This document shows positions 1 through 64,000 of a DNA stretch of 64,000 nt, piece by piece (within the stretch, counting starts at the first letter, position 1; each line of letters begins with the position of its first letter). The notes beneath the pieces are model-generated. The model did not search any database. It was not told the DNA's origin and saw nothing but the letters and a program-made list of their open reading frames with translations. The stretch comes from Bacilli bacterium. Lineage in GTDB: Bacteria > Bacillota_I > Bacilli_A > RF39 > UBA660. The stretch spans positions 720 through 64,719 of the forward strand of contig JAFSEX010000038.1 in assembly GCA_017435465.1 (NCBI GenBank). Direction: 5' to 3'. A program made the translations under genes and the position numbers.

Positions 1-2
1 AA

Positions 3-593
3 ATACAAATAGGTACTATTAATTTGCGTAGTGTAAATAATCCTAAAGATAAAAGTGGCACTATTAGTATTAATAATGGTAGTGCGCTTACATCAAGTGG
101 TGAAAAAATAGGTTTAAATTCTCAAAGCATAACAGTTACTTTAAAAGATTCAAATACTACTGAGAAAAAAGAAGAAGTTAAACAAGAGGAAGTGCAAGTT
201 GAACAAATTGATAAAAATATGTTAGAAAAAATCAATTCAGATATAGTTAAAATAAATTTGAAAAAAGATGTTTTTGAATACACTGTTAATGTTTCAAATG
301 AAATAGAAGCACTTGATTTAACACCAGTTGCAAAAGATGAAACATATAAAATAGATATCACATCACAAAAAATCAATGAATTACAAGATGGTAAAATAAT
401 TATTACAGTTAGTAAAGATGATTTTAAACAAGAATATAAAATAAATGTTAAAGTTGATGAAAAAAATAAAACTGATAATAGTAAAGATTCTGATTTTATT
501 CCAACTTATAACTATAAAGGTAAGTGGGTAGGGATAATCGCAGTACTTACGTTAGTTCTTGTTTTGGGTTTAATGATTAAAAAGAAAAAATAA
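3..593 (+). CDS. 5'-truncated surface protein with cadherin-like beta-sandwich and C-terminal membrane anchor
   Basis: Frame is open to the window edge; 'KKDVFEYTVNVSNEIEALDLTPVA...YKINVKV' resembles a cadherin-like repeat; C-terminal hydrophobic helix followed by KKKK. Confidence 0.55.
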   Translation: MQIGTINLRSVNNPKDKSGTISINNGSALTSSGEKIGLNSQSITVTLKDSNTTEKKEEVKQEEVQVEQIDKNMLEKINSDIVKINLKKDVFEYTVNVSNEIEALDLTPVAKDETYKIDITSQKINELQDGKIIITVSKDDFKQEYKINVKVDEKNKTDNSKDSDFIPTYNYKGKWVGIIAVLTLVLVLGLMIKKKK

Positions 594-613
594 ATACTAT
601 GGAGTGAGAATAC

Positions 614-1246
614 ATGAAAAAATTTAATAATTTAATATACCTTTTTATTAAAAGGGTATTTGATATTATAGTTGGAATATTAGGAGTAATACTTCTAATA
701 CCAATATCAATAATTATAAAAATAATAAGCGTAATTAATAAAGATTACGCTCCTATTTTCTATTCACATGTAAGGATAGGAAAAGATGGTAAAGAATTTA
801 AATTATATAAATTGAGAAGTATGGTTCCAAATGCTGATGAGGTTTTAAAAGAGTTGTTAAAACAAAAAAAATATAAAGATGAATGGGATAAAAATCAAAA
901 ATTTGAAAATGATCCTAGAATAACTAAAATAGGTAAAATGTTAAGAAAAAGTTCATTAGATGAATTACCTCAATTTATCAATGTATTAATGGGAGATATG
1001 GCACTAATAGGACCAAGACCACTTTTAAAAGGTGAACTTGATGCACATAAAGGTAATCATAAGGTTTATGAAAAAGTAAGACCTGGAATAACTGGATGGT
1101 GGGCATGTAATGGTAGAAGTGCAACTACTTATAAAAAAAGATTAGAATTAGAATATTATTATGTTAATAATATGAGTTTATGGTTAGATATTAAATGTAT
1201 TTTTAAAACAGTTGAAGCTGTGATAAATAGAAAAGGTGCAAAATAA
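614..1246 (+). CDS. Priming sugar (phospho)transferase, Bac_transf family (CpsE/WcaJ C-terminal type)
   Basis: KRVFDI, FKLYKLRSM, DPRITKIG, SLDELPQFINVLMGDMALIGPRP and RPGITGWW motifs; RBS ggag. Confidence 0.93.
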   Translation: MKKFNNLIYLFIKRVFDIIVGILGVILLIPISIIIKIISVINKDYAPIFYSHVRIGKDGKEFKLYKLRSMVPNADEVLKELLKQKKYKDEWDKNQKFENDPRITKIGKMLRKSSLDELPQFINVLMGDMALIGPRPLLKGELDAHKGNHKVYEKVRPGITGWWACNGRSATTYKKRLELEYYYVNNMSLWLDIKCIFKTVEAVINRKGAK

Positions 1247-1297
1247 TATTTAAATTAATATTTTATATTTTAAAATTTTATAAAAAGGAAGATAATC

Positions 1298-2359
1298 GTG
1301 ATGAATAAAGAAAAAATTGATTTAAAAAATAAAACTATTCTTATTACTGGAGCAGCTGGTTTTATTGGTTTTTACTTAACAAAACGTCTTTTAGAAGAAA
1401 TAGAAAATATAAGGATTGTAGGAATTGACAATTTAAATGATTATTATGATGTTTCATTAAAAGAATATAGATTAAATATATTAAAACAATATGGAAATTT
1501 TAATTTTATAAAAGGTGATATTTCAAATAAAGTTACAATAATAGATATATTTGAAAAATATAATCCATCAATTGTTGTTAATCTAGCTGCTCAAGCAGGG
1601 GTTAGATATAGTATTGAGAACCCAGATGCATATATAGAATCTAATTTAATTGGATTTTATAATATTTTAGAAGGATGTAGAAATTATCCGGTTGAACATT
1701 TAGTATATGCTTCAAGTTCATCAGTATATGGTTCTAACAAAAAAATCCCATATTCAACTGAAGATATGGTGGATAATCCAGTATCATTATATGCCGCAAC
1801 AAAAAAATCAAACGAATTAATTGCACACGCATATTCAAAATTATATGATATTCCAAGTACAGGGCTTAGATTTTTTACAGTATATGGACCAGCTGGTAGA
1901 CCAGATATGGCATATTTTGGTTTTACTAATAAATTGATTAAAGATGAAACTATTAAAATTTTTAATTATGGAAATTGTAAAAGAGATTTTACTTATGTAG
2001 ACGATATAGTAGAAGGTATACTTAGAGTAATGCAAGGTGCACCAGATAAAAGTGTTGGGGAAGATGGATTGCCACAAGCACCGTATGCAGTTTATAATAT
2101 AGGCAATAGTAATCCAGAAAATTTATTGGATTTTGTTAATATACTTCAAGAAGAATTAGTTAAAGCAGGAGTATTACCTGAAGATTATGATTTTGATGCA
2201 CATAAAGAATTAGTACCAATGCAAGCTGGTGATGTACCTATTACTTATGCAGATACAACACCATTAGAAAAAGACTTTGGATTTAAACCAAATACTTCTT
2301 TAAGAGAAGGATTAAGAAAATTTGTGGAATGGTATAAAGAATTTTATGTAAAAAAATAG
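1298..2359 (+). CDS. NAD-dependent epimerase, UDP-glucuronate 4-epimerase type
   Basis: GAAGFIG, LAAQAGVRYS, YAATKKSNE, LRFFTVYGPAGRPDMA. Confidence 0.9.
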   Translation: MMNKEKIDLKNKTILITGAAGFIGFYLTKRLLEEIENIRIVGIDNLNDYYDVSLKEYRLNILKQYGNFNFIKGDISNKVTIIDIFEKYNPSIVVNLAAQAGVRYSIENPDAYIESNLIGFYNILEGCRNYPVEHLVYASSSSVYGSNKKIPYSTEDMVDNPVSLYAATKKSNELIAHAYSKLYDIPSTGLRFFTVYGPAGRPDMAYFGFTNKLIKDETIKIFNYGNCKRDFTYVDDIVEGILRVMQGAPDKSVGEDGLPQAPYAVYNIGNSNPENLLDFVNILQEELVKAGVLPEDYDFDAHKELVPMQAGDVPITYADTTPLEKDFGFKPNTSLREGLRKFVEWYKEFYVKK

Positions 2360-2376
2360 AAGGAGAACATATTAAT

Positions 2377-3108
2377 ATGGGTAAAATAAAAGCAGAGTTT
2401 CATATTCATACTAGATATTCAAAAGACAGTATATTAAACAAATATTTTATTTTGCTCATATGCAAAATAAAAAAAATCAAACTAATAGCTATTACGGATC
2501 ATAATGAAATTGAAGGAGCATTAAAATATAAAAAGTTCTTAAAAAAATTTAATATAGATGTAATAGTTGGCGAAGAAATAATGACTAAAAAAGGTGAAAT
2601 AATAGGACTATTTTTATATGAAAAAATAAAACCATTATTGAGCATTGACGAAACAATTAAACAAATAAAAAAACAAAATGGTATAGTATATGTACCGCAT
2701 CCATATGATGAGAAAAGATATAAAACAGTAATTGATAAAGAAGAGTTGAATCATTTTAAATCAAAAATTGATTGTATAGAAATTCATAATGGTAGAAATA
2801 TAGATGAAATATTTAGTGAAAAACAAGAACAAATTCAACAAAAATTAAATATAAATCCTATTATTGGAAGTGATGCCCATACTTTTATAGAGTTAGGGAG
2901 AAATTATATTGAAATTGATTATGTTGATTTAAATGATTTAAAGAAAAATTTTGTTCAAATAATAAAAACAGCAAAATTCAATAAAAAAAAATGTATTAAA
3001 TTTACTCATACATTAACTAAGTTTTCAAGAGTAATAAAAATGATAGAAAAAGGTGAATTTAATGAATTATTTAGAATTATCAAACGAAATGGTAAAAAAA
3101 GAAAGTAA
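2377..3108 (+). CDS. PHP-domain metal-dependent phosphoesterase
   Basis: FHIHTRYSKDS, AITDHN, GEEI, VPHPY and GSDAH PHP motifs. Confidence 0.88.
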   Translation: MGKIKAEFHIHTRYSKDSILNKYFILLICKIKKIKLIAITDHNEIEGALKYKKFLKKFNIDVIVGEEIMTKKGEIIGLFLYEKIKPLLSIDETIKQIKKQNGIVYVPHPYDEKRYKTVIDKEELNHFKSKIDCIEIHNGRNIDEIFSEKQEQIQQKLNINPIIGSDAHTFIELGRNYIEIDYVDLNDLKKNFVQIIKTAKFNKKKCIKFTHTLTKFSRVIKMIEKGEFNELFRIIKRNGKKRK

Positions 3109-3676
3109 AAAATTATATAAATTAATTAATAATGATAAATATAATTATGATTTAGTAATTTTTGTTGCTAGAGGATCATTGCCAATTGCAATGGAATTAT
3201 CAAAATTAAAAAAAGTGCCACTGCTAGAAATTAAAGCAACAAGAAAAGGAAATAAAATTAAAAAAATTCTTAGTCCATTTATAAAATTAATTCCTAAAAA
3301 ATTAAAAATTCTTTTACGTAATAAAGAAGTTAGTTCTAATGTACATGAAAAAAATATAGAAAGAAATGTTACTTATAATGAAAATATATGGAAAAAACAT
3401 ATTAAATGTCAAAGTATACTTATTGTAGACGATTCTGTTGATACAGGTTATTCCATCAAAGCATGTAAAGAAGAAATTGAAAAATTTTTCCCAAATTCAA
3501 ATATTAAAATTGCCGCATTTAATTATTTTGAAAAGTCATCAAAAAATATAAAAGTTGATTGGTTTATTTATAAAGATACTATGTTAAATGGTCCATGGTC
3601 TAATGATTCAAAATATCATAAAGAGTTCGTAGATAATTATAATAATTGGTATAAGACATATATGGAGGAAAAATGA
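3062..3676 (+). CDS. Type I phosphoribosyltransferase family protein
   Basis: VARGS loop and PRPP-binding motif ILIVDDSVDTGYS; stop overlaps the next start (ATGA). Confidence 0.85.
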   Translation: MNYLELSNEMVKKESKKLYKLINNDKYNYDLVIFVARGSLPIAMELSKLKKVPLLEIKATRKGNKIKKILSPFIKLIPKKLKILLRNKEVSSNVHEKNIERNVTYNENIWKKHIKCQSILIVDDSVDTGYSIKACKEEIEKFFPNSNIKIAAFNYFEKSSKNIKVDWFIYKDTMLNGPWSNDSKYHKEFVDNYNNWYKTYMEEK

Positions 3677-4878
3677 AAATATTATTGATATTAGAAAGCC
3701 ACTTTTATATGGATGAAAATGGTGATGTTTTCTGTGATAGAGTTGTTGATTATAATTTTTTAAAAAGATATCTATCAATATTTTCAGAGGTTATAGTTTG
3801 TGGTAGAACAGATGAAAATAACAATGGTTCATATAAACTAAAAATAAATGGTGATAGAGTTAAATTTAAAAAGTTACCTAATTTTTATGGAATTAAAGGA
3901 TTGTTATTTAATCTTCTTAAAATAAAAAAGTTAATCAATTTATATGTTGATGAAGCTGATGTGGTATTATACAGAGTTCCAACACCTTTATCAATATTTA
4001 CGTACAATGAGGTTTTAAAAAAGAAAAAAGTTTTAGGTGTAGAATTTATGATTTCAGCTGATAAAATGATTGAGGGTAGTGGGATAATTAAGAAAATTTG
4101 TAACAAACTTATAGATAGAATTGCAAAAAAAATATGTAAAAAGGCAAATGGTGTTTCTTATGTTACAGATTATGTTCTTCAAACTAAATATCCTTGTAAA
4201 AGTATCATAGACAAAAATGAAACAGATGAATATTTTAGTGCAAATTATTCAACAATAGAATTACAAAAAAAAGATATAGTAGCACAAAAATGGGAAAAAG
4301 ATTATAAACCAAATGTTTATAAAATAATACATACTGGGTTTATGGATACATATAGAAAAGGTCAAGATATACTTATAAAAGCTTCTAAAATTTTAATTGA
4401 TAAAGGATATAATATTGATGTAACCTTAATTGGTGATGGAAAGAAAAGAAATGAATTTGAAAAACTTGCAAATGATTTAAAAATTTCTAATAAAATTCAT
4501 TTTATAGGATCATTAAAAGATAAAGATAAAATTTTTGAATACTTAAGAGATAGTCATTTATTAGTATTTCCTACAGAAGCTGAAGGATTACCTAGAACTA
4601 TAATTGAAGGTATGGCATCTGGATTGCCATGTATATCTAGTCCTGTTGATGGTATTATTGAATTAATTGATTCAAAATATTTAGTAAATACTAGATCCTC
4701 AGAAGAATATGCCAAAGCAATATCATTTCTATTGGATAATTGGGATCTTATGATTGAATTAGGTAATAAAAATTATGAAAAGGCAAAAAAATACGAAAAA
4801 TCATTACTTGATAAAAAAAGACAAGCTTTTTATGAAAAATTATCCAATTTAGCATTAAAAAGGAAAAATATGAGGTGA
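3673..4878 (+). CDS. Glycosyltransferase family 4
   Basis: RKGQD and EGLPRTIIEGMASGLPCI (EX7E) GT-B motifs. Confidence 0.9.
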   Translation: MKILLILESHFYMDENGDVFCDRVVDYNFLKRYLSIFSEVIVCGRTDENNNGSYKLKINGDRVKFKKLPNFYGIKGLLFNLLKIKKLINLYVDEADVVLYRVPTPLSIFTYNEVLKKKKVLGVEFMISADKMIEGSGIIKKICNKLIDRIAKKICKKANGVSYVTDYVLQTKYPCKSIIDKNETDEYFSANYSTIELQKKDIVAQKWEKDYKPNVYKIIHTGFMDTYRKGQDILIKASKILIDKGYNIDVTLIGDGKKRNEFEKLANDLKISNKIHFIGSLKDKDKIFEYLRDSHLLVFPTEAEGLPRTIIEGMASGLPCISSPVDGIIELIDSKYLVNTRSSEEYAKAISFLLDNWDLMIELGNKNYEKAKKYEKSLLDKKRQAFYEKLSNLALKRKNMR

Positions 4879-5972
4879 GCATAGTGAAAAGGGTATTACA
4901 AGTACTTGGTTCATTACAAAGGGGTGGTGCTGAATCACTAGTAATGAATATATATAGAAATATTGACCGAAATGAAATACAATTTGATTTTATTGTTAGA
5001 GAATATATAGAAGAAGGATATGAAAAAGAAGTAAAACAATTAGGTGGTAGAATATTTGTAATTCCCAGTCCTCAAAGGATAGGTTTGTTACGATGTATAA
5101 AAGAACATATTAAAATAATTAAAAATAATGGTCCATATATTGCAGTTCACTCACATATGAATGCTATGTCATTTATTAGTATGTATTCTGCTAAAAAATG
5201 TGGAATAAGAAATAGAATAAGTCATAGTCATAGTACATCTTTTCCTGGTAAATTAAAATCTAAAATAGGTGGTTTTTTAACAAAATTATTTTCAAATAAA
5301 TTATTAGCATGTTCAGAAGATGCTGGAAAAAAATTATTTCAAAATAATAAATTTGATGTTATAACAAATGGAATAGATATTAATAAATTTATTCTAGCAA
5401 ACAAAAATGAACAATTAAAATATAAAGAAAAATTAAATATGAATGATGATAAGTTATATATATGTCATATTGGAAGATTTGTTGAACCTAAAAATCATGA
5501 ATTTATAATAGAAATTGCTGAAAAGTTAAAAGTTAAAAATATCAATTTTGAAATAACTTTACTTGGTAATGGTCCAAAATTTTCGAAAATAAAAAAATTA
5601 GTAGATGATAGAAATTTAAAAGAATATGTAAAATTATTAGGTAGTATACCTAATATAGATGATTATCTAAAAGCAGTAGATTTACTTATATTACCATCCT
5701 TATATGAAGGTTTTCCAGTAACTTTAGTTGAATCACAAGCTAGTGGTCTTCCTGCTCTTGTATCAACAAATATAACAAAAAAAGTTGATTTTGGTTTGAA
5801 TTTAATTTCATTTGTACCATTAAATATTGAAGAATGGGTTAATGCAATAATAAATGATAAAAAAAACAGATTATTTAATAAAAATGATATATATGACAAA
5901 ATAACTCAAAATAAATACAATATTGAATATACAACAAATGAAATGCTTAAAATTTATAGTAAAAAAGGGTGA
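4875..5972 (+). CDS. Glycosyltransferase family 4 (EpsF/CapH-like)
   Basis: GGAES, HIGRFVEPKNH, PSLYEGFPVTLVESQASGLP. Confidence 0.9.
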   Translation: MSIVKRVLQVLGSLQRGGAESLVMNIYRNIDRNEIQFDFIVREYIEEGYEKEVKQLGGRIFVIPSPQRIGLLRCIKEHIKIIKNNGPYIAVHSHMNAMSFISMYSAKKCGIRNRISHSHSTSFPGKLKSKIGGFLTKLFSNKLLACSEDAGKKLFQNNKFDVITNGIDINKFILANKNEQLKYKEKLNMNDDKLYICHIGRFVEPKNHEFIIEIAEKLKVKNINFEITLLGNGPKFSKIKKLVDDRNLKEYVKLLGSIPNIDDYLKAVDLLILPSLYEGFPVTLVESQASGLPALVSTNITKKVDFGLNLISFVPLNIEEWVNAIINDKKNRLFNKNDIYDKITQNKYNIEYTTNEMLKIYSKKG

Positions 5973-5976
5973 TATA

Positions 5977-7434
5977 ATGTATAAGAAAAATGTTTCGATA
6001 TATCAAGTATTATCAATATTTTTATTTATATTTTTTCTATTAGTACAAATCATTTATTGTAATACAAATACTTTATTTCTTAATAATTTAAAAGTAGTAT
6101 CATTTATGGGGATTTTTCTAATAACCTTTATTGTTTTTACTTGGTATAAATCTTATTATAGGTTATTATCTCCATATTTAGCATTTGTTGTTCTATTATT
6201 TCTATTTTTGTGTGGACAAACTCCATTTTGGTTATTAAATCAGTCTGCTGGTTTTAGGGATTTAACTGTTTGGATGAATCTTTTTAATAGTATGGATTTA
6301 TGTAATGCATTGATATTTTCATATTTGTGTATTAGTTTTTTACATACGATTGTTATTTGCTCTATAGATCCAAAAACAAAAAAAACTCGCACAAAAAATA
6401 CTACTACAAAGAAAATTTATCATATAATTGAAAATAGGGAAGCGTATAAAAATATTACAATATTTGGCCTTATTTTATGTTTGGGTTTTATAGGACCATA
6501 TCTAATTACTTTTTTTAACCAGAGAAATATTATAAAAACAGTTGGGTATGATATGCAATATGATACTTTATTAACTGGTACTTCATCTTTTTTTACAAAA
6601 ATAGCTGATTTTTTTCCATTAGGCATAATTACTTTAGTTTTTGCTTGGGGAAATAAAAATGAATTAAATAAAAAGAACTTTTTTATTAAAAGAATAATAT
6701 TAATATTATTATCTTTAACTTATTTAATGTGTGAACTGTTATTGGGTCAAAGAACAGGTGTTGTTTTATTTGTTTTTGCATTACTATTTGTTATATACAA
6801 AGAAAAGAAAATCCCAATTAATAGTTTAATATTTATTGGGATTGGTGGATTATTATTAATGGCTGGATTAAGAATAGTGGGTATTACCAGAAGTGGAAAT
6901 GTTTATAATCCTTTAGATCAAAGTAATCCTATCGTGGATTTTATAAGTGATACTGGCTGGAATTTAATGTCATTATCAGAATTTCAAAAAATAATGCCTG
7001 AAGTGAGAAATTATGGATATGGAAATTCATATATAGTTTCATTATTAGAAGTAATTCCTAACCTTAATTTTTGGAATGTACACCCTGCATATGTATATGG
7101 CAATATATCACAATTTTTAAGAGAATATTTAGGGTATAGCTATGGTTTAGGATGTACACCAGTTGCAGAGGCATATTATAATTTTGGTTATTTTGGTTTT
7201 TTAATATTTTTGTTATGGGGATTAATTTTAATAATATTAAATCGTAAATTTGAAAATAACAAGGATTTAATAAGTAACTATACTGTTGTATTGTTTATAG
7301 GTATTTTATTAAAATCTTGTGTTCGTAGTAGTTTCTATGCAGTTTTCAGACCATTTTTATTATTTATATTATTACCAATAATAATATTAAAACTATTATC
7401 AAATAAAGAGTTAATTGTGAAAGAAGAGGTTTAA
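5977..7434 (+). CDS. wzy: Polysaccharide polymerase Wzy
   Basis: Many TM helices, GQR motif, 'AEAYYNFGYFG' C-terminal signature, capsule context. Confidence 0.8.
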   Translation: MYKKNVSIYQVLSIFLFIFFLLVQIIYCNTNTLFLNNLKVVSFMGIFLITFIVFTWYKSYYRLLSPYLAFVVLLFLFLCGQTPFWLLNQSAGFRDLTVWMNLFNSMDLCNALIFSYLCISFLHTIVICSIDPKTKKTRTKNTTTKKIYHIIENREAYKNITIFGLILCLGFIGPYLITFFNQRNIIKTVGYDMQYDTLLTGTSSFFTKIADFFPLGIITLVFAWGNKNELNKKNFFIKRIILILLSLTYLMCELLLGQRTGVVLFVFALLFVIYKEKKIPINSLIFIGIGGLLLMAGLRIVGITRSGNVYNPLDQSNPIVDFISDTGWNLMSLSEFQKIMPEVRNYGYGNSYIVSLLEVIPNLNFWNVHPAYVYGNISQFLREYLGYSYGLGCTPVAEAYYNFGYFGFLIFLLWGLILIILNRKFENNKDLISNYTVVLFIGILLKSCVRSSFYAVFRPFLLFILLPIIILKLLSNKELIVKEEV

Positions 7435-7436
7435 AA

Positions 7437-8522
7437 ATGACAGTAGGAATATTAACGTGGTATAAAAGTTTAAATCATGGTGCAATATTACAAGCATATG
7501 CATCACAACAATTTTTAAAAGAAAATAATTGTGATAGTTTGTTACTTGATTATGATCGAAATATAAATATTATGGAGTCTAATTATGAAAAATTTAAAAG
7601 AAGATTGTCATATATGAATATTAGTCATTTATTGATGAAAACTAAGCAAAAAAATTGGAATAAAGAAAAGAAAATTTTGTTTGAAAAATTTATAAATTCT
7701 AATATGAATGTAGGAATGAAATATTATGAATATGATAATATTGATAAAGTAATGATAGGCAGTGATATGGTTTTTGATTTTTATGAAGGATATAATCCAT
7801 TTATGTATGGTAAAAATGTTAATTCAAAATATATTTTTTCATATGCTGCATGTTTTGGTTATACTACACCAAAATCATTTGAAAAATTTGAAAAAAATGA
7901 AGAAATTATTTCATTAATAAAAAAAATGAATGGAATTGGTTATAGGGATAATAATACTAATGATATTTTAATTAACAATTGTAATATTAACAGTGCAATT
8001 AAAAATATTGATCCAGTTTTATTATATGGATTTGAAAAAGAAAAAAAAATATGGAATAATAATGGTTGGAAAAATAAAAAATATATATTAATATATTCTT
8101 ATCAATCAAATTTAAATAAAAAGAATGAGTATAAATATATTCAAAAAATTGCAAAAGAAAAAAACTTAGAATTAATTTCAGTTGGATATTATCATCCATG
8201 GTGTGATAAAAATATTAATGCTGATCCAAAAGAATTTGTAGAATTGTTTTCTAATGCAAAATATGTTGTAACAGATACTTTTCATGGTCTTGTTTTTTCT
8301 ATAATAATGAATAAACAATTTTCTATAATTGTTAGAAATAATAGTTTTAAAATATTGGATTTATTAAATGATTTAAATATAAAATTTAATAATAATGAAT
8401 CAATTGAAAAGAAAATTGAAAGAATGTGTAATAATGAAATTGATTATTCAATAATAAACAAACAATTAAACAAATTAAAAGAAAATTCAAAAGAGTATTT
8501 ATTGAATCAAATAAAGGAGTAA
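7437..8522 (+). CDS. Polysaccharide pyruvyl transferase family protein
   Basis: NHGAILQAYA, IGSD, SYAACFG, DPVLL, VVTDTFHG. Confidence 0.88.
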   Translation: MTVGILTWYKSLNHGAILQAYASQQFLKENNCDSLLLDYDRNINIMESNYEKFKRRLSYMNISHLLMKTKQKNWNKEKKILFEKFINSNMNVGMKYYEYDNIDKVMIGSDMVFDFYEGYNPFMYGKNVNSKYIFSYAACFGYTTPKSFEKFEKNEEIISLIKKMNGIGYRDNNTNDILINNCNINSAIKNIDPVLLYGFEKEKKIWNNNGWKNKKYILIYSYQSNLNKKNEYKYIQKIAKEKNLELISVGYYHPWCDKNINADPKEFVELFSNAKYVVTDTFHGLVFSIIMNKQFSIIVRNNSFKILDLLNDLNIKFNNNESIEKKIERMCNNEIDYSIINKQLNKLKENSKEYLLNQIKE

Positions 8523-8526
8523 TAAA

Positions 8527-9102
8527 ATGATTAGTTCTAAAAAGGAGTTAAAATATTTTTTATTATGTGATAAAATCGCATTAAAAATAAATAAAAAACA
8601 AAAATTTCCAATTCCATTAGTTAATAATATTTGGAAATATGAAATTTTACTTAGAAAGTGTGAATATCACAAAAATACAAAACATAAATTTAGATATTTA
8701 TTATATAAGCTGAGACTGTTGAAATTAGGGGAAAAATTAACGATTAAAATTGATCCAAATGTTTTTGGGCCAGGATTAAGTATTGCTCATTATGGTTCAA
8801 TAATTGTTAACCCTAATTCAAAGGTAGGAAATAATTGTAGGATTCATGAAGGTGTAACAATAGGTGCAACAAATGGTTCATCTAAAGCACCTCAAATAGG
8901 TGATAATTGTTTTATTGGTAGTGGCGCCAAAATAATAGGTGATATAAAAATTGGAAATAATGTTGCAATTGGTGCTGGAGCTGTGGTTGTAAAAGATATA
9001 GATGATAATGTAACTGTCGGAGGAGTTCCGGCAAAAGTAATAAGTCATAATAATTCCGCTAATAATATTGTAAACGCAGTAGAAATGGTTTCAAATTTAT
9101 GA
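8527..9102 (+). CDS. Hexapeptide-repeat (serine acetyltransferase-like) O-acetyltransferase
   Basis: Left-handed beta-helix repeats IGDNCFIGSGAKIIGDIKIGNNVAIGAGAVV; GGVPAK. Confidence 0.88.
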   Translation: MISSKKELKYFLLCDKIALKINKKQKFPIPLVNNIWKYEILLRKCEYHKNTKHKFRYLLYKLRLLKLGEKLTIKIDPNVFGPGLSIAHYGSIIVNPNSKVGNNCRIHEGVTIGATNGSSKAPQIGDNCFIGSGAKIIGDIKIGNNVAIGAGAVVVKDIDDNVTVGGVPAKVISHNNSANNIVNAVEMVSNL

Positions 9103-10562
9103 ATAACAAAACAAATGATGGAATAAAAAAAAATTTCCTATATCAAACTATTTATGAAATATTAATATTATCATTACCTTTATTAACTTCACCATATATT
9201 GCCAGAGTTTTGGGAGCAGAACAATTAGGAATATATTCTTTTAGTTATTCAGTTACATATTATTTTCAAATACTATGTGCATTAGGAATAAAGTATCACG
9301 GTTCAAGAACAATATCTGCAGTTAAGCATAATAAGGAAAAATTAAATGAAAAATTTAATGAATTATTATTTGCACACTTTTTAATATCAATTATATCTCT
9401 ATTGTTATATACACTTTATTCATTATTTTTTGTTAAAGATAATACTATAATTGCTCAAATCCAAATATTAAATGTTGTTTCAGCAATGTTTGACATTAGT
9501 TGGTTTTATTTTGGGATAGAAAAATTTAAAATAACAGCATTAAGTAGTTCATTTATTAAAATAATGACAGTTATATGTATATTCATATTTGTTAAAAAAA
9601 CTTCAGATTTATATATATATACTATTATTATGTCTGTTGGAATGTTATTAACACAATTAATAATGTGGAAATATTTATCTAATTACGTAACAATATCAAA
9701 ACCAAATTTTAAAAATAGTATTTCACATTTAAAACCTTTATTTATACTTTTTATTCCTGTTATAGCTTTAAGTATGTTTCATTATATGGATAAAATTATG
9801 CTAGGATTTTTTAGTACAAAAATTCAGACTGGTTTATATGAAAATGCTGATAAAATTATCACTATTCCACTTACTGTAATATTTTCATTTAGTACAGTAA
9901 TGTTACCTAGAATGTCTAATCTTAAATCTAGTAACGAAGTTAAAAAATCAGAAAAATATATGGAAATGTCATTTAAATATATGGAATGGATAGCACTTGG
10001 GATGACATTTGGATTATTTTGTGTGGCAGATAAATTTTCATTTATATTTTGGGGAAAGGAATTTGTTTCATGTGGTAATTTAATTAAAATCCTAGCATTC
10101 ACATTACCCTTTTCTACCTATTCAAGTATTATAAGAACTCAATATTTAATGCCAAATCATAAGGATAAAGCATATACAACAATAATGGTTATTGGTGCGT
10201 TAATAAATTTAATTGCTAATCTAATTTTGATATATAATTTTGATGCAATAGGGGTAGCAGTGGGTACTTTAATATCAGAAATTATGGTTTGTTTAATGCA
10301 ATCAATATATACAAAAAATATAATAAATCATACAAAATATTTAAAAATTATTTTTCCATATATTTGTCCAGGTATAATAATGACAATTATAGTTGTTATT
10401 TTGAATAGAATTACACCATCAAGTATTGCTATGTTAATATTTGAAATATTAGTAGGCATAATTACTTATTTCTTAATATCATTAATTTTTTTCTATTATG
10501 AAAAAGATAATTTAATTATTAATTATATGAAAAAGATTTTCAAAAAGAAGGCGATAAATTAA
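9099..10562 (+). CDS. wzx: Oligosaccharide flippase Wzx
   Basis: PLLTSPYIARVLG, DKIMLG, VMLPRMS; many TM helices. Confidence 0.9.
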   Translation: MNNKTNDGIKKNFLYQTIYEILILSLPLLTSPYIARVLGAEQLGIYSFSYSVTYYFQILCALGIKYHGSRTISAVKHNKEKLNEKFNELLFAHFLISIISLLLYTLYSLFFVKDNTIIAQIQILNVVSAMFDISWFYFGIEKFKITALSSSFIKIMTVICIFIFVKKTSDLYIYTIIMSVGMLLTQLIMWKYLSNYVTISKPNFKNSISHLKPLFILFIPVIALSMFHYMDKIMLGFFSTKIQTGLYENADKIITIPLTVIFSFSTVMLPRMSNLKSSNEVKKSEKYMEMSFKYMEWIALGMTFGLFCVADKFSFIFWGKEFVSCGNLIKILAFTLPFSTYSSIIRTQYLMPNHKDKAYTTIMVIGALINLIANLILIYNFDAIGVAVGTLISEIMVCLMQSIYTKNIINHTKYLKIIFPYICPGIIMTIIVVILNRITPSSIAMLIFEILVGIITYFLISLIFFYYEKDNLIINYMKKIFKKKAIN

Positions 10563-11756
10563 ATGAGTAATAAATTAATTTTAAACGATAAAACAAAATG
10601 TTGTGGATGTTTTTCATGTGAAAATATTTGTCCTAAACAAGCAATAGAATCTGTTTCAGATAATAGTGGTTCACTTTATCCTAAAATTGATTTAAATAAA
10701 TGTATAGATTGTGGTTTATGCTCAAAAGTTTGTAATTATAAAAATCAAAAATATTATTTGAAACCAATAAAAGGTTATGTTGCAATAACCAAGAATGAAG
10801 GAATTTTAAAAAAAAGTACATCTGGCGGAATTTTCTCTACTATCGCTAAAAAATATATACAAGATGGATGGAAAGTTTGTGGTTGTATTGGATATTTTAA
10901 AAACGAAGAATATATTGTTGAACATGTTTTAACCGATGATTATAAAATAATAGAAAAAATGCAAGGCTCAAAATATGTACAAAGTTCAATAAAAAAAGTA
11001 TTAATAGAAATTAAAAAATTATTAAATAATGGTGAAAAAATATTATTTTCAGGAACACCATGCCAAATTTCTGCTTTGAAATTTTTTTTAAGAAAAGAAT
11101 ATAAAAACTTAATTACTATAGAAATTATATGTCATGGAGCACCAAGTTTAAAACTTTTAAATGATTATATTAAATTTTATAATTTGAAAAATAATTGCAC
11201 TTTAACTGATATTGTTTTTAGAACCAAAAAGTATGGATGGAAAAATATTGGATATATAAAATATAAAAAAAATAGTAAAAATATAATAAAAACTAAAGAT
11301 TTAATTTTTAATGAATCTTCATATTATTATTTGTTTGAAAAAGGGTACTTTTTTAGGGAAAGTTGTTATAAATGTTCCTTTGCAGGCGAAATGAGAATGG
11401 GTGATATTACCATTGGAGACTATTGGGGAATAGAAAAAGTACATCCTGAATTATTAAAAAAAATTAATATTAATATGGGAACATCATGTTTAATAATTAA
11501 TTCTAATAAGGGAACAAAAATTATCGAAAATTGTAGTGATTTATTTTATTTATTTGAATCATCTTTTGATAACATTAGAAAGTATAACAAACAACTAAAT
11601 GTACCAACCAAAAGACCTGATGATTTAGATGATATAATAGAAAAATATAACAAAGAAGGATATATAGCAATAGATGATTTTTTTAGAAAAAAATATAAAA
11701 AATATTATATTCAAAAATTAAAAAATAAAGTAAAAAAGATATTGAGAAAATTATAA
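10563..11756 (+). CDS. 4Fe-4S / coenzyme F420 hydrogenase beta-subunit (FrhB)-like protein
   Basis: Two CxxCxxCxxxC ferredoxin motifs, STSGG, GSKYVQS, GTPCQI, CHGAPS, RESCYKC, DITIGDYWG. Confidence 0.88.
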   Translation: MSNKLILNDKTKCCGCFSCENICPKQAIESVSDNSGSLYPKIDLNKCIDCGLCSKVCNYKNQKYYLKPIKGYVAITKNEGILKKSTSGGIFSTIAKKYIQDGWKVCGCIGYFKNEEYIVEHVLTDDYKIIEKMQGSKYVQSSIKKVLIEIKKLLNNGEKILFSGTPCQISALKFFLRKEYKNLITIEIICHGAPSLKLLNDYIKFYNLKNNCTLTDIVFRTKKYGWKNIGYIKYKKNSKNIIKTKDLIFNESSYYYLFEKGYFFRESCYKCSFAGEMRMGDITIGDYWGIEKVHPELLKKININMGTSCLIINSNKGTKIIENCSDLFYLFESSFDNIRKYNKQLNVPTKRPDDLDDIIEKYNKEGYIAIDDFFRKKYKKYYIQKLKNKVKKILRKL

Positions 11757-11795
11757 TTTATAGTTATATATATAATTTACATAAAGGAGACAAAT

Positions 11796-12962
11796 ATGAA
11801 AATAGCAGTAGCTGGGACAGGCTATGTAGGTTTATCTATTGCCACATTGCTTAGTCAAAAACATGAAGTGGTTGCACTTGATGTAATAAAAGAAAAAGTA
11901 GATATGATTAATAATAGGATTTCTCCTATTAAAGACAAATATATAGAAGAGTATTTTGCAACTAAAGATTTAAATTTAGTAGCTACATTAGACTATAAAG
12001 AAGCATTCAAAGATGCTAAATTTATAGTAATTAGTACTCCAACTAATTATGATGAAATTGAAGGATATTTTGATACTTCTTCAGTTGAAGATGTAATTAA
12101 AAAAGTAATTGATATGAATATTGATACTACTATGGTAGTTAAATCTACTATTCCAGTAGGATTTATTGAAAATATGAAGAAAAAATATAATATAGATAAT
12201 ATTATGTTTTCACCTGAATTTTTAAGAGAAGGTAATGCTTTATATGATAATCTATATCCTTCTAGAATAATAGTAGGTGAAAAAAGTGAAAGAGCAAATG
12301 AATTTGCTAATTTATTAAAAGAATGTTGCTTAAAAGAAGATGTAACTATTAAATTTATGAATAGTACTGAAGCAGAAGCAGTTAAATTATTTGCTAATAC
12401 ATATTTAGCACTTAGAGTATCATATTTTAATGAATTAGATACTTATGCTGAAATAAATGGGTTAAATACTCAAGATATTATTGAAGGAGTATGTTTAGAT
12501 CCTAGAATTGGTAATCACTATAATAATCCATCTTTTGGATATGGAGGTTACTGTTTACCAAAAGATACTAAACAATTACTTGCAAACTACAAAAATATTC
12601 CACAAAACTTGATAGAAGCAATAGTTAAATCTAACGATACTAGAAAAGATCATATTTCTAATATGATTTTGAATAAAAAACCAAAAGTGGTTGGAATATA
12701 TAGATTAACTATGAAAACTAATTCTGATAATTTTAGAGCAAGCGCAATTCAAGGTGTTATTGAAAGAATTAAAGGTAAAGGAATTGATGTTGTTATTTAC
12801 GAACCAACATTAAATGATGATTTATTTAATGGATGTAAAGTAATAAAAGATTTTGATGAATTTAATAATTTAATTGATGTTGTAGTAGTTAATAGAATTG
12901 ATGATAAAGTTAAAACAATACAAGATAAAATATATTCAAGAGATTTATTTGTAAGAGATTAA
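11796..12962 (+). CDS. ugd: UDP-glucose 6-dehydrogenase
   Basis: GTGYVG, SPEFLREG, KLFANTYLA, GYGGYCLPKD. Confidence 0.95.
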   Translation: MKIAVAGTGYVGLSIATLLSQKHEVVALDVIKEKVDMINNRISPIKDKYIEEYFATKDLNLVATLDYKEAFKDAKFIVISTPTNYDEIEGYFDTSSVEDVIKKVIDMNIDTTMVVKSTIPVGFIENMKKKYNIDNIMFSPEFLREGNALYDNLYPSRIIVGEKSERANEFANLLKECCLKEDVTIKFMNSTEAEAVKLFANTYLALRVSYFNELDTYAEINGLNTQDIIEGVCLDPRIGNHYNNPSFGYGGYCLPKDTKQLLANYKNIPQNLIEAIVKSNDTRKDHISNMILNKKPKVVGIYRLTMKTNSDNFRASAIQGVIERIKGKGIDVVIYEPTLNDDLFNGCKVIKDFDEFNNLIDVVVVNRIDDKVKTIQDKIYSRDLFVRD

Positions 12963-12978
12963 TTGAGTTGGTGATCTT

Positions 12979-14394
12979 ATGAAAAATAAAAAAGTTAAAA
13001 TAATAAAAATAATAATATCTATAATAATATTAATATTATCTTTAATATGTTTTAAATATATTAAGGATATGAATATATTACCAAATAAATATTTATATCT
13101 ATTTCTGTTAATACTATTAATAATAAATCTTATCGCAATATTCTTATCATTTAAAAAAGGCAAAATAACCAAAATAATAAGTGGAATACTATATATATTA
13201 ATTGGTGTAATATCAATACTTGGTATTAAATATTCTAGTGCTACTATTAAATATTTAAATAAAGGATTTAATAATAATGTAGAAACAACTACATACAATG
13301 TTATTGTTTTAAAAAATAGTAATTATAAAGAGTTAAAAGATTTAAATAATACAAAAATGGGATATTTATTTAATGATGTAGATAATGATAAATATTTAGA
13401 TAAAATAAAAGAAGAAATAGATGTTGAATTAAAAGAAGAAGATTTTTTAACAATATATACTGATTTAATAAATAATGAAATATCAGCTATAATAATTAAT
13501 GAAGCATATTTAGATATTATTGAAGAACAATATAAAGACTTTAGTGATAACACTAAAATATTATATAGTTTAAATATTAAAAATAAAGTTAAAACTAATA
13601 ATGATATTTTAAAAGAATTAAAACCAGTTAATATATATATATCTGGTAGTGATTCAAGAAGTAATACTATTACTGATAGTACATTATCAGATGTTAATAT
13701 AATTGTTACACTTAATCCTAAAACACATACAATGTTATTAACTAATATTCCAAGAGATTATTATGTACAATTACATGGAACTACAGGTACTAAAGATAAA
13801 CTTACTCATGCGGGATTATATGGTATTGAAATGAGTAAGAATACATTAGAAGATTTATTTGGAATAGAAATTGATTATTCAATTAAATTAGGATTTCAAA
13901 GTGTAGTTGAAATAGTTGACTTAGTTGGTGGGATAGAAATATATAGTGATACAGCATTCAATTCATTTCATAAAAAAGGTTGGTATGTAAAAAAAGGTAT
14001 AAATTATATGGATGGTGAAAAAGCACTTGCTTATGCTAGAGAAAGATATGCATACTCAGATGGTGATTCACATAGAGGACGTAATCAACAACAAGTAATT
14101 GAAGCAATATTTAATAAAATAGTTGCGGATAAAACCATATTGTTAAAATATGATAGTTTACTTAGTAAATTTAGTAAACTATATAGAACAGATATTCCTA
14201 AAGAATTTGTAACTTTATTAATAAAACAACAATTAGAAGATATGTCTTCATGGACTATTGAAAAACAAAGTGTAGAAGGTAAAGGTACGTTAGGACAAAC
14301 TTATTCTATGCCAGGACCTAATTTATATATTACAATACCTAATCAAGATACAATAAATAGTGCAGTTCAAAAAATAAATGAAGTTAGTAAATAA
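12979..14394 (+). CDS. LCP (LytR-CpsA-Psr) family polysaccharide-peptidoglycan ligase, CpsA/Wzg type
   Basis: Three N-terminal TM helices; GSDSR, SDVN, IPRDYYV, KLTHAG, ARERY, RGRNQQ. Confidence 0.92.
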   Translation: MKNKKVKIIKIIISIIILILSLICFKYIKDMNILPNKYLYLFLLILLIINLIAIFLSFKKGKITKIISGILYILIGVISILGIKYSSATIKYLNKGFNNNVETTTYNVIVLKNSNYKELKDLNNTKMGYLFNDVDNDKYLDKIKEEIDVELKEEDFLTIYTDLINNEISAIIINEAYLDIIEEQYKDFSDNTKILYSLNIKNKVKTNNDILKELKPVNIYISGSDSRSNTITDSTLSDVNIIVTLNPKTHTMLLTNIPRDYYVQLHGTTGTKDKLTHAGLYGIEMSKNTLEDLFGIEIDYSIKLGFQSVVEIVDLVGGIEIYSDTAFNSFHKKGWYVKKGINYMDGEKALAYARERYAYSDGDSHRGRNQQQVIEAIFNKIVADKTILLKYDSLLSKFSKLYRTDIPKEFVTLLIKQQLEDMSSWTIEKQSVEGKGTLGQTYSMPGPNLYITIPNQDTINSAVQKINEVSK

Positions 14395-14467
14395 AATTTA
14401 AAAAATTAGTCGAAAAAAGAGAATAATCACATATTTGCTGGGTATAATATAGTAGAAGGTGGTAAAT

Positions 14468-14554
14468 ATGTGGTTATTTATTTTAATATTAATATTATAT
14501 TTTATAATGTGGTGTTCAGTTAGAGTAAGTTCAAACTGTAATGATGATGAATAA
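14468..14554 (+). CDS. Unannotated 28-aa single-TM peptide MWLFILILILYFIMWCSVRVSSNCNDDE
   Basis: TATAAT at 14443-14448, RBS aaggtggt, hairpin terminator directly after the stop. Confidence 0.6.
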   Translation: MWLFILILILYFIMWCSVRVSSNCNDDE

Positions 14555-14557
14555 ATT

Positions 14558-14590
14558 AAGATATTATTGGAATTTTAATATCTTTTTCTT
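14558..14590 (+). terminator. Intrinsic terminator after the small ORF
   Basis: aagatatta...taatatctt inverted repeat followed by a T-run. Confidence 0.55.
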
Positions 14591-14690
14591 TTACATATAA
14601 TTTACATAAAAACCAAAACTTGGCATATTTTATTGATAAAAAAACTATATATTATGATATAATTGTTATGTGAATATAAAGAGGTGCGAG

Positions 14691-15356
14691 ATGGAAGAAA
14701 TTGATTTAAAAGAATTATTTGAATTTTTTATGAGTAAAATTGGTTTACTTATTGTTATAACAGTTTGCGTTTGTTTATTAGGATCAATATATGGATTATT
14801 TTTGCAAACACCAATGTACAGTTCATATACTACAGTTGTATTAAGTTCTGAAACAACAATTACTCAAACAGATGTAACACTTAATAAAAACTTAGTTAAT
14901 ACATATGCTGAAATTGTTAAATCTAGAAGAGTATTAGATCAAGTTATAGACGAATTATTACTTGATAGTAGTTATGAACAAATGGTAGGTAAAATATCAG
15001 TTAGTACTGTAAACAACACAGAAATAATTAAAATTACTGTAAATGATAAAAATCCTAATAAAGCTAAAAACATTGCCAATTCAACTGCAAATTACTTTAC
15101 AAAAGAAATTGTAGAATTATATGATATGAACAATGTCAATGTCTTAGATGAAGCAATTATCTCAGAAAAACCATATAATATAAATATTATTAAACAACTT
15201 GTACTTTATTTTGCTATTGGATTTATATTGGGTATTGGAATTCTATTTATAATATATTATTTTGATAGAACTATCAAATCTATTGAACAAGTTGAACAAA
15301 AAATTAAACTTCCAATTCTTGGTGGAGTTCAAGATAATAGTAGGGGAGGTAAATAA
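14691..15356 (+). CDS. cpsC: Capsule chain-length determinant Wzz/CpsC (Wzd)
   Basis: EEIDLKELF, two TM helices, DRTIKSIEQVE..LPILG. Confidence 0.9.
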   Translation: MEEIDLKELFEFFMSKIGLLIVITVCVCLLGSIYGLFLQTPMYSSYTTVVLSSETTITQTDVTLNKNLVNTYAEIVKSRRVLDQVIDELLLDSSYEQMVGKISVSTVNNTEIIKITVNDKNPNKAKNIANSTANYFTKEIVELYDMNNVNVLDEAIISEKPYNINIIKQLVLYFAIGFILGIGILFIIYYFDRTIKSIEQVEQKIKLPILGGVQDNSRGGK

Positions 15357-15358
15357 AT

Positions 15359-16027
15359 ATGAAAAACGAATTAGTTGTATTTAATAAACCGAAAGCTAAT
15401 ATAAGTGAAGATATTAGAACAATTAGAACAAATTTACAATTTACCTCATCAGTACAAGATGCTAAAGTTTTATTAGTTACAAGTTCTGTACCAGGAGAAG
15501 GAAAAAGTTTTATTAGTAGTAATCTAGCATGCGCTTTTGCACAAACTGAAGAAACAACACTTTTAATTGATAGTGATCTACGTTTAGGTAGATTGCATAA
15601 AATATTTAATGTTTCAAATGAAAGAGGATTATCAAATTTACTTGCTTCAAAAGATGTAAAAAAATGTCTTCCATATATTAATAGTACGCAAGTTGAAAAT
15701 TTATTTGTAATTCCCCGTGGAACAGTTCCACCAAATCCAAGTGAACTTTTAAATTCTCAAAATACAAAAGATTTAATTGAATATTTAAAAACTAAATTTG
15801 ATCATATAATATTTGATGGAGTACCAATAAACGGTCTTCCAGATTCACTTGTTATGGCAAATTTTGTGGACCAAGTAATTATTGTATCTGCAGTTGGATA
15901 TACAAAAATAGATGAATTAGATGAAACAAAAAAAGCATTACAAAAAATTGATGCGAATATTGCTGGTGTTATTGTAAATAGAACAAATAAAGTTAAACGT
16001 GGAAAATATGCTAGTTACTATGAATAG
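15359..16027 (+). CDS. cpsD: BY-kinase CpsD/CapB (tyrosine-protein kinase)
   Basis: IRTNLQF, Walker A GEGKS, DSDLR, PPNPSELL, C-terminal Tyr cluster YASYYE. Confidence 0.93.
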   Translation: MKNELVVFNKPKANISEDIRTIRTNLQFTSSVQDAKVLLVTSSVPGEGKSFISSNLACAFAQTEETTLLIDSDLRLGRLHKIFNVSNERGLSNLLASKDVKKCLPYINSTQVENLFVIPRGTVPPNPSELLNSQNTKDLIEYLKTKFDHIIFDGVPINGLPDSLVMANFVDQVIIVSAVGYTKIDELDETKKALQKIDANIAGVIVNRTNKVKRGKYASYYE

Positions 16028-16036
16028 GGTGATCAA

Positions 16037-16750
16037 ATGACAGATATTCATTCACATATATTATTTGATGTAGATGATGGAAGTAGTAATATAGAAGAAA
16101 GTATTGAATTATTAAAAAAATTAAAGAGTATTGGATTTAAAAATGTTATATTAACTCCTCATTATATTGAGGGTAGTGATTATTGTAGTTTAAATCAAGA
16201 AAAACTTGAGAAAATTGAAATACTAAAAAGTGAAATAAAGAAAAATAATATTGATATTAATATATATTTGGGTAATGAAATATTCATTAATGATAATATT
16301 ATTAAATCTATTAAAGATGGTAAAATATACCCATTAAATAATACTAAATATCTTTTAATAGAATTACCATTTTATAATCAAATCCTAAATTTAGATGATA
16401 TATTATTTGAAATAACACATGCTGGATATATTCCAGTAATTGCTCATCCAGAAAGATATTCTTACTTTCAAGAAAATTATAAATTAATTGATTCATTAAG
16501 AGAAAATGGAGTGTTATTCCAAGCAAATTATTCTAGTATTCTAGGCCATTATGGAAAACAAGCTAAAAAATTACTTAAATATATGCTTAAACAAAAATAT
16601 ATTGATTATCTAGGAACAGATATTCATCATATAGGTAAAACATTTGTTATTGATAATTTTGAAAAAATAAATAAGAAAATTAAAAAAATTACAAAAGAAG
16701 AATATTATAATCAAATAATTAATAATTGTAATAATTTGATTTCAAAATGA
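16037..16750 (+). CDS. cpsB: PHP-type tyrosine phosphatase CpsB/CapC
   Basis: DIHSHIL..DDG, TPH, AHPERY, GTDIHH. Confidence 0.93.
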   Translation: MTDIHSHILFDVDDGSSNIEESIELLKKLKSIGFKNVILTPHYIEGSDYCSLNQEKLEKIEILKSEIKKNNIDINIYLGNEIFINDNIIKSIKDGKIYPLNNTKYLLIELPFYNQILNLDDILFEITHAGYIPVIAHPERYSYFQENYKLIDSLRENGVLFQANYSSILGHYGKQAKKLLKYMLKQKYIDYLGTDIHHIGKTFVIDNFEKINKKIKKITKEEYYNQIINNCNNLISK

Positions 16751-16782
16751 GAATATATGATTATTCTCTTTTTCTTTATTCT

Positions 16783-16821
16783 AAAAAACACAAAATTAGT
16801 AAATAAAATTTTGTGTTTTTT
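16783..16821. terminator. Terminator-like inverted repeat downstream of cpsB
   Basis: aaaaaacacaaaatt...aattttgtgtttttt. Confidence 0.55.
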
Positions 16822-16997
16822 ATTTTATATAAATTTTCATATTTTAAAATCATTTACATTAATAAAAACTGAATTTTTGATAATTAATTTATTTATATTT
16901 AATTTACTCCATATCACAAATATTAAATATTTGTGATTTTTATAGTTAAATTAATTATGTTAATATGCTAATAAAGGATGATTTGAGGTGCATATAT

Positions 16998-17882
16998 ATG
17001 AATTATTACAATGAAATAAAAACAGAATTAATAAATAATGAAATAACAAAGAAAATAAAAGATTATAGTAAAAATAAAAGCGATTTAACTACTTATTATA
17101 ATGTCGGTAAATTACTTAGTGAGGCTGGTAAACATTATGGTGAAGGAATAATTAAAAATTATTCACAAAAACTAAAAAATGAAATTAATAAAAAATATAA
17201 TGAAACAAATTTAAAAAGAATGAGACAATTTTATTTAAAAGTTGAAAAAGGTGCCACTTTGTGGCACCAATTGTCATGGAGTCATTATAAATTACTTTTA
17301 CCATTAAAATCAATTGAAGAGATTAATTATTATGTTAAAACAGCTGTTAATAATTTATATTCTGTTAGACAACTAGAAGAAAAAATTAAAAGTAAAGAAT
17401 ATGAAAGATTAGCAGAAGAGACTAAAAATAAATTAATCACTAATGAGAAATCTAATGTAAAAGATTTAATTAAAAATCCTATAATTATAAATAATAAAAA
17501 CAATTATAAGATTATCTCTGAAAAAGTATTACAAAAAATAATTTTAGAAGATATTGATAATTTTTTAGATGAATTAGGAAATGGTTTTTGTTATATTAAA
17601 AATGAATACAAAATTAAATTAGGAGATAGATATTACTATATAGATTTGTTATTATATAATATAGAATTTAATTGTTATACAATAGTAGAACTTAAAATAA
17701 CAGAATTAAAAAAAGAATATATAGGACAAATACAAACATATATGAATTATATTGATAAAAATATTAAACGAATTGATCAAGATAAAACTATAGGAATAAT
17801 TGTTTGTAAAAAGAACAACAAATTTATAATGGAATATTGTAGTGATGATAGAATACTTACCAAAGAATATAATTTAGTTTAA
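16998..17882 (+). CDS. DUF1016 / YhcG family PD-(D/E)XK nuclease (copy 1, intact)
   Basis: YYNVGKLL, NLKRMRQFY, LSWSHY, ELGNGF, IDLLLYN..VELK, GQIQTYMNY, TIGIIVCK. Confidence 0.92.
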   Translation: MNYYNEIKTELINNEITKKIKDYSKNKSDLTTYYNVGKLLSEAGKHYGEGIIKNYSQKLKNEINKKYNETNLKRMRQFYLKVEKGATLWHQLSWSHYKLLLPLKSIEEINYYVKTAVNNLYSVRQLEEKIKSKEYERLAEETKNKLITNEKSNVKDLIKNPIIINNKNNYKIISEKVLQKIILEDIDNFLDELGNGFCYIKNEYKIKLGDRYYYIDLLLYNIEFNCYTIVELKITELKKEYIGQIQTYMNYIDKNIKRIDQDKTIGIIVCKKNNKFIMEYCSDDRILTKEYNLV

Positions 17883-17964
17883 TTTATAATGATAAATTAT
17901 ATATTTCATTTATTATTTTAAAAAACTTTATTTTATTGTATAATGTAACTATGGAGGAATAAGT

Positions 17965-18435
17965 ATGAAGAGAATTCTTTTTATATCAAGTACTGGTGGG
18001 CATTTATCTGAAATGTTACAACTTAAACCAATGTTTAAAAAATATGATTATCATATTATAACAGAAAAAACAAAATCAACAATTGGATTAAAAGACAAAT
18101 ATAAAAATAAAGTAAATTATTTAGTTTATGGGACAAAACATTACATGTTTCCATATATATTCATATTTATATATAATATTTTTAAATCATTATTTTTATA
18201 TATTAAAATTAGACCGAAAGTAATTATAACAACAGGAACTCATACAGCTGTTCCGATGTGTTACATTGGAAAATTATTTGGTAGTAAAATTATATTTATT
18301 GAAACATTCGCAAATAGTGAAACTAAAACTTTATCTGGTAAATTAGTATATCCAATCGCAAACCTTTTTATTGTTCAATGGAAAAGTATGCTCAAATTAT
18401 ATCCTAAAGCAATATATGGGGGGTGGATATATTAA
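17965..18435 (+). CDS. PssD/Cps14F (Alg14-like) glycosyltransferase subunit
   Basis: SSTGGHL, ITTGT, FIETFA, FIVQW. Confidence 0.9.
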   Translation: MKRILFISSTGGHLSEMLQLKPMFKKYDYHIITEKTKSTIGLKDKYKNKVNYLVYGTKHYMFPYIFIFIYNIFKSLFLYIKIRPKVIITTGTHTAVPMCYIGKLFGSKIIFIETFANSETKTLSGKLVYPIANLFIVQWKSMLKLYPKAIYGGWIY

Positions 18436-18914
18436 TGATATTAGTTACATTAGGTACGCAAGATAAAACATTTAATAGATTGCTGAAAAAAATTCAAGAA
18501 CAAATAGAATTAGGTAATATTAAAGATGAAGTAATAGTACAAGCTGGATGTACAAAGTTTGAATCTAATAATATGGAAATATTTGATTTGATTTCGATAG
18601 ATGAATTAGATATATTAACAAAAAAAGCTGATTTAATAATTACACATGGTGGAGTAGGTTCAATTATTAGTGGACTTAAAAATAATAAAAAAGTTATAGT
18701 TTGTCCAAGACTTCAAAAATATGATGAACACGAAAGTGATCATCAATTACAAATAACAAAAAATTTTTATAAAGAAGGATATATTATTCCATTTTATGAA
18801 AATGACGATTTAGAAAAATTACTTAAAAAAGCAAAAAAATTTGAACCAAAAAAATACAAAAGCAATACCAAAAATATGATCAAATTAATAGAAAATTATA
18901 TTGATAATATTTAA
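18435..18914 (+). CDS. PssE/Cps14G (Alg13-like) glycosyltransferase subunit
   Basis: VTLGT, ITHGGVGSI, PRL..EH.DHQ. Confidence 0.9.
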   Translation: MILVTLGTQDKTFNRLLKKIQEQIELGNIKDEVIVQAGCTKFESNNMEIFDLISIDELDILTKKADLIITHGGVGSIISGLKNNKKVIVCPRLQKYDEHESDHQLQITKNFYKEGYIIPFYENDDLEKLLKKAKKFEPKKYKSNTKNMIKLIENYIDNI

Positions 18915-18973
18915 AATAATTTATTAATATGTTAATATATAATTGTAATAATAATTACAGGGAGGAATTTTAA

Positions 18974-19711
18974 ATGAAATGTATTTTATTATGTGCAGGA
19001 TATGCAACTAGATTATTTCCACTTACTGAAAATTTTCCTAAAGCACTTTTAACAATTGGTGAAAAACCATTACTAGATTATATTTTAGAAGAAGTAAACA
19101 CAATTAATGAAGTAGATGAAATATTTGTTATAACTAATGATAGATATTATAAACATTTTGATAAATGGGCAATTGAAAAAAATAATATTAAACCAATCAA
19201 AGTAATGAATGATCACACTACTTCAAATGATGATAGATTAGGTGCGATAGGCGATATTATGTATGTTATTAATAATAATAATATAAATGATGATTTACTT
19301 ATTATTGCAGGAGATAATTTATTTACATATAAACTAAATGATGTAATTAATTTCTACAAAGAAAAAAATAAAACAGTTTTATGTGCAAAAGAATTAGACG
19401 ATATAAATTTACTTAAAAGATTTGCAGTTGCTAAAGTTGATGAAAATGATAAAGTGATTGATTTAGTAGAAAAACCAGAAAATCCAGAAAGTAATATAGG
19501 TGTTTATGCAACATATGTATATCCTAATGAAGTACTTAAATATTTTAATCAATATAAAGACGAAGGAAACAATATGGATGCACCTGGAAACTTTCCACAA
19601 TATTTATATAAAAAAGAAGATGTTTATGTATATAAATTTGATGGTGTTTGTTATGATGTTGGAACTCATGAAACACTAAAAGAAGTTAATGAAATTTACT
19701 CAAAAAAATAA
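18974..19711 (+). CDS. Sugar-phosphate nucleotidyltransferase (NTP_transferase)
   Basis: LCAGYATRLFPLT..PKALL, IAGDN, EKP, YDVGT. Confidence 0.88.
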   Translation: MKCILLCAGYATRLFPLTENFPKALLTIGEKPLLDYILEEVNTINEVDEIFVITNDRYYKHFDKWAIEKNNIKPIKVMNDHTTSNDDRLGAIGDIMYVINNNNINDDLLIIAGDNLFTYKLNDVINFYKEKNKTVLCAKELDDINLLKRFAVAKVDENDKVIDLVEKPENPESNIGVYATYVYPNEVLKYFNQYKDEGNNMDAPGNFPQYLYKKEDVYVYKFDGVCYDVGTHETLKEVNEIYSKK

Positions 19712-19833
19712 TATTAAATACGTTTGATAAAAATATCAAGCGTATTTTTAAATATTTAAACATTTCTAAAAAAGTATTTATATTATATATTTTACGTGGT
19801 ATAATATGGTTAATTGACATTGAGGTGGTTTTA

Positions 19834-20925
19834 ATGACAATAACAATAGAAGAAGCAATTAAGATAGTATTAATAACATTTTTATGTTCAGCTATTTTAG
19901 TTCCAATAATAAAAAAAATGGCTTTATTTATAGGCGCAGTTGATGTACCAAATCAAAGAAAAGTACACAAAGGTTTAATACCAAGATTAGGTGGGCTTGG
20001 AATATTCTTTGCATTTTTACTAGGATATATGATGTTTTCAAGACAAAGTATTGAAATGATATCAATTCTTATTGGCAGTTTTATAGTAATAATTACTGGA
20101 GTAATTGATGATATAAAACCATTACCTCCTAAATACAAGTTTGCAGGACAACTTATTGCAGCATGTGTTGTTGTATTTTATGGTGGTATAATTTTAAATG
20201 AAATATCTGCTTTTGGATTTTATATTCAATTTAATGATATAGTTGCAAAAGTTTTAACAGTAGGCTTTATTTTAGGTTGTATAAATGCCATTAATTTAAT
20301 CGATGGATTAGATGGACTTGCAGGTGGAATTAGTGCAATATACTTTTTAACAATTGGTATAATTGCAATGCTTATGGGACATACTGCTGGGCTTGATGTT
20401 TCTCTAACCTTCATAATGCTAGGTTCAACACTTGGATTTTTGATACATAATTTTTATCCTGCTAAAATATTTATGGGGGATTCTGGAAGTATGTTCTTAG
20501 GTTTTATAATATCTGTAATTGCACTTCTAGGATTTAAAAATGTAACTTTAACATCATTTATTGTTCCTTTATTTGTTTTAGCAATCCCAATTTTAGATAC
20601 ATTATTTGCAATAATAAGAAGAACATTAAAAGGTCAAAAAATATCAGAACCTGATAGAAATCATTTACACCATCAACTATTAAATTTACGTTTTTCACAC
20701 AGGACTACAGTAATATTAATATATATAATGGATATTTTATTTGCAAGTGCATCAATAGTCTACATATTAAAAGGTGCATTTATAGGTAAAATAATTTATG
20801 GTATTTTATTAATAATAATTATTTGGTTTGTGACATGTACAGATATTATTACAACTAAAAGACCACTAAAAGATGGTGTAAATAAAATTAAAGAAAAAGT
20901 TAGGAAAAAGAAGAAAAAAGATTAA
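19834..20925 (+). CDS. tagO: Undecaprenyl-phosphate GlcNAc-1-phosphate transferase (TagO/WecA)
   Basis: PRLGGL, GVIDD, NAINLIDGLDGL, IFMGDSGS, HLHH. Confidence 0.9.
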   Translation: MTITIEEAIKIVLITFLCSAILVPIIKKMALFIGAVDVPNQRKVHKGLIPRLGGLGIFFAFLLGYMMFSRQSIEMISILIGSFIVIITGVIDDIKPLPPKYKFAGQLIAACVVVFYGGIILNEISAFGFYIQFNDIVAKVLTVGFILGCINAINLIDGLDGLAGGISAIYFLTIGIIAMLMGHTAGLDVSLTFIMLGSTLGFLIHNFYPAKIFMGDSGSMFLGFIISVIALLGFKNVTLTSFIVPLFVLAIPILDTLFAIIRRTLKGQKISEPDRNHLHHQLLNLRFSHRTTVILIYIMDILFASASIVYILKGAFIGKIIYGILLIIIIWFVTCTDIITTKRPLKDGVNKIKEKVRKKKKKD

Positions 20926-20998
20926 AATATTATAAAAGTATTTTTAATCTTTTTTTATTATAGTATAATTGAATTGTATAAGAAAGGTGTGAATATAA

Positions 20999-21976
20999 AT
21001 GAAAGTGTGTGTAATAGGAGGAGCAGGTTATATTGGTAGTCATGCTGTATATGAATTAATTAGAGATGGACATGAAGTAGTAGTAATAGATAATTTATCT
21101 ACTGGTCTAAAAGAAATGGTTCATGAGAATGCAAAATTCTATTTAGGAGATATAACTAAAAAAGATGAATTAACTAACATTTTTGATAAAGAATGTGAAA
21201 TTAAACCATTTGATGTAGTAATGCATTTTGCTGCTAAATTAATAGTTCCAGAAAGCTTAGATCAACCACTAGAATATTATCATAATAATGTTGAAGGTGT
21301 AAGAATTATGCTTGAAGTTATGACTGAACATGATATTAAAAATGTAGTATTCTCTTCAACAGCAGCAGTATATGGAGAACCAGAAAAAGCTTTATGTGAA
21401 GAAACTGATAAAACTAATCCTGTAAATCCATATGGTGAAACTAAACTAGCTAGTGAAAAATTAATTAAATGGGTATGTCAAAAATATGATATGAACTATT
21501 GTATTTTTAGATATTTCAATGTTGCCGGTGCAGATGAAAGTTTAGAAATTGGACTTAAAAAAGATAATTTAACTCATTTAATTCCAGTAACAATTCAAAC
21601 TGCACTCGGGTTGCGTGAAAAAATGATTGTATTTGGTGAAGACTATGATACAAGAGATGGAAGCTGTATAAGAGATTATATCCATGTTTCTGATTTAGCT
21701 TATGCTCATGTTTTAGGTGCGAAATATTTAGTTGAAAATCATAAAAGTTTATTAGTTAACTTAGGTTCAAATGAAGGATATACTGTAAAAGAAGTAATCA
21801 ATGAAGTAGAAAAATATATGCCAGTAAATTATGTTATTGGAGATAGAAGACCAGGTGATCCAGCAAAAATAGTTGCTTCAAACGCTAAAGCAAAAGAATT
21901 ACTTGGATGGTCACCAAAGAAAAATTTATCAGATATGATAAGAACTGATATGGAATTTAGAAAAAAGAATTGTTAA
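20999..21976 (+). CDS. galE: UDP-glucose 4-epimerase
   Basis: GGAGYIGSH, FSSTAAVYG, YGETK, RYFNVAGA, IRDYIHV. Confidence 0.93.
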   Translation: MKVCVIGGAGYIGSHAVYELIRDGHEVVVIDNLSTGLKEMVHENAKFYLGDITKKDELTNIFDKECEIKPFDVVMHFAAKLIVPESLDQPLEYYHNNVEGVRIMLEVMTEHDIKNVVFSSTAAVYGEPEKALCEETDKTNPVNPYGETKLASEKLIKWVCQKYDMNYCIFRYFNVAGADESLEIGLKKDNLTHLIPVTIQTALGLREKMIVFGEDYDTRDGSCIRDYIHVSDLAYAHVLGAKYLVENHKSLLVNLGSNEGYTVKEVINEVEKYMPVNYVIGDRRPGDPAKIVASNAKAKELLGWSPKKNLSDMIRTDMEFRKKNC

Positions 21977-22002
21977 AACTTTACAAATTTGTAAAGTTTT
22001 TT
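21975..22002 (+). terminator. Palindromic terminator after galE
   Basis: aaaactttacaaatttgtaaagtttt is a perfect palindrome followed by Ts. Confidence 0.6.
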
Positions 22003-22077
22003 ATGTATTTAAAAGTATTTGTGTAATTAATAATTGTAATATATATTATAAGCATTTAAAAATAGAAAGGAAAAAAT

Positions 22078-22967
22078 ATGAATTATTACAATAAGATAAA
22101 AGAAAAACTAATAAAAAGTGAAATCTATGATAGAGTTAAAGATTATTCAAAAGATAGAAATAAAGTTAATGTGTATTTCGAAATTGGGAAATTATTAAGT
22201 GAAGCAGGTAAAGAATATGGTAAGAATATAATAAAACAATATTCTGAAAAATTAATGATTGAAGTGGGTAAAAAATATAATTTAAACACTTTATATAAAA
22301 TGAGAAAATTCTATGAAGTTTTTAGTAATGAAAAATTGTCCACAGTGTGGACAATTTTGTCATGGTCACATTATAGGGAGTTAATACGACTTAAAAATAT
22401 TAATGAAATAAAATATTACATTAGTATTTGTGAGCAAAACAATCTTTCACAAAGACAATTACATGATAGAATAAAAAACAAAGAATATGAAAGATTAAGC
22501 GATGAAGCAAAGAATAAATTAATGAAATCAGAAAAACTAAAAGTAAACGACTTAGTCCCTACTCCAATAATAATTAAAACTACTTCTCTAAATGATAAAA
22601 AACTGAATATGTATTAAAACAAACAATATTGAATAATTTAGATGAGTTTTTATTACAATTAGGAAATGGTTTTGCTTATATAGGTAATGAATACAAAATA
22701 AAATTAGATGGTAAATATAATTATATAGATTTGTTACTATTCAACATTGAATATAATTGTTATATAGTCATTGAATTAAAAGTAACTGAACTCAAAAAAG
22801 AACATATAGAACAAATTGAGGTATATATGAATTACATTGATGAAAATTTAAAAAAAATTACCCAAGATAAAACTATTGGAATAATAATTTGCAAGCAAGA
22901 TAACAAATATGTAATAAAATATTGTTCTGATGATAGAATTATTTCTAGAGTGTATGAGTTGGTATAA
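22078..22967 (+). pseudogene. DUF1016 / YhcG family nuclease (copy 2), split by a 1-nt frameshift at the A6 run 22597-22602
   Basis: ORFs 22078-22617 and 22629-22967 align to the N- and C-halves of copy 1; the alternate frame reads TEYVLKQTILNNLDEF versus SEKVLQKIILEDIDNF in copy 1. Confidence 0.85.
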
Positions 22968-23070
22968 TAGTTATAGAAAATAATATATCAATTACATAAT
23001 CATTGTTTTTCATTTTACAATTAATTTGTAAAGTTTTTGATTTTTTTTAAAATTTGTTGATAGAAAAATA

Positions 23071-23098
23071 TTGATTCGGGGGGGGAATATTATATAAT
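23071..23098 (+). promoter_or_regulatory. Sigma-70 promoter TTGATT-N16-TATAAT with a G8 tract in the spacer
   Basis: ttgatt 23071-76, G8 23078-85, tataat 23093-98, RBS aaggag before ATG 23125. Confidence 0.7.
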
Positions 23099-23124
23099 AA
23101 AAATATAAGGAGTGGATAACTATT

Positions 23125-23970
23125 ATGGAAAAGAAAAATACAGGATTAATAGTTTTGGTTGTAGTTTTAAGTATTGCAGTATTAGGATTAGGTGGATTTA
23201 TTGTTTATGACAAAGTTTTAAAAAGTGAAAAAGAAGATAATAATAAAATAGAAACTAATAATAATCAAATGAATCAAAGCAATAATATAAATAAATTAGA
23301 TGACACCAAAGAAATAGTGTACACTGAAATTTCTTATAATATAACAGGTCATAACGATGAAATGAATGGTTTATCAGAAATTCCACAAATAAATTTAGAC
23401 ACCAAAAATACAATTGATATAAATATTAATATAATTGATTTCTTTAAAAAAATTATGAAGACTAATAAATTTAAAAACAGTTACAAATATGGTCATGAGG
23501 AAACAGATGATCATCTTATATATAAAATTAATTATGAATATTATATTGAAAATAATATTTTATCATTATTGATAACATATATACATTTATCAGAAGCAAA
23601 AGAAGAATATTCATATATTATATATAACATAAATACAGAAACTGGTGAAATTTTATCTAATAATGATTTGATTTATATTAAAAATTATTCGGCGGAACAA
23701 ATAAGAAATACTTTAATTAAAAATATTGACAATTATTATAAATCAATATTTGATAAAGCAAATATTGAATACAAATATGGAAATACAGTATATGGTATAG
23801 ACTTATATAAATCATCTGAAGAAATTAAAAATTTATTATCAAAATATATAGATTCAAATAATATTTATTTACCACTTTACATAAATTCAAAAGGAATTTT
23901 AAATACATATATGAGTATTCCAGTAGATGGTGGAAGTGGATATGATACAATAACAATTCCATTACAATAA
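23125..23970 (+). CDS. Membrane-anchored extracellular protein (possibly DUF3298/PdaC/RsiV-like)
   Basis: N-terminal TM helix, Asn-rich linker, 'YNINTETGEILSNNDL' motif. Confidence 0.55.
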   Translation: MEKKNTGLIVLVVVLSIAVLGLGGFIVYDKVLKSEKEDNNKIETNNNQMNQSNNINKLDDTKEIVYTEISYNITGHNDEMNGLSEIPQINLDTKNTIDININIIDFFKKIMKTNKFKNSYKYGHEETDDHLIYKINYEYYIENNILSLLITYIHLSEAKEEYSYIIYNINTETGEILSNNDLIYIKNYSAEQIRNTLIKNIDNYYKSIFDKANIEYKYGNTVYGIDLYKSSEEIKNLLSKYIDSNNIYLPLYINSKGILNTYMSIPVDGGSGYDTITIPLQ

Positions 23971-24049
23971 TTTTATAAATCAAGATTGTATAAAAATACA
24001 ATCTTTTTTTGTATATAATATCCAAAATTACCAAAAATATTAAAAGAGT

Positions 24050-25180
24050 GTGATGATTATGGATAACAACAAAAAATTTAATATAACAACTTTTTTAACT
24101 TTTTTTGCAAAAAACATGATAGAAGCATTTATACCTATTATTTTGTACAAAAAAGGATTTAGTATTAACAATATTTTAATATATTTAATGTTTCAATATA
24201 TATGTTCTATATTTGTAATTTGGCTAATTCCCTTAATAGATAAACATTTAAAATATAGGGGATTAGTAATAATAAATACATTATTTTTTATAATCGCATA
24301 CACATTTTTATTTTATATGAATAATTCAATTCTAAATCTTTTTTTACTTGCATTATTTCATACAATACACGGTTCAATGTTTTGGATATTAAGACATATA
24401 TATACTATTCAAATTTATCCTAATGATAATTTATCTAAAAATGTAGGAAATATATTAATATCAATGGAATTTGCACTTCTTTTATCTAGTTATATTAGTT
24501 CTTATATATTAGAGAAAAGTAATCAATTAATTCTAATAATTATATCATCTATAATTTTAATAATTGGAAGTATAATATTACTTAGAATAAAAATAGATGA
24601 TTTTGATAATAAAATGAATTTTAAAGTTTTAAAATCACTAAAAACTAAAAATATTATATTTTTTATATTAGAACAATTCAAAGTAGTCGCAATTACCTTA
24701 TTTCCATTATATATAACAATATTTTTAAATGTAAATTATAAATTTATTGGTATGTTTAATGTATTAATAGGTATTTCATCTATAATATTCATATTCTTAT
24801 TTTCTAGATTAATAAATAAAAGAAAAAAATCATATTTGCTTCCAACTGCAGTACTGTACAGTTTATTATGGTTTTTAAAAATAAATATTAAAACAAAAAT
24901 AATAATTTTAGTTATTGCTTTTTTAGAAGGAATAATATCAAAAATTTATCAAACATCTACTACTAGATTCCTATATTCCCTAGGAAAACATTTTAATACA
25001 ATAGAATATGTTACTGTTGTAGAAATGTTATTTGGATTTATAAGATTTATAATTATTGGTATCACATTATTATTTATAAAAGATTTAAAATTATTATTAT
25101 ATATATGTAGTATTGGTCTTTTATTAACAGGTTTTGTAAAATTTAATGATTTAAATGATGTAAAACAAATTAAAGAATAA
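24050..25180 (+). CDS. MFS-like multi-pass membrane transporter
   Basis: About 12 hydrophobic segments in two halves. Confidence 0.6.
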   Translation: MMIMDNNKKFNITTFLTFFAKNMIEAFIPIILYKKGFSINNILIYLMFQYICSIFVIWLIPLIDKHLKYRGLVIINTLFFIIAYTFLFYMNNSILNLFLLALFHTIHGSMFWILRHIYTIQIYPNDNLSKNVGNILISMEFALLLSSYISSYILEKSNQLILIIISSIILIIGSIILLRIKIDDFDNKMNFKVLKSLKTKNIIFFILEQFKVVAITLFPLYITIFLNVNYKFIGMFNVLIGISSIIFIFLFSRLINKRKKSYLLPTAVLYSLLWFLKINIKTKIIILVIAFLEGIISKIYQTSTTRFLYSLGKHFNTIEYVTVVEMLFGFIRFIIIGITLLFIKDLKLLLYICSIGLLLTGFVKFNDLNDVKQIKE

Positions 25181-25267
25181 AACTTTAGTTTGTTTTTATA
25201 TCGATAAATTTTTAATTTTTTATTTAAATATTTTTAATTTATGATATACTTTATATAGGGTGATTAT

Positions 25268-26410
25268 ATGTTTAGAAAAGATAATAATAAATTAGATATG
25301 CTAAAAATAAATCAATCAATTGATTTATTACATAAAATTTTAAAAATAAGTTATATTTTTATAGTAGTAATTGGCATTTATGCATTTACATTAGTAATGA
25401 AAGAATGGGGAATAATAACATTTTTAAAAACTATATTAAAAGTTTTAGCACCATTTTTTATAGGACTTGTAATCGCTTGGTTATTTAATCCAATAGTTAC
25501 ATATTTAAATAAAAATAAAATTAATCGTGTACTTGGTAGTGTAATAGTATATGCAGTATTTTTAGGAATATTAGTTTTGATGATATCTTCAATAATTCCA
25601 CTTATTACAGAGCAAGTTAATGATTTAGTGGGTACAATACCTGAAATAATTAATAGTGTAAGTGAATGGATTAGCGATGGATTTGAAAAATTTAATAATA
25701 ATTCAAATTTAAATTTATCAAGTTTTAAAGATCAAATTTTCTTAACTATTTCAAATTTTGGTAAAAATATTACGACTGCACTTCCAACAACAATGATGAC
25801 AATCATTACTAGCTTCTTCTCTGGAGTTGGAACATTTGTGTTAGGTTTAATGATAGGTTTCTATATGCTATTCAATTTTGATAATGTAAACAAAACATTA
25901 ATATCATTTTTACCTAAAAATATAAGGAAAGATGCTAGAAAATTACTTGGTGAAATAAATGAAACTTTACTTAGTTTTGTTCATGGAACCTTACTAGTAT
26001 CAACAATAATTTTTGTAACAAATTATATTGGCTTCTTAATAATAGGAGTTAAAGCACCATTATTATTTGCATTGTTTTGTGGATTAACAAATATAATACC
26101 ATATGCAGGACCATATATTGGAGGAATTCCAGTTGCGTTAGTTGCCTTATCCCAAAATACTACAATGGGAATATTTGTAATTATATATATTATTGGGGTT
26201 CAAATGTTAGAGGGAAACTTCTTACAACCAGTAGTAATGAGCAAAACAATGAAATTATCCCCAGTTACAATTTTAATCAGTTTACTTATTTTTGGATATT
26301 TCTTTGGAATAATAGGTATGATGTTTGCAACACCAGTAGTTGCAGTTATAAAAACTATATTTACATTTTTTAATGAAAAATATGATTTAACTAAATATCA
26401 AACAGAATAA
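25268..26410 (+). CDS. AI-2E family transporter
   Basis: AWLFNP, NIIPYAGP, QMLEGNFLQP, GMMFATP. Confidence 0.9.
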   Translation: MFRKDNNKLDMLKINQSIDLLHKILKISYIFIVVIGIYAFTLVMKEWGIITFLKTILKVLAPFFIGLVIAWLFNPIVTYLNKNKINRVLGSVIVYAVFLGILVLMISSIIPLITEQVNDLVGTIPEIINSVSEWISDGFEKFNNNSNLNLSSFKDQIFLTISNFGKNITTALPTTMMTIITSFFSGVGTFVLGLMIGFYMLFNFDNVNKTLISFLPKNIRKDARKLLGEINETLLSFVHGTLLVSTIIFVTNYIGFLIIGVKAPLLFALFCGLTNIIPYAGPYIGGIPVALVALSQNTTMGIFVIIYIIGVQMLEGNFLQPVVMSKTMKLSPVTILISLLIFGYFFGIIGMMFATPVVAVIKTIFTFFNEKYDLTKYQTE

Positions 26411-26490
26411 AGACTAAAAAAGTCTTTTTCTTATACCATTTTTAAATATATAATGTTATAATTAATTTAGTAATTAGGTAGGGTGGTTTT

Positions 26491-27780
26491 ATGAATTTAA
26501 CAGTTTTACCAGCAGATACATATATAGTAGTAAATAAAACCATATTAGAAGACAGTGATAGAAAAATCTTGACCATGTTATATCAACCAATAGTAGGACA
26601 ATTACCAATAAGTTTGTACCTTTCATTGTGGGCTGATTTAGATAAATTAGAAATTATGAGTTTAGAATTTTCACATCATCACTTAATGGCTAATATGAAA
26701 TTAAAACTTAGTGATATTGTGGATGCTAGAAAAAAATTAGAAGCAATTGGACTTATAAAAAGTTATGTAAAAGAAGGTAGCGTAAATAATTATATTTATG
26801 AACTATATGCGCCCTTGAGTGCTCAAGAATTTTTAAATCATCCGATATTAAATGTTGTTTTATATAATAATTTAGGTAAAACAGAATATGAAAAAATAGT
26901 AAATTATTTTAAAGTTCCTAAAATAAATTTAAGAGATTTCAAAGATATTACCGCAACATTTAGTAGTGTATTTGAATCAGTTGCTTATACCTCATTTGAA
27001 AGTATAAATGATGAAATAATAAAGAAAAACAAAACTAATTTAACAATTGAAAGTCAAATAGATTTTGATTTATTAATTTCATCACTACCTAAAAATATTG
27101 TTAATGAAAGAACGTTTAACAAAGAAATTAGAGATTTAATAGTAAAATTATCATTTGTATATGATTTAGGTATTTTAGAATTAGAAAATGTTATTAGAAA
27201 TTCTATAAATGAAAAAGGAATTATAAATAAAACCTTACTTAGAAAAAATTGTAGAAACTATTATCAATTTGAAAATAATGGAAAATTACCAAGCTTAATT
27301 TATAGAACTCAACCAGAATATTTAAAATGTGAATTAAATGAAGTATCAAGTAAATCGAAAATGATATATGTATTTGAAACTGTTTCACCATATAATTTTC
27401 TTAAAAGCAAACAAAATGGTTCAGAACCAACTAGTAGAGATTTAAAACTTTTAGAAATGTTAATGGTAGAATATGGATTAAAACCTGGAGTAGTAAATGT
27501 ATTAATTGATTACATATTAAAAATAAATGATAGTAAATTAAATAAATCATTTACTGAAACTATTGCGGGACAATGGAAAAGACTTAATATTGAAACGGTA
27601 AATGAAGCTATGAGTCTTGCCCAAAAAGAACATAAAAAATATAAAAAAGTAAAAAGTGAAAGTAAAGCTTCAAAAGTAGAAATCAATACTCCAGATTGGT
27701 TTGATCAAAAGATTAAAAAACAAGAAACAAGTATAAGCGAAAAACAAGAATTAGATGATTTATTAAAAGAATTTAGGTGA
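26491..27780 (+). CDS. dnaB: Replication initiation/membrane attachment protein DnaB (Firmicute type)
   Basis: LYQPIVG, LEAIGL, GVVNVLIDY; adjacent to dnaI and thrS as in Bacillus. Confidence 0.9.
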   Translation: MNLTVLPADTYIVVNKTILEDSDRKILTMLYQPIVGQLPISLYLSLWADLDKLEIMSLEFSHHHLMANMKLKLSDIVDARKKLEAIGLIKSYVKEGSVNNYIYELYAPLSAQEFLNHPILNVVLYNNLGKTEYEKIVNYFKVPKINLRDFKDITATFSSVFESVAYTSFESINDEIIKKNKTNLTIESQIDFDLLISSLPKNIVNERTFNKEIRDLIVKLSFVYDLGILELENVIRNSINEKGIINKTLLRKNCRNYYQFENNGKLPSLIYRTQPEYLKCELNEVSSKSKMIYVFETVSPYNFLKSKQNGSEPTSRDLKLLEMLMVEYGLKPGVVNVLIDYILKINDSKLNKSFTETIAGQWKRLNIETVNEAMSLAQKEHKKYKKVKSESKASKVEINTPDWFDQKIKKQETSISEKQELDDLLKEFR

Positions 27781-27781
27781 T

Positions 27782-28705
27782 ATGATGGAGAAAATCGCAA
27801 CAAAAGTAAAATTTAAAATTAATGATTTAGATGATAAATTAAGAGAAAATTATCTTAAAGCTATGAAAAATGAAATCTTCAAAAAAGTTGTTAGAAATCT
27901 ACATGTTAAAGAAGATACAATTATAAAAAATACTGCTAAAATAAATAAAACAGTAGAACAACTAGAAAAATGTATGAATTGTAAAAGTTTATTAGAGTGT
28001 AAAAATGAAATAAACGGATTTGTTTATTATCCAGAAGTTAGTAATGGTAATTTAAACTTTTCTTATATTGCTTGTAAGCATAAGAAAAAATTTATAAAAG
28101 ATAATTCATATTTAGATAATATTTATTCATTTGATATACCTAAAGAAATAATAAATGCTAAAATGAAAGATATACATACAGATGATAAAAACCGTATTGA
28201 AACTATTAAATGGTTGAAAGATTTTATAATTAATTATGACTCGCATAAAAAGAAAAAAGGACTTTATTTACATGGAAGTTTTGGTTGTGGAAAAACATAC
28301 TTAGTTGCGGCATGTTTTAATGAACTTGCTAAGAAGGGAATAAAAAGTGCGATAATATATTGGCCAGAATATTTAAGAAGCTTAAAAGCATCTTTTGATA
28401 CTGATTTTTCAAGTAAGTTTGATAATGTAAAAGAGGTTGAATTATTACTTATAGATGATATTGGTGCCGAAAACACAACAGCATGGGGAAGAGATGAAAT
28501 TCTAGGTCCAATATTACAATATCGTATGTTAGAACACTTACCAACATTTTTTACTTCTAACTTATCGTTACAAGAACTCGAAAGCCATTTTAGTATAACA
28601 AATAATAAAGTTGATGTTGTAAAATCTAGACGAATTATGGAAAGAGTAAAAGAATTAACAACAGAAATAAAAATGGTTAGTGAAAATAAACGAAATAATA
28701 ATTGA
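27782..28705 (+). CDS. dnaI: Primosomal helicase loader DnaI
   Basis: Zn-finger cysteines, GSFGCGKT, LLIDDIGAE, WGRDEILGPILQYRM. Confidence 0.93.
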   Translation: MMEKIATKVKFKINDLDDKLRENYLKAMKNEIFKKVVRNLHVKEDTIIKNTAKINKTVEQLEKCMNCKSLLECKNEINGFVYYPEVSNGNLNFSYIACKHKKKFIKDNSYLDNIYSFDIPKEIINAKMKDIHTDDKNRIETIKWLKDFIINYDSHKKKKGLYLHGSFGCGKTYLVAACFNELAKKGIKSAIIYWPEYLRSLKASFDTDFSSKFDNVKEVELLLIDDIGAENTTAWGRDEILGPILQYRMLEHLPTFFTSNLSLQELESHFSITNNKVDVVKSRRIMERVKELTTEIKMVSENKRNNN

Positions 28706-28744
28706 AATTAATTTAAATGTGTGATAATATATAGACATATTTTG

Positions 28745-28950
28745 AATAACTGTGACAAAGGACATGATTGTTAATTACTTATTTTATAGAGAACTAGTGG
28801 TTGGTGAAAACTAGTAATAAGATTAATAATTACTACCTTTTGAAGTTGAAGTATCAAAAAATACTTCCGGTGTTTACCGTTATATTAATTAAGAAAAAGG
28901 TAGGATGGTACCGCGTATAAACGCTCCTTGTTGGGATGCGTTTTTTTATT
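28745..28950 (+). ncRNA. T-box riboswitch (Thr specifier ACU/ACC) upstream of thrS
   Basis: AGAGA and GGTGAAA stem I motifs, specifier tACTAccttt, T-box AGGATGGTACCGCG at about 28902-28915, terminator aaacgctcc...ggatgcgttttttt. Confidence 0.9.
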
Positions 28951-28965
28951 TTTGAGGGGGATTTT

Positions 28966-29184
28966 ATGAAAAATAATGTAGTACACACAAAAGATAGATA
29001 TTATCAAAATATGCAAGTAAAAAAATTAGAAAATATTATTCAAAACTTGGATTATTATGGTTTCACTGATGAGAGCAGTAAATTAATTAAAATTTTAGAT
29101 AAAAAGATTAACAAAATATATAGTCCAGAAATGAATAGAAAAGAAAATGTAAAAAGTTTTTCAAAATATAGAAAGAGAGGATAA
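28966..29184 (+). CDS. 72-aa orphan protein between the T-box and thrS
   Basis: Strong RBS gagggg, ATG 28966, stop 3 nt before the thrS start. Confidence 0.6.
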   Translation: MKNNVVHTKDRYYQNMQVKKLENIIQNLDYYGFTDESSKLIKILDKKINKIYSPEMNRKENVKSFSKYRKRG

Positions 29185-29187
29185 GAA

Positions 29188-30924
29188 ATGAGAAATATTA
29201 AAGAAGATGAAAAATTAAATATTTTAAATCACAGTTGTGCACATTTACTTGCACAAGCAGTAAAACATTTATATCCAAATGCTAAATTTTGGGTAGGTCC
29301 AGTTATTGATTCAGGATTTTATTATGATATTGATTTAGGTGATGAAGTAATAAAAGAAGAAGATTTGCCAAAAATTGAAAAAGAAATGAAAAAAATAAGC
29401 AAAGATGGTAAAAGAATTTATCGAGAAGAATTATCAAGAGTTGATGCTTTAGAAAAATTCAAAGATGATTTATACAAGATTGATTTAATAAACAATATGG
29501 ATGATAACACAGTTATTTCTTGTTATACACAAGGAGATTTTACAGATCTTTGTCGTGGACCACACGTTGATACTGTTAAAGTTATTAAACACTTCAAACT
29601 AATAAAGGTTAGTGGTGCATATTGGAAAAATGACGCTAAAAATAAAATGCTTCAAAGAATTTATGGTGTATGTTTTGAAACTGAAGAAGAACTAACTGAA
29701 CATCTAAACTTGCTTGAAGAAGCAAAAAAACGCGATCATAAAAAATTAGGAAAAGAATTAGATCTATTTATGATTAGTGAATATGGACCAGGATTTCCAT
29801 TCTTCTTAAATAATGGAATGATTCTTAGAAATGAACTTGAAAATTTCTGGTATAGTGAACATACAAAAGAAGGATATGAATTTATTAAAACACCAATCAT
29901 GTTAAATAAAGATTTATGGGAATTATCAGGACATTGGTATAACTATAGAGAAAATATGTACACATCAGAAATTGATGATAAAACTTTTGCAGTTAAACCA
30001 ATGAACTGTCCAGGTGGAATGTTAGTATATAAAAACTCACTTCATTCATATAAAGATTTACCACTTCGTGTTGGTGAATTAGGACTTGTTCATAGACATG
30101 AGGCAAGTGGGGCACTTAATGGATTATTTAGAGTTAGAACATTTACTCAAGATGATGCTCATATATTCATGATGGAAGAACAAATAGAAGAAGAAGTAAT
30201 TAGATTAATTAATTTTATTGATAGAATATATTCAATATTTGGTCTAACATATGATATTGAATTATCTACTAGACCAGAAGAAAAATATATTGGAGATATA
30301 AGTATTTGGGATAAATCAGAAAAAGCATTAGAAGAAGCATGCCATAAAGCTGGTCATGATTGTAAAATTAATCCAGGTGATGGCGCATTCTATGGTCCAA
30401 AACTAGATTTTCATATTAAAGATTCACTAGGTAGAGTATGGCAATGTGGTACAATTCAATTAGATATGAATTTACCTGAAAGATTTGATTTAACATATAT
30501 TGATAAAAATGGTGAGAAAAAACGTCCAGTTATGTTACATAGAGTAATATATGGTTCAGTAGAAAGATTTATTGGAATTCTAATTGAACATTATGCAGGA
30601 GCATTCCCATTATGGCTTAGTCCAGTTCAAGTAAATGTAATACCAGTAAACAACGAATATCATTTAGAATATTCTAATAAAATTGTTTCTAAATTAAAAG
30701 AAAATAATATTAGAGTTAAACTTGATTCTAGAGATGAAAAACTGGGTTACAAAATTCGTGAAAGTGTTATGAAGAAAAATCCATATATGTTAATTTTAGG
30801 ACAAAAAGAAGTAGATGAAAATATGATAAGTTACCGCAAACGTGGAACTGAAGAAACTATAACTTTAACACTTGATGAATTTATTATATTATTAAATGAT
30901 GAAATGGAAAATAAAATTATATAA
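29188..30924 (+). CDS. thrS: Threonine--tRNA ligase (short form lacking the N-terminal TGS domain)
   Basis: HSCAHLLAQA, DLCRGPH, RDHKKLG, KPMNCP, RVRTFTQDDAH, QCGTIQLD. Confidence 0.97.
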   Translation: MRNIKEDEKLNILNHSCAHLLAQAVKHLYPNAKFWVGPVIDSGFYYDIDLGDEVIKEEDLPKIEKEMKKISKDGKRIYREELSRVDALEKFKDDLYKIDLINNMDDNTVISCYTQGDFTDLCRGPHVDTVKVIKHFKLIKVSGAYWKNDAKNKMLQRIYGVCFETEEELTEHLNLLEEAKKRDHKKLGKELDLFMISEYGPGFPFFLNNGMILRNELENFWYSEHTKEGYEFIKTPIMLNKDLWELSGHWYNYRENMYTSEIDDKTFAVKPMNCPGGMLVYKNSLHSYKDLPLRVGELGLVHRHEASGALNGLFRVRTFTQDDAHIFMMEEQIEEEVIRLINFIDRIYSIFGLTYDIELSTRPEEKYIGDISIWDKSEKALEEACHKAGHDCKINPGDGAFYGPKLDFHIKDSLGRVWQCGTIQLDMNLPERFDLTYIDKNGEKKRPVMLHRVIYGSVERFIGILIEHYAGAFPLWLSPVQVNVIPVNNEYHLEYSNKIVSKLKENNIRVKLDSRDEKLGYKIRESVMKKNPYMLILGQKEVDENMISYRKRGTEETITLTLDEFIILLNDEMENKII

Positions 30925-30927
30925 ACA

Positions 30928-30954
30928 AAAAACTACACAAATTGTAGTTTTTTT
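30928..30954. terminator. Bidirectional terminator between thrS and the convergent gene
   Basis: aaaaaactaca...tgtagtttttt. Confidence 0.7.
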
Positions 30955-30959
30955 GATAT

Positions 30960-31479
30960 TTAATAATTATTAATTTTAGTTTTTAATTCACTTACAGTAA
31001 TATCATTAAATTTGATTTTATATCCATACGATTCAAAATCAAATTTTTTAAATGTGTAATTTTCAATATCAGTATTTGCAAATTCGTATTCATATGAATT
31101 TTTGCCATTATCATAATAATAATCATAAAGATTATTTTCATTACAGCTACTTACATCTTTTTTATGATCTATACATAATTCAATTGCTTTTACTAACATT
31201 AAAGCTTCATATTTTATACCATCTTTTTTAGCATTGTTTTGGATATCTGTAACTGTTGATAAACTAATAAAAAATATAAACATTAGAAAAACAATAAAAA
31301 GCGCTGATATCACTGTTGAAATATAAATAAGTATATCCTTCTTTTTAATATTAATTAATGATAGAATTAAGCCTATAATAGCAAGTATTATTTCCGATAA
31401 ATACAAAACCAATTATAACTGAAAACCATGCACCTATTGATAAACCTAAACATATTTTCCCAATATTATTATTTTTCAT
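30960..31479 (-). pseudogene. Membrane protein with an apparent 1-nt frameshift near 31405-31408
   Basis: ATG 31479 reads MKNNNIGKICLGLSIGAWFSVIIG, and the homologous-looking sequence continues in another frame as LYLSEIILAIIGLILSLINIKKKD. Confidence 0.6.
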
Positions 31480-31495
31480 AAAAATCATCTTCTTT

Positions 31496-32542
31496 TTACA
31501 TCACAAATATAGTAGCAAGCACAATTCCTATAATAATTATTGAAACAATAAGTGAAAAATAAATATTAATTTCTTTCTTTTTAATATTTCTAATAGATAA
31601 AAATAATAAAACTATTGATAAAATTAAACTAACAATTGATAAATTCATCAATAAAAATAAAATAGATATCAAGGATAATATTAAACAAATATTACTAATT
31701 TTAGAATCTTTAGGTAATTTATCAATAATAGAAATTTCATTATCGTAACTATCTTCATCATCACTAAAACTTTTAGCATATACTACTTTTTGACCATATT
31801 CGGTATTTATTTTATTTTTAAATTTTTTTTCTTTTGGAAAAGAATTTAAATAAATTATACTTACAATTATAAGTATAATACCAGGAACAATATTAATTAT
31901 AGTTAAACACAATATAATTCCAATTATTATACCCAATATTCCAGCGCTATTTTTTTTCATTATACTTAAAATAAGTAATGATAAATAAGTTACAATAGAT
32001 GTTATTAAAATCAAACAGAAGATAATATTAGGATTATTAATTGGAGAATTATGTGCTGATAAAGCAAAAGCAGATATAAATAAAATTACAAAAGTACTGT
32101 AAATACCAATAATTATAGTAGTAATTGATAATATAACAGACTTAATAGTCATGGATTTATTATTATTTTTTTCAAATATTTTTAAATATTTATTACTAAT
32201 ATATATTAAAAATATTCCAAAAATTACATTTTCTAAAAAACTAAAATAATTTTCCTTAAAAATTGAATATAGAGATACAAAAATATGTAAATACCCATCA
32301 ATCAACCCAATATGACCGGCATATTTTTTTTCTTTTTTAATACCTATAAACATTAAAATTGGAAAAACTAATTTTGCAGCAATCAAAATAAATATAAATA
32401 AAAACGTAAAAACTTTTGATAACAAAGAAGAGCTTAATGATATCGTTGTAATTGATGAAAGTAACAAAACTATACTAGTTATAATTGATATAATTAATTG
32501 TATAACAGAATAATATTTAAAAATTTCAATTTCTTTTTTCAA
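31496..32542 (-). CDS. Multi-pass orphan membrane protein
   Basis: TTG start with RBS aaaggagt; about 10 hydrophobic segments. Confidence 0.75.
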   Translation of the reverse strand: MKKEIEIFKYYSVIQLIISIITSIVLLLSSITTISLSSSLLSKVFTFLFIFILIAAKLVFPILMFIGIKKEKKYAGHIGLIDGYLHIFVSLYSIFKENYFSFLENVIFGIFLIYISNKYLKIFEKNNNKSMTIKSVILSITTIIIGIYSTFVILFISAFALSAHNSPINNPNIIFCLILITSIVTYLSLLILSIMKKNSAGILGIIIGIILCLTIINIVPGIILIIVSIIYLNSFPKEKKFKNKINTEYGQKVVYAKSFSDDEDSYDNEISIIDKLPKDSKISNICLILSLISILFLLMNLSIVSLILSIVLLFLSIRNIKKKEINIYFSLIVSIIIIGIVLATIFVM

Positions 32543-32601
32543 ATTAAATACTCCTTTCTAAATAATGCAAAATAAAAAAGTTTTCCACACTATCAATTAT
32601 A

Positions 32602-32629
32602 ATTATAGCAAATTCCCCCGCCGAATCAA
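32602..32629 (-). promoter_or_regulatory. Sigma-70 promoter TTGATT-cggcgggggaatttgc-TATAAT
   Basis: Minus-strand -35 at 32629-32624 and extended -10 at 32607-32602; near copy of the motif at 23071. Confidence 0.7.
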
Positions 32630-32722
32630 TATTTCGATATCCACAAGTTAAGAATTTTACATAAATTTGTAAATACATTTTACAACAATTATAAAAAATT
32701 ATATAATAGTTATGGTGATTAC

Positions 32723-33685
32723 ATGAAAGATACAAAAATAGTATTTATGGGAACTCCTGATTTTAGTGTTCCAGTATTAGAAGGATTAATTGAAAATTAT
32801 AACGTTATTGGAGTAGTTACACAACCTGATAAAATTGTTGGAAAAAACAAAGTACCAACTCCTACAAAAGTAAAAGAGTGTGCATTAAAACACAATATTA
32901 TAGTTTTTCAACCAGAAAAAATAAAATCAGAATATAATGAAATATTAAGTCTTAATCCAGATATAATTATAACTTGTGCATATGGACAAATTATCCCTAA
33001 AGAAATCTTAGATTATCCAAAATACGGATGCATAAATGTACATGCATCATTACTTCCTAAACTTAGAGGTGGTGCGCCAATTCATCATGCAATAATAGAT
33101 GGGTATGATAAGACTGGTATAACAATTATGTATATGGATATAGGCATGGATACTGGAGATATTATATCAATGGAAGAAACTGTTATTAGTGATAGTGATT
33201 CAGTTGGAAGCCTACATGATAGATTATCAATAATGGGTAGGAATTTGTTACTTAAAACACTTCCCAATATATTATCTGGTAATATAAAAAGAATTAAACA
33301 AATTGATAGTGAAGTAACATATGCTTGGAATATAAAAAAAGAAGAAGAAATAATAGATTTTAATAAAACTAGTAGGGAAGTATTTAATCAAATTAGAGGA
33401 CTTAATCCTTTTCCTGGTGCTTATAGCATGTTAGATAATAAAATAATGAAAATATATGAATCAAAAATAGGAAATAATAGTCCAAAAACTCCTGGAGAAA
33501 TTATCAATGTTTATAAAGATGGAATAGGAGTATCTACAATAGATGGTGAAATAATCATTACAAAAATTAAACCTTTTGGGAAAAAGTTAATGGATGTAAA
33601 AGATTATTTAAATGGTATAAAAGATAAAGGTGTTTTAATTAGTAAGAGGTTTGATGATTATGAAGAAATTAAAAGAAACATATGA
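32723..33685 (+). CDS. fmt: Methionyl-tRNA formyltransferase
   Basis: FMGTPDF, VVTQPD, INVHASLLPKLRGGAPI, MDTGDI. Confidence 0.96.
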   Translation: MKDTKIVFMGTPDFSVPVLEGLIENYNVIGVVTQPDKIVGKNKVPTPTKVKECALKHNIIVFQPEKIKSEYNEILSLNPDIIITCAYGQIIPKEILDYPKYGCINVHASLLPKLRGGAPIHHAIIDGYDKTGITIMYMDIGMDTGDIISMEETVISDSDSVGSLHDRLSIMGRNLLLKTLPNILSGNIKRIKQIDSEVTYAWNIKKEEEIIDFNKTSREVFNQIRGLNPFPGAYSMLDNKIMKIYESKIGNNSPKTPGEIINVYKDGIGVSTIDGEIIITKIKPFGKKLMDVKDYLNGIKDKGVLISKRFDDYEEIKRNI

Positions 33686-34301
33686 GTTTATTAAAGAAAA
33701 ATTAGAAGATACAAGAACAAGATCAGCAACAATTCTTGGATTATATGCAATATTTTTCTTCTTGTTATTTCTTTTACTTAGCACGGGTACAGGCAATAAT
33801 GTAGAAAAAGCAAATACAAATAATTTAGAAGAAATAATAAATTATAGTAATATACAAAAAGAATATGAGTATACATATAATCTCGAAATAAGAGAAATTG
33901 ATAAAATTACAAAATATTTAATTACTGGGAAAGAATCTATTGAAGAAAAAAATAATTTAGTTAAAATTTATAATGATGTATCACAAGACTATGTAATAGA
34001 TAATTCTAGTGAAAAATTATATGATGAAGAATTTATCAATTTAAATAAGATAATAAGTCTTGTAAACGACATAGATTATGAATATACCACTGAATATAAA
34101 AACGGAGATATTTTAAAAAACTATTTAGTACCATTAAATAAAATAAATTATCTATATGATTTAAAGGAAAATATTGAAATTAGTATATATGAATACGATA
34201 ATTTTATAAATAAAATAGTTATTGATCTAACTAATTATGAAATTAAAAATAATAACAATATAGAAAGTGTAATATATACATTAGAATACAAAAATATTTA
34301 A
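33660..34301 (+). CDS. Hypothetical membrane-anchored protein
   Basis: RBS aagaggt; single N-terminal TM helix. Confidence 0.65.
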   Translation: MKKLKETYEFIKEKLEDTRTRSATILGLYAIFFFLLFLLLSTGTGNNVEKANTNNLEEIINYSNIQKEYEYTYNLEIREIDKITKYLITGKESIEEKNNLVKIYNDVSQDYVIDNSSEKLYDEEFINLNKIISLVNDIDYEYTTEYKNGDILKNYLVPLNKINYLYDLKENIEISIYEYDNFINKIVIDLTNYEIKNNNNIESVIYTLEYKNI

Positions 34302-34359
34302 CTTGTAATTGACAATTAACTCCAGGTGTAATAAAATTATTATAGTAAGGAGAATATAC

Positions 34360-35676
34360 ATGAAAGCTATTATAGAAATAATTAAAGAAAATAAATTACA
34401 AACTATTATTATTTCATGTTTGATAGTTGTTTTAACATTTAGTGTTTCGTATGCGGTGTTTTTCAAATCTGAATCTGGTACTGTACAATCAGGCAATATT
34501 GGTAACCTTGATATAACATATACCGATGGTGAAACATTTAACTTTTCAAATCAAATACCTCTACTTTCTGAAGAAGTATTAGAATATGCATCAAGTTATG
34601 ATTTTATTGTTAAAAATACTGGTAATGTTGTCGCATATGCTGAAATTTCATTTAGTGAGTTAGTTATTGATGGTGTATTAAAATCAGATGGAAATTTTAA
34701 ATGGGCACTATACGAAGGTGAAACAAAATTATCTGAAGGTAATTTTCAAAATGCTTCTACTATATTATCATTAAAGAAAAATATTTCACTTTCAGCTTCA
34801 GCCACAAAAACATATACTATAAGAGTATGGGTAAATGATAATGGTGAAAATCAAAATCATTTATTGAATAAAACAATGACTGGTAAAATAAGTGTTAGTG
34901 CAACAACTAATGTAGTCGCAACAACTTTTGATTGTACTGAAACTATTGAAAATTTTATCATTAGTGAACCAGGAAATTATAAGATAGAAGCTGCCGGTGC
35001 TTCTGGTACAGTAGGAAATACATATGGATTTATTGGTACACCTCCATCAGGTGGTAAAGGAGCAACACTTTCTTCTACATTTGCATTAAATAATGGTGAT
35101 GAATTAGCTATTGTAGTTGGATGCAAAGGTAGTTCAACAGGTGGAAATAATATAAATGCAACTGCTGGTGCTGGTGGTGGAGGAAGTTTTATATTTAAAA
35201 AAATAGATTCTATTACCGACAATACTTATCAATTTCAAAAAGGTGAAAATTACTATGAAGTATTATTAGTTGCTGCTGGCGGAAGTGGGACACAAGATGT
35301 TGCATATGCCTATTCACAGGGTTCTACTCCTGAAAATGGAAAAAATGGAGTTGGTGATACATGGATAATCCCTGGTGGTGATGCATATAGCACTCAAACA
35401 GCAACACCTGAATCTCCAATTGAATTAAGTAATGTTCTTAGTATTTCTCAATTTATCTCGTATGATTTAAAAGGAAATAAATACAGTACTTCTGGCGGAA
35501 CATGTTTTGGTGGATTTGGTGGTGGAGGATGTACAGGAAATCACTTTAGTTATGGTGGTGGATGGAGTAATGGTTCTACCCGTGGAGCTGCAACAAGTTT
35601 TTCAAGCGGTACAGATACAAATGGTACAACAGGCACAAGAACTGGTAATGGTTATGTAAAAATATATAAAGATTAA
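34360..35676 (+). CDS. Secreted protein with SipW-type signal, TasA/CalY-like N-domain and glycine-rich C-domain
   Basis: 'VSYAVF' signal end, 'YDFIVKNTGN', 'KTYTIRVW', then GASG, GGKGA, GGGGS, AAGGSG and GGFGGGG repeats. Confidence 0.65.
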   Translation: MKAIIEIIKENKLQTIIISCLIVVLTFSVSYAVFFKSESGTVQSGNIGNLDITYTDGETFNFSNQIPLLSEEVLEYASSYDFIVKNTGNVVAYAEISFSELVIDGVLKSDGNFKWALYEGETKLSEGNFQNASTILSLKKNISLSASATKTYTIRVWVNDNGENQNHLLNKTMTGKISVSATTNVVATTFDCTETIENFIISEPGNYKIEAAGASGTVGNTYGFIGTPPSGGKGATLSSTFALNNGDELAIVVGCKGSSTGGNNINATAGAGGGGSFIFKKIDSITDNTYQFQKGENYYEVLLVAAGGSGTQDVAYAYSQGSTPENGKNGVGDTWIIPGGDAYSTQTATPESPIELSNVLSISQFISYDLKGNKYSTSGGTCFGGFGGGGCTGNHFSYGGGWSNGSTRGAATSFSSGTDTNGTTGTRTGNGYVKIYKD

Positions 35677-35756
35677 GAAATTTATAAAAATTTCTTTTTT
35701 TTCTTTTATAGGTCTTACAAATACGTTATAATAATATTAAGGTTAAGGTGATTTTA

Positions 35757-38342
35757 ATGAATAAAGTAATATTAATAGATGGAAACAACTTATTATTTAG
35801 AAGTTATTATGCAACTGCATATAATGGAAATTTTATGAAAAATTCTAAAAACTTCCCAACAAATGCACTATTTGGATTTGTTAATATGATTAACAAAATA
35901 ATAACAGAAGAACAACCAATATATGTTGTAGTTGCATTTGATAAAGGAAAAACATTTAGACATGAAAAATATGATTGGTATAAAGATGGAAGAATTGAAA
36001 CACCTATAGAATTAAAACAACAATTTCCAATTGCTAAACAAATCCTTACTGCAATGGGTATAAAATATTTAGAAATAGATAATTATGAAGCTGATGATAT
36101 AATTGGTACAATTGCTAAAATGGTTGATGATAATGATAGTTTTATTGGAACAATAGTTAGTAGCGATAAAGATTTACTTCAGTTAATTAGTAATGATGTT
36201 GATGTAAAATTATTAAAGCAAAAAGATTATATTAGAATGAACGAAAATGTATTTATTGATACTTATGGAATTAAACCAATTCGTATGATAGATTTAAAAG
36301 CTTTAGAAGGAGATCCATCAGACAATATTCCAGGTGTAAAAGGAGTAGGAGAAAAAACTGCTTTAACACTTTTAAAAGAATATGACACTATTGAAAATAT
36401 TTATGAAAATATTGAAAATATAAAAGGTAAGTTAAAGGAAAAATTAATTAATGATAAAGAAATGGCTTTTACTAGTAAGGAAATTGCGACAATATGTAAA
36501 GATGTACCGTTAAATATAACTTTTGAAGATATAAAATTAAATAATCCAAATGACGATGAATTATTTAAAATATATGAAGAATTAGAATTTTATTCTTTTA
36601 TTAAAAAACATAAAGATAATAAAATAAATGTAGAAGAATCCAAAAATGATATAAAAATAATTAATGATATTAATGAAATAAATATAAATGGTGAATGCGC
36701 AATATATTTAGAAATAGATAACGAAAACTATCATACCGCAAATATATATGGTATGGGTGTATACAATAAAGAAATATCTTACTATATACCATTTGAAGTA
36801 CTTAAACAAAATCCAAAATTCTTAGTTGATAATATAAAATATACTTATGATTTAAAAAAAGTTATAACATCTTTAAGATGGCATAATATTGATGTATCAA
36901 ATATAGTGTTTGATACAATGATTGCGGCATACTTACTTAATTATAATATTAAGGATGATATAAGTTATTTAGCTGGAATAAAGGGCTATGACATAGAGTT
37001 TTATGATAGCTTTAAAAAAGATAAAGAAAAAACTCCAGAAAAACTTGCAAAAGTATGTATAGAAAAGGCTAAATTTATTTATGAAACCAAAGATGAATTT
37101 TATAATAGTCTAGTTAAAGAAGAAGTTTTAGAATTATTTAATAATATTGAAATGCCCCTAGCTTTTGTACTTTCAGATATGGAATATAATGGAGTACATG
37201 TAGATAAAAATGTTTTAGATGAAATGGGAATTAAAATACAAGAAAGAATATTCGAAATCCAAAATACAATATATGAATTATGCGGAATGGAGTTTAATAT
37301 TTCATCACCAAGACAATTAGGAGAAGTATTATTTGAAAAATTAGGATTAAAAGGTGGTAAAAAAATTAAATCTGGATATTCAACTAATGCTAGTGTCTTA
37401 GAAAAGATTATTAATGATCATCCAGTAATTGAAAAAATATTAGAATATAGAACTTTAACAAAACTATATAGTACATATATTGAAGGTTTAAAGCATAATA
37501 TACTTAGTGACGGTAAGATACATACAATATATACTCAAACTCTAACTAGAACAGGAAGATTATCAAGTATTGAGCCAAATTTACAAAATATACCTATTAG
37601 ATATGAAGAAGGAAGATTAATACGTAAGGCATTTATTCCAAGTGAAAGCAGTATTTTAATGTCTAGTGATTATTCACAAATTGAACTTCGTATTTTAGCC
37701 CACATGTCAAATTCCCAAAACCTAATTGATGCATTTATCAAAGATTTAGATATTCATACTAAAACCGCATCAGATATATTTGGAGTACCCCTAGAAGAAG
37801 TAACAAAAGATATGAGAAGAACTGCTAAGGCTGTAAACTTTGGAATTGTATATGGAATTAGTAGTTTTGGATTATCAGAAAATTTATCTATAAATCCAAA
37901 AGAAGCATCTGAATTTATAAATAAATACTTAGATACTTTCCCAGGAATAAAAGAATATATGGAAAGCGTTAAATCTTTCGCATATAGTAATGGATATGTT
38001 AAAACATTAATGAATCGTAAAAGAGTAATAGATGAACTTACTAATACAAATTATATAATTAGACAACAAGGTGAGAGAATCGCTTTAAATACACCAATTC
38101 AAGGAACAAGTGCAGATATAATTAAAAAAGCAATGATTGATGTGTATAACAATCTAAAAAATAATAACTTAAAAAGTAAAATGATTTTACAAGTACACGA
38201 TGAACTTATTGTTGATTGCTTAAAAGAAGAAAAAGAAATAGTTAAAAAAATAGTTCGAAATTCAATGGAAAACGTTATAAGATTAAATGCACCTTTGAAG
38301 GTTGAAATTGAAAGTGGGGACAATTGGTATGACGCCAAATAA
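35757..38342 (+). CDS. polA: DNA polymerase I
   Basis: IDGNNLLFR, YEADD, TGRLSS..PNLQNIP, DYSQIELR, KAVNFGIVYG, QVHDEL. Confidence 0.98.
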   Translation: MNKVILIDGNNLLFRSYYATAYNGNFMKNSKNFPTNALFGFVNMINKIITEEQPIYVVVAFDKGKTFRHEKYDWYKDGRIETPIELKQQFPIAKQILTAMGIKYLEIDNYEADDIIGTIAKMVDDNDSFIGTIVSSDKDLLQLISNDVDVKLLKQKDYIRMNENVFIDTYGIKPIRMIDLKALEGDPSDNIPGVKGVGEKTALTLLKEYDTIENIYENIENIKGKLKEKLINDKEMAFTSKEIATICKDVPLNITFEDIKLNNPNDDELFKIYEELEFYSFIKKHKDNKINVEESKNDIKIINDINEININGECAIYLEIDNENYHTANIYGMGVYNKEISYYIPFEVLKQNPKFLVDNIKYTYDLKKVITSLRWHNIDVSNIVFDTMIAAYLLNYNIKDDISYLAGIKGYDIEFYDSFKKDKEKTPEKLAKVCIEKAKFIYETKDEFYNSLVKEEVLELFNNIEMPLAFVLSDMEYNGVHVDKNVLDEMGIKIQERIFEIQNTIYELCGMEFNISSPRQLGEVLFEKLGLKGGKKIKSGYSTNASVLEKIINDHPVIEKILEYRTLTKLYSTYIEGLKHNILSDGKIHTIYTQTLTRTGRLSSIEPNLQNIPIRYEEGRLIRKAFIPSESSILMSSDYSQIELRILAHMSNSQNLIDAFIKDLDIHTKTASDIFGVPLEEVTKDMRRTAKAVNFGIVYGISSFGLSENLSINPKEASEFINKYLDTFPGIKEYMESVKSFAYSNGYVKTLMNRKRVIDELTNTNYIIRQQGERIALNTPIQGTSADIIKKAMIDVYNNLKNNNLKSKMILQVHDELIVDCLKEEKEIVKKIVRNSMENVIRLNAPLKVEIESGDNWYDAK

Positions 38343-38382
38343 TAAAATACAGTACAAATTACAAAGAAAAGATAGTAAAAAA

Positions 38383-38565
38383 ATGAATAGATTTAAAAAG
38401 CTTAAATTATCAAAAGACAAAATAATAAGTATAGCAACAGGAACAATATATGCCACATGTTTATTAGCAGAAATGATTATGGTTGCACATATGGATATTC
38501 CAAGTAACAATAGTACAATAGAACAAAATACTTCTAAAACTCTTTCGTTATCAAAACTCAAATAA
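38383..38565 (+). CDS. Small orphan protein (60 aa) with a hydrophobic core
   Basis: ATG 38383; followed by a terminator at 38582-38613; weak RBS. Confidence 0.45.
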   Translation: MNRFKKLKLSKDKIISIATGTIYATCLLAEMIMVAHMDIPSNNSTIEQNTSKTLSLSKLK

Positions 38566-38581
38566 CAATTTTTAAAAAAAT

Positions 38582-38613
38582 AAAACTCTAATACTTTATT
38601 ATATTAGAGTTTT
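38582..38613 (+). terminator. Intrinsic terminator
   Basis: aaaactctaata...tattagagtttt. Confidence 0.65.
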
Positions 38614-38646
38614 ATTATATAATTAATGGGTATGGAGGTGTATATT

Positions 38647-40338
38647 ATGAAATTAAGTAATAGTTTCTTTTATACATTAAGAGAAAATGTAAAAGATGAA
38701 GATAGTATTAGTGGTAATCTACTAGTTAGAAGTGGCATGATTAAAAAAAGTTCCAGTGGAATTTATATGCTTATGCCTCTTGGTTTTAAAACCCTTAAAA
38801 ATGTAGAAAAAATTGTAAGAGAAGAAATGAATAAGGCAGGAGCTAATGAACTATTAATGCCATCATTAGTTCATGAAGAAATATACGAAAGATCTGGTAG
38901 AACTAAAGCATTTGGTAGTAGTGTATTTAAACTTAATGATAGATTTGAAAAACCATATGTTTTAGGACCTACACATGAAGAATTGTTTGTAATTGCCGCA
39001 AAAGAAAAAATTAAATCATACAAAGATATGCCATTTAATATTTATCAAGTTGGGACAAAATTTAGAGATGAACCAAGACCAAGATATGGTTTGATTAGAG
39101 TTAGAGAATTTTCTATGAAGGATGCATATTCTTTTGATAAAGATTATGAGGGATTAGATAAATCATATAATATTATGTATAATGCTTATCAAAATATATT
39201 TAATAGAATGAATATAGATTATAAAATAGTTAAAGCTGATACTGGAGTTATGGGTGGATTATTATCTGAAGAATTCCAAGCTATTTCTCCAATTGGCGAA
39301 GATAGTTTAATAATTTGCGAAAAATGTGATTATGCTACTAATATTGAAGTTGCTGAGTGTGTTTATGATTCATTTAGTGATGATATAGAATTAGAAAAAG
39401 AATTAGTTCATACACCTGGAGCTAAAACTATTGAAGAAGTATCTAATTATTTAAATATGTCACAAGATAAATTAATGAAGTCAGTAGTTGTTAAGGCAGA
39501 TGAAAAATTAGTATTATGCTTATTACGTGGAGATAGAGAATTAAATGATGTTAAGTTAGCAAAATTACTTGGCGCAAATAATATAGAAATGGCGCTTCCT
39601 GAAGAAGTAAATAGTATTAGTGTACAAGGATTTGTTGGACCATTTGATTTAAATGTAAAAATTGTGGTGGACAACGAACTAGCTACTATAAAAAACTTTG
39701 TTACAGGAGCAAACAAAGAAGATTACCATTACAAAAATGTTAATTTAAAAGATTTCAAATATGATGTTATGGCAGATATTAGGATGATAACAGAAGATGA
39801 CGTTTGTCCAAAATGTGGTGCTAAATTAAAAACTGTTAAAGGTATTGAAATTGGTAATACATTTAAGCTTGGAACAAAATATTCAGAATGTTTAGATTTA
39901 AAATATTTAGATGAAAATAATAAACTTAATCCAGTAGTGATGGGATGTTATGGAATAGGTATTGGAAGATGTATGGCTGCAATTGCTGAACAACATAATG
40001 ATGAAAAAGGTTTAGTATGGCCAATTAATATTGCTCCATATAAAGTTGGAATAGTTATTATTAACACCAAAGATGAAGAACAAGTTAAATATGCTAATGA
40101 ATTATATGTTGAATTAAATAATTTAGGAATCGATACTATTTTAGATGATAGAAATGAAAGACCAGGAATTAAATTTAATGATATGGATTTAATTGGTATT
40201 CCAGTTAGAGTAGTAGTTGGTAAAGGTTTAGCAAATAATGAAGTTGAAGTAAAATTAAGAAAAGAAAATGAATCACAAAATATAAATATTAGTGAAATAA
40301 CTGATTATATTAAAAAATTAGTAGAAGAAAATAAATAA
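38647..40338 (+). CDS. proS: Proline--tRNA ligase (bacterial type with insertion editing domain)
   Basis: LGPTHEE, KFRDEPRPRYGLIRVREF, GIEIGNTFKLG, MGCYGIG. Confidence 0.97.
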   Translation: MKLSNSFFYTLRENVKDEDSISGNLLVRSGMIKKSSSGIYMLMPLGFKTLKNVEKIVREEMNKAGANELLMPSLVHEEIYERSGRTKAFGSSVFKLNDRFEKPYVLGPTHEELFVIAAKEKIKSYKDMPFNIYQVGTKFRDEPRPRYGLIRVREFSMKDAYSFDKDYEGLDKSYNIMYNAYQNIFNRMNIDYKIVKADTGVMGGLLSEEFQAISPIGEDSLIICEKCDYATNIEVAECVYDSFSDDIELEKELVHTPGAKTIEEVSNYLNMSQDKLMKSVVVKADEKLVLCLLRGDRELNDVKLAKLLGANNIEMALPEEVNSISVQGFVGPFDLNVKIVVDNELATIKNFVTGANKEDYHYKNVNLKDFKYDVMADIRMITEDDVCPKCGAKLKTVKGIEIGNTFKLGTKYSECLDLKYLDENNKLNPVVMGCYGIGIGRCMAAIAEQHNDEKGLVWPINIAPYKVGIVIINTKDEEQVKYANELYVELNNLGIDTILDDRNERPGIKFNDMDLIGIPVRVVVGKGLANNEVEVKLRKENESQNINISEITDYIKKLVEENK

Positions 40339-40339
40339 T

Positions 40340-40368
40340 TTGACTTTTAATTAAAAAAATAGTATATT
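40340..40368 (+). promoter_or_regulatory. Promoter for toxI (TTGACT-N17-TATATT)
   Basis: Near-consensus hexamers with 17-bp spacing right after the proS stop. Confidence 0.7.
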
Positions 40369-40436
40369 ATTACTGCATTGATGACTATTTTGTCAGTAAG
40401 TGCATATAATAATAATGCTACTTAAGTAGTACTTAA

Positions 40437-40550
40437 AAAAAGTGGTGTACCCAGCCATAAATTGGGAGTTGAAAAAGCGGTGTACCCAGCCATAAATTGG
40501 GAGTTGAAAAAGCGGTGTACCCAGCCATAAATTGGGAGTTAAAAAAGTGG
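40437..40550 (+). ncRNA. toxI: Type III antitoxin RNA ToxI: about 3.3 tandem 35-nt repeats (AAAAAGCGGTGTACCCAGCCATAAATTGGGAGTTG)
   Basis: Period exactly 35 (GG at 40444, 40479, 40514, 40549); H-type pseudoknot GGU/GCC + CCCA/UGGG; A-rich junctions; directly upstream of toxN. Confidence 0.92.
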
Positions 40551-40581
40551 ATTAGAGACTTAACTCTAATCTTTTAATTTT
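40550..40581 (+). terminator. Rho-independent terminator between toxI and toxN
   Basis: gattagag-acttaa-ctctaatc followed by ttttaatttt. Confidence 0.85.
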
Positions 40582-40596
40582 AATTTCAAAAAAATG

Positions 40597-40625
40597 TTGA
40601 CTCAAATACATATGTTCGATATAAT
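40597..40625 (+). promoter_or_regulatory. Sigma-70 promoter TTGACT-N17-TATAAT directly upstream of toxN
   Basis: -35 at 40597-40602, -10 at 40620-40625; RBS agggag before ATG 40649. Confidence 0.7.
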
Positions 40626-40648
40626 TGTATGTACAGGGAGTTGATAAA

Positions 40649-41158
40649 ATGATATTAAATTTAAAATTAGTAAGAATTGATTGTAATTATTGTGATTATC
40701 TAAGGGAATTTGATAATAGAGTTCCATATAATAAAAATGAAAAAGAATTAAGACCTTTTATAGGAATATTATTTACAATAAAAGGTTGTGAATATTTTGC
40801 TCCATTATCAAGTCCAAAACCAAAACATTTAAAAATGAAAAATACAATAGATTTTTTTAAAATTGATAATGGAATTTTAGGTGCAGTAAATTTTAATAAT
40901 ATGATTCCTGTTAAAGAAAATAATTATAAAATAATCAATCTTAATGAGAAAAATTTAACATTATCTGAAAATAAATATCAAGAATTGCTAAAAGATCAAT
41001 TAAATTGGTTAAATGAAAATTATATTCAAGTAAAAAATAAATCTTCTAAATTGTACAATTTATATATTGACAATAAATTAAGTGACAATATTAAATCAAG
41101 ATGTTGTAACTTTAAATTATTAGAAGAAAAATGTAATGATTACAATAATACTAATTGA
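40649..41158 (+). CDS. toxN: Type III TA toxin, ToxN/AbiQ family endoribonuclease
   Basis: YCDYLREFDNRVP, RPFIGI, YFAPLSSPKPKH, NFNNMIPV, RCCNFKLLEEK; upstream repeat + terminator architecture. Confidence 0.93.
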   Translation: MILNLKLVRIDCNYCDYLREFDNRVPYNKNEKELRPFIGILFTIKGCEYFAPLSSPKPKHLKMKNTIDFFKIDNGILGAVNFNNMIPVKENNYKIINLNEKNLTLSENKYQELLKDQLNWLNENYIQVKNKSSKLYNLYIDNKLSDNIKSRCCNFKLLEEKCNDYNNTN

Positions 41159-41183
41159 CTTAAAAACTAAAAAACTATATAAT
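41155..41183 (+). promoter_or_regulatory. Promoter TTGACT-N17-TATAAT for the Ala T-box operon, overlapping the toxN stop
   Basis: -35 at 41155-41160 contains the TGA stop; -10 at 41178-41183. Confidence 0.75.
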
Positions 41184-41194
41184 TAATACGTAAT

Positions 41195-41398
41195 TAAAAA
41201 CGAAAAAAAGACGAGTAATAATTTTTGAATTTTGAAAGAGAGTTAGTGGTTGGTGAAAACTAATAAATTTAAAATTATGAAGCTACTTTTTAGTGTAGTT
41301 AATAACTACCGGGTAAAACCGTTATCTAAATTAAGTTAATGTAAGGATGGTACCGTGAAGAATTCACTCCTTTTATAGGAGTTGAATTCTTTTAATTT
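41195..41398 (+). ncRNA. T-box riboswitch (Ala specifier GCU)
   Basis: AGAGAG and GGTGAAA motifs, specifier gaaGCTActttt, T-box AAGGATGGTACCGTG, terminator aagaattcactcc...ggagttgaattctttt. Confidence 0.9.
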
Positions 41399-41415
41399 AT
41401 AGAAAGGAAGATATT

Positions 41416-41958
41416 ATGGAATTTAAAAATAAAAATCCTAAAATATATTTGATTTCTGGAAAAGCAAGAAGTGGAAAAAATTTAGTTTCAAATATTATAT
41501 TTAATGAATATCAAAACAAAAAATGTAAAAAACTATCATTTGCTTACTATCTAAAACAATATGTCAAAGATATTAGCAGTTGGGATGGTAGTGATGATAC
41601 AAAACCTCGTGATTTGTTACAAAAAGTAGGAATTGACTTATTAAAAAATAAAATTAATAATAATTTTCTTATCAATAGAATTTGTGAAGATATTGAAGTA
41701 TATTCTTATTTTTACGATATAATAATTATTACTGATGTTAGATTACTAGATGAAATAGAAACTATTAAAAATAAATATAAAAATGTTATATCTATAAGGG
41801 TTAATCGTAATAATGATAATAATCTTACTTTTGAACAACAAAATCATATTACAGAAACAGATTTAGATAATTATGATAAATTTGATTATATTATTGAAAA
41901 TACAGAAGATTATAATAAATTAATTATTGATACTAAAAAAATATTAGAGGAGGAATAG
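41416..41958 (+). CDS. P-loop kinase, deoxynucleoside-monophosphate/phosphomevalonate kinase-like
   Basis: GKARSGK, SFAYYLK, RDLLQKVG, ITDVR, HITETDLD. Confidence 0.7.
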   Translation: MEFKNKNPKIYLISGKARSGKNLVSNIIFNEYQNKKCKKLSFAYYLKQYVKDISSWDGSDDTKPRDLLQKVGIDLLKNKINNNFLINRICEDIEVYSYFYDIIIITDVRLLDEIETIKNKYKNVISIRVNRNNDNNLTFEQQNHITETDLDNYDKFDYIIENTEDYNKLIIDTKKILEEE

Positions 41959-41959
41959 T

Positions 41960-42517
41960 ATGAAAAATAATATTATAGCAATTGTTGGAATGTGTGGTGC
42001 AGGTAAATCAGTAGCGTCAGATATTTTAGAAGAAAAAGGATATAAAAAAGTATATTTTGGTGGAGTAACAATGGAAAAACTAAAAGAAGAACAATTAGAA
42101 GTTACTCCTGAAAATGAAAAAATGATGCGTGAAAGACTTAGAAAAGAACATGGTATGGGCGCATTTGCCAAAATTTTATTACCTAGAATTAAGGAATATG
42201 CGGCTGAAGGAAATACAGTTTTAGATGGATTATATTCTTGGGATGAACTAAAAATCTTAAAAGAAGAATTTGGTGATGATTTAACTGTTATCGCAATTAT
42301 TGCAGATAAAAAAATTAGATATGATAGAATTTCAAAAAGAGTTATTAGACCATTTACTAAAGAAGAAGTAATAAGAAGAGATATTACAGAAATAGAAAAT
42401 ATCGCTAAAGCAGGTCCTATTGCTTATGCAGATTATTATATAGATAATAATCATGATTTAGATACATACAAAAAAAGATTAGAAGAAATATTAAAGGATG
42501 TGAATAATAATGAGTAA
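41960..42517 (+). CDS. P-loop nucleotide kinase (dephospho-CoA kinase-like/UPF0200-like)
   Basis: GMCGAGKS, LRKEHGMGA, LDGLYSWDE, RDITE, ADYYIDN. Confidence 0.72.
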   Translation: MKNNIIAIVGMCGAGKSVASDILEEKGYKKVYFGGVTMEKLKEEQLEVTPENEKMMRERLRKEHGMGAFAKILLPRIKEYAAEGNTVLDGLYSWDELKILKEEFGDDLTVIAIIADKKIRYDRISKRVIRPFTKEEVIRRDITEIENIAKAGPIAYADYYIDNNHDLDTYKKRLEEILKDVNNNE

Positions 42518-44285
42518 AAATTTAAAAGATTTATATATTAATTTCTTTTTATCAAAAGAACATAAAAAATTAGAATCAGCTTCAGTAATTCCTGAAAATG
42601 ATCCAACATGTTTATTTAATACTGCTGGGATGCAACCATTAATTCCATATTTAATGGGAGAAGTTCATCCACTTGGAACACGTTTAACTAACTATCAAAA
42701 ATGTTTTAGATTAACTGACTTAGATTCAGTAGGAGATAAAACTCATCATACATTCTTTGAAATGTTAGGAAACTGGTCTTTAGGTGATTATTTTAAAAAA
42801 GAATCAATTACATGGAGTTTTGAATTCTTAACTAAAGTATTAAATATCCCGGTTGAAAAACTTGCAGTAACTGTATTTAAAGGAAATGATGTAGTTCCTG
42901 CAGATAATGAGAGTGCTGAAATTTGGATGAGTTTAGGAATTCCAAAAGAAAGAATTAGCTTCTTAGGTGAAGAAGATAACTGGTGGGGTGCAGGTGAAAC
43001 TGGTCCATGTGGTTCAGATACTGAAATCTTCTACTTTAGAAGTGATGAAGAAGCTCCATTGAAACATGATCCAGAAGATGAACGCTGGGTAGAAATTTGG
43101 AATAACGTATTTATGCAATATGATAGACAAGCTGATGGCTCTATTATTTCATTATCTAAAAAGAATGTTGATACTGGTATGGGAGTAGAGCGAGTAACTG
43201 CAATATTAGAAAATGTTGATGATAATTATAAAACATCAATATGGAAAGATATAATTGAAAAAATAGAAGAAATTTCTAATAAAAGTTATGAAAATGAAGA
43301 TGATGCTAAATGCATGAGAATTATTGCTGATCATATTCGTGCAATTGTAATAATTAGTGCGGATGATGCAAATATAGTTCCATCAAATACTGATCAAGGC
43401 TATATTTTAAGAAGATTAATTAGAAGAATGATTAGATATGCTAAAAAATTAGAAATAGATGTTAATAGCGATTTTGATTTAGAAATTGCTAAAATGATTA
43501 TTTCTAAATACGAAAAATATTATCCAGAAGTAGAACGTAATAAGACTAGAATTTTAGAAGTATTAGAAACAGAAAAAAACAAATTTTCTAAAACACTAGA
43601 AAAAGGATTAAAAGAATTTGTAAAAATTACTGAAATATTAAAAAAACAAAATATAAATTCAATTAATGGAAAAACTGCATTTAGATTATATGATACATTT
43701 GGGTTTCCAATTGAACTAACTGTTGAGTTAGCTTCAGAACAAAATATGAATGTAGATGTTAATGGATTTAATACTTGTTATAAGGAACATCAAGATAAAT
43801 CAAGAGCCGGATCTTCTCAAAAATTCAAAGGTGGAATGGCTGATCATTCTGAAATGAATGTAAAATACCATACAACTACACATTTACTTCATCAAGCATT
43901 AAAAGATGTATTAGGACCAGATGTAAATCAAAAAGGTTCAAACATTACACCAGAAAGATTAAGATTTGATTTTTCATATCCTACAAAAATGACTGATGAA
44001 CAAAAGAAAAAAGTTGAAGATATTGTTAATCAAAAAATCTCAGAAGAATTAGATGTAATATGCGAAGAAATGAGTGTAGAACAAGCTAAAGAGCAAGGTG
44101 CAGTTGGATTATTTACTAATAAATATGGTGATATTGTAAAAGTTTATTCAATTGGAAACTATTCAAAAGAAATATGTGGTGGACCACATGTTAACAATAC
44201 AAAAGAACTTGGAACATTTAAAATTAAAAAAGAAGAAGCTGTTGGAGCAGGTGTAAGAAGAATTAAAGCAACCATTGAAATTTGA
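42510..44285 (+). CDS. alaS: Alanine--tRNA ligase, short 591-aa form without C-Ala domain
   Basis: FNTAGMQP, HHTFFEMLGNWS, DTGMGVER, LYDTFGFP, HTTTHLLH, EICGGPHV, GVRRIKA at the C-terminus. Confidence 0.96.
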   Translation: MSKNLKDLYINFFLSKEHKKLESASVIPENDPTCLFNTAGMQPLIPYLMGEVHPLGTRLTNYQKCFRLTDLDSVGDKTHHTFFEMLGNWSLGDYFKKESITWSFEFLTKVLNIPVEKLAVTVFKGNDVVPADNESAEIWMSLGIPKERISFLGEEDNWWGAGETGPCGSDTEIFYFRSDEEAPLKHDPEDERWVEIWNNVFMQYDRQADGSIISLSKKNVDTGMGVERVTAILENVDDNYKTSIWKDIIEKIEEISNKSYENEDDAKCMRIIADHIRAIVIISADDANIVPSNTDQGYILRRLIRRMIRYAKKLEIDVNSDFDLEIAKMIISKYEKYYPEVERNKTRILEVLETEKNKFSKTLEKGLKEFVKITEILKKQNINSINGKTAFRLYDTFGFPIELTVELASEQNMNVDVNGFNTCYKEHQDKSRAGSSQKFKGGMADHSEMNVKYHTTTHLLHQALKDVLGPDVNQKGSNITPERLRFDFSYPTKMTDEQKKKVEDIVNQKISEELDVICEEMSVEQAKEQGAVGLFTNKYGDIVKVYSIGNYSKEICGGPHVNNTKELGTFKIKKEEAVGAGVRRIKATIEI

Positions 44286-44310
44286 CATTTTATTAAAAAT
44301 GATGTATAAT
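44282..44310 (+). promoter_or_regulatory. Perfect consensus promoter TTGACA-N17-TATAAT overlapping the alaS stop
   Basis: ttgaca 44282-87, tataat 44305-10. Confidence 0.8.
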
Positions 44311-44340
44311 ATCGTTCAAATTTAAAGGGGGAAATAGGGT

Positions 44341-45291
44341 ATGATAAATTTAAAAGAAAAAAGTATTGAAGAATTAACGAATTTAGAAGTTAAATGTAAG
44401 GAAGCACAAAAATCAATATTTACTGATATTGCCAATTGCAAGAAAGATAGTCCTGAATATAATTTGTTAAAAACAGATTTTGAAAAATATGCAAAATTAG
44501 TGGTAGAAATTGAAAATGAAAAAAAACTAAGAAAAGAAAATGAAGAAAAAAAAGAAACTTTAAAAAAAGAAAACACTAAAACTAAAAAAGAAAATGATGA
44601 AAAAGAAAAAAATGAGTCTAATGATTCTAAATCTGAAATTGAAAATGAAAAAGATTATAAAGAATATAAAGAGACATATACTAAATTAATAGAGGAATTA
44701 AAAAAAACTAAAAAAATTGGAATTCCAAAAACAGTTTTAATTTTAGCTGCCGAAACTTTTGTTTCGGGGTTGTTTTGGACACATGCCCCAATTATATTTT
44801 CAATTCTTGTTACTGTGGGATCAATTGCTCATATAGCAAGTAGAATTAAAAAAAGAATTGATTATGAAATAATAAGATCGGATGCAAGATATTTAAAAAA
44901 AGAAATTGACAAATATGAAAACAAAGAGAAAAAGAAAGTAAGCACGCTTTCTAAACTAAAAGGATTATTTAATTTTAAAACAGAAAAGAAAAAAAGAAAT
45001 AGTATTAAATCAATAAAAAAAGAAATAAAAGCTAATAAAAATAAAAAAGATAACATAAATGAAGCAAAAACAATAAATGAAACTGAAATCAAAAATCCAA
45101 AAACAACATCAGAAAAAATAGAAGAATTAAAAAATCTAAAACAAGAAGTAAATGAAATTTATGGATTAAAAAAAGATCAAATTATTCAAGATAGAGTAAA
45201 CGTAAGAGAAATTTGTAATTTCTATCATACAAATAATACTAATCCATCATATGCAAAAACTTCTAAAGAAAAAGTTATGGTTAAAAAGTAA
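44341..45291 (+). CDS. Orphan coiled-coil protein with a central two-TM hairpin
   Basis: K/E-rich helices flanking two hydrophobic segments; own promoter and RBS. Confidence 0.7.
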   Translation: MINLKEKSIEELTNLEVKCKEAQKSIFTDIANCKKDSPEYNLLKTDFEKYAKLVVEIENEKKLRKENEEKKETLKKENTKTKKENDEKEKNESNDSKSEIENEKDYKEYKETYTKLIEELKKTKKIGIPKTVLILAAETFVSGLFWTHAPIIFSILVTVGSIAHIASRIKKRIDYEIIRSDARYLKKEIDKYENKEKKKVSTLSKLKGLFNFKTEKKKRNSIKSIKKEIKANKNKKDNINEAKTINETEIKNPKTTSEKIEELKNLKQEVNEIYGLKKDQIIQDRVNVREICNFYHTNNTNPSYAKTSKEKVMVKK

Positions 45292-45311
45292 ATTAGACTA
45301 AATAAAGATTT

Positions 45312-45351
45312 AAAAACATTTGTAAATTAATTAATTTTACAAATGTTTTTT
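45312..45351 (+). terminator. Intrinsic terminator
   Basis: aaaaacatttgtaaa...tttacaaatgttttt. Confidence 0.65.
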
Positions 45352-45420
45352 AGTTATTTAATAATATATTATTGACACATATGATATAATTAATATATAA
45401 CTTAGGACGGTGATTAATAT

Positions 45421-48400
45421 ATGAAAAAAATATATAAAACTATAGATGGTAATGAAGCTTGTGCTCTAAATTCATATTTATTTACTGAACTTGCTTCAAT
45501 ATATCCAATAACTCCATCATCAACTATGGCAGAATGTGTAGATAGATGGAGTAGTGAAGGAAAGAAAAATATTTTTGGAGATACAGTAAAGGTTGTTGAG
45601 ATGCAATCAGAAGCAGGTGCAGCTGGAATGATGCACGGTTCATTGTCTTCAGGTGTACTATCTACAACTTATACAGCAAGTCAAGGACTTTTATTAATGA
45701 TTCCAAATATGTATAAAATGGCTGGAGAATTATTACCAGGAGTAATTCATGTTGCGGCAAGATCAATTGCGACTCATGCATTATCTATTTTAGGTGATCA
45801 TCAAGATGTATATGCAACGCGTATGACTGGTTTTGCACTTCTTTCTTCATCGAATGTACAAGAAGCACATGATCTATCATTAATTGCTCATCTAGCATCA
45901 TTAGAATCAGAAGTACCATTCTTACATTTCTTTGATGGATTTAGAACAAGTCATGAACTTCAAAAAATTGAAATCATAGGGGACGCGGATGCTAAAAAAT
46001 TAGTTAATTATGAAGCAATTGAAAAGTTTAGAAACAAAGCATTAAATCCTAACAAACCAATAATTAAAGGTACAGCTCAAAATGATGATATATATTTTCA
46101 AGCAACAGAAGTAAGAAATAAATATTACTATAATGTTTCAAATATAGTTGAAAATTACATGGAAAGATTATCAACTATTACAGGTAGAAGATATATGCCA
46201 TTTGATTACTATGGAGATAAAAATGCAACTAAAATAATTGTTGCAATGGGAAGTGTTTGTGAAACAATTAAAGAAACTATTGATTATCTAAATAAAAATG
46301 GTGAAAAATTAGGATTAATAATTGTTCGTTTATATAGACCTTTCTCTAGTAATCATTTACTTAAAGTTTTACCAAATAGTGTTAAAAAAATAGCAGTATT
46401 AGATAGAACCAAAGAAGCGGGAAGTATTGGCGAACCATTGTATCTTGACGTTGTTAGTGCACTAAAAGATAAAAATATAGAAATACTAGGTGGAAGATAT
46501 GGATTATCTAGTAAAAATACATCTCCAAAAGAAATAAAAGCAGTATTTGATTTTCTAGATTCAAAAGATAGATTTAATGGATTTACAGTTGGAATAAATG
46601 ATGATGTATCAAATCTAAGTATAAATGTTGATGATACTTTTAAAATAGATACAAATGATATAAGTTTTCTAATTTACGGATATGGTTCAGATGGTATGAT
46701 AAGTGCCTCAAAAGATATTTTAAAAATTGTTGGAAATAATACTAAAAATTATATACAAGGATATTTTCAATATGATTCTAAAAAATCTGGAGGATTTACA
46801 AAAAGCCATTTAAGATTTTCAAATGATAAAATTAGAAGTACATATTATGTAGATAATCCTGATTTAGTAGTATGTTCTAAAGAAAGTTATATTCATAAGT
46901 TTGATATGTTAAATAATATTAAAGATGGGGGAATATTCTTACTTAATACTGCTTCTTTAGAATCTGAAATAAACGATATTTTACCTGATAATGTTAAAAA
47001 AATAATTAAAGATAAAAATCTTAGATTTTATATTATAAATGCTCATGAACTTGCAAGAAGAAATAATTTAAATAATAAAATCAGTACAGTTATGGAAAGT
47101 GCAATTTTTAAAATTACTAATATGTTAGATTATAATTTTGTAAAAGATGAAATGAAAAAATCTATAACTGAAAAGTATTCTAAAAAAAGTATGGAAATTG
47201 TAGAAAATAATAATAACTTAATTGATATAACTGAAGACAATATTATTTTAATTGATAATAATACATTGGATTACAAATATATGGAAGTAAAAGAAAATTT
47301 AGATCCATTTACAATTATGAATAATCAGTTAGGAGATAAATTATCAACATCAACTTTTGAAAATAGAGCTGATGGATCATTTGAAGTTGGAACTTCAAAA
47401 AAAGAAAAAAGAGGTGCATCAGATACTGTACCTTGTTGGATAAAAGAAAATTGTATTGAATGTAATCAATGTAGTTTAGTATGTCCACATGCAGTTATTA
47501 GACCATATATTTTAGATGACGAAGAGTTCGATAAATTACCAATCGATATGAAAGAAAATAGTTTAGATATGATTGGTAAAGATATGAGTGATTATAAATT
47601 TAAACTTGGAATATCTGTTTTAGATTGTACTGGGTGCGGGTTGTGTGAAAGTGTATGTCCAGGTAAAAAAGGTGAAAAAGCAATAAAAATGGTTTCATTA
47701 CAAGAAGAACTAAACAAAAAAACAGATAAAGAAAGTGAATATTTAGTTAATAACATTAAAGAAAAAGATCTATTAAATCCATATACAATTAGAGGAAGTC
47801 AATTCAAGAAACCAAAATTTGAATTTTCTGGAGCATGCGCAGGATGCGGGGAAACTGCATACATTAAATTACTAACTCAATTATTTGGAGATAGATTGAT
47901 TATTGCAAACGCAACAGGTTGTTCATCAATATATGGAGCAAGTGCACCATCAACTCCATATAGTATTCCTTGGGCAAATTCCTTATTTGAAGATAATGCT
48001 GAATTCGGTTATGGAATTTTAATGGGTAATAATATAATTAGAAATCGTATTAAAAATATTATGGAAAATAATTTAAATAATATTGACGATTATAATAATT
48101 CATTATTTGTAAAATGGTTAGAAAATATGAATTCATATAATATTACAAAAAATGTATATGAAAAATTAGATTATAATAAATTACCTAAAGAATTAGTTGA
48201 TTTAAAAGAATATATTCCATATAGAAGTGTATGGTGTCTTGGTGGAGATGGTTGGGCTTACGATATTGGCTTTAGTGGTATAGACCATGTTTTATCTACA
48301 AATGATAAAGCTAAAATCTTAATACTTGATACTGAAGTATACTCTAATACAGGAGGGCAAGCATCGAAATCTAGTAGAGTAGGTGCAGTTGCAAAATTTG

Positions 48401-48858
48401 CAACTTCTGGTAAAAAAACTATGAAAAAAGATATGGTAAAAATTGCACTATCTTATCCTCATGTTTATGTCGGAACAATAAGTTTAGGTGCAAATATGGC
48501 ACAAGCAATAAAAGTTATGAAAGAAGCAGAAGAATATGATGGACCAGCAATCATCATCGCATACGCACCATGTATTTCACACGGTATTAAAGGTGGAATG
48601 AATAATAGCTTACTTGAAAGTGAATTAGCTGTAGAATGTGGATATTTCCCATTAATAAGATATAATCCAATTGATAAAAAATTTATATTAGACTATAAAG
48701 AACCTAACTTTGAATTATTTGAAGAATTCTTAAATAACGAAACAAGATATTCAATGTTAAAAGCTGTAAATAAAAAAAGTGCAAATGAATTATTAAAACA
48801 AAATAAATTAGATGCAATTAATAGATTTAATTATTATAAAGAATTAAGCGAAAAATAA
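45421..48858 (+). CDS. nifJ: Pyruvate:ferredoxin (flavodoxin) oxidoreductase
   Basis: YPITPSS, EMQSEAGAAG, FFDGFRTSHE, two ferredoxin motifs, GACAGCGE, GGDGWAYDIG. Confidence 0.97.
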   Translation: MKKIYKTIDGNEACALNSYLFTELASIYPITPSSTMAECVDRWSSEGKKNIFGDTVKVVEMQSEAGAAGMMHGSLSSGVLSTTYTASQGLLLMIPNMYKMAGELLPGVIHVAARSIATHALSILGDHQDVYATRMTGFALLSSSNVQEAHDLSLIAHLASLESEVPFLHFFDGFRTSHELQKIEIIGDADAKKLVNYEAIEKFRNKALNPNKPIIKGTAQNDDIYFQATEVRNKYYYNVSNIVENYMERLSTITGRRYMPFDYYGDKNATKIIVAMGSVCETIKETIDYLNKNGEKLGLIIVRLYRPFSSNHLLKVLPNSVKKIAVLDRTKEAGSIGEPLYLDVVSALKDKNIEILGGRYGLSSKNTSPKEIKAVFDFLDSKDRFNGFTVGINDDVSNLSINVDDTFKIDTNDISFLIYGYGSDGMISASKDILKIVGNNTKNYIQGYFQYDSKKSGGFTKSHLRFSNDKIRSTYYVDNPDLVVCSKESYIHKFDMLNNIKDGGIFLLNTASLESEINDILPDNVKKIIKDKNLRFYIINAHELARRNNLNNKISTVMESAIFKITNMLDYNFVKDEMKKSITEKYSKKSMEIVENNNNLIDITEDNIILIDNNTLDYKYMEVKENLDPFTIMNNQLGDKLSTSTFENRADGSFEVGTSKKEKRGASDTVPCWIKENCIECNQCSLVCPHAVIRPYILDDEEFDKLPIDMKENSLDMIGKDMSDYKFKLGISVLDCTGCGLCESVCPGKKGEKAIKMVSLQEELNKKTDKESEYLVNNIKEKDLLNPYTIRGSQFKKPKFEFSGACAGCGETAYIKLLTQLFGDRLIIANATGCSSIYGASAPSTPYSIPWANSLFEDNAEFGYGILMGNNIIRNRIKNIMENNLNNIDDYNNSLFVKWLENMNSYNITKNVYEKLDYNKLPKELVDLKEYIPYRSVWCLGGDGWAYDIGFSGIDHVLSTNDKAKILILDTEVYSNTGGQASKSSRVGAVAKFATSGKKTMKKDMVKIALSYPHVYVGTISLGANMAQAIKVMKEAEEYDGPAIIIAYAPCISHGIKGGMNNSLLESELAVECGYFPLIRYNPIDKKFILDYKEPNFELFEEFLNNETRYSMLKAVNKKSANELLKQNKLDAINRFNYYKELSEK

Positions 48859-48867
48859 AGTGTTTTT

Positions 48868-48906
48868 AAAAACTCCTTTCAAATAATATATTGAAAGGAG
48901 TTTTTT
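48868..48906 (+). terminator. PFOR terminator whose 3' arm contains the rpn RBS
   Basis: 15-bp IR aaaaactcctttcaa / ttgaaaggagttttt; ATG at 48908. Confidence 0.8.
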
Positions 48907-48907
48907 A

Positions 48908-49894
48908 ATGAGTAAAATATTAGAAAAAAAATTAGAAAATGTAAAAATAGAATATTTTCTGTCAAATGATGTAGCATTCAAAACATTTTTTAGAAAAAAT
49001 ACTGGTATGTTAAAAAAAGTAATAAGTATGTCAACAAAAATAAAAGAAAGTGAAATTAAAAAAATGACAATATTAAATTCAGAACTAATAAAAGATACAC
49101 TAGATGATAAATTAGGAATACTAGATCTATTAGTGGAGATAAATGATGAAAAGCAAATAAATATTGAAATGCAAAATGTAGATAAAAATAATATGCCAGA
49201 AAGACTAGAATATTATTTATCAAAAAAATATGTAGAAAATATACAAAAAGGAGAAGATTATGCAAAACTAAAACATGTATATGGAATATATTTTTTAAAT
49301 TATGATGATAAAAATTATCCAAACTTCTATTCAATAATTGAAAATTATGATACAATAAACAAGGAGTTAATCAAAACAGTAAAGACACCAATTATTTACA
49401 ATTTATCTAAAATAAATGAAATTGATAATTATCATTTTACAGAAGAAGAAAAAGACATACTAAGATTTATAAAAACTAAAAAAGAAAGTGAGTTGAAAAG
49501 TATGGCAAAAAAAAGAATAAGTTTAGATGAGGCCATGAGACAACTACAAGAAATAAATGCAGATGATGAATTGAAAACTTTATTGTTTTATGCAGAGAAG
49601 AAAAGATTAGATGAATTAAGTGACCAAAAATATAAGGAAAGAATAATAAAAGAACAAAAAGCAGCAATAAAGGAAAGAAATAAGGCATTCCAAAAAAGGG
49701 ATGAGGCATTTCAAAAAAGAGATGAGGCATTTCAAAAAAGGGATGAGGCAATAAAACTAGTACAAAATATGAAAGAAGCGCAATTGAAAAATGTTATAAA
49801 TATGTTAAATGATAATTTAGATATAAATATAATATCTAAATATACTAATTTAACTGTTGATGAAATATTGAAAATAAAAAAATCAAACACATAA
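48908..49894 (+). CDS. Rpn family recombination-promoting nuclease / PD-(D/E)XK putative transposase
   Basis: NDVAFK, LDLLV..INIEMQ, RLEYY, C-terminal 'NMLNDNLDINIISKYTNLTVDEI' helix-turn-helix tail. Confidence 0.88.
   Translation: MSKILEKKLENVKIEYFLSNDVAFKTFFRKNTGMLKKVISMSTKIKESEIKKMTILNSELIKDTLDDKLGILDLLVEINDEKQINIEMQNVDKNNMPERLEYYLSKKYVENIQKGEDYAKLKHVYGIYFLNYDDKNYPNFYSIIENYDTINKELIKTVKTPIIYNLSKINEIDNYHFTEEEKDILRFIKTKKESELKSMAKKRISLDEAMRQLQEINADDELKTLLFYAEKKRLDELSDQKYKERIIKEQKAAIKERNKAFQKRDEAFQKRDEAFQKRDEAIKLVQNMKEAQLKNVINMLNDNLDINIISKYTNLTVDEILKIKKSNT
49683..49750 (+). repeat. Three-plus tandem 21-bp units (aggcatt[c/t]caaaaaag[g/a]gatg) encoding (AFQKRDE)n
   Basis: Units start at 49683, 49704 and 49725, with a partial unit at 49746. 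Confidence 0.9.
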
Positions 49895-50013
49895 TTTATA
49901 TGTGTTTTTATTTATTTTATTGTAAAATTTAGTGTTTATTGCGGTTTTTTTGGCAATTTAATGTAATTTTTATTAATTTATAGTATAATATTTGTGTTAG
50001 AAAGAGGGATTTT

Positions 50014-51192
50014 ATGAAAATAATATCAATTAATGCAGGAAGTTCTTCCTTAAAATTTAGTTTATTTAATATGGATAATCAAGAATGTATAGCATCTGGT
50101 TATTTTGAAAGAGTAGGTATAAATGGAAGTTTTTATACAATCAAATATAATGGAGAAAAAATAAAAGAAGAAATTGAAATGCCAAATCATACAGTGGCAG
50201 TAGAAGTTTTATTAGATAGATTAATTTCACTTGGAATTATTTCTAGTCTAGATGAAATTGATGGTGTTGGACATCGTTTAGTACATGGTGCAGATAAATA
50301 TAATAAGTCTGTAATTATTACTGATGAAGTTGTTGAAGATTTACGCAAATTCTCAGATTTAGCACCACTTCATAATCCAGCAAATATTCTAGGAGTTGAA
50401 GCTGTTAAAAAAGCATTACCAAATGTACCAATGGTTGGTGTATTCGATACTGCATTTCATCAAACAATGGATAAAACAAGATTTATTTATCCAGTACCTT
50501 ATGAATGGTATACAAAATATGGAGTTAGAAAATATGGATTCCATGGAACTAGTCATTGCTATGTAAGTAAACAAGTAGAAAAAATACTTGGTAAAAAAGA
50601 TTATAAAGCAATTATTTGTCATATCGGAAGTGGTGGAAGTATTTCTGCTGTTATGAATGGTAAATGTATTGATACAACAATGGGATTTACACCACTACCT
50701 GGTATAATGATGGGAACTCGTTCTGGTGATATCGATCCATCTATTATTCCATTTGTAATGGAAAAAGAAAATAAAACAATTACTGAAGTTATGAATGACT
50801 TAAATAAAAATTCTGGATTTTTAGGAATTAGTCAAGAATTTAGTGATTGCCGTGACATTGAAGATGGAGTTAAAGCGGGTAATGAATTATGTAAATTAGC
50901 TTTAGATAAATATGTTCAAACTATTGTAAATTACATCGCAACATATTATGTTGAACTTGAAGGTGCAGATATGATTTGTTTCACTGCTGGTGTTGGTGAA
51001 AATGGTGTACAAGTAAGAGAAATGGTTATGAATAAACTTAAAGTTTTAGGTGTAGAAATAGACGCGGAAGCAAATAAAACAAGAGGAGAAGTAAAACAAA
51101 TTACACTTCCAACTTCTAAAATTGCTTGTTATATAATACCAACTAATGAAGAACTTATGATAGCACAAGATACATTTGATTTAATTAAATAG
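50014..51192 (+). CDS. ackA: Acetate kinase
   Basis: INAGSSSLKF, APLHNP, FDTAFH, YGFHGTSH, PTNEELMIA. Confidence 0.97.
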   Translation: MKIISINAGSSSLKFSLFNMDNQECIASGYFERVGINGSFYTIKYNGEKIKEEIEMPNHTVAVEVLLDRLISLGIISSLDEIDGVGHRLVHGADKYNKSVIITDEVVEDLRKFSDLAPLHNPANILGVEAVKKALPNVPMVGVFDTAFHQTMDKTRFIYPVPYEWYTKYGVRKYGFHGTSHCYVSKQVEKILGKKDYKAIICHIGSGGSISAVMNGKCIDTTMGFTPLPGIMMGTRSGDIDPSIIPFVMEKENKTITEVMNDLNKNSGFLGISQEFSDCRDIEDGVKAGNELCKLALDKYVQTIVNYIATYYVELEGADMICFTAGVGENGVQVREMVMNKLKVLGVEIDAEANKTRGEVKQITLPTSKIACYIIPTNEELMIAQDTFDLIK

Positions 51193-51205
51193 TCAGAGTG
51201 ATAAT

Positions 51206-52171
51206 ATGAGTATATTTAAAGAAATATATAAAGAAATTAAAAAATACGATAAAATAGTTATTGCAAGACATCAAAGAGTTGACCCAGATGCCCTTGCAAG
51301 CGAGCTTGCTTTAAAACAGTTAATTTTAAATACATTTCCGAATAAAAAAGTGTATGCAGTAGGTGTAGGTGCATCTAAATTTAGATATATGGGACAATTA
51401 GATAAATTAACTGATGATATGTATAAAAATTCATTGCTTATCGTATTGGATACTCCAGATAAAAAAAGAGTAGATATAGATGATTTAGATAAATTTGAAA
51501 AAACAATAAAAATTGATCATCATCCTTTTGTAGAAAAATTTTGTGATATAGAATACATTGATGAAGATGCATCTTCAACTTGTGAAATAATTTTAGAATT
51601 TATATATAATACAAAATTTAATCTTGATATAAGAAGTGCAGAACTATTATTTCAAGGAGTGGTATCAGACACAAACAGATTTACTACAATAAATACATCT
51701 TCCAAAACATTTGATTTAATAAAAAGACTTATTGATGAAACAAATATAGATTTTTCAAGTCTTTATGATAATTTATATGCTAGACCACTATCAGAAATTA
51801 GATTAGAAGGCTATATTGCTCAGAATTTAATTGTTACTGAAAATGGGCTTGGGTATATAAAACTTACTGATGATGTAATAAGAGAATTTTCAGTAGATTC
51901 AGCAAGCCCAGGAAATATGATAAATAATTTTAATTATATTAATGAAATTTTAGTTTGGGCATTTGTTTCAGAAGACAAAAAAAACAATATTAAAAGAATA
52001 ACTATTAGATCAAGAGGTCCAAAAATTAATGATGTGGCTTCAAAACACAATGGTGGAGGACACGAAAGAGCAAGTGGTGCTAGAGTAGAAACTTTTGAAG
52101 AAGCTGATATTTTGCTTAAAGAATTAGATGATTTATGCAAGACTTATAGGAGTGAGAAAAATGAAAATTAG
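51206..52171 (+). CDS. nrnA: Bifunctional oligoribonuclease/PAP phosphatase (DHH family)
   Basis: RHQRVDPDA, IDHHP, SDTNRF, GGGHERASG. Confidence 0.9.
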   Translation: MSIFKEIYKEIKKYDKIVIARHQRVDPDALASELALKQLILNTFPNKKVYAVGVGASKFRYMGQLDKLTDDMYKNSLLIVLDTPDKKRVDIDDLDKFEKTIKIDHHPFVEKFCDIEYIDEDASSTCEIILEFIYNTKFNLDIRSAELLFQGVVSDTNRFTTINTSSKTFDLIKRLIDETNIDFSSLYDNLYARPLSEIRLEGYIAQNLIVTENGLGYIKLTDDVIREFSVDSASPGNMINNFNYINEILVWAFVSEDKKNNIKRITIRSRGPKINDVASKHNGGGHERASGARVETFEEADILLKELDDLCKTYRSEKNEN

Positions 52172-52742
52172 TAGTGTAGAACTTAAAATAAGTGCAGTAA
52201 GAGTTAGTCAATATCCTGATGATGAATTGCCGGAATTTTTACTTGTTGGAAGAAGTAATGTAGGAAAAAGTAGTTTTATAAATACATTAATACATAGAAA
52301 AAATTTTGCAAGAACTTCAAGTAGACCTGGTAAAACACAAACACTAAATTTCTTTTTAGTAAATGAAAATTTTTATTTAGTTGATGTTCCAGGATATGGA
52401 TATGCCTTAACTAGTAAAAGAAAACAAGAAAAGTTCGGAAAAATGATAGAGGATTATCTAGCACATAGAACAAATTTAAAACATGTATTTATGTTAGTTG
52501 ATTTTAGACATAAACCAACAAAAGATGATGTTTTAATGTATAATTATTTAAAATATTTTAATCTACCCGTAACCGTAGTTGCAACTAAAGTAGATAAAAT
52601 AACAAAAGGACAATGGGATAAATACAAACAAATTACACTTAAAGAATTAGATCTAGTCCATGGAGATGAATTAGTATTATTCTCTTCACTTCTAAAAGAA
52701 GGAAAAGAAACAATTCATGAATTAATTGAATCAAAAATATAA
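52161..52742 (+). CDS. engB: Ribosome biogenesis GTPase YihA/YsxC
   Basis: GRSNVGKSS, PGKTQ, DVPGYGY, TKVDK. Confidence 0.95.
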   Translation: MKISSVELKISAVRVSQYPDDELPEFLLVGRSNVGKSSFINTLIHRKNFARTSSRPGKTQTLNFFLVNENFYLVDVPGYGYALTSKRKQEKFGKMIEDYLAHRTNLKHVFMLVDFRHKPTKDDVLMYNYLKYFNLPVTVVATKVDKITKGQWDKYKQITLKELDLVHGDELVLFSSLLKEGKETIHELIESKI

Positions 52743-52790
52743 TTAAGTACATAAAACTTTTAATTTCATAAAATACTTTAGGGTGAAATT

Positions 52791-53279
52791 ATGAAATTAG
52801 AAGTTTTTAATTTAAATAATATTGTATTTTATTTGTCTAAAGAATATTTAAATAAAATACATTTTAAAATAGATGTAGATGTTGAAAAAGAATTTAAAAA
52901 GCTATTTATAAGACTTAAAAATATATATAATCTTAATTTAAATGGCTATTATGAAGTTATTGTTTATATAAATGATTTATATGGAATAATTATTGAAATG
53001 GAAAAAGATGATGATGAATATATTAAAATATTTGGTGATACATTAGATATGAAAATAACTTTTAAGTTTGATTGTGAAATTTTATATAAAATAGAAAACA
53101 TAGATTTTATAGATTTTTCAAAATATAATTTATACTATAAAAATAATAATTTATATATTTCAATAAAAGATAAATATTTACTTGAAAAAAACGAATATTT
53201 AAACTTATTAGAAAACAGTAAATTAGTATATGGTAGTGATTTAAAAAAACTTAAATTAAATTTGAAAAAAATAAGATAA
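52791..53279 (+). CDS. Hypothetical protein
   Basis: 162-aa ORF with RBS agggtg, in operon orientation. Confidence 0.65.
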   Translation: MKLEVFNLNNIVFYLSKEYLNKIHFKIDVDVEKEFKKLFIRLKNIYNLNLNGYYEVIVYINDLYGIIIEMEKDDDEYIKIFGDTLDMKITFKFDCEILYKIENIDFIDFSKYNLYYKNNNLYISIKDKYLLEKNEYLNLLENSKLVYGSDLKKLKLNLKKIR

Positions 53280-53308
53280 TTTAGTATTATATATGTGGGT
53301 GTTGTTTT

Positions 53309-54025
53309 ATGCAAAGATATTTTGTAAAAAATAAAGAAAATAATAAATTTATATTGGAACAATCAGATATACATCATATAAAAAATGTAATGCGTATGAA
53401 TGATAAAGATAAGATAGAAGTAGTTTATGAAGAAAAATTATATATTTGTGAAATAAATAATGTAAAAGATAATTTAGAAGTAACATTATTAGAAGAAAAA
53501 ATAGATAATAATGAATTACCAATTGAAATAACAATTGCTTTTTCACTTGTCAAAGAAGAAAAAGTAGATTTAATTTTACAAAAATGTACTGAACTTGGAA
53601 TTAGTAAATTTATTCCATTAGAAGTATCTAGATGTGTTGTAAAAATTGATAAGAAAAAAGAAATGAAAAAAATAGATAGATGGAATAATATATGTAAAGA
53701 AGCTTCTGAACAATCAAAAAGAAATAAAGTTCCAGAAATTACTGAAATTAAAAGGCTTAAAGATATAATAAATCTAGATTATGATTTAAAAATATTATGT
53801 AGTGTAAACCAAAGTGTAATAAATATAAAGAAAGTGTTACAAAATAATACAAAGTGTGATAAAATTATAATTGTAATCGGACCTGAAGGTGGAATTAGTA
53901 TAGAAGAAGAAAATTACTTAATTTCAAATAACTTTATTCCAACAAGCTTAGGTAATAGAGTGCTTAGGACTGAGACTGCGCCAATATATGTAAGCAGTAT
54001 AATAAATTATGAATATATGGAGTGA
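53309..54025 (+). CDS. rsmE: 16S rRNA m3U1498 methyltransferase
   Basis: HHIKNVMRM, QKCTELG, EASEQS, IGPEGG, LGNRVLRTETA. Confidence 0.96.
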   Translation: MQRYFVKNKENNKFILEQSDIHHIKNVMRMNDKDKIEVVYEEKLYICEINNVKDNLEVTLLEEKIDNNELPIEITIAFSLVKEEKVDLILQKCTELGISKFIPLEVSRCVVKIDKKKEMKKIDRWNNICKEASEQSKRNKVPEITEIKRLKDIINLDYDLKILCSVNQSVINIKKVLQNNTKCDKIIIVIGPEGGISIEEENYLISNNFIPTSLGNRVLRTETAPIYVSSIINYEYME

Positions 54026-54030
54026 TTATA

Positions 54031-54774
54031 ATGGCTAACATTTTTAGTAATTTAGATATAGTTGGTAAAAGTATGATTGTTCTTTTAATTGTTCTTTTAT
54101 TTATATTGATTGGGTTAATAATATATTTATGTGTTAAAAATAAAAAACAAGAAGAGTTAAATATGGATCTTGACTTTTTTGATGAATTAAAAAAAGATAA
54201 TGATAATTCAAAAAGTGTTTTTGTAGATGATATAGATTCAAAAAAAATTAATGAAGTCGCTAAAAAAATAGAGATTGAACCAGAAATCAAATCAGTAACT
54301 AAAGAAGATATAGAACCAAAAGTAGATGAAAAGAAATTTGATATTAGTGAAGTTGCTAAACAAATGGAAGAAGATATTGAAAAAACTAATATTGAATTAA
54401 CTGAATTTGAAATGGAACAAGAAGAAAAATCAATAATTAGTTATGAAGAATTATTACAAAAAGTAAAAAGAGATAATGCTAATAGTAAAGTTAAAGTGAA
54501 TCTTCAAACAGTTAAATTAGAAGAACCAAAAAAAGAAGAATTCACGTTTAATACTGAAGTATTAGATTTTGGTGAATTAAGTGAAGTAGGAGATGCTCCA
54601 TTTAAAGTTTCAACTCCAGTTTCACCCGTTGATGGAATTCAAAATACATCTACTAATCTTTTAAAACAAGAAGATATCAAAAGTGTTTTAGATATTGAAA
54701 ATGTTGATACATCCATATACTCTAGTGATGAATTTTTAAATGCACTAAAAGAGTTAAGAGATAGTTTAGATTAA
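54031..54774 (+). CDS. Hypothetical membrane-anchored acidic protein
   Basis: N-terminal TM helix, 'FEMEQEEKSIISYEEL', 'SPVDG', C-terminal 'EFLNALKELR'. Confidence 0.65.
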   Translation: MANIFSNLDIVGKSMIVLLIVLLFILIGLIIYLCVKNKKQEELNMDLDFFDELKKDNDNSKSVFVDDIDSKKINEVAKKIEIEPEIKSVTKEDIEPKVDEKKFDISEVAKQMEEDIEKTNIELTEFEMEQEEKSIISYEELLQKVKRDNANSKVKVNLQTVKLEEPKKEEFTFNTEVLDFGELSEVGDAPFKVSTPVSPVDGIQNTSTNLLKQEDIKSVLDIENVDTSIYSSDEFLNALKELRDSLD

Positions 54775-56108
54775 TGAAATTTGCTATATATACTTTAGGA
54801 TGTAAAGTTAATACTTATGAAAGTGAGTTTATGACTCACCTTTTTAAGTCTAAAGGGTATAAACAAGTAGATTATAAAGATAAAGCAGATATTTATATAA
54901 TAAATACTTGTACGGTAACTAATACATCTGATAATAAAAGTAAAAAAATAATTAATCACACTAGAGAATTAAATCCAAATTCAATAATAATAGTATGTGG
55001 ATGTTTTACCCAATATATGAAAGGCGATATATCTAATAAAGATAAAGTAGATATCATAATTGGAAATAAAGATAAAAGTAAGATTGTAGATTTATTAGAA
55101 GATTATTTGAAAGAAAAAAATAAAGTTACTAAAATATATGATTTAAAAAAACAAAACTTTGAAGATATGGAAATTAAAAAGTTTGAAAGTCATACAAGAG
55201 CTTTTGTAAAAATACAAGATGGGTGCAATAATTTTTGTTCATATTGTATTATTCCATACGTAAGAGGAAATGTTAGAAGTAAAAAGTTAGAGAGTGTTAT
55301 TAAGGAAGTTAATAACTTAGTAAAAAATGGACATAGGGAAGTAGTGTTAACTGGTATTCATACTGGACACTATGGTAGTGATATAAATAGTAATCTAACT
55401 AAATTATTAAAAGAATTATCTAAAATAGATGAATTAAAACGCATTCGTATTTCATCAATAGAAATAACTGAATTAACTGATGAATTTTTAAATGAATTAG
55501 AAAATAATAAATTAATTGTAGATCATATGCATATACCACTTCAAAGTGGAACTGATAAAACATTGAAAGCAATGAATAGAAAATATGATACTAAATATTT
55601 TTATGAAAAAATATGTAAAATACGTGAAATTAGACCAGATATTTCTATTACTACAGATGTAATTGTTGGTTTTCCAGACGAAACTGATGCTGATTTTAAT
55701 AAAACTGTAGAGTTTATTAAAAAAGTTAATTTTTCTAAATTACATGTATTCCCATATTCTAAAAGAAATGGTACAGTGGCTGCATCCATGAAAAATCAAA
55801 TTGATGGGAAAATCAAAAAAGATAGAGCACATACATTATTAGAACTATCTAAAAAATTAGAAAATGACTATTATAATAAATTTATAAATAGTGATGTAGA
55901 AGTATTAATTGAAAGATGCAAAGACAATAAATATATTGGCCATACATCTAACTATTTAGAAGTTGAAATTGAAAGTAATAAAGATATTACAAATCAGCTA
56001 TATATGGTTCATATAAATGAAATAATAGATAACAAATGTATTGGAAAGTTAAAAGAAGGTGGAAAAATTAATGAAAAAAATAACGATAATTTTTCTTGTC
56101 TTTGTTAG
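54774..56108 (+). CDS. mtaB: tRNA t6A37 methylthiotransferase
   Basis: TLGCKVNTYES, INTCTVT, KIQDGCNNFCSYC radical-SAM motif, HVFPYS. Confidence 0.95.
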   Translation: MKFAIYTLGCKVNTYESEFMTHLFKSKGYKQVDYKDKADIYIINTCTVTNTSDNKSKKIINHTRELNPNSIIIVCGCFTQYMKGDISNKDKVDIIIGNKDKSKIVDLLEDYLKEKNKVTKIYDLKKQNFEDMEIKKFESHTRAFVKIQDGCNNFCSYCIIPYVRGNVRSKKLESVIKEVNNLVKNGHREVVLTGIHTGHYGSDINSNLTKLLKELSKIDELKRIRISSIEITELTDEFLNELENNKLIVDHMHIPLQSGTDKTLKAMNRKYDTKYFYEKICKIREIRPDISITTDVIVGFPDETDADFNKTVEFIKKVNFSKLHVFPYSKRNGTVAASMKNQIDGKIKKDRAHTLLELSKKLENDYYNKFINSDVEVLIERCKDNKYIGHTSNYLEVEIESNKDITNQLYMVHINEIIDNKCIGKLKEGGKINEKNNDNFSCLC

Positions 56109-56826
56109 TTGTTTCACTGGCTGTCAGAATTTAAAAAAAGTAAACTATGATGGAAATACTATTGGTTCAATTGCTTATAATTATAATAAAGAATTAGGAT
56201 ATACAATATATTTAATTGAAAATAACAAGTATGTACCATTTCTAGTTATTCATAATTATGATAATAATAAAACTTTGTTATTAAGAAAAAATACTTTAAT
56301 TAAACCGAAAAAATATAATGAAGTATATGATGAACTTTATCCATCATATTATAAAAACAGTGATATAAATAATTTTTTAAATAATGAATATTATAGTAGT
56401 CTTGATACAAAAATTCAAAAATTAATAAGTTGTACTAATATCGAAATTACTTCAAAAGATTCATTAGAAATTCATGGAAATAAAATTGAAAGTATGAATA
56501 CATTTATTTTTCTTCTTTCAACATATGAATTAGGATATGGATTAGCAAATACAGCCACTAAAGAAGGTATTGAATTAGATTTTTTCAAAAATCCAAACAA
56601 TCGTCTTGCATTAGATGACAGTGGCAAAAAATCATCATATTGGCTTAGAACTCCTGATACAGGGTATTCTTCAGCTCCTTATATTGTTGCTCAAGATGGA
56701 AAAATAGGAAGTATAAATGCATATGATGAGGATAAAGTAAGGCCTGCATTTATTGTTGCAAGTGATACAAAAATAAAGAAGGAATTTGTTAATGAATTAG
56801 ATAGTATGATATTTATTTTTGAATAA
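56071..56826 (+). CDS. Lipoprotein with DUF6273-like domain
   Basis: Lipobox FTGC; SDINNFLNNEY, IFLLS..E, YWLRTP, VRPAF. Confidence 0.7.
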   Translation: MKKITIIFLVFVSCFTGCQNLKKVNYDGNTIGSIAYNYNKELGYTIYLIENNKYVPFLVIHNYDNNKTLLLRKNTLIKPKKYNEVYDELYPSYYKNSDINNFLNNEYYSSLDTKIQKLISCTNIEITSKDSLEIHGNKIESMNTFIFLLSTYELGYGLANTATKEGIELDFFKNPNNRLALDDSGKKSSYWLRTPDTGYSSAPYIVAQDGKIGSINAYDEDKVRPAFIVASDTKIKKEFVNELDSMIFIFE

Positions 56827-56883
56827 TTTAGTAAAAATTATGTAAAGTTAGTGCAAAAAATAACTTTATATGATATAATTAAA

Positions 56884-57060
56884 ATACCTGAGAGAAACGT
56901 GAGTCATTATATAAAACCGACTAATTGAGTTTATAAGGGAATCTAACGAATTATTGGTGTTGAATGCTTGCTTCTAAGTGAGAATCCTAAAAATAATTCT
57001 GTGATGCCCACCTGTACAAGTGCAGGTTTTTATTCTCATGATAGCGTCCTTTCGGGTTTT
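56884..57060 (+). ncRNA. ssrS: 6S RNA (SsrS)
   Basis: TATAAT at 56874-79; terminal pairing acctgagag/ctttcgggt, acgt/gcgt and gtcat/atgat; 'gcccacctg...caggtt' element typical of Firmicute 6S; lies upstream of tcdA/yrvM as in Bacillus. Confidence 0.78.
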
Positions 57061-57086
57061 ATTATGCTTTTAAATGTGGTGGTTAT

Positions 57087-57773
57087 ATGTTTAATAGAAT
57101 AGAATCATTAATTGGAATAAATAATGTAGAAAAAATTAAAAAATCTAAAGTACTTATTATTGGACTTGGTGGAGTTGGTGGTAGTGCTTTAGAATCGCTT
57201 GTTAGAAGTGGTATAGAAAATATAACAATAGTAGATTTTGATGTATTAGATGAGACAAATTTAAATCGACAAATAATTGCATTAAATTCTACTATTGGTA
57301 TGAAAAAAACAGATGCATTTTATAATAGAATTATGGATATTAATCCTAATTGTAAAGTTAAAATAATTGATGAATATATTAATGAAAAAAATATTGATAA
57401 AATATTTGAAGATATTGAATACGTCATAGATGCATGTGATACTATAAATACCAAAAAATTAATTATTAAAAATTGTTTAGATAGAAAAATAAAATTTATA
57501 TCATGTATGGGTACTGCTAAAAAATTAGATCCAACCCAATTACAAATAACAGATATTAGAAAAACAAGTTATGATAAACTTGCTAAAATAATAAGAAAAT
57601 GGGCAAGTGAAAACAAAATTAATAAAAAAATTCCAGTTGTTTCTTCTACTGAAAAAATAATAGAAAATAAAGATAATTCCAAATCTTTAGCATCTATGTG
57701 TTTTGTTCCAAACACTGCAGGAATCTTATGTGCGAAATATATAATTGATGAAATAATAAGAACAAATAATTAA
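57087..57773 (+). CDS. tcdA: tRNA threonylcarbamoyladenosine dehydratase (ThiF family)
   Basis: GLGGVGG, TNLNRQ, IDACD, SCMGTAKKLDP, VVSSTE. Confidence 0.9.
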   Translation: MFNRIESLIGINNVEKIKKSKVLIIGLGGVGGSALESLVRSGIENITIVDFDVLDETNLNRQIIALNSTIGMKKTDAFYNRIMDINPNCKVKIIDEYINEKNIDKIFEDIEYVIDACDTINTKKLIIKNCLDRKIKFISCMGTAKKLDPTQLQITDIRKTSYDKLAKIIRKWASENKINKKIPVVSSTEKIIENKDNSKSLASMCFVPNTAGILCAKYIIDEIIRTNN

Positions 57774-57848
57774 TTTATTTGTTCTTATTATATTGTAAAA
57801 AAAACTAAAAAAAGCTATACTAATAAAAGAAAGATAGGGGTAGATAAT

Positions 57849-58316
57849 ATGTTTAATATTTTATCAGATACTGATTTATGTACAAGTTCGATGGGATATA
57901 GATTATTTGGATTTTTAGGTCATATATTAAATATTATACAAATTGTAATTCCTATCATATTAATAGTAATTGGAACAATTGAATTAATAAAGTCACTTAT
58001 TAGTAATTTAGATGATAATAAAAAAGTTTTTTCAAAATTAATAGTAAAATTGGTTTTTGCAGCACTAATATTTTTTGTACCAATTATTGTTAGATTTTTG
58101 ATTGGAATGGTTACTAGTGATACCGCTAATGCATGCATAGACTGTTTATCAAATCCAAATTATTGTAATGAAAAAGCTGAAGAACTAAGTCCTTTGAAAT
58201 GTAATGATAATGAATCATTTAAAAAAGATATTAATTGTACAGATGAAACATGTAAAGATAGAGAAGATTGTAAAAAATTAAATGATGAATGGAAATGTTG
58301 TATTGGAAATATTTAG
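57849..58316 (+). CDS. TrbC/VirB2-like pilin-type membrane protein with Cys-rich C-terminal tail
   Basis: Two-TM hairpin 'IIQIVIPIILIVIGTIELIKS...KLVFAALIFFVPIIV'; 9 Cys in the C-terminal ~60 aa. Confidence 0.55.
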   Translation: MFNILSDTDLCTSSMGYRLFGFLGHILNIIQIVIPIILIVIGTIELIKSLISNLDDNKKVFSKLIVKLVFAALIFFVPIIVRFLIGMVTSDTANACIDCLSNPNYCNEKAEELSPLKCNDNESFKKDINCTDETCKDREDCKKLNDEWKCCIGNI

Positions 58317-58556
58317 AAATTCTTGAAAGTAAAATATTACTCAATAATATTTATATTAAATTTCATTATTAACATAAATATTATGATATAATTAACAAAT
58401 TAATAAACAACGATTTTATTGATTAAATGTAATTGTTTTCACTAGATAAACGTAAACTATCAACATGAAATTATGTTTATAATTTAGAACATTAATATAT
58501 TGTTAGATCTTTTAAAATATTAAACATTTATAAATAACATTTTACAAAAGAAAGGA

Positions 58557-59810
58557 ATGAATAATATTATGAAAAAATTAATATTAATAACTTTTGCGAT
58601 AATTAGTTTTGTTAGTTTTAAAACTTTAGTATTTGCTGAAGATAGAGTTATGAATAGTGATAAAGGAAAAGTTTTAATATCTCAAAATGAATATAAAGCT
58701 ATATTTAACTTTGATAATGGAATTACTAAAGAAATATTTGATTTATTTGTAATGCATAAAATTGGTGTTGACGAAAATGGTAATGGTGGACAAAAAGTTT
58801 TTAGAATGTATATGAAAATAGGAGAAGTTTGCGAAATAACAAATAATTTATATTTTAAAGGTTGTAAATATGATAATAGTACGGATACTTTTACTATTAA
58901 TCTTCATGAATTTTCTAGTAATAATAAAATAGAATATATAATTAAATTTTTAGATGATAAAATTGAAACGCAGATTATACAAAAAATTGATGATAAGATA
59001 ATTACAATTGCTAATAATGCAAGAGATACTTCACTTGGTGAAAACAGCATTAACGAAAAAGAAGTTTTAATGATTACAATTGATAACCAAAAATACATTC
59101 CAGTAAGATTTTTTAGTGAAATATTATATTACGACATAACATTTAATGCTAATGAAAAAAATGCAACAATTAGTGCATATAGTATTATGAAAAAAGATAA
59201 AACAAATTGTTCTACTGTAAATAAAACTGATTCATATTACTTATATAATGAATGTGAAAACGGTAAACTATATATATTACCTGCTACAAAAAAAGTATAT
59301 GTAAGTCCATCAAATCAAATTGATAATACTATTGTATCTGGATTAGGCTACTCTAATGAATCAGAAATAATGAATAAAGTTGCAGATTATTTAGTTCCTG
59401 CACTAGAATCTAGGGGAATTGTAACGTTTAGAAATAAACCTACTATGACTTTAAATGAAATTGTAAATGAATCTAAATCATTAAATGTAGATTTTCATTT
59501 TGAAATTCATTCCAATGCCGGTGGAGGAGTTGGTCCCGAAATACATATTCATCCCAATGCAACTTCAATCGCAAAAGAAATTGCCCCAAAAATACATGAT
59601 AGCCTAGTTGCAATTTATCCGAGTGGTAAAGGTAGAGGTGTTTGGAATTCACGAAATTTGATGGAAACAAATCCCAATAATGTAAATAATGGAGCACTAG
59701 TAGAAGTTGCTTTCCATGACAATTATAATGATGCAAAATGGATTATTGATAATTTTCAATTAATTGGAGAAACAATGGCAGATGCTATCGCAAATTATTA
59801 TGGTATGTAG
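58557..59810 (+). CDS. Secreted N-acetylmuramoyl-L-alanine amidase (Amidase_3) with copper-amine-oxidase-N-like domain
   Basis: Signal peptide; YIPVRFFSE; VYVSPSNQ, NESE, IHSNA, LVEVAFHDN. Confidence 0.8.
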   Translation: MNNIMKKLILITFAIISFVSFKTLVFAEDRVMNSDKGKVLISQNEYKAIFNFDNGITKEIFDLFVMHKIGVDENGNGGQKVFRMYMKIGEVCEITNNLYFKGCKYDNSTDTFTINLHEFSSNNKIEYIIKFLDDKIETQIIQKIDDKIITIANNARDTSLGENSINEKEVLMITIDNQKYIPVRFFSEILYYDITFNANEKNATISAYSIMKKDKTNCSTVNKTDSYYLYNECENGKLYILPATKKVYVSPSNQIDNTIVSGLGYSNESEIMNKVADYLVPALESRGIVTFRNKPTMTLNEIVNESKSLNVDFHFEIHSNAGGGVGPEIHIHPNATSIAKEIAPKIHDSLVAIYPSGKGRGVWNSRNLMETNPNNVNNGALVEVAFHDNYNDAKWIIDNFQLIGETMADAIANYYGM

Positions 59811-59818
59811 GTGATAAC

Positions 59819-60211
59819 GTGAAATTTAAATATATTATTTTAATTATAATTTTAACAATCGGAATTACTGGTTGTGGATGTTCTAAAAAAGAAATTGTTA
59901 AGAATCAAAATATAGTAGATATTACAATTGAAGTTCCAATAGAGAATATTGAAACAATCGAAATTAAGCCTGGACAAAATGAATATGCAACTATTAAAAA
60001 AGGTAAAACATTTGAAATTATTAAATGGATTACACCAAAAGAAAAAAATAATACTTCTTTGAAATGGAAAATATCTAATCCCGAAATTATTTCAATCACT
60101 GATTCTGGAGAAGTAACTGCAAAAAAAATAGGCAAAACTAGTATAACTGCATATACTACAGTAGAAAATATAATAGAATCTAATACAATTGACATAGAAG
60201 TTATAGAATAA
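59819..60211 (+). CDS. Lipoprotein with bacterial Ig-like (Big_2) domain
   Basis: Lipobox ITGC; LKWKISNPEIISITDSGEVTAKKIGKTSITA. Confidence 0.8.
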   Translation: MKFKYIILIIILTIGITGCGCSKKEIVKNQNIVDITIEVPIENIETIEIKPGQNEYATIKKGKTFEIIKWITPKEKNNTSLKWKISNPEIISITDSGEVTAKKIGKTSITAYTTVENIIESNTIDIEVIE

Positions 60212-60301
60212 AAGTAATATTTTATTCTTTTTTCTTTATATTAATTGTAAAAATTAATAAAAAAAGCTATAATAATAAATGAGATAATGGGTGATAAAAT
60301 A

Positions 60302-61030
60302 ATGAATCAGATGATAAAAGGATGTAAAATAAATTATATACAATACGGAAATAAAAATGGAAAAGAAATAGTATTATTACATGGTTGGGGACAAAATATA
60401 GAAATGATGAATCCAATAGGTAATGGACTAAGTGACAAATATCATATTACCGTAATAGATTTACCTGGATTTGGTAATAGTTCTGAACCCAACACTGATT
60501 TTAACATACTAGATTACTATGAATGTGTTGATGAATTACTTACAAATTTAAAAGTTGAAAATCCAACTATAATTGGACATTCATTTGGTGGAAGAATTGG
60601 AATTATTTATGCAGCTAAAAAACAAAGTGAAAAATTAGTATTACTTAGTAGTCCATTTGTAAAACGTATTACAAAAGAATCTCCAAAAGTAAAAATTTTA
60701 AAGTCTTTAAAAAAAGTTCCAGGGTTAAATAAATTAGAAAATTTTGCGAAAAAACATATTGGATCTACTGATTATAAAAATGCGAGTGAAATGATGCGTA
60801 AAATCTTAGTTAATACCGTAAATGAAGATTTAACTGATTATGTTAAACAAATTAAAGCATCAACAATAGTAGTTGCTGGTGAATTTGATGAAGCAGTTCC
60901 ATTAGAAGAAATAAATATGTATGAAAAGTATATAGATGATTGTGCTGTGATTTTATACAAAGGGTGCACACACTATGCATATTTAGAAGATATTAATAGA
61001 ACAATAAGTATAATTAGGAATTTTATATAG
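60302..61030 (+). CDS. Alpha/beta hydrolase
   Basis: LLHGWG, DLPGFG, GHSFGG, catalytic His in THYAY. Confidence 0.9.
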   Translation: MNQMIKGCKINYIQYGNKNGKEIVLLHGWGQNIEMMNPIGNGLSDKYHITVIDLPGFGNSSEPNTDFNILDYYECVDELLTNLKVENPTIIGHSFGGRIGIIYAAKKQSEKLVLLSSPFVKRITKESPKVKILKSLKKVPGLNKLENFAKKHIGSTDYKNASEMMRKILVNTVNEDLTDYVKQIKASTIVVAGEFDEAVPLEEINMYEKYIDDCAVILYKGCTHYAYLEDINRTISIIRNFI

Positions 61031-61039
61031 GAGGTATTT

Positions 61040-62635
61040 ATGTTTTGTTTAATAATAACATTAATATTGTGGTTAATATTAATAATAATTAAAACTAAAA
61101 AAAGTTTACACATGCTTCAACAAAATTTATATAATACTGAAAATAGATATTTTAAATGGATAAATAAAAATTTTAATAAAGTATTTTTAAATATTGATAT
61201 AATATTACTTATATTTATGATATTTTCTACGATATTTTTACATAATTATATAATCAATACAATTGTATTTGATTTATTATTACTAGTTTGTATTGTTAAA
61301 TATATAAGTTTAAGTGAATATGATAAAAAGCATGAAAAGAAGCCGTTAGTATATACTAAAAGAATATATAGATTAGTGTTTACAATATCAATTTTATTAC
61401 TAATACCTATCATATACATGTTTATAGATTTTGAGGTAACACATTTAAAAGAATGCTATATTAAATTGTCAGTATTAACATATATTGTATATGTTATTGT
61501 ATTAGTCGCAAATATAATTAATCATCCAATTGAAAGATATGTATATCATTCTTTCAAAAGAAAAGCTATGAAAAAACTAAGAGATAATCCAAATTTAAAA
61601 GTAATTGGAATTACAGGAAGTTATGGTAAAACAAGTAGTAAAAATATTTTAAGTGATATTTTAAATATTAAATATAATGCACTTCCAACACCTAAAAATT
61701 TAAATACACCATACGGATTAATTATCACAATTAATAATCATTTGGATAAGTTTGATGACATATTAATTGCTGAAATGGGTGCATACAAAATTGGTGAAAT
61801 TCAAGAATTATGTGACTTAGTTCATCCTACATATGGGATATTAACTAGTATTGGAACTGCCCATTTAGAATCATTTGGAAGTGAGGAAAATATTCAAAAA
61901 GGCAAATTTGAATTAATTGAATCATTACCAACAAATGGTGTTGCAGTACTTAATATGGATGATGAAAAACAAGTAAATTATAAAATTAAAAATAAATGCA
62001 AAAAAATATGGATAAGTATAAATAATGAAAAAGCTGATTATCAAGCAACAAATATTAAAATGAATAATAAGGGTATGAGTTTTAATGTTATATTAGATGG
62101 TAAAAAAGTTAAATTTGAAACCAAACTTTTAGGAATACCAAATATTTATAATATTTTAGCAGGTATTGCGCTTGGTCATTATTTAGGAATTACATCTGAA
62201 CAATTACAAAGAGCAGTTATGAATGTTAAAAATACTGAACATAGATTAGAACTAAAGAAAGCTGGAGATATAACTTATATTGATGATGCATATAACTCAA
62301 ATCCAGTAGGTTCAAAAATGGCATTAGATGTTCTTGATATGATGCCAGGTAAAAAAATAATAATTACACCAGGTATGATTGAGCTTGGTAGTAAACAATA
62401 TGAATTAAACAAAAAATTTGGTGAATATATCGCAGATGTATGTGATGAAGTAATATTAGTTGGTGAAAAACAAACAAGACCAATATTAGATGGATTAAAT
62501 GAAAAAGGGTATAATGAGAAAAAAATACACATAATAAATGATGTTAAAGATGGATTTACAATAGTTAATCAAATTAAAACAAAAGATACATACGTATTAT
62601 TGGAAAATGATTTACCAGATTCATTTAATGAGTAA
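61040..62635 (+). CDS. murF: UDP-MurNAc-tripeptide--D-Ala-D-Ala ligase with N-terminal TM extension
   Basis: GITGSYGKTS, AEMGA, AHLESF, IDDAYNSNP, PGMIELG, LENDLPD. Confidence 0.9.
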   Translation: MFCLIITLILWLILIIIKTKKSLHMLQQNLYNTENRYFKWINKNFNKVFLNIDIILLIFMIFSTIFLHNYIINTIVFDLLLLVCIVKYISLSEYDKKHEKKPLVYTKRIYRLVFTISILLLIPIIYMFIDFEVTHLKECYIKLSVLTYIVYVIVLVANIINHPIERYVYHSFKRKAMKKLRDNPNLKVIGITGSYGKTSSKNILSDILNIKYNALPTPKNLNTPYGLIITINNHLDKFDDILIAEMGAYKIGEIQELCDLVHPTYGILTSIGTAHLESFGSEENIQKGKFELIESLPTNGVAVLNMDDEKQVNYKIKNKCKKIWISINNEKADYQATNIKMNNKGMSFNVILDGKKVKFETKLLGIPNIYNILAGIALGHYLGITSEQLQRAVMNVKNTEHRLELKKAGDITYIDDAYNSNPVGSKMALDVLDMMPGKKIIITPGMIELGSKQYELNKKFGEYIADVCDEVILVGEKQTRPILDGLNEKGYNEKKIHIINDVKDGFTIVNQIKTKDTYVLLENDLPDSFNE

Positions 62636-62652
62636 GATTAGGAGGAATTAAA

Positions 62653-63864
62653 ATGATAAAAGTAGGAGTAATATTTGGAGGAAAAAGTGTTGAACATGAA
62701 GTTAGTATAATTTCCGCAGTTCAAGCAATGAAACATTTAGATAAAGATAAATATATGACAGTGCCAATATATATTTCAAAAGATAATGAAATGTATACAG
62801 GAGCATTCTTAAATGATATAGAAATATATTCAGATATGGATAATTTAAAAAGATATGCTAAAAATGTTGTAATGTATGTAAAAGATAATAGAATTGTTTT
62901 ACAAAACAAAAAAGGTTTTAAAGGAATTGTAAACGAAGTAGATATTATTTTACCAGTAGTACATGGTATGAATGTAGAAGATGGTACATTACAAGGATAT
63001 TTAGAACTACTTGGGGTTCCATATGTTGGAAGTGATATTTATGCTGCAACTGTGGGCCAAGATAAAGTATTTATGAAACAAATCTTTGAATCGGCTGGAC
63101 TTAATGTTCCAAAATATGTATGGTTCTTTGAAAATGAATATAAAGCAGGTAGTGAAATAATAATTAATGAAATCGAAAAATTAAAATATCCAGTAATTGT
63201 AAAACCTGCTAAACTAGGAAGTAGTATTGGTATTTCAATTGCTAATAATAAAGAAGAATTAATTGAAGCAATAGATGAAGCAATTAAATACGATACCAAA
63301 GTATTAGTTGAAGAAGTTATCCCAAACTTAACAGAAGTTAATGCAAGTGTACTTGGTGATTATACATATTATCAAGTAAGTGAATTAGAAGAAGTAATGG
63401 GTAAAGATGCATTCTTAAGTTTCAATGATAAATATATTGGAAGTTCTAAAAGTAAAGCACCATTAAAAGGAACATCTACTAGTAAAGGAATGCTTTCTAC
63501 AAATAGAGTAATTCCAGCAAATATTGACAAAAAATTAAGAGAAGAAATTATTGATATGACTAAAAGTGCTGCACGTGTGCTTAATACAAGTGGAGTTGCA
63601 CGAATCGATTATTTAATTGATAAAAAGAAAAAGAAAGCATATATCAATGAAATTAATACAATACCTGGTTCATTATCATTCTATTTATGGGAACCACTTG
63701 GTAAAAGTTATGAGGAATTATTAGATGAAATGATAACTTTAGCAATCAAAAATTATAAAAGAAAAAGTAAAATGACTTCATCATTTGAAAGTAATATTTT
63801 AAAAAATCATGGAGGGCTTAAAGGTGTAAAAGGTTGTAAAGGAAAATTAGGAAAATTAAGATAA
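62653..63864 (+). CDS. ddl: D-alanine--D-alanine ligase
   Basis: FGGKSVEHEVS, HGMNVEDG, VKPAKLGSSIG, NEINTIPGS. Confidence 0.93.
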   Translation: MIKVGVIFGGKSVEHEVSIISAVQAMKHLDKDKYMTVPIYISKDNEMYTGAFLNDIEIYSDMDNLKRYAKNVVMYVKDNRIVLQNKKGFKGIVNEVDIILPVVHGMNVEDGTLQGYLELLGVPYVGSDIYAATVGQDKVFMKQIFESAGLNVPKYVWFFENEYKAGSEIIINEIEKLKYPVIVKPAKLGSSIGISIANNKEELIEAIDEAIKYDTKVLVEEVIPNLTEVNASVLGDYTYYQVSELEEVMGKDAFLSFNDKYIGSSKSKAPLKGTSTSKGMLSTNRVIPANIDKKLREEIIDMTKSAARVLNTSGVARIDYLIDKKKKKAYINEINTIPGSLSFYLWEPLGKSYEELLDEMITLAIKNYKRKSKMTSSFESNILKNHGGLKGVKGCKGKLGKLR

Positions 63865-63866
63865 TT

Positions 63867-63915
63867 AAAAATCTTTAATATTATGTCTAATTTGACATAA
63901 TATTAAAGATTTTTT
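63867..63915 (+). terminator. Long (21-bp stem) terminator-like inverted repeat after ddl
   Basis: aaaaatctttaatattatgtc-taattt-gacataatattaaagattttt. Confidence 0.7.
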
Positions 63916-64000
63916 ATTGACTCTAAAGTTTAAATATTATAAAATAAAATTGTAAATAATAAATATAGTAGTATTTATTATAGAAAGTAAAGGAGAGTAT

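Follow-up and report, generated by a model that had tools for sequence, protein, structure and literature searches.

Genes of DUF1016/YhcG, a widespread, uncharacterised nuclease family, carry a palindrome centered 12 nt before a conserved L-S-W-S-H codon block, and we propose from sequence comparison that it most likely serves the dimeric protein encoded by the same gene as a cognate binding site, a reading to which we give about an even chance. The palindrome recurs broadly at this one position and is under selection at the level of DNA. It was noticed in an initial annotation of the window, a stretch of 64,000 nucleotides from a Bacilli bacterium, as a feature of two DUF1016 copies; that observation holds and is far more general than one window could reveal, and the interpretation attached to it is partly supported. 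The initial annotation knew of no functional description, and our literature search likewise found no description of a position-locked palindrome in DUF1016 genes.

Palindromes at one codon position in DUF1016 genes

Copy 1 (16965..17882, + strand) is an intact ORF of 305 aa with Pfam matches to YhcG_C (E 1.8e-34) and DUF1016_N (E 2.7e-26), passing the cut-offs of both PF17761 (92.7 bits, cut-off 32.8) and PF06250 (119.3 bits, cut-off 32.5); its PD-(D/E)XK nuclease domain is the YhcG_C match at residues 167-294 (17463..17846, + strand). Copy 2, the other paralogue of the annotation, is not an intact gene and consists of an N-terminal open frame (22078..22617, + strand; 179 aa; DUF1016_N, E 3.7e-26, 92.3 bits) and a C-terminal open frame holding the nuclease domain (22629..22967, + strand; 112 aa; YhcG_C, E 2.5e-32, 112.4 bits). 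Across the break (22615..22631, + strand) the stop of the first frame is followed by the start of the second in another phase, and the alignment of the two copies places a net -1 indel just upstream; with its frame broken between 22617 and 22629, copy 2 is a pseudogene or an assembly error. The PADLOC PDC-S02 profile HMMs match copy 1 (E 4e-65) and a further copy in this genome, C28 (E 9e-140); PDC-S02 is listed in PADLOC as a candidate defence system only.

Both palindromes lie exactly where the annotation had put them. Palindrome 1 (17250..17268, unstranded) reads GGTGCCAC ttt GTGGCACC around a center at 17259 and encodes G-A-T-L-W-H(Q). Palindrome 2 (22332..22358, unstranded) reads AAAATTGTCCACA g TGTGGACAATTTT around 22345; it can also be written AAAATTGTCCAC-agt-GTGGACAATTTT, and its arms are 13 nt if the loop is counted as 1 nt. 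The L codon of the conserved anchor L-S-W-S-H (17271..17285, + strand, in copy 1) begins at 17271 in copy 1 and at 22357 in copy 2, in each case exactly 12 nt past the dyad center, and the two palindromes have CCAC-N3-GTGG in common, as had been claimed.

Across the 1.46-Mb genome, all 12 assessable DUF1016 copies have dyad symmetry 12 nt before these codons; a further fragment, C31, stops short of the site. The strict motif is present in 9 of the 12 tblastn regions examined, and in each of the nine the arms at -12 are perfect over 8-13 nt. The three variant-motif copies also keep the dyad at -12: C12 has 8-nt arms, those of C55 are equally long but separated by a 5-nt loop, and C42b has 5 perfect pairs, or 11 with one mismatch as read from the printed sequence. 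Palindromes with a loop of 1 and arms of at least 8 nt occur at only 162 of 1,459,325 positions genome-wide, and this rarity, together with the nine of nine strict-motif copies and the dyads of the variant copies, excludes chance. Of the 59 strong palindromes in this genome, 17 lie inside DUF1016, ORF6N, RhuM or KilA-N genes; the others are mostly in short frames or near frame ends.

The same position stands out among homologues. Arms of at least 6 nt occur at this offset in 98 of 131 unique gene contexts and at 0.13% of other positions; arms of at least 8 nt occur in 86 of the 131 genes and at 0.018% of other positions, the comparison set being 300 other offsets (39,300 positions) in the same 131 genes. 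In an independent sample of viral contigs spanning GC contents of 24-67%, arms of at least 8 nt are found at -12 in 29 of 57 contexts against 0.076% elsewhere, and 41 of the 57 have such a palindrome no more than 75 nt upstream. Plasmids from eight phyla carry it, as does E. coli K-12 yhcG, as a 33-bp palindrome; some DUF1016 subfamilies lack it. The perfect Watson-Crick arms vary in length (8-16 nt) and in sequence, with 65 arm types in 104 genes that differ by paired changes. The annotation had called the site hypervariable; arms do differ between paralogues, yet among close relatives they change no faster than their flanks (2-6% at 7-16% flank divergence), and the central base differs in 53-57% of close pairs. 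Retention is equal in broken copies (19 of 24) and intact ones (83 of 102), an observation that is neutral at best for a binding site.

The palindromes are single-copy. For five of the nine examined, the search recovered the palindrome at its own site and no second full-length copy; the remaining four could be scored by half-sites only. A second palindrome elsewhere in the genome was found for none of the nine, so the free-standing copies for which the annotation had suggested a search did not appear. We therefore rejected a mobile palindromic repeat (REP- or RPE-like), there being no multi-copy sequence family at unrelated sites. Near the genes, second cognate sites or half-sites amounted to 2 exact matches against 1.5 expected. 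Classical operators often occur in sets and near promoters, and this result counts against an operator reading.

Selection on the palindrome at the DNA level

When the homologues were recoded synonymously, 8 or more of the 9 pairs formed in 0.43% of trials, a level that 104 of the 131 real genes reach; the mean number of pairs was 3.9 of 9 under recoding and 7.85 in the real genes. The 19-nt core is a GC-rich island in an AT-rich gene, as the annotation had noted, averaging 57% GC against 23% in the remainder of the gene (131 homologues), and the six palindrome codons have a GC3 of 59%, compared with 15%. The recoding null and the rare codons that the site forces indicate that it is the nucleic acid and not the peptide that is under selection, bearing out the annotation's inference, and the dyad is retained while the arms change: at d=1-8, 924 of 976 cells are Watson-Crick, the rest being 13 G:T, 23 A:C and 16 other. 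Without a G:T excess, the constraint is strand-symmetric. It also reaches the center: 112 of 131 genes have NTG as their central codon, and codon -1 ends in A in 108 genes and in T in 2 (background 46% and 42%), so complementarity is selected at d=1-2 as well. Taken together, these two properties place the constraint on DNA and not on a sense-strand RNA hairpin. Dyad symmetry is thus conserved on both strands at the DNA level, as in an operator or cognate site.

A ParB-type helix-turn-helix domain and its covariation with the arms

The palindrome falls within the region of the gene that encodes a ParB-type helix-turn-helix domain. Aligned with hhalign against 24 ParB proteins, the family gave 91.4% probability (E 9e-7, 103 columns), and the best match in a PDB profile search was Spo0J 6sdk (E 0.033), in an alignment spanning the palindrome peptide. 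Pfam HTH_ParB (PF17762) matches 19 of 76 members at E <=0.01; against its curated cut-off of 22.6 bits, copy 1 falls below (20.3) and the C55 fragment above (24.9). These comparisons identify DUF1016_N as a probable remote homologue of the ParB helix-turn-helix domain. No Pfam match to the CTP-binding ParB_N domain was found in copy 1 or the 76 members, and DUF1016 has a nuclease domain instead; by this domain content it is not a ParB protein and is related to ParB by the helix-turn-helix domain only. In copy 1, the putative helix-turn-helix codons (17169..17234, + strand; K69-Y90, K-L-K-N-E-I-N-K-K-Y-N-E-T-N-L-K-R-M-R-Q-F-Y) align with ParB E-L-A-K-R-V-G-K-S-R-S-H-I-T-N-M-L-G-L-L, and L-S-W-S-H aligns with ParB I-S-M-G-H. 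The counterpart in copy 2 (22249..22314, + strand; K58-Y79, K-L-M-I-E-V-G-K-K-Y-N-L-N-T-L-Y-K-M-R-K-F-Y) was assigned by homology to copy 1, and to ParB via hhalign. The palindrome begins five codons past the recognition-helix codons.

We found that the arms covary with the recognition helix of this putative domain. When arm similarity was compared with that of 12-residue windows along the protein, the partial correlation was highest at the recognition helix (0.44 and 0.38), fell to 0.21 and 0.08 in the windows immediately downstream, reached a secondary peak at states 120-131 (0.20 and 0.15) and ranged from -0.14 to 0.06 in all other windows. A comparison of 42 independent nearest-neighbour pairs showed that changes in the outer arm go with changes at helix states 76-77 ([[11,1],[1,29]], p 3e-8), that is, recognition-helix residues and outer arms were concordant in 40 of the 42; control columns gave p 0.13-0.74, except states 258-259 (p 0.014). 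Particular pairings recur in distant samples (CTCTCA with W-R, AGTCAC with K-Y, TGGCAG with R-N or R-Q); GTGCAG is an exception, paired with W-L in the Bacilli sample and K-Y in viral contigs. Because the arms determine the encoded peptide, this covariation could also reflect packing of the recognition helix against that peptide.

Alternative readings of the palindrome

The most natural home for 65 arm types in 104 genes, variable yet complementary, is an element recognised by structure alone, and a sequence-reading protein would have to re-adapt after every paired change. Such an element would be a single-stranded DNA hairpin or an extruded cruciform (four-way junction), whose shape the nuclease domain of the encoded protein would recognise, and would serve self-cleavage, recombination or the sensing of single-stranded or supercoiled states. 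It would leave the arms free to vary with pairing kept, and GC-rich arms in AT-rich genomes (57% vs 23%) are expected if stem stability matters; strand symmetry without a G:T excess fits a cruciform in which both strands fold, and the single-stranded DNA hairpins are stable (-10.1 kcal/mol, z -3.6, for palindrome 1; dG -12.8 kcal/mol, z -5.9, for palindrome 2). The nuclease domain also favors this reading, since Kosinski et al. (2005) relate the DUF1016 C-terminal domain to archaeal Holliday-junction resolvases (PMC1189080), and NucS_C is also matched by this domain in 41 of 76 members. We nevertheless consider the reading unlikely: shape recognition does not predict helix-arm covariation, selection for pairing extends to d=1 (A 108 / T 2), a position that cannot pair in a hairpin loop, and ORF6N and RhuM genes have analogous palindromes, yet no nuclease domain was detected in the ORF6N and RhuM members scanned. 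Arms of 8-9 bp are, moreover, short for cruciform extrusion.

An mRNA hairpin that controls how the message of a potentially toxic gene is translated, degraded or processed, one of the options of the initial annotation, would also suit the compensatory-type variation, the stable GC-rich stems and a site that lies, in DUF1016, ORF6N and RhuM genes alike, about 200-300 nt from the start codon; a 2026 preprint (10.64898/2026.07.07.737113) describes a parB mRNA with a regulatory structure at its 5' end. An RNA stem should tolerate G:U and not A:C, whereas G:T is no commoner than A:C (13 vs 23); pairing is selected at d=1, no Rfam match appeared even at E up to 1, and the helix-arm covariation is left unexplained, so that the palindrome does not have the marks of a structured RNA element and we regard a hairpin in the message as quite improbable. 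Similarly low in probability is a functionless palindrome that arose once in a tolerant loop and perpetuates itself, its arms being kept perfect by templated correction (quasi-palindrome, strand-switch), a mechanism known from mutational hot spots. This would explain perfect arms of variable length, a free central base and equal persistence in broken copies; it sits poorly with fixation at one codon position in no fewer than eight phyla and over a GC range of 24-67%, with the maintenance of strongly disfavoured codons, with the concentration of strong palindromes in DUF1016, ORF6N, RhuM or KilA-N genes (17 of 59), with the lack of such a feature in 24 parB genes of related genomes, and with arms that covary with the recognition helix. 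A hairpin recombination site that diversifies the encoded loop had also been offered, and a related possibility is the core site of a linked recombinase; we found no evidence for a hairpin of recombination or diversification. Some plasmid copies follow an integrase gene or adjoin a recombinase gene, and DUF1016 is reported as enriched beside genes with programmed inversion (odds ratio 17.4, PMC9881135), but that enrichment is explained by the location of DUF1016 in Type I restriction-modification loci. In this genome housekeeping genes surround the copies and no recombinase is close by. Hypervariability of the arms is not seen, nor were rearrangement joints at the palindromes in the contigs examined (for which the data are poor), and we regard a role in recombination or diversification as very improbable. 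Least credible is an intrinsic terminator that would stop antisense transcription: the scan flags the minus strand of palindrome 1, as a stem followed by TTTTT, and the T-run comes from conserved E-K codons (GAAAAA), with A at d=10-13 in most Bacilli-type members, yet copy 2 is not flagged, the T-run is missing from P-I members (not E-K) and from other phyla, where AATT or another sequence flanks the stem, and ORF6N and RhuM palindromes have symmetric flanks. With neither palindrome flagged on the sense strand and palindrome 1 on the antisense only, an intrinsic terminator was rejected.

Precedents and the likely role of the palindrome

The closest precedent for the DUF1016 palindrome is parS in B. 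subtilis parB (spo0J), described as lying within the gene whose product binds it (PMC4442127), likewise a palindromic site of a ParB-type helix-turn-helix protein inside its own coding sequence. In contrast to the gene-specific palindromes of DUF1016, parS is reported as one palindromic 16-bp consensus, tGTTtCAcGTGAAAAa/g, conserved across bacteria in several copies (PMC4368675); the DUF1016 palindrome also has an odd center and is locked to one codon position. We rejected identity with parS, since the arms differ from parS and from each other, and the parS-like sites of this genome are separate intergenic arrays. None of 24 canonical parB genes of related genomes has a position-locked palindrome, which counts against the parallel and makes parS an analogy of logic rather than a common trait.

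Other sites are inseparable from their reader's gene: pT181-family plasmid origins lie inside repC, where a variable inverted repeat provides every Rep protein with an origin of its own, pac sites lie inside terminase small-subunit genes, and lacO2 is an internal operator. Unlike the DUF1016 palindrome, these are not known to be position-locked family-wide across many phyla or to be perfect palindromes maintained via wobble positions; a replication or packaging role is not indicated for DUF1016. Rickettsia palindromic elements show that a palindrome can be tolerated within an ORF, but they are selfish multi-copy mobile repeats of one sequence family, in-frame at unrelated sites, whereas DUF1016 palindromes are single-copy and at a homologous codon in members. 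Perfect inverted repeats with both arms coding are described in Nematomorpha mitochondrial genes; as reported there, these are eukaryotic, reach 284 bp, far longer than those of DUF1016, occur in many genes and have no link with a DNA-binding domain or a single homologous position (PMC6649704).

Among the three options of the initial annotation, a paralogue-specific operator or target is the one best supported by the sequences, through the ParB-type helix-turn-helix domain and the helix-arm co-change. Under this binding-site reading, the palindrome would be a cis-acting, dyad-symmetric duplex DNA site within the DUF1016 coding sequence, and the product, combining a ParB-type DNA-binding domain with a PD-(D/E)XK nuclease domain, would bind it as a symmetric dimer; both the binding and its effect we infer. 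With the dyad centered on the first base of a codon, two of three base-pair constraints fall at wobble positions, so the protein can tolerate the site. Lineage-specific arms and co-changing exposed helix residues would keep gene and site matched and inseparable, and the likeliest role may be to keep a nuclease gene that is potentially toxic and spreads selfishly under tight autoregulation, or to mark it as self.

Palindromes locked to one codon position

Both palindromes described in the initial annotation were recovered: palindrome 1, GGTGCCAC-ttt-GTGGCACC, lies at 17250-17268 in the first DUF1016/YhcG gene of the window (copy 1), and palindrome 2, AAAATTGTCCAC-agt-GTGGACAATTTT, at 22332-22358 in the second (copy 2), each with its dyad centre 12 nt upstream of where the L codon of L-S-W-S-H starts, as had been claimed (position -12). 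Copy 1 (16965-17882) is intact, encoding 305 residues with DUF1016_N and YhcG_C domains, and copy 2 is split over two frames (22078-22617 and 22629-22967), with a stop that comes after an indel leaving it a net 1 nt shorter than copy 1 (22590-22631). In a metagenome run, one contig differs here by a T inserted at 22600 and one nucleotide missing at 22616, so the break in frame may be peculiar to the strain or may stem from an error of assembly. Translation table 11 fits the window, whose GC content is 19-28%; genetic code 4 (TGA read as Trp), considered on account of the low GC and the split copy 2, yielded only junk extensions and left copy 2 unjoined. An internal start at the central NTG codon of the palindrome was also dropped, because no consistent ribosome-binding sequence precedes this codon in the sequences compared. 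Contigs of the four best DNA runs, compared with window positions 16800-23100, were uninformative, paralogues and sequence from other organisms being noisily intermixed; neither palindrome had a variant, joint or molecule end listed in them. An Rfam E-value scan of 16000-24000 gave no match. A capsule/exopolysaccharide-type locus (12979-21976; LytR-CpsA-Psr, ORFs at 14670 and 15359, CpsB, Alg14-like, glycosyltransferase 28 C-terminal domain, nucleotidyl transferase, glycosyltransferase 4 and epimerase genes) is the setting of the two DUF1016 copies, which bracket four of its sugar-metabolism genes (17965-21976).

The same arrangement recurs across the window's own genome (1.46 Mb, 24.7% GC), which has 13 DUF1016_N matches. 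Of 12 tblastn regions examined, nine carry the strict motif; in each of these a perfect palindrome, its arms 8-13 nt long, has its centre exactly at -12, and no two share an arm sequence. The three variant-motif copies also have their dyad at -12: one on contig C12 with 8-nt arms, one on C42b with 5 perfect pairs, or 11 with one mismatch (read from the printed sequence), and a frameshifted fragment on C55 with 8-nt arms and a 5-nt loop. Genome-wide, palindromes with a 1-nt loop and arms of at least 8 nt occur at 162 of 1,459,325 positions. To set this position against homologues, we combined the best 80 of 593 relative-encoding stretches from genome contigs (599 candidates) with loci from a sample of 199 scored genomes of the phylum (21 with a match), and placed the motif W by hmmalign, giving 133 gene contexts, 131 of them unique. 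Across these 131, which include the best 80 of 593, the mean arm length at -12 was 7.1, with arms of at least 6 nt in 98 and at least 8 nt in 86, as against 0.13% and 0.018%, respectively, at the other 300 offsets (39,300 positions). Recoding of each peptide at the codon frequencies of the genes themselves yielded on average 3.9 of 9 pairs, as against 7.85 observed; at least 8 pairs formed in 0.43% of recodings and in 104 of the 131 genes of this set. Codon alignment and synonymous recoding, the checks proposed in the initial annotation, both show the dyad enriched at -12; the position-locked palindrome is neither a product of chance nor confined to copies 1 and 2.

Free-standing copies of each palindrome, also raised in the initial annotation, did not turn up: the genome search gave no second palindrome of any type, and the DUF1016 palindromes are single-copy in their own genome. 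Half-sites of 8-9 nt appear as scattered single matches that never form a second palindrome (for the minus-strand copies on contigs C8, C7, C28 and C12, only half-site counts were informative). Nor were cognate half-sites in excess in cis, with 2 exact matches versus 1.5 expected from swapped arms.

A ParB-type domain that covaries with the arms

Several comparisons relate the region around the palindrome to ParB. Pfam HTH_ParB matches copy 1 weakly just after the palindrome peptide (20.3 bits versus a cut-off of 22.6), exceeds the cut-off in one fragment (24.9 bits) and reaches E ≤0.01 in 19 of 76 aligned members. With a profile of these 76 members, the best solved structure was B. subtilis Spo0J (6sdk; E 0.033), in an alignment spanning the palindrome peptide and L-S-W-S-H. 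Using hhalign against 24 aligned ParB proteins of related genomes (91.4% probability, E 9e-7, 103 columns), we found copy 1 K-L-K-N-E-I-N-K-K-Y-N-E-T-N-L-K-R-M-R-Q-F-Y placed over ParB E-L-A-K-R-V-G-K-S-R-S-H-I-T-N-M-L-G-L-L, which comprises helix, turn and recognition helix, and L-S-W-S-H placed over ParB I-S-M-G-H. On this alignment, the palindrome therefore begins five codons past the predicted recognition-helix codons of a ParB-type DNA-binding domain. Pfam scans of copy 1 and the 76 members gave no ParB_N match, and phmmer of copy 1 against PDB sequences gave none; in the Protein Atlas, a structure-based comparison of the N-terminal part matched only DUF1016 clusters, and a feature-based one only unnamed clusters scoring below 0.9. 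The C-terminal half is a PD-(D/E)XK nuclease domain (Pfam).

The arm sequence covaries with the recognition helix. With the rest of the protein controlled for, the partial correlation between arm similarity and protein windows was 0.44 and 0.38 at alignment states 66-83, the recognition helix, compared with 0.21 and 0.08 just downstream of the palindrome, 0.20 and 0.15 at a secondary peak (states 120-131) and -0.14 to 0.06 in the remaining windows. Sorting members by arm showed each outer-arm type with its own residue pair after a conserved N-L: GTGTC with F-R, TGGTC with R-R, TGGCAG with R-N, [AG]TGCAG with W-L, GGTG with K-R, AGTCA with K-Y and GTGCAC with F-D. We compared 42 non-overlapping nearest-neighbour pairs: in 40, change or constancy of the outer arm was matched at these two residues (Fisher p 3e-8); equally variable control columns gave p 0.13-0.74, with the exception of states 258-259 (p 0.014), and the inner arm was linked to states 126/130 (p 1.6e-6). 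Some pairings recur in distant samples (CTCTCA with W-R four times, AGTCAC with K-Y, and TGGCAG with R-Q in E. coli). That of GTGCAG does not, being with W-L in the Bacilli sample and K-Y in distant samples, and we rejected a universal two-residue recognition code as too simple. The covarying positions alternate with conserved hydrophobic ones, a helix periodicity that suggests they lie on the exposed face. Because the arms also fix the adjacent peptide, intramolecular packing of the helix against the palindrome-encoded residues could yield the same covariation signal.

DNA-level constraint and competing explanations

The dyad centre falls on the first base of an NTG codon (V, L or M) preceded by NCA (T, P, A or S), so that pairs join codon positions 3-2, 2-3 and 1-1 and wobble absorbs two thirds of the constraint. 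GC3 is 0.59 in the six palindrome codons, compared with 0.15 over the remaining codons of these genes. NTG occupies the centre in 112 of the 131 genes (again including the best 80 of 593), whereas TTA, GTA and GTT dominate elsewhere, and the NCN codon just before it ends in A in 108, T in 2, G in 9 and C in 2 (background 46% A, 42% T). Complementarity is thus under selection even one base from the centre, beyond the reach of hairpin-loop pairing. Amino acids at the flanks vary together in the way that symmetry of the DNA requires, for example a first W (TGG) with a final K and a first V (GTG) with a final Q. This is a clear case of DNA-level selection overriding codon usage and shaping protein sequence, and alignments and models of DUF1016-type families should allow for it.

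The best-supported reading, which we hold with moderate confidence on the strength of the domain alignment and the covariation, is that the palindrome may be a cognate site which the protein encoded by the same gene, a putative dimer, binds as duplex DNA. Binding of the DUF1016 protein inside its own gene could then serve autoregulation or self-marking of a potentially toxic, selfish nuclease gene. A hairpin or cruciform recognised by its shape would use the same symmetry and is a less probable account, set against the selected pairs nearest the centre. An mRNA hairpin is improbable: a sense-strand RNA stem would tolerate G:T, and at 1-8 nt from the centre in the 122 members with at least 6 of 9 pairs there is no G:T excess (cells: 924 Watson-Crick, 13 G:T, 23 A:C and 16 other). 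The constraint on the palindrome acts on DNA.

A functionless palindrome that corrects itself carries a similarly low probability. At least 8 of 9 pairs are kept alike in broken (19 of 24) and intact (83 of 102) copies. Use of the palindrome as a recombination or diversification site seems very unlikely: the arms of close pairs diverge no more quickly than their flanks, by 6.1% where the flanks differ by 6.9% and by 2.3% where they differ by 15.8%. In all, 65 distinct 9-nt arms occur among 104 members; changes are nearly always paired, and the central base is free. Fainter still is the prospect of an antisense terminator, for which copy 1 was flagged, on the minus strand only.

A cis site embedded in the gene of its reader is a known kind of arrangement, to which the DUF1016 palindrome would add a new case; B. 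subtilis parS-359 lies within the parB gene (PMC4442127). Canonical parB genes from 24 related genomes showed no position-locked palindrome, and in 15 of them arms of at least 7 nt were absent altogether. We also rejected a parS inside parB in the window's own genome, where parS-like sites form intergenic arrays. These are 16-mers (TGTTTCACGTGGAACA) in tandem with a 54-bp period, at or near contig ends (C20:24647 and 24701; C57:4, 58, 112 and 166); on C57, a ParB_N match lies ~18 kb from the array.

Spread across organisms and related families

In the window's own genome, DUF1016 copies sit singly among housekeeping genes (FtsW, GatB, RuvA, phosphoketolase, O-antigen ligase) and several have decayed, the picture of a selfishly spreading gene. 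DUF1016_N also matches 15 times in a second small genome of the same class (G193, ~2.1 Mb), and many of these matches contain internal stops, so the expansion and later decay of this gene are not confined to the window's genome. Plasmid DUF1016 genes lie inside Type I restriction-modification operons or adjoin integrase/recombinase genes, and in PADLOC the family figures as a candidate defence system, PDC-S02.

A tblastn search of plasmids for DUF1016 matched 523 records, of which we inspected 14 from different phyla together with E. coli K-12 yhcG. Palindromes at -12 were present in Hymenobacter (15-nt arms), Enterobacter and Arthrobacter (13 nt each), Frigoriglobus (10 nt), and Legionella and Persicobacter (8 nt each), and imperfect ones, read from the printed sequences, in Nostoc, Deinococcus, Rhodococcus, Thiospirochaeta and Ilyobacter. 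An insertion displaces the palindrome in Cetobacterium and Paraburkholderia (12-nt arms each) and in E. coli K-12 yhcG (NC_000913.3 3367827-3368954; L133:7828-8955), where a 33-bp palindrome at codon 132 (15-nt arms, 3-nt loop) encodes K-I-W-Q-T-L-S-A-K-S-F. A second yhcG palindrome with 7-nt arms lies 26 codons upstream, at codon 106, and both are centred on a first codon base. In an independent set of viral contigs (57 unique contexts, recovered using a distant query alignment, GC 24-67%), arms of at least 8 nt occurred at -12 in 29, versus 0.076% elsewhere, and, with indels allowed, within 75 nt upstream in 41. The Citrobacter gene has no palindrome with arms of at least 7 nt, and several I-P-W-G-H-type members lack one. 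The palindrome is therefore widespread and ancient, or repeatedly transferred, yet not universal.

A scan of the window's own genome for strong palindromes (arms of at least 8 nt, loop up to 5, at least 4 G/C per arm) found 59, of which 10 lie in DUF1016 genes, 4 in ORF6N, 2 in RhuM and 1 in KilA-N; most others lie in short frames or near frame ends, and one in FtsZ (C28:190880), within a glycine/alanine-rich stretch, was taken as unrelated. For ORF6N (PF10543), 17 of 26 contexts across genomes have arms of at least 6 nt at one aligned codon, variable in sequence and up to 16 nt long, with a mean arm of 8.2 at the locked codon versus at most 1.9 at any other offset. Those of the window's own genome are at C8:27379-27395 (L134), C58:287-313 (L135), C22:5032-5064, C28:182257-182279 and C28:183161-183187; among the related loci (L138-L165), L159, L145 and L162 carry essentially the same DNA palindrome in a different reading frame. 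RhuM (PF13310) behaves likewise, with arms of at least 6 nt at one position in 25 of 32 contexts (mean 9.0, variable sequence, up to 14 nt; C22:52158-52182, L166, and C62:10703-10729, L167, in the window's own genome; related loci L169-L198). Single cases are a 32-bp perfect palindrome without a loop (16-nt arms) in a KilA-N gene (C54:3994-4025, L168) and an AT-richer one with 8-nt arms in a Bro-N gene (C22:8932-8948, L136). DUF1016, ORF6N, RhuM, KilA-N and Bro-N are all DNA-binding families of phages, mobile elements and restriction-modification loci, and the same kind of palindrome in ORF6N and RhuM suggests a wider rule for mobile DNA-binding genes.

We know of no function for DUF1016/YhcG, a large family that includes a member in E. 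coli K-12. No published description of a coding palindrome in DUF1016/YhcG, ORF6N, KilA-N or RhuM genes was found in the openly searchable full-text literature (main texts). In the passages available from PMC1189080, PMC3424549, PMC4316617, PMC9881135 and PMC7967276, DUF1016/YhcG is treated only as a predicted nuclease of mobile or restriction loci.

Tentatively, DUF1016/YhcG, ORF6N, RhuM and probably KilA-N and Bro-N might form a class of "self-addressed" genes that carry their own protein's palindromic site in DNA-binding-domain codons, site and reading helix co-evolving. If so, selfish or toxic genes would have a general mechanism, overlooked until now, that confines their action or regulation to cis, and the many matched helix-site pairs present in nature might reveal a DNA-recognition code for ParB-type helix-turn-helix domains. 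For DUF1016 itself, confirmed binding would explain how a potentially toxic nuclease gene present in ~13 copies in a genome of 1.46 Mb is restrained or self-marked, extend the logic of parS inside parB to a nuclease family and turn the covariation into a recognition code for the ParB-type helix. The palindrome is the first concrete, testable handle on DUF1016/YhcG, a defined DNA sequence that each protein may recognise, and yhcG makes E. coli K-12 a ready test system. It gives an orphan family of E. coli K-12 a function open to immediate test and may reflect a general rule.
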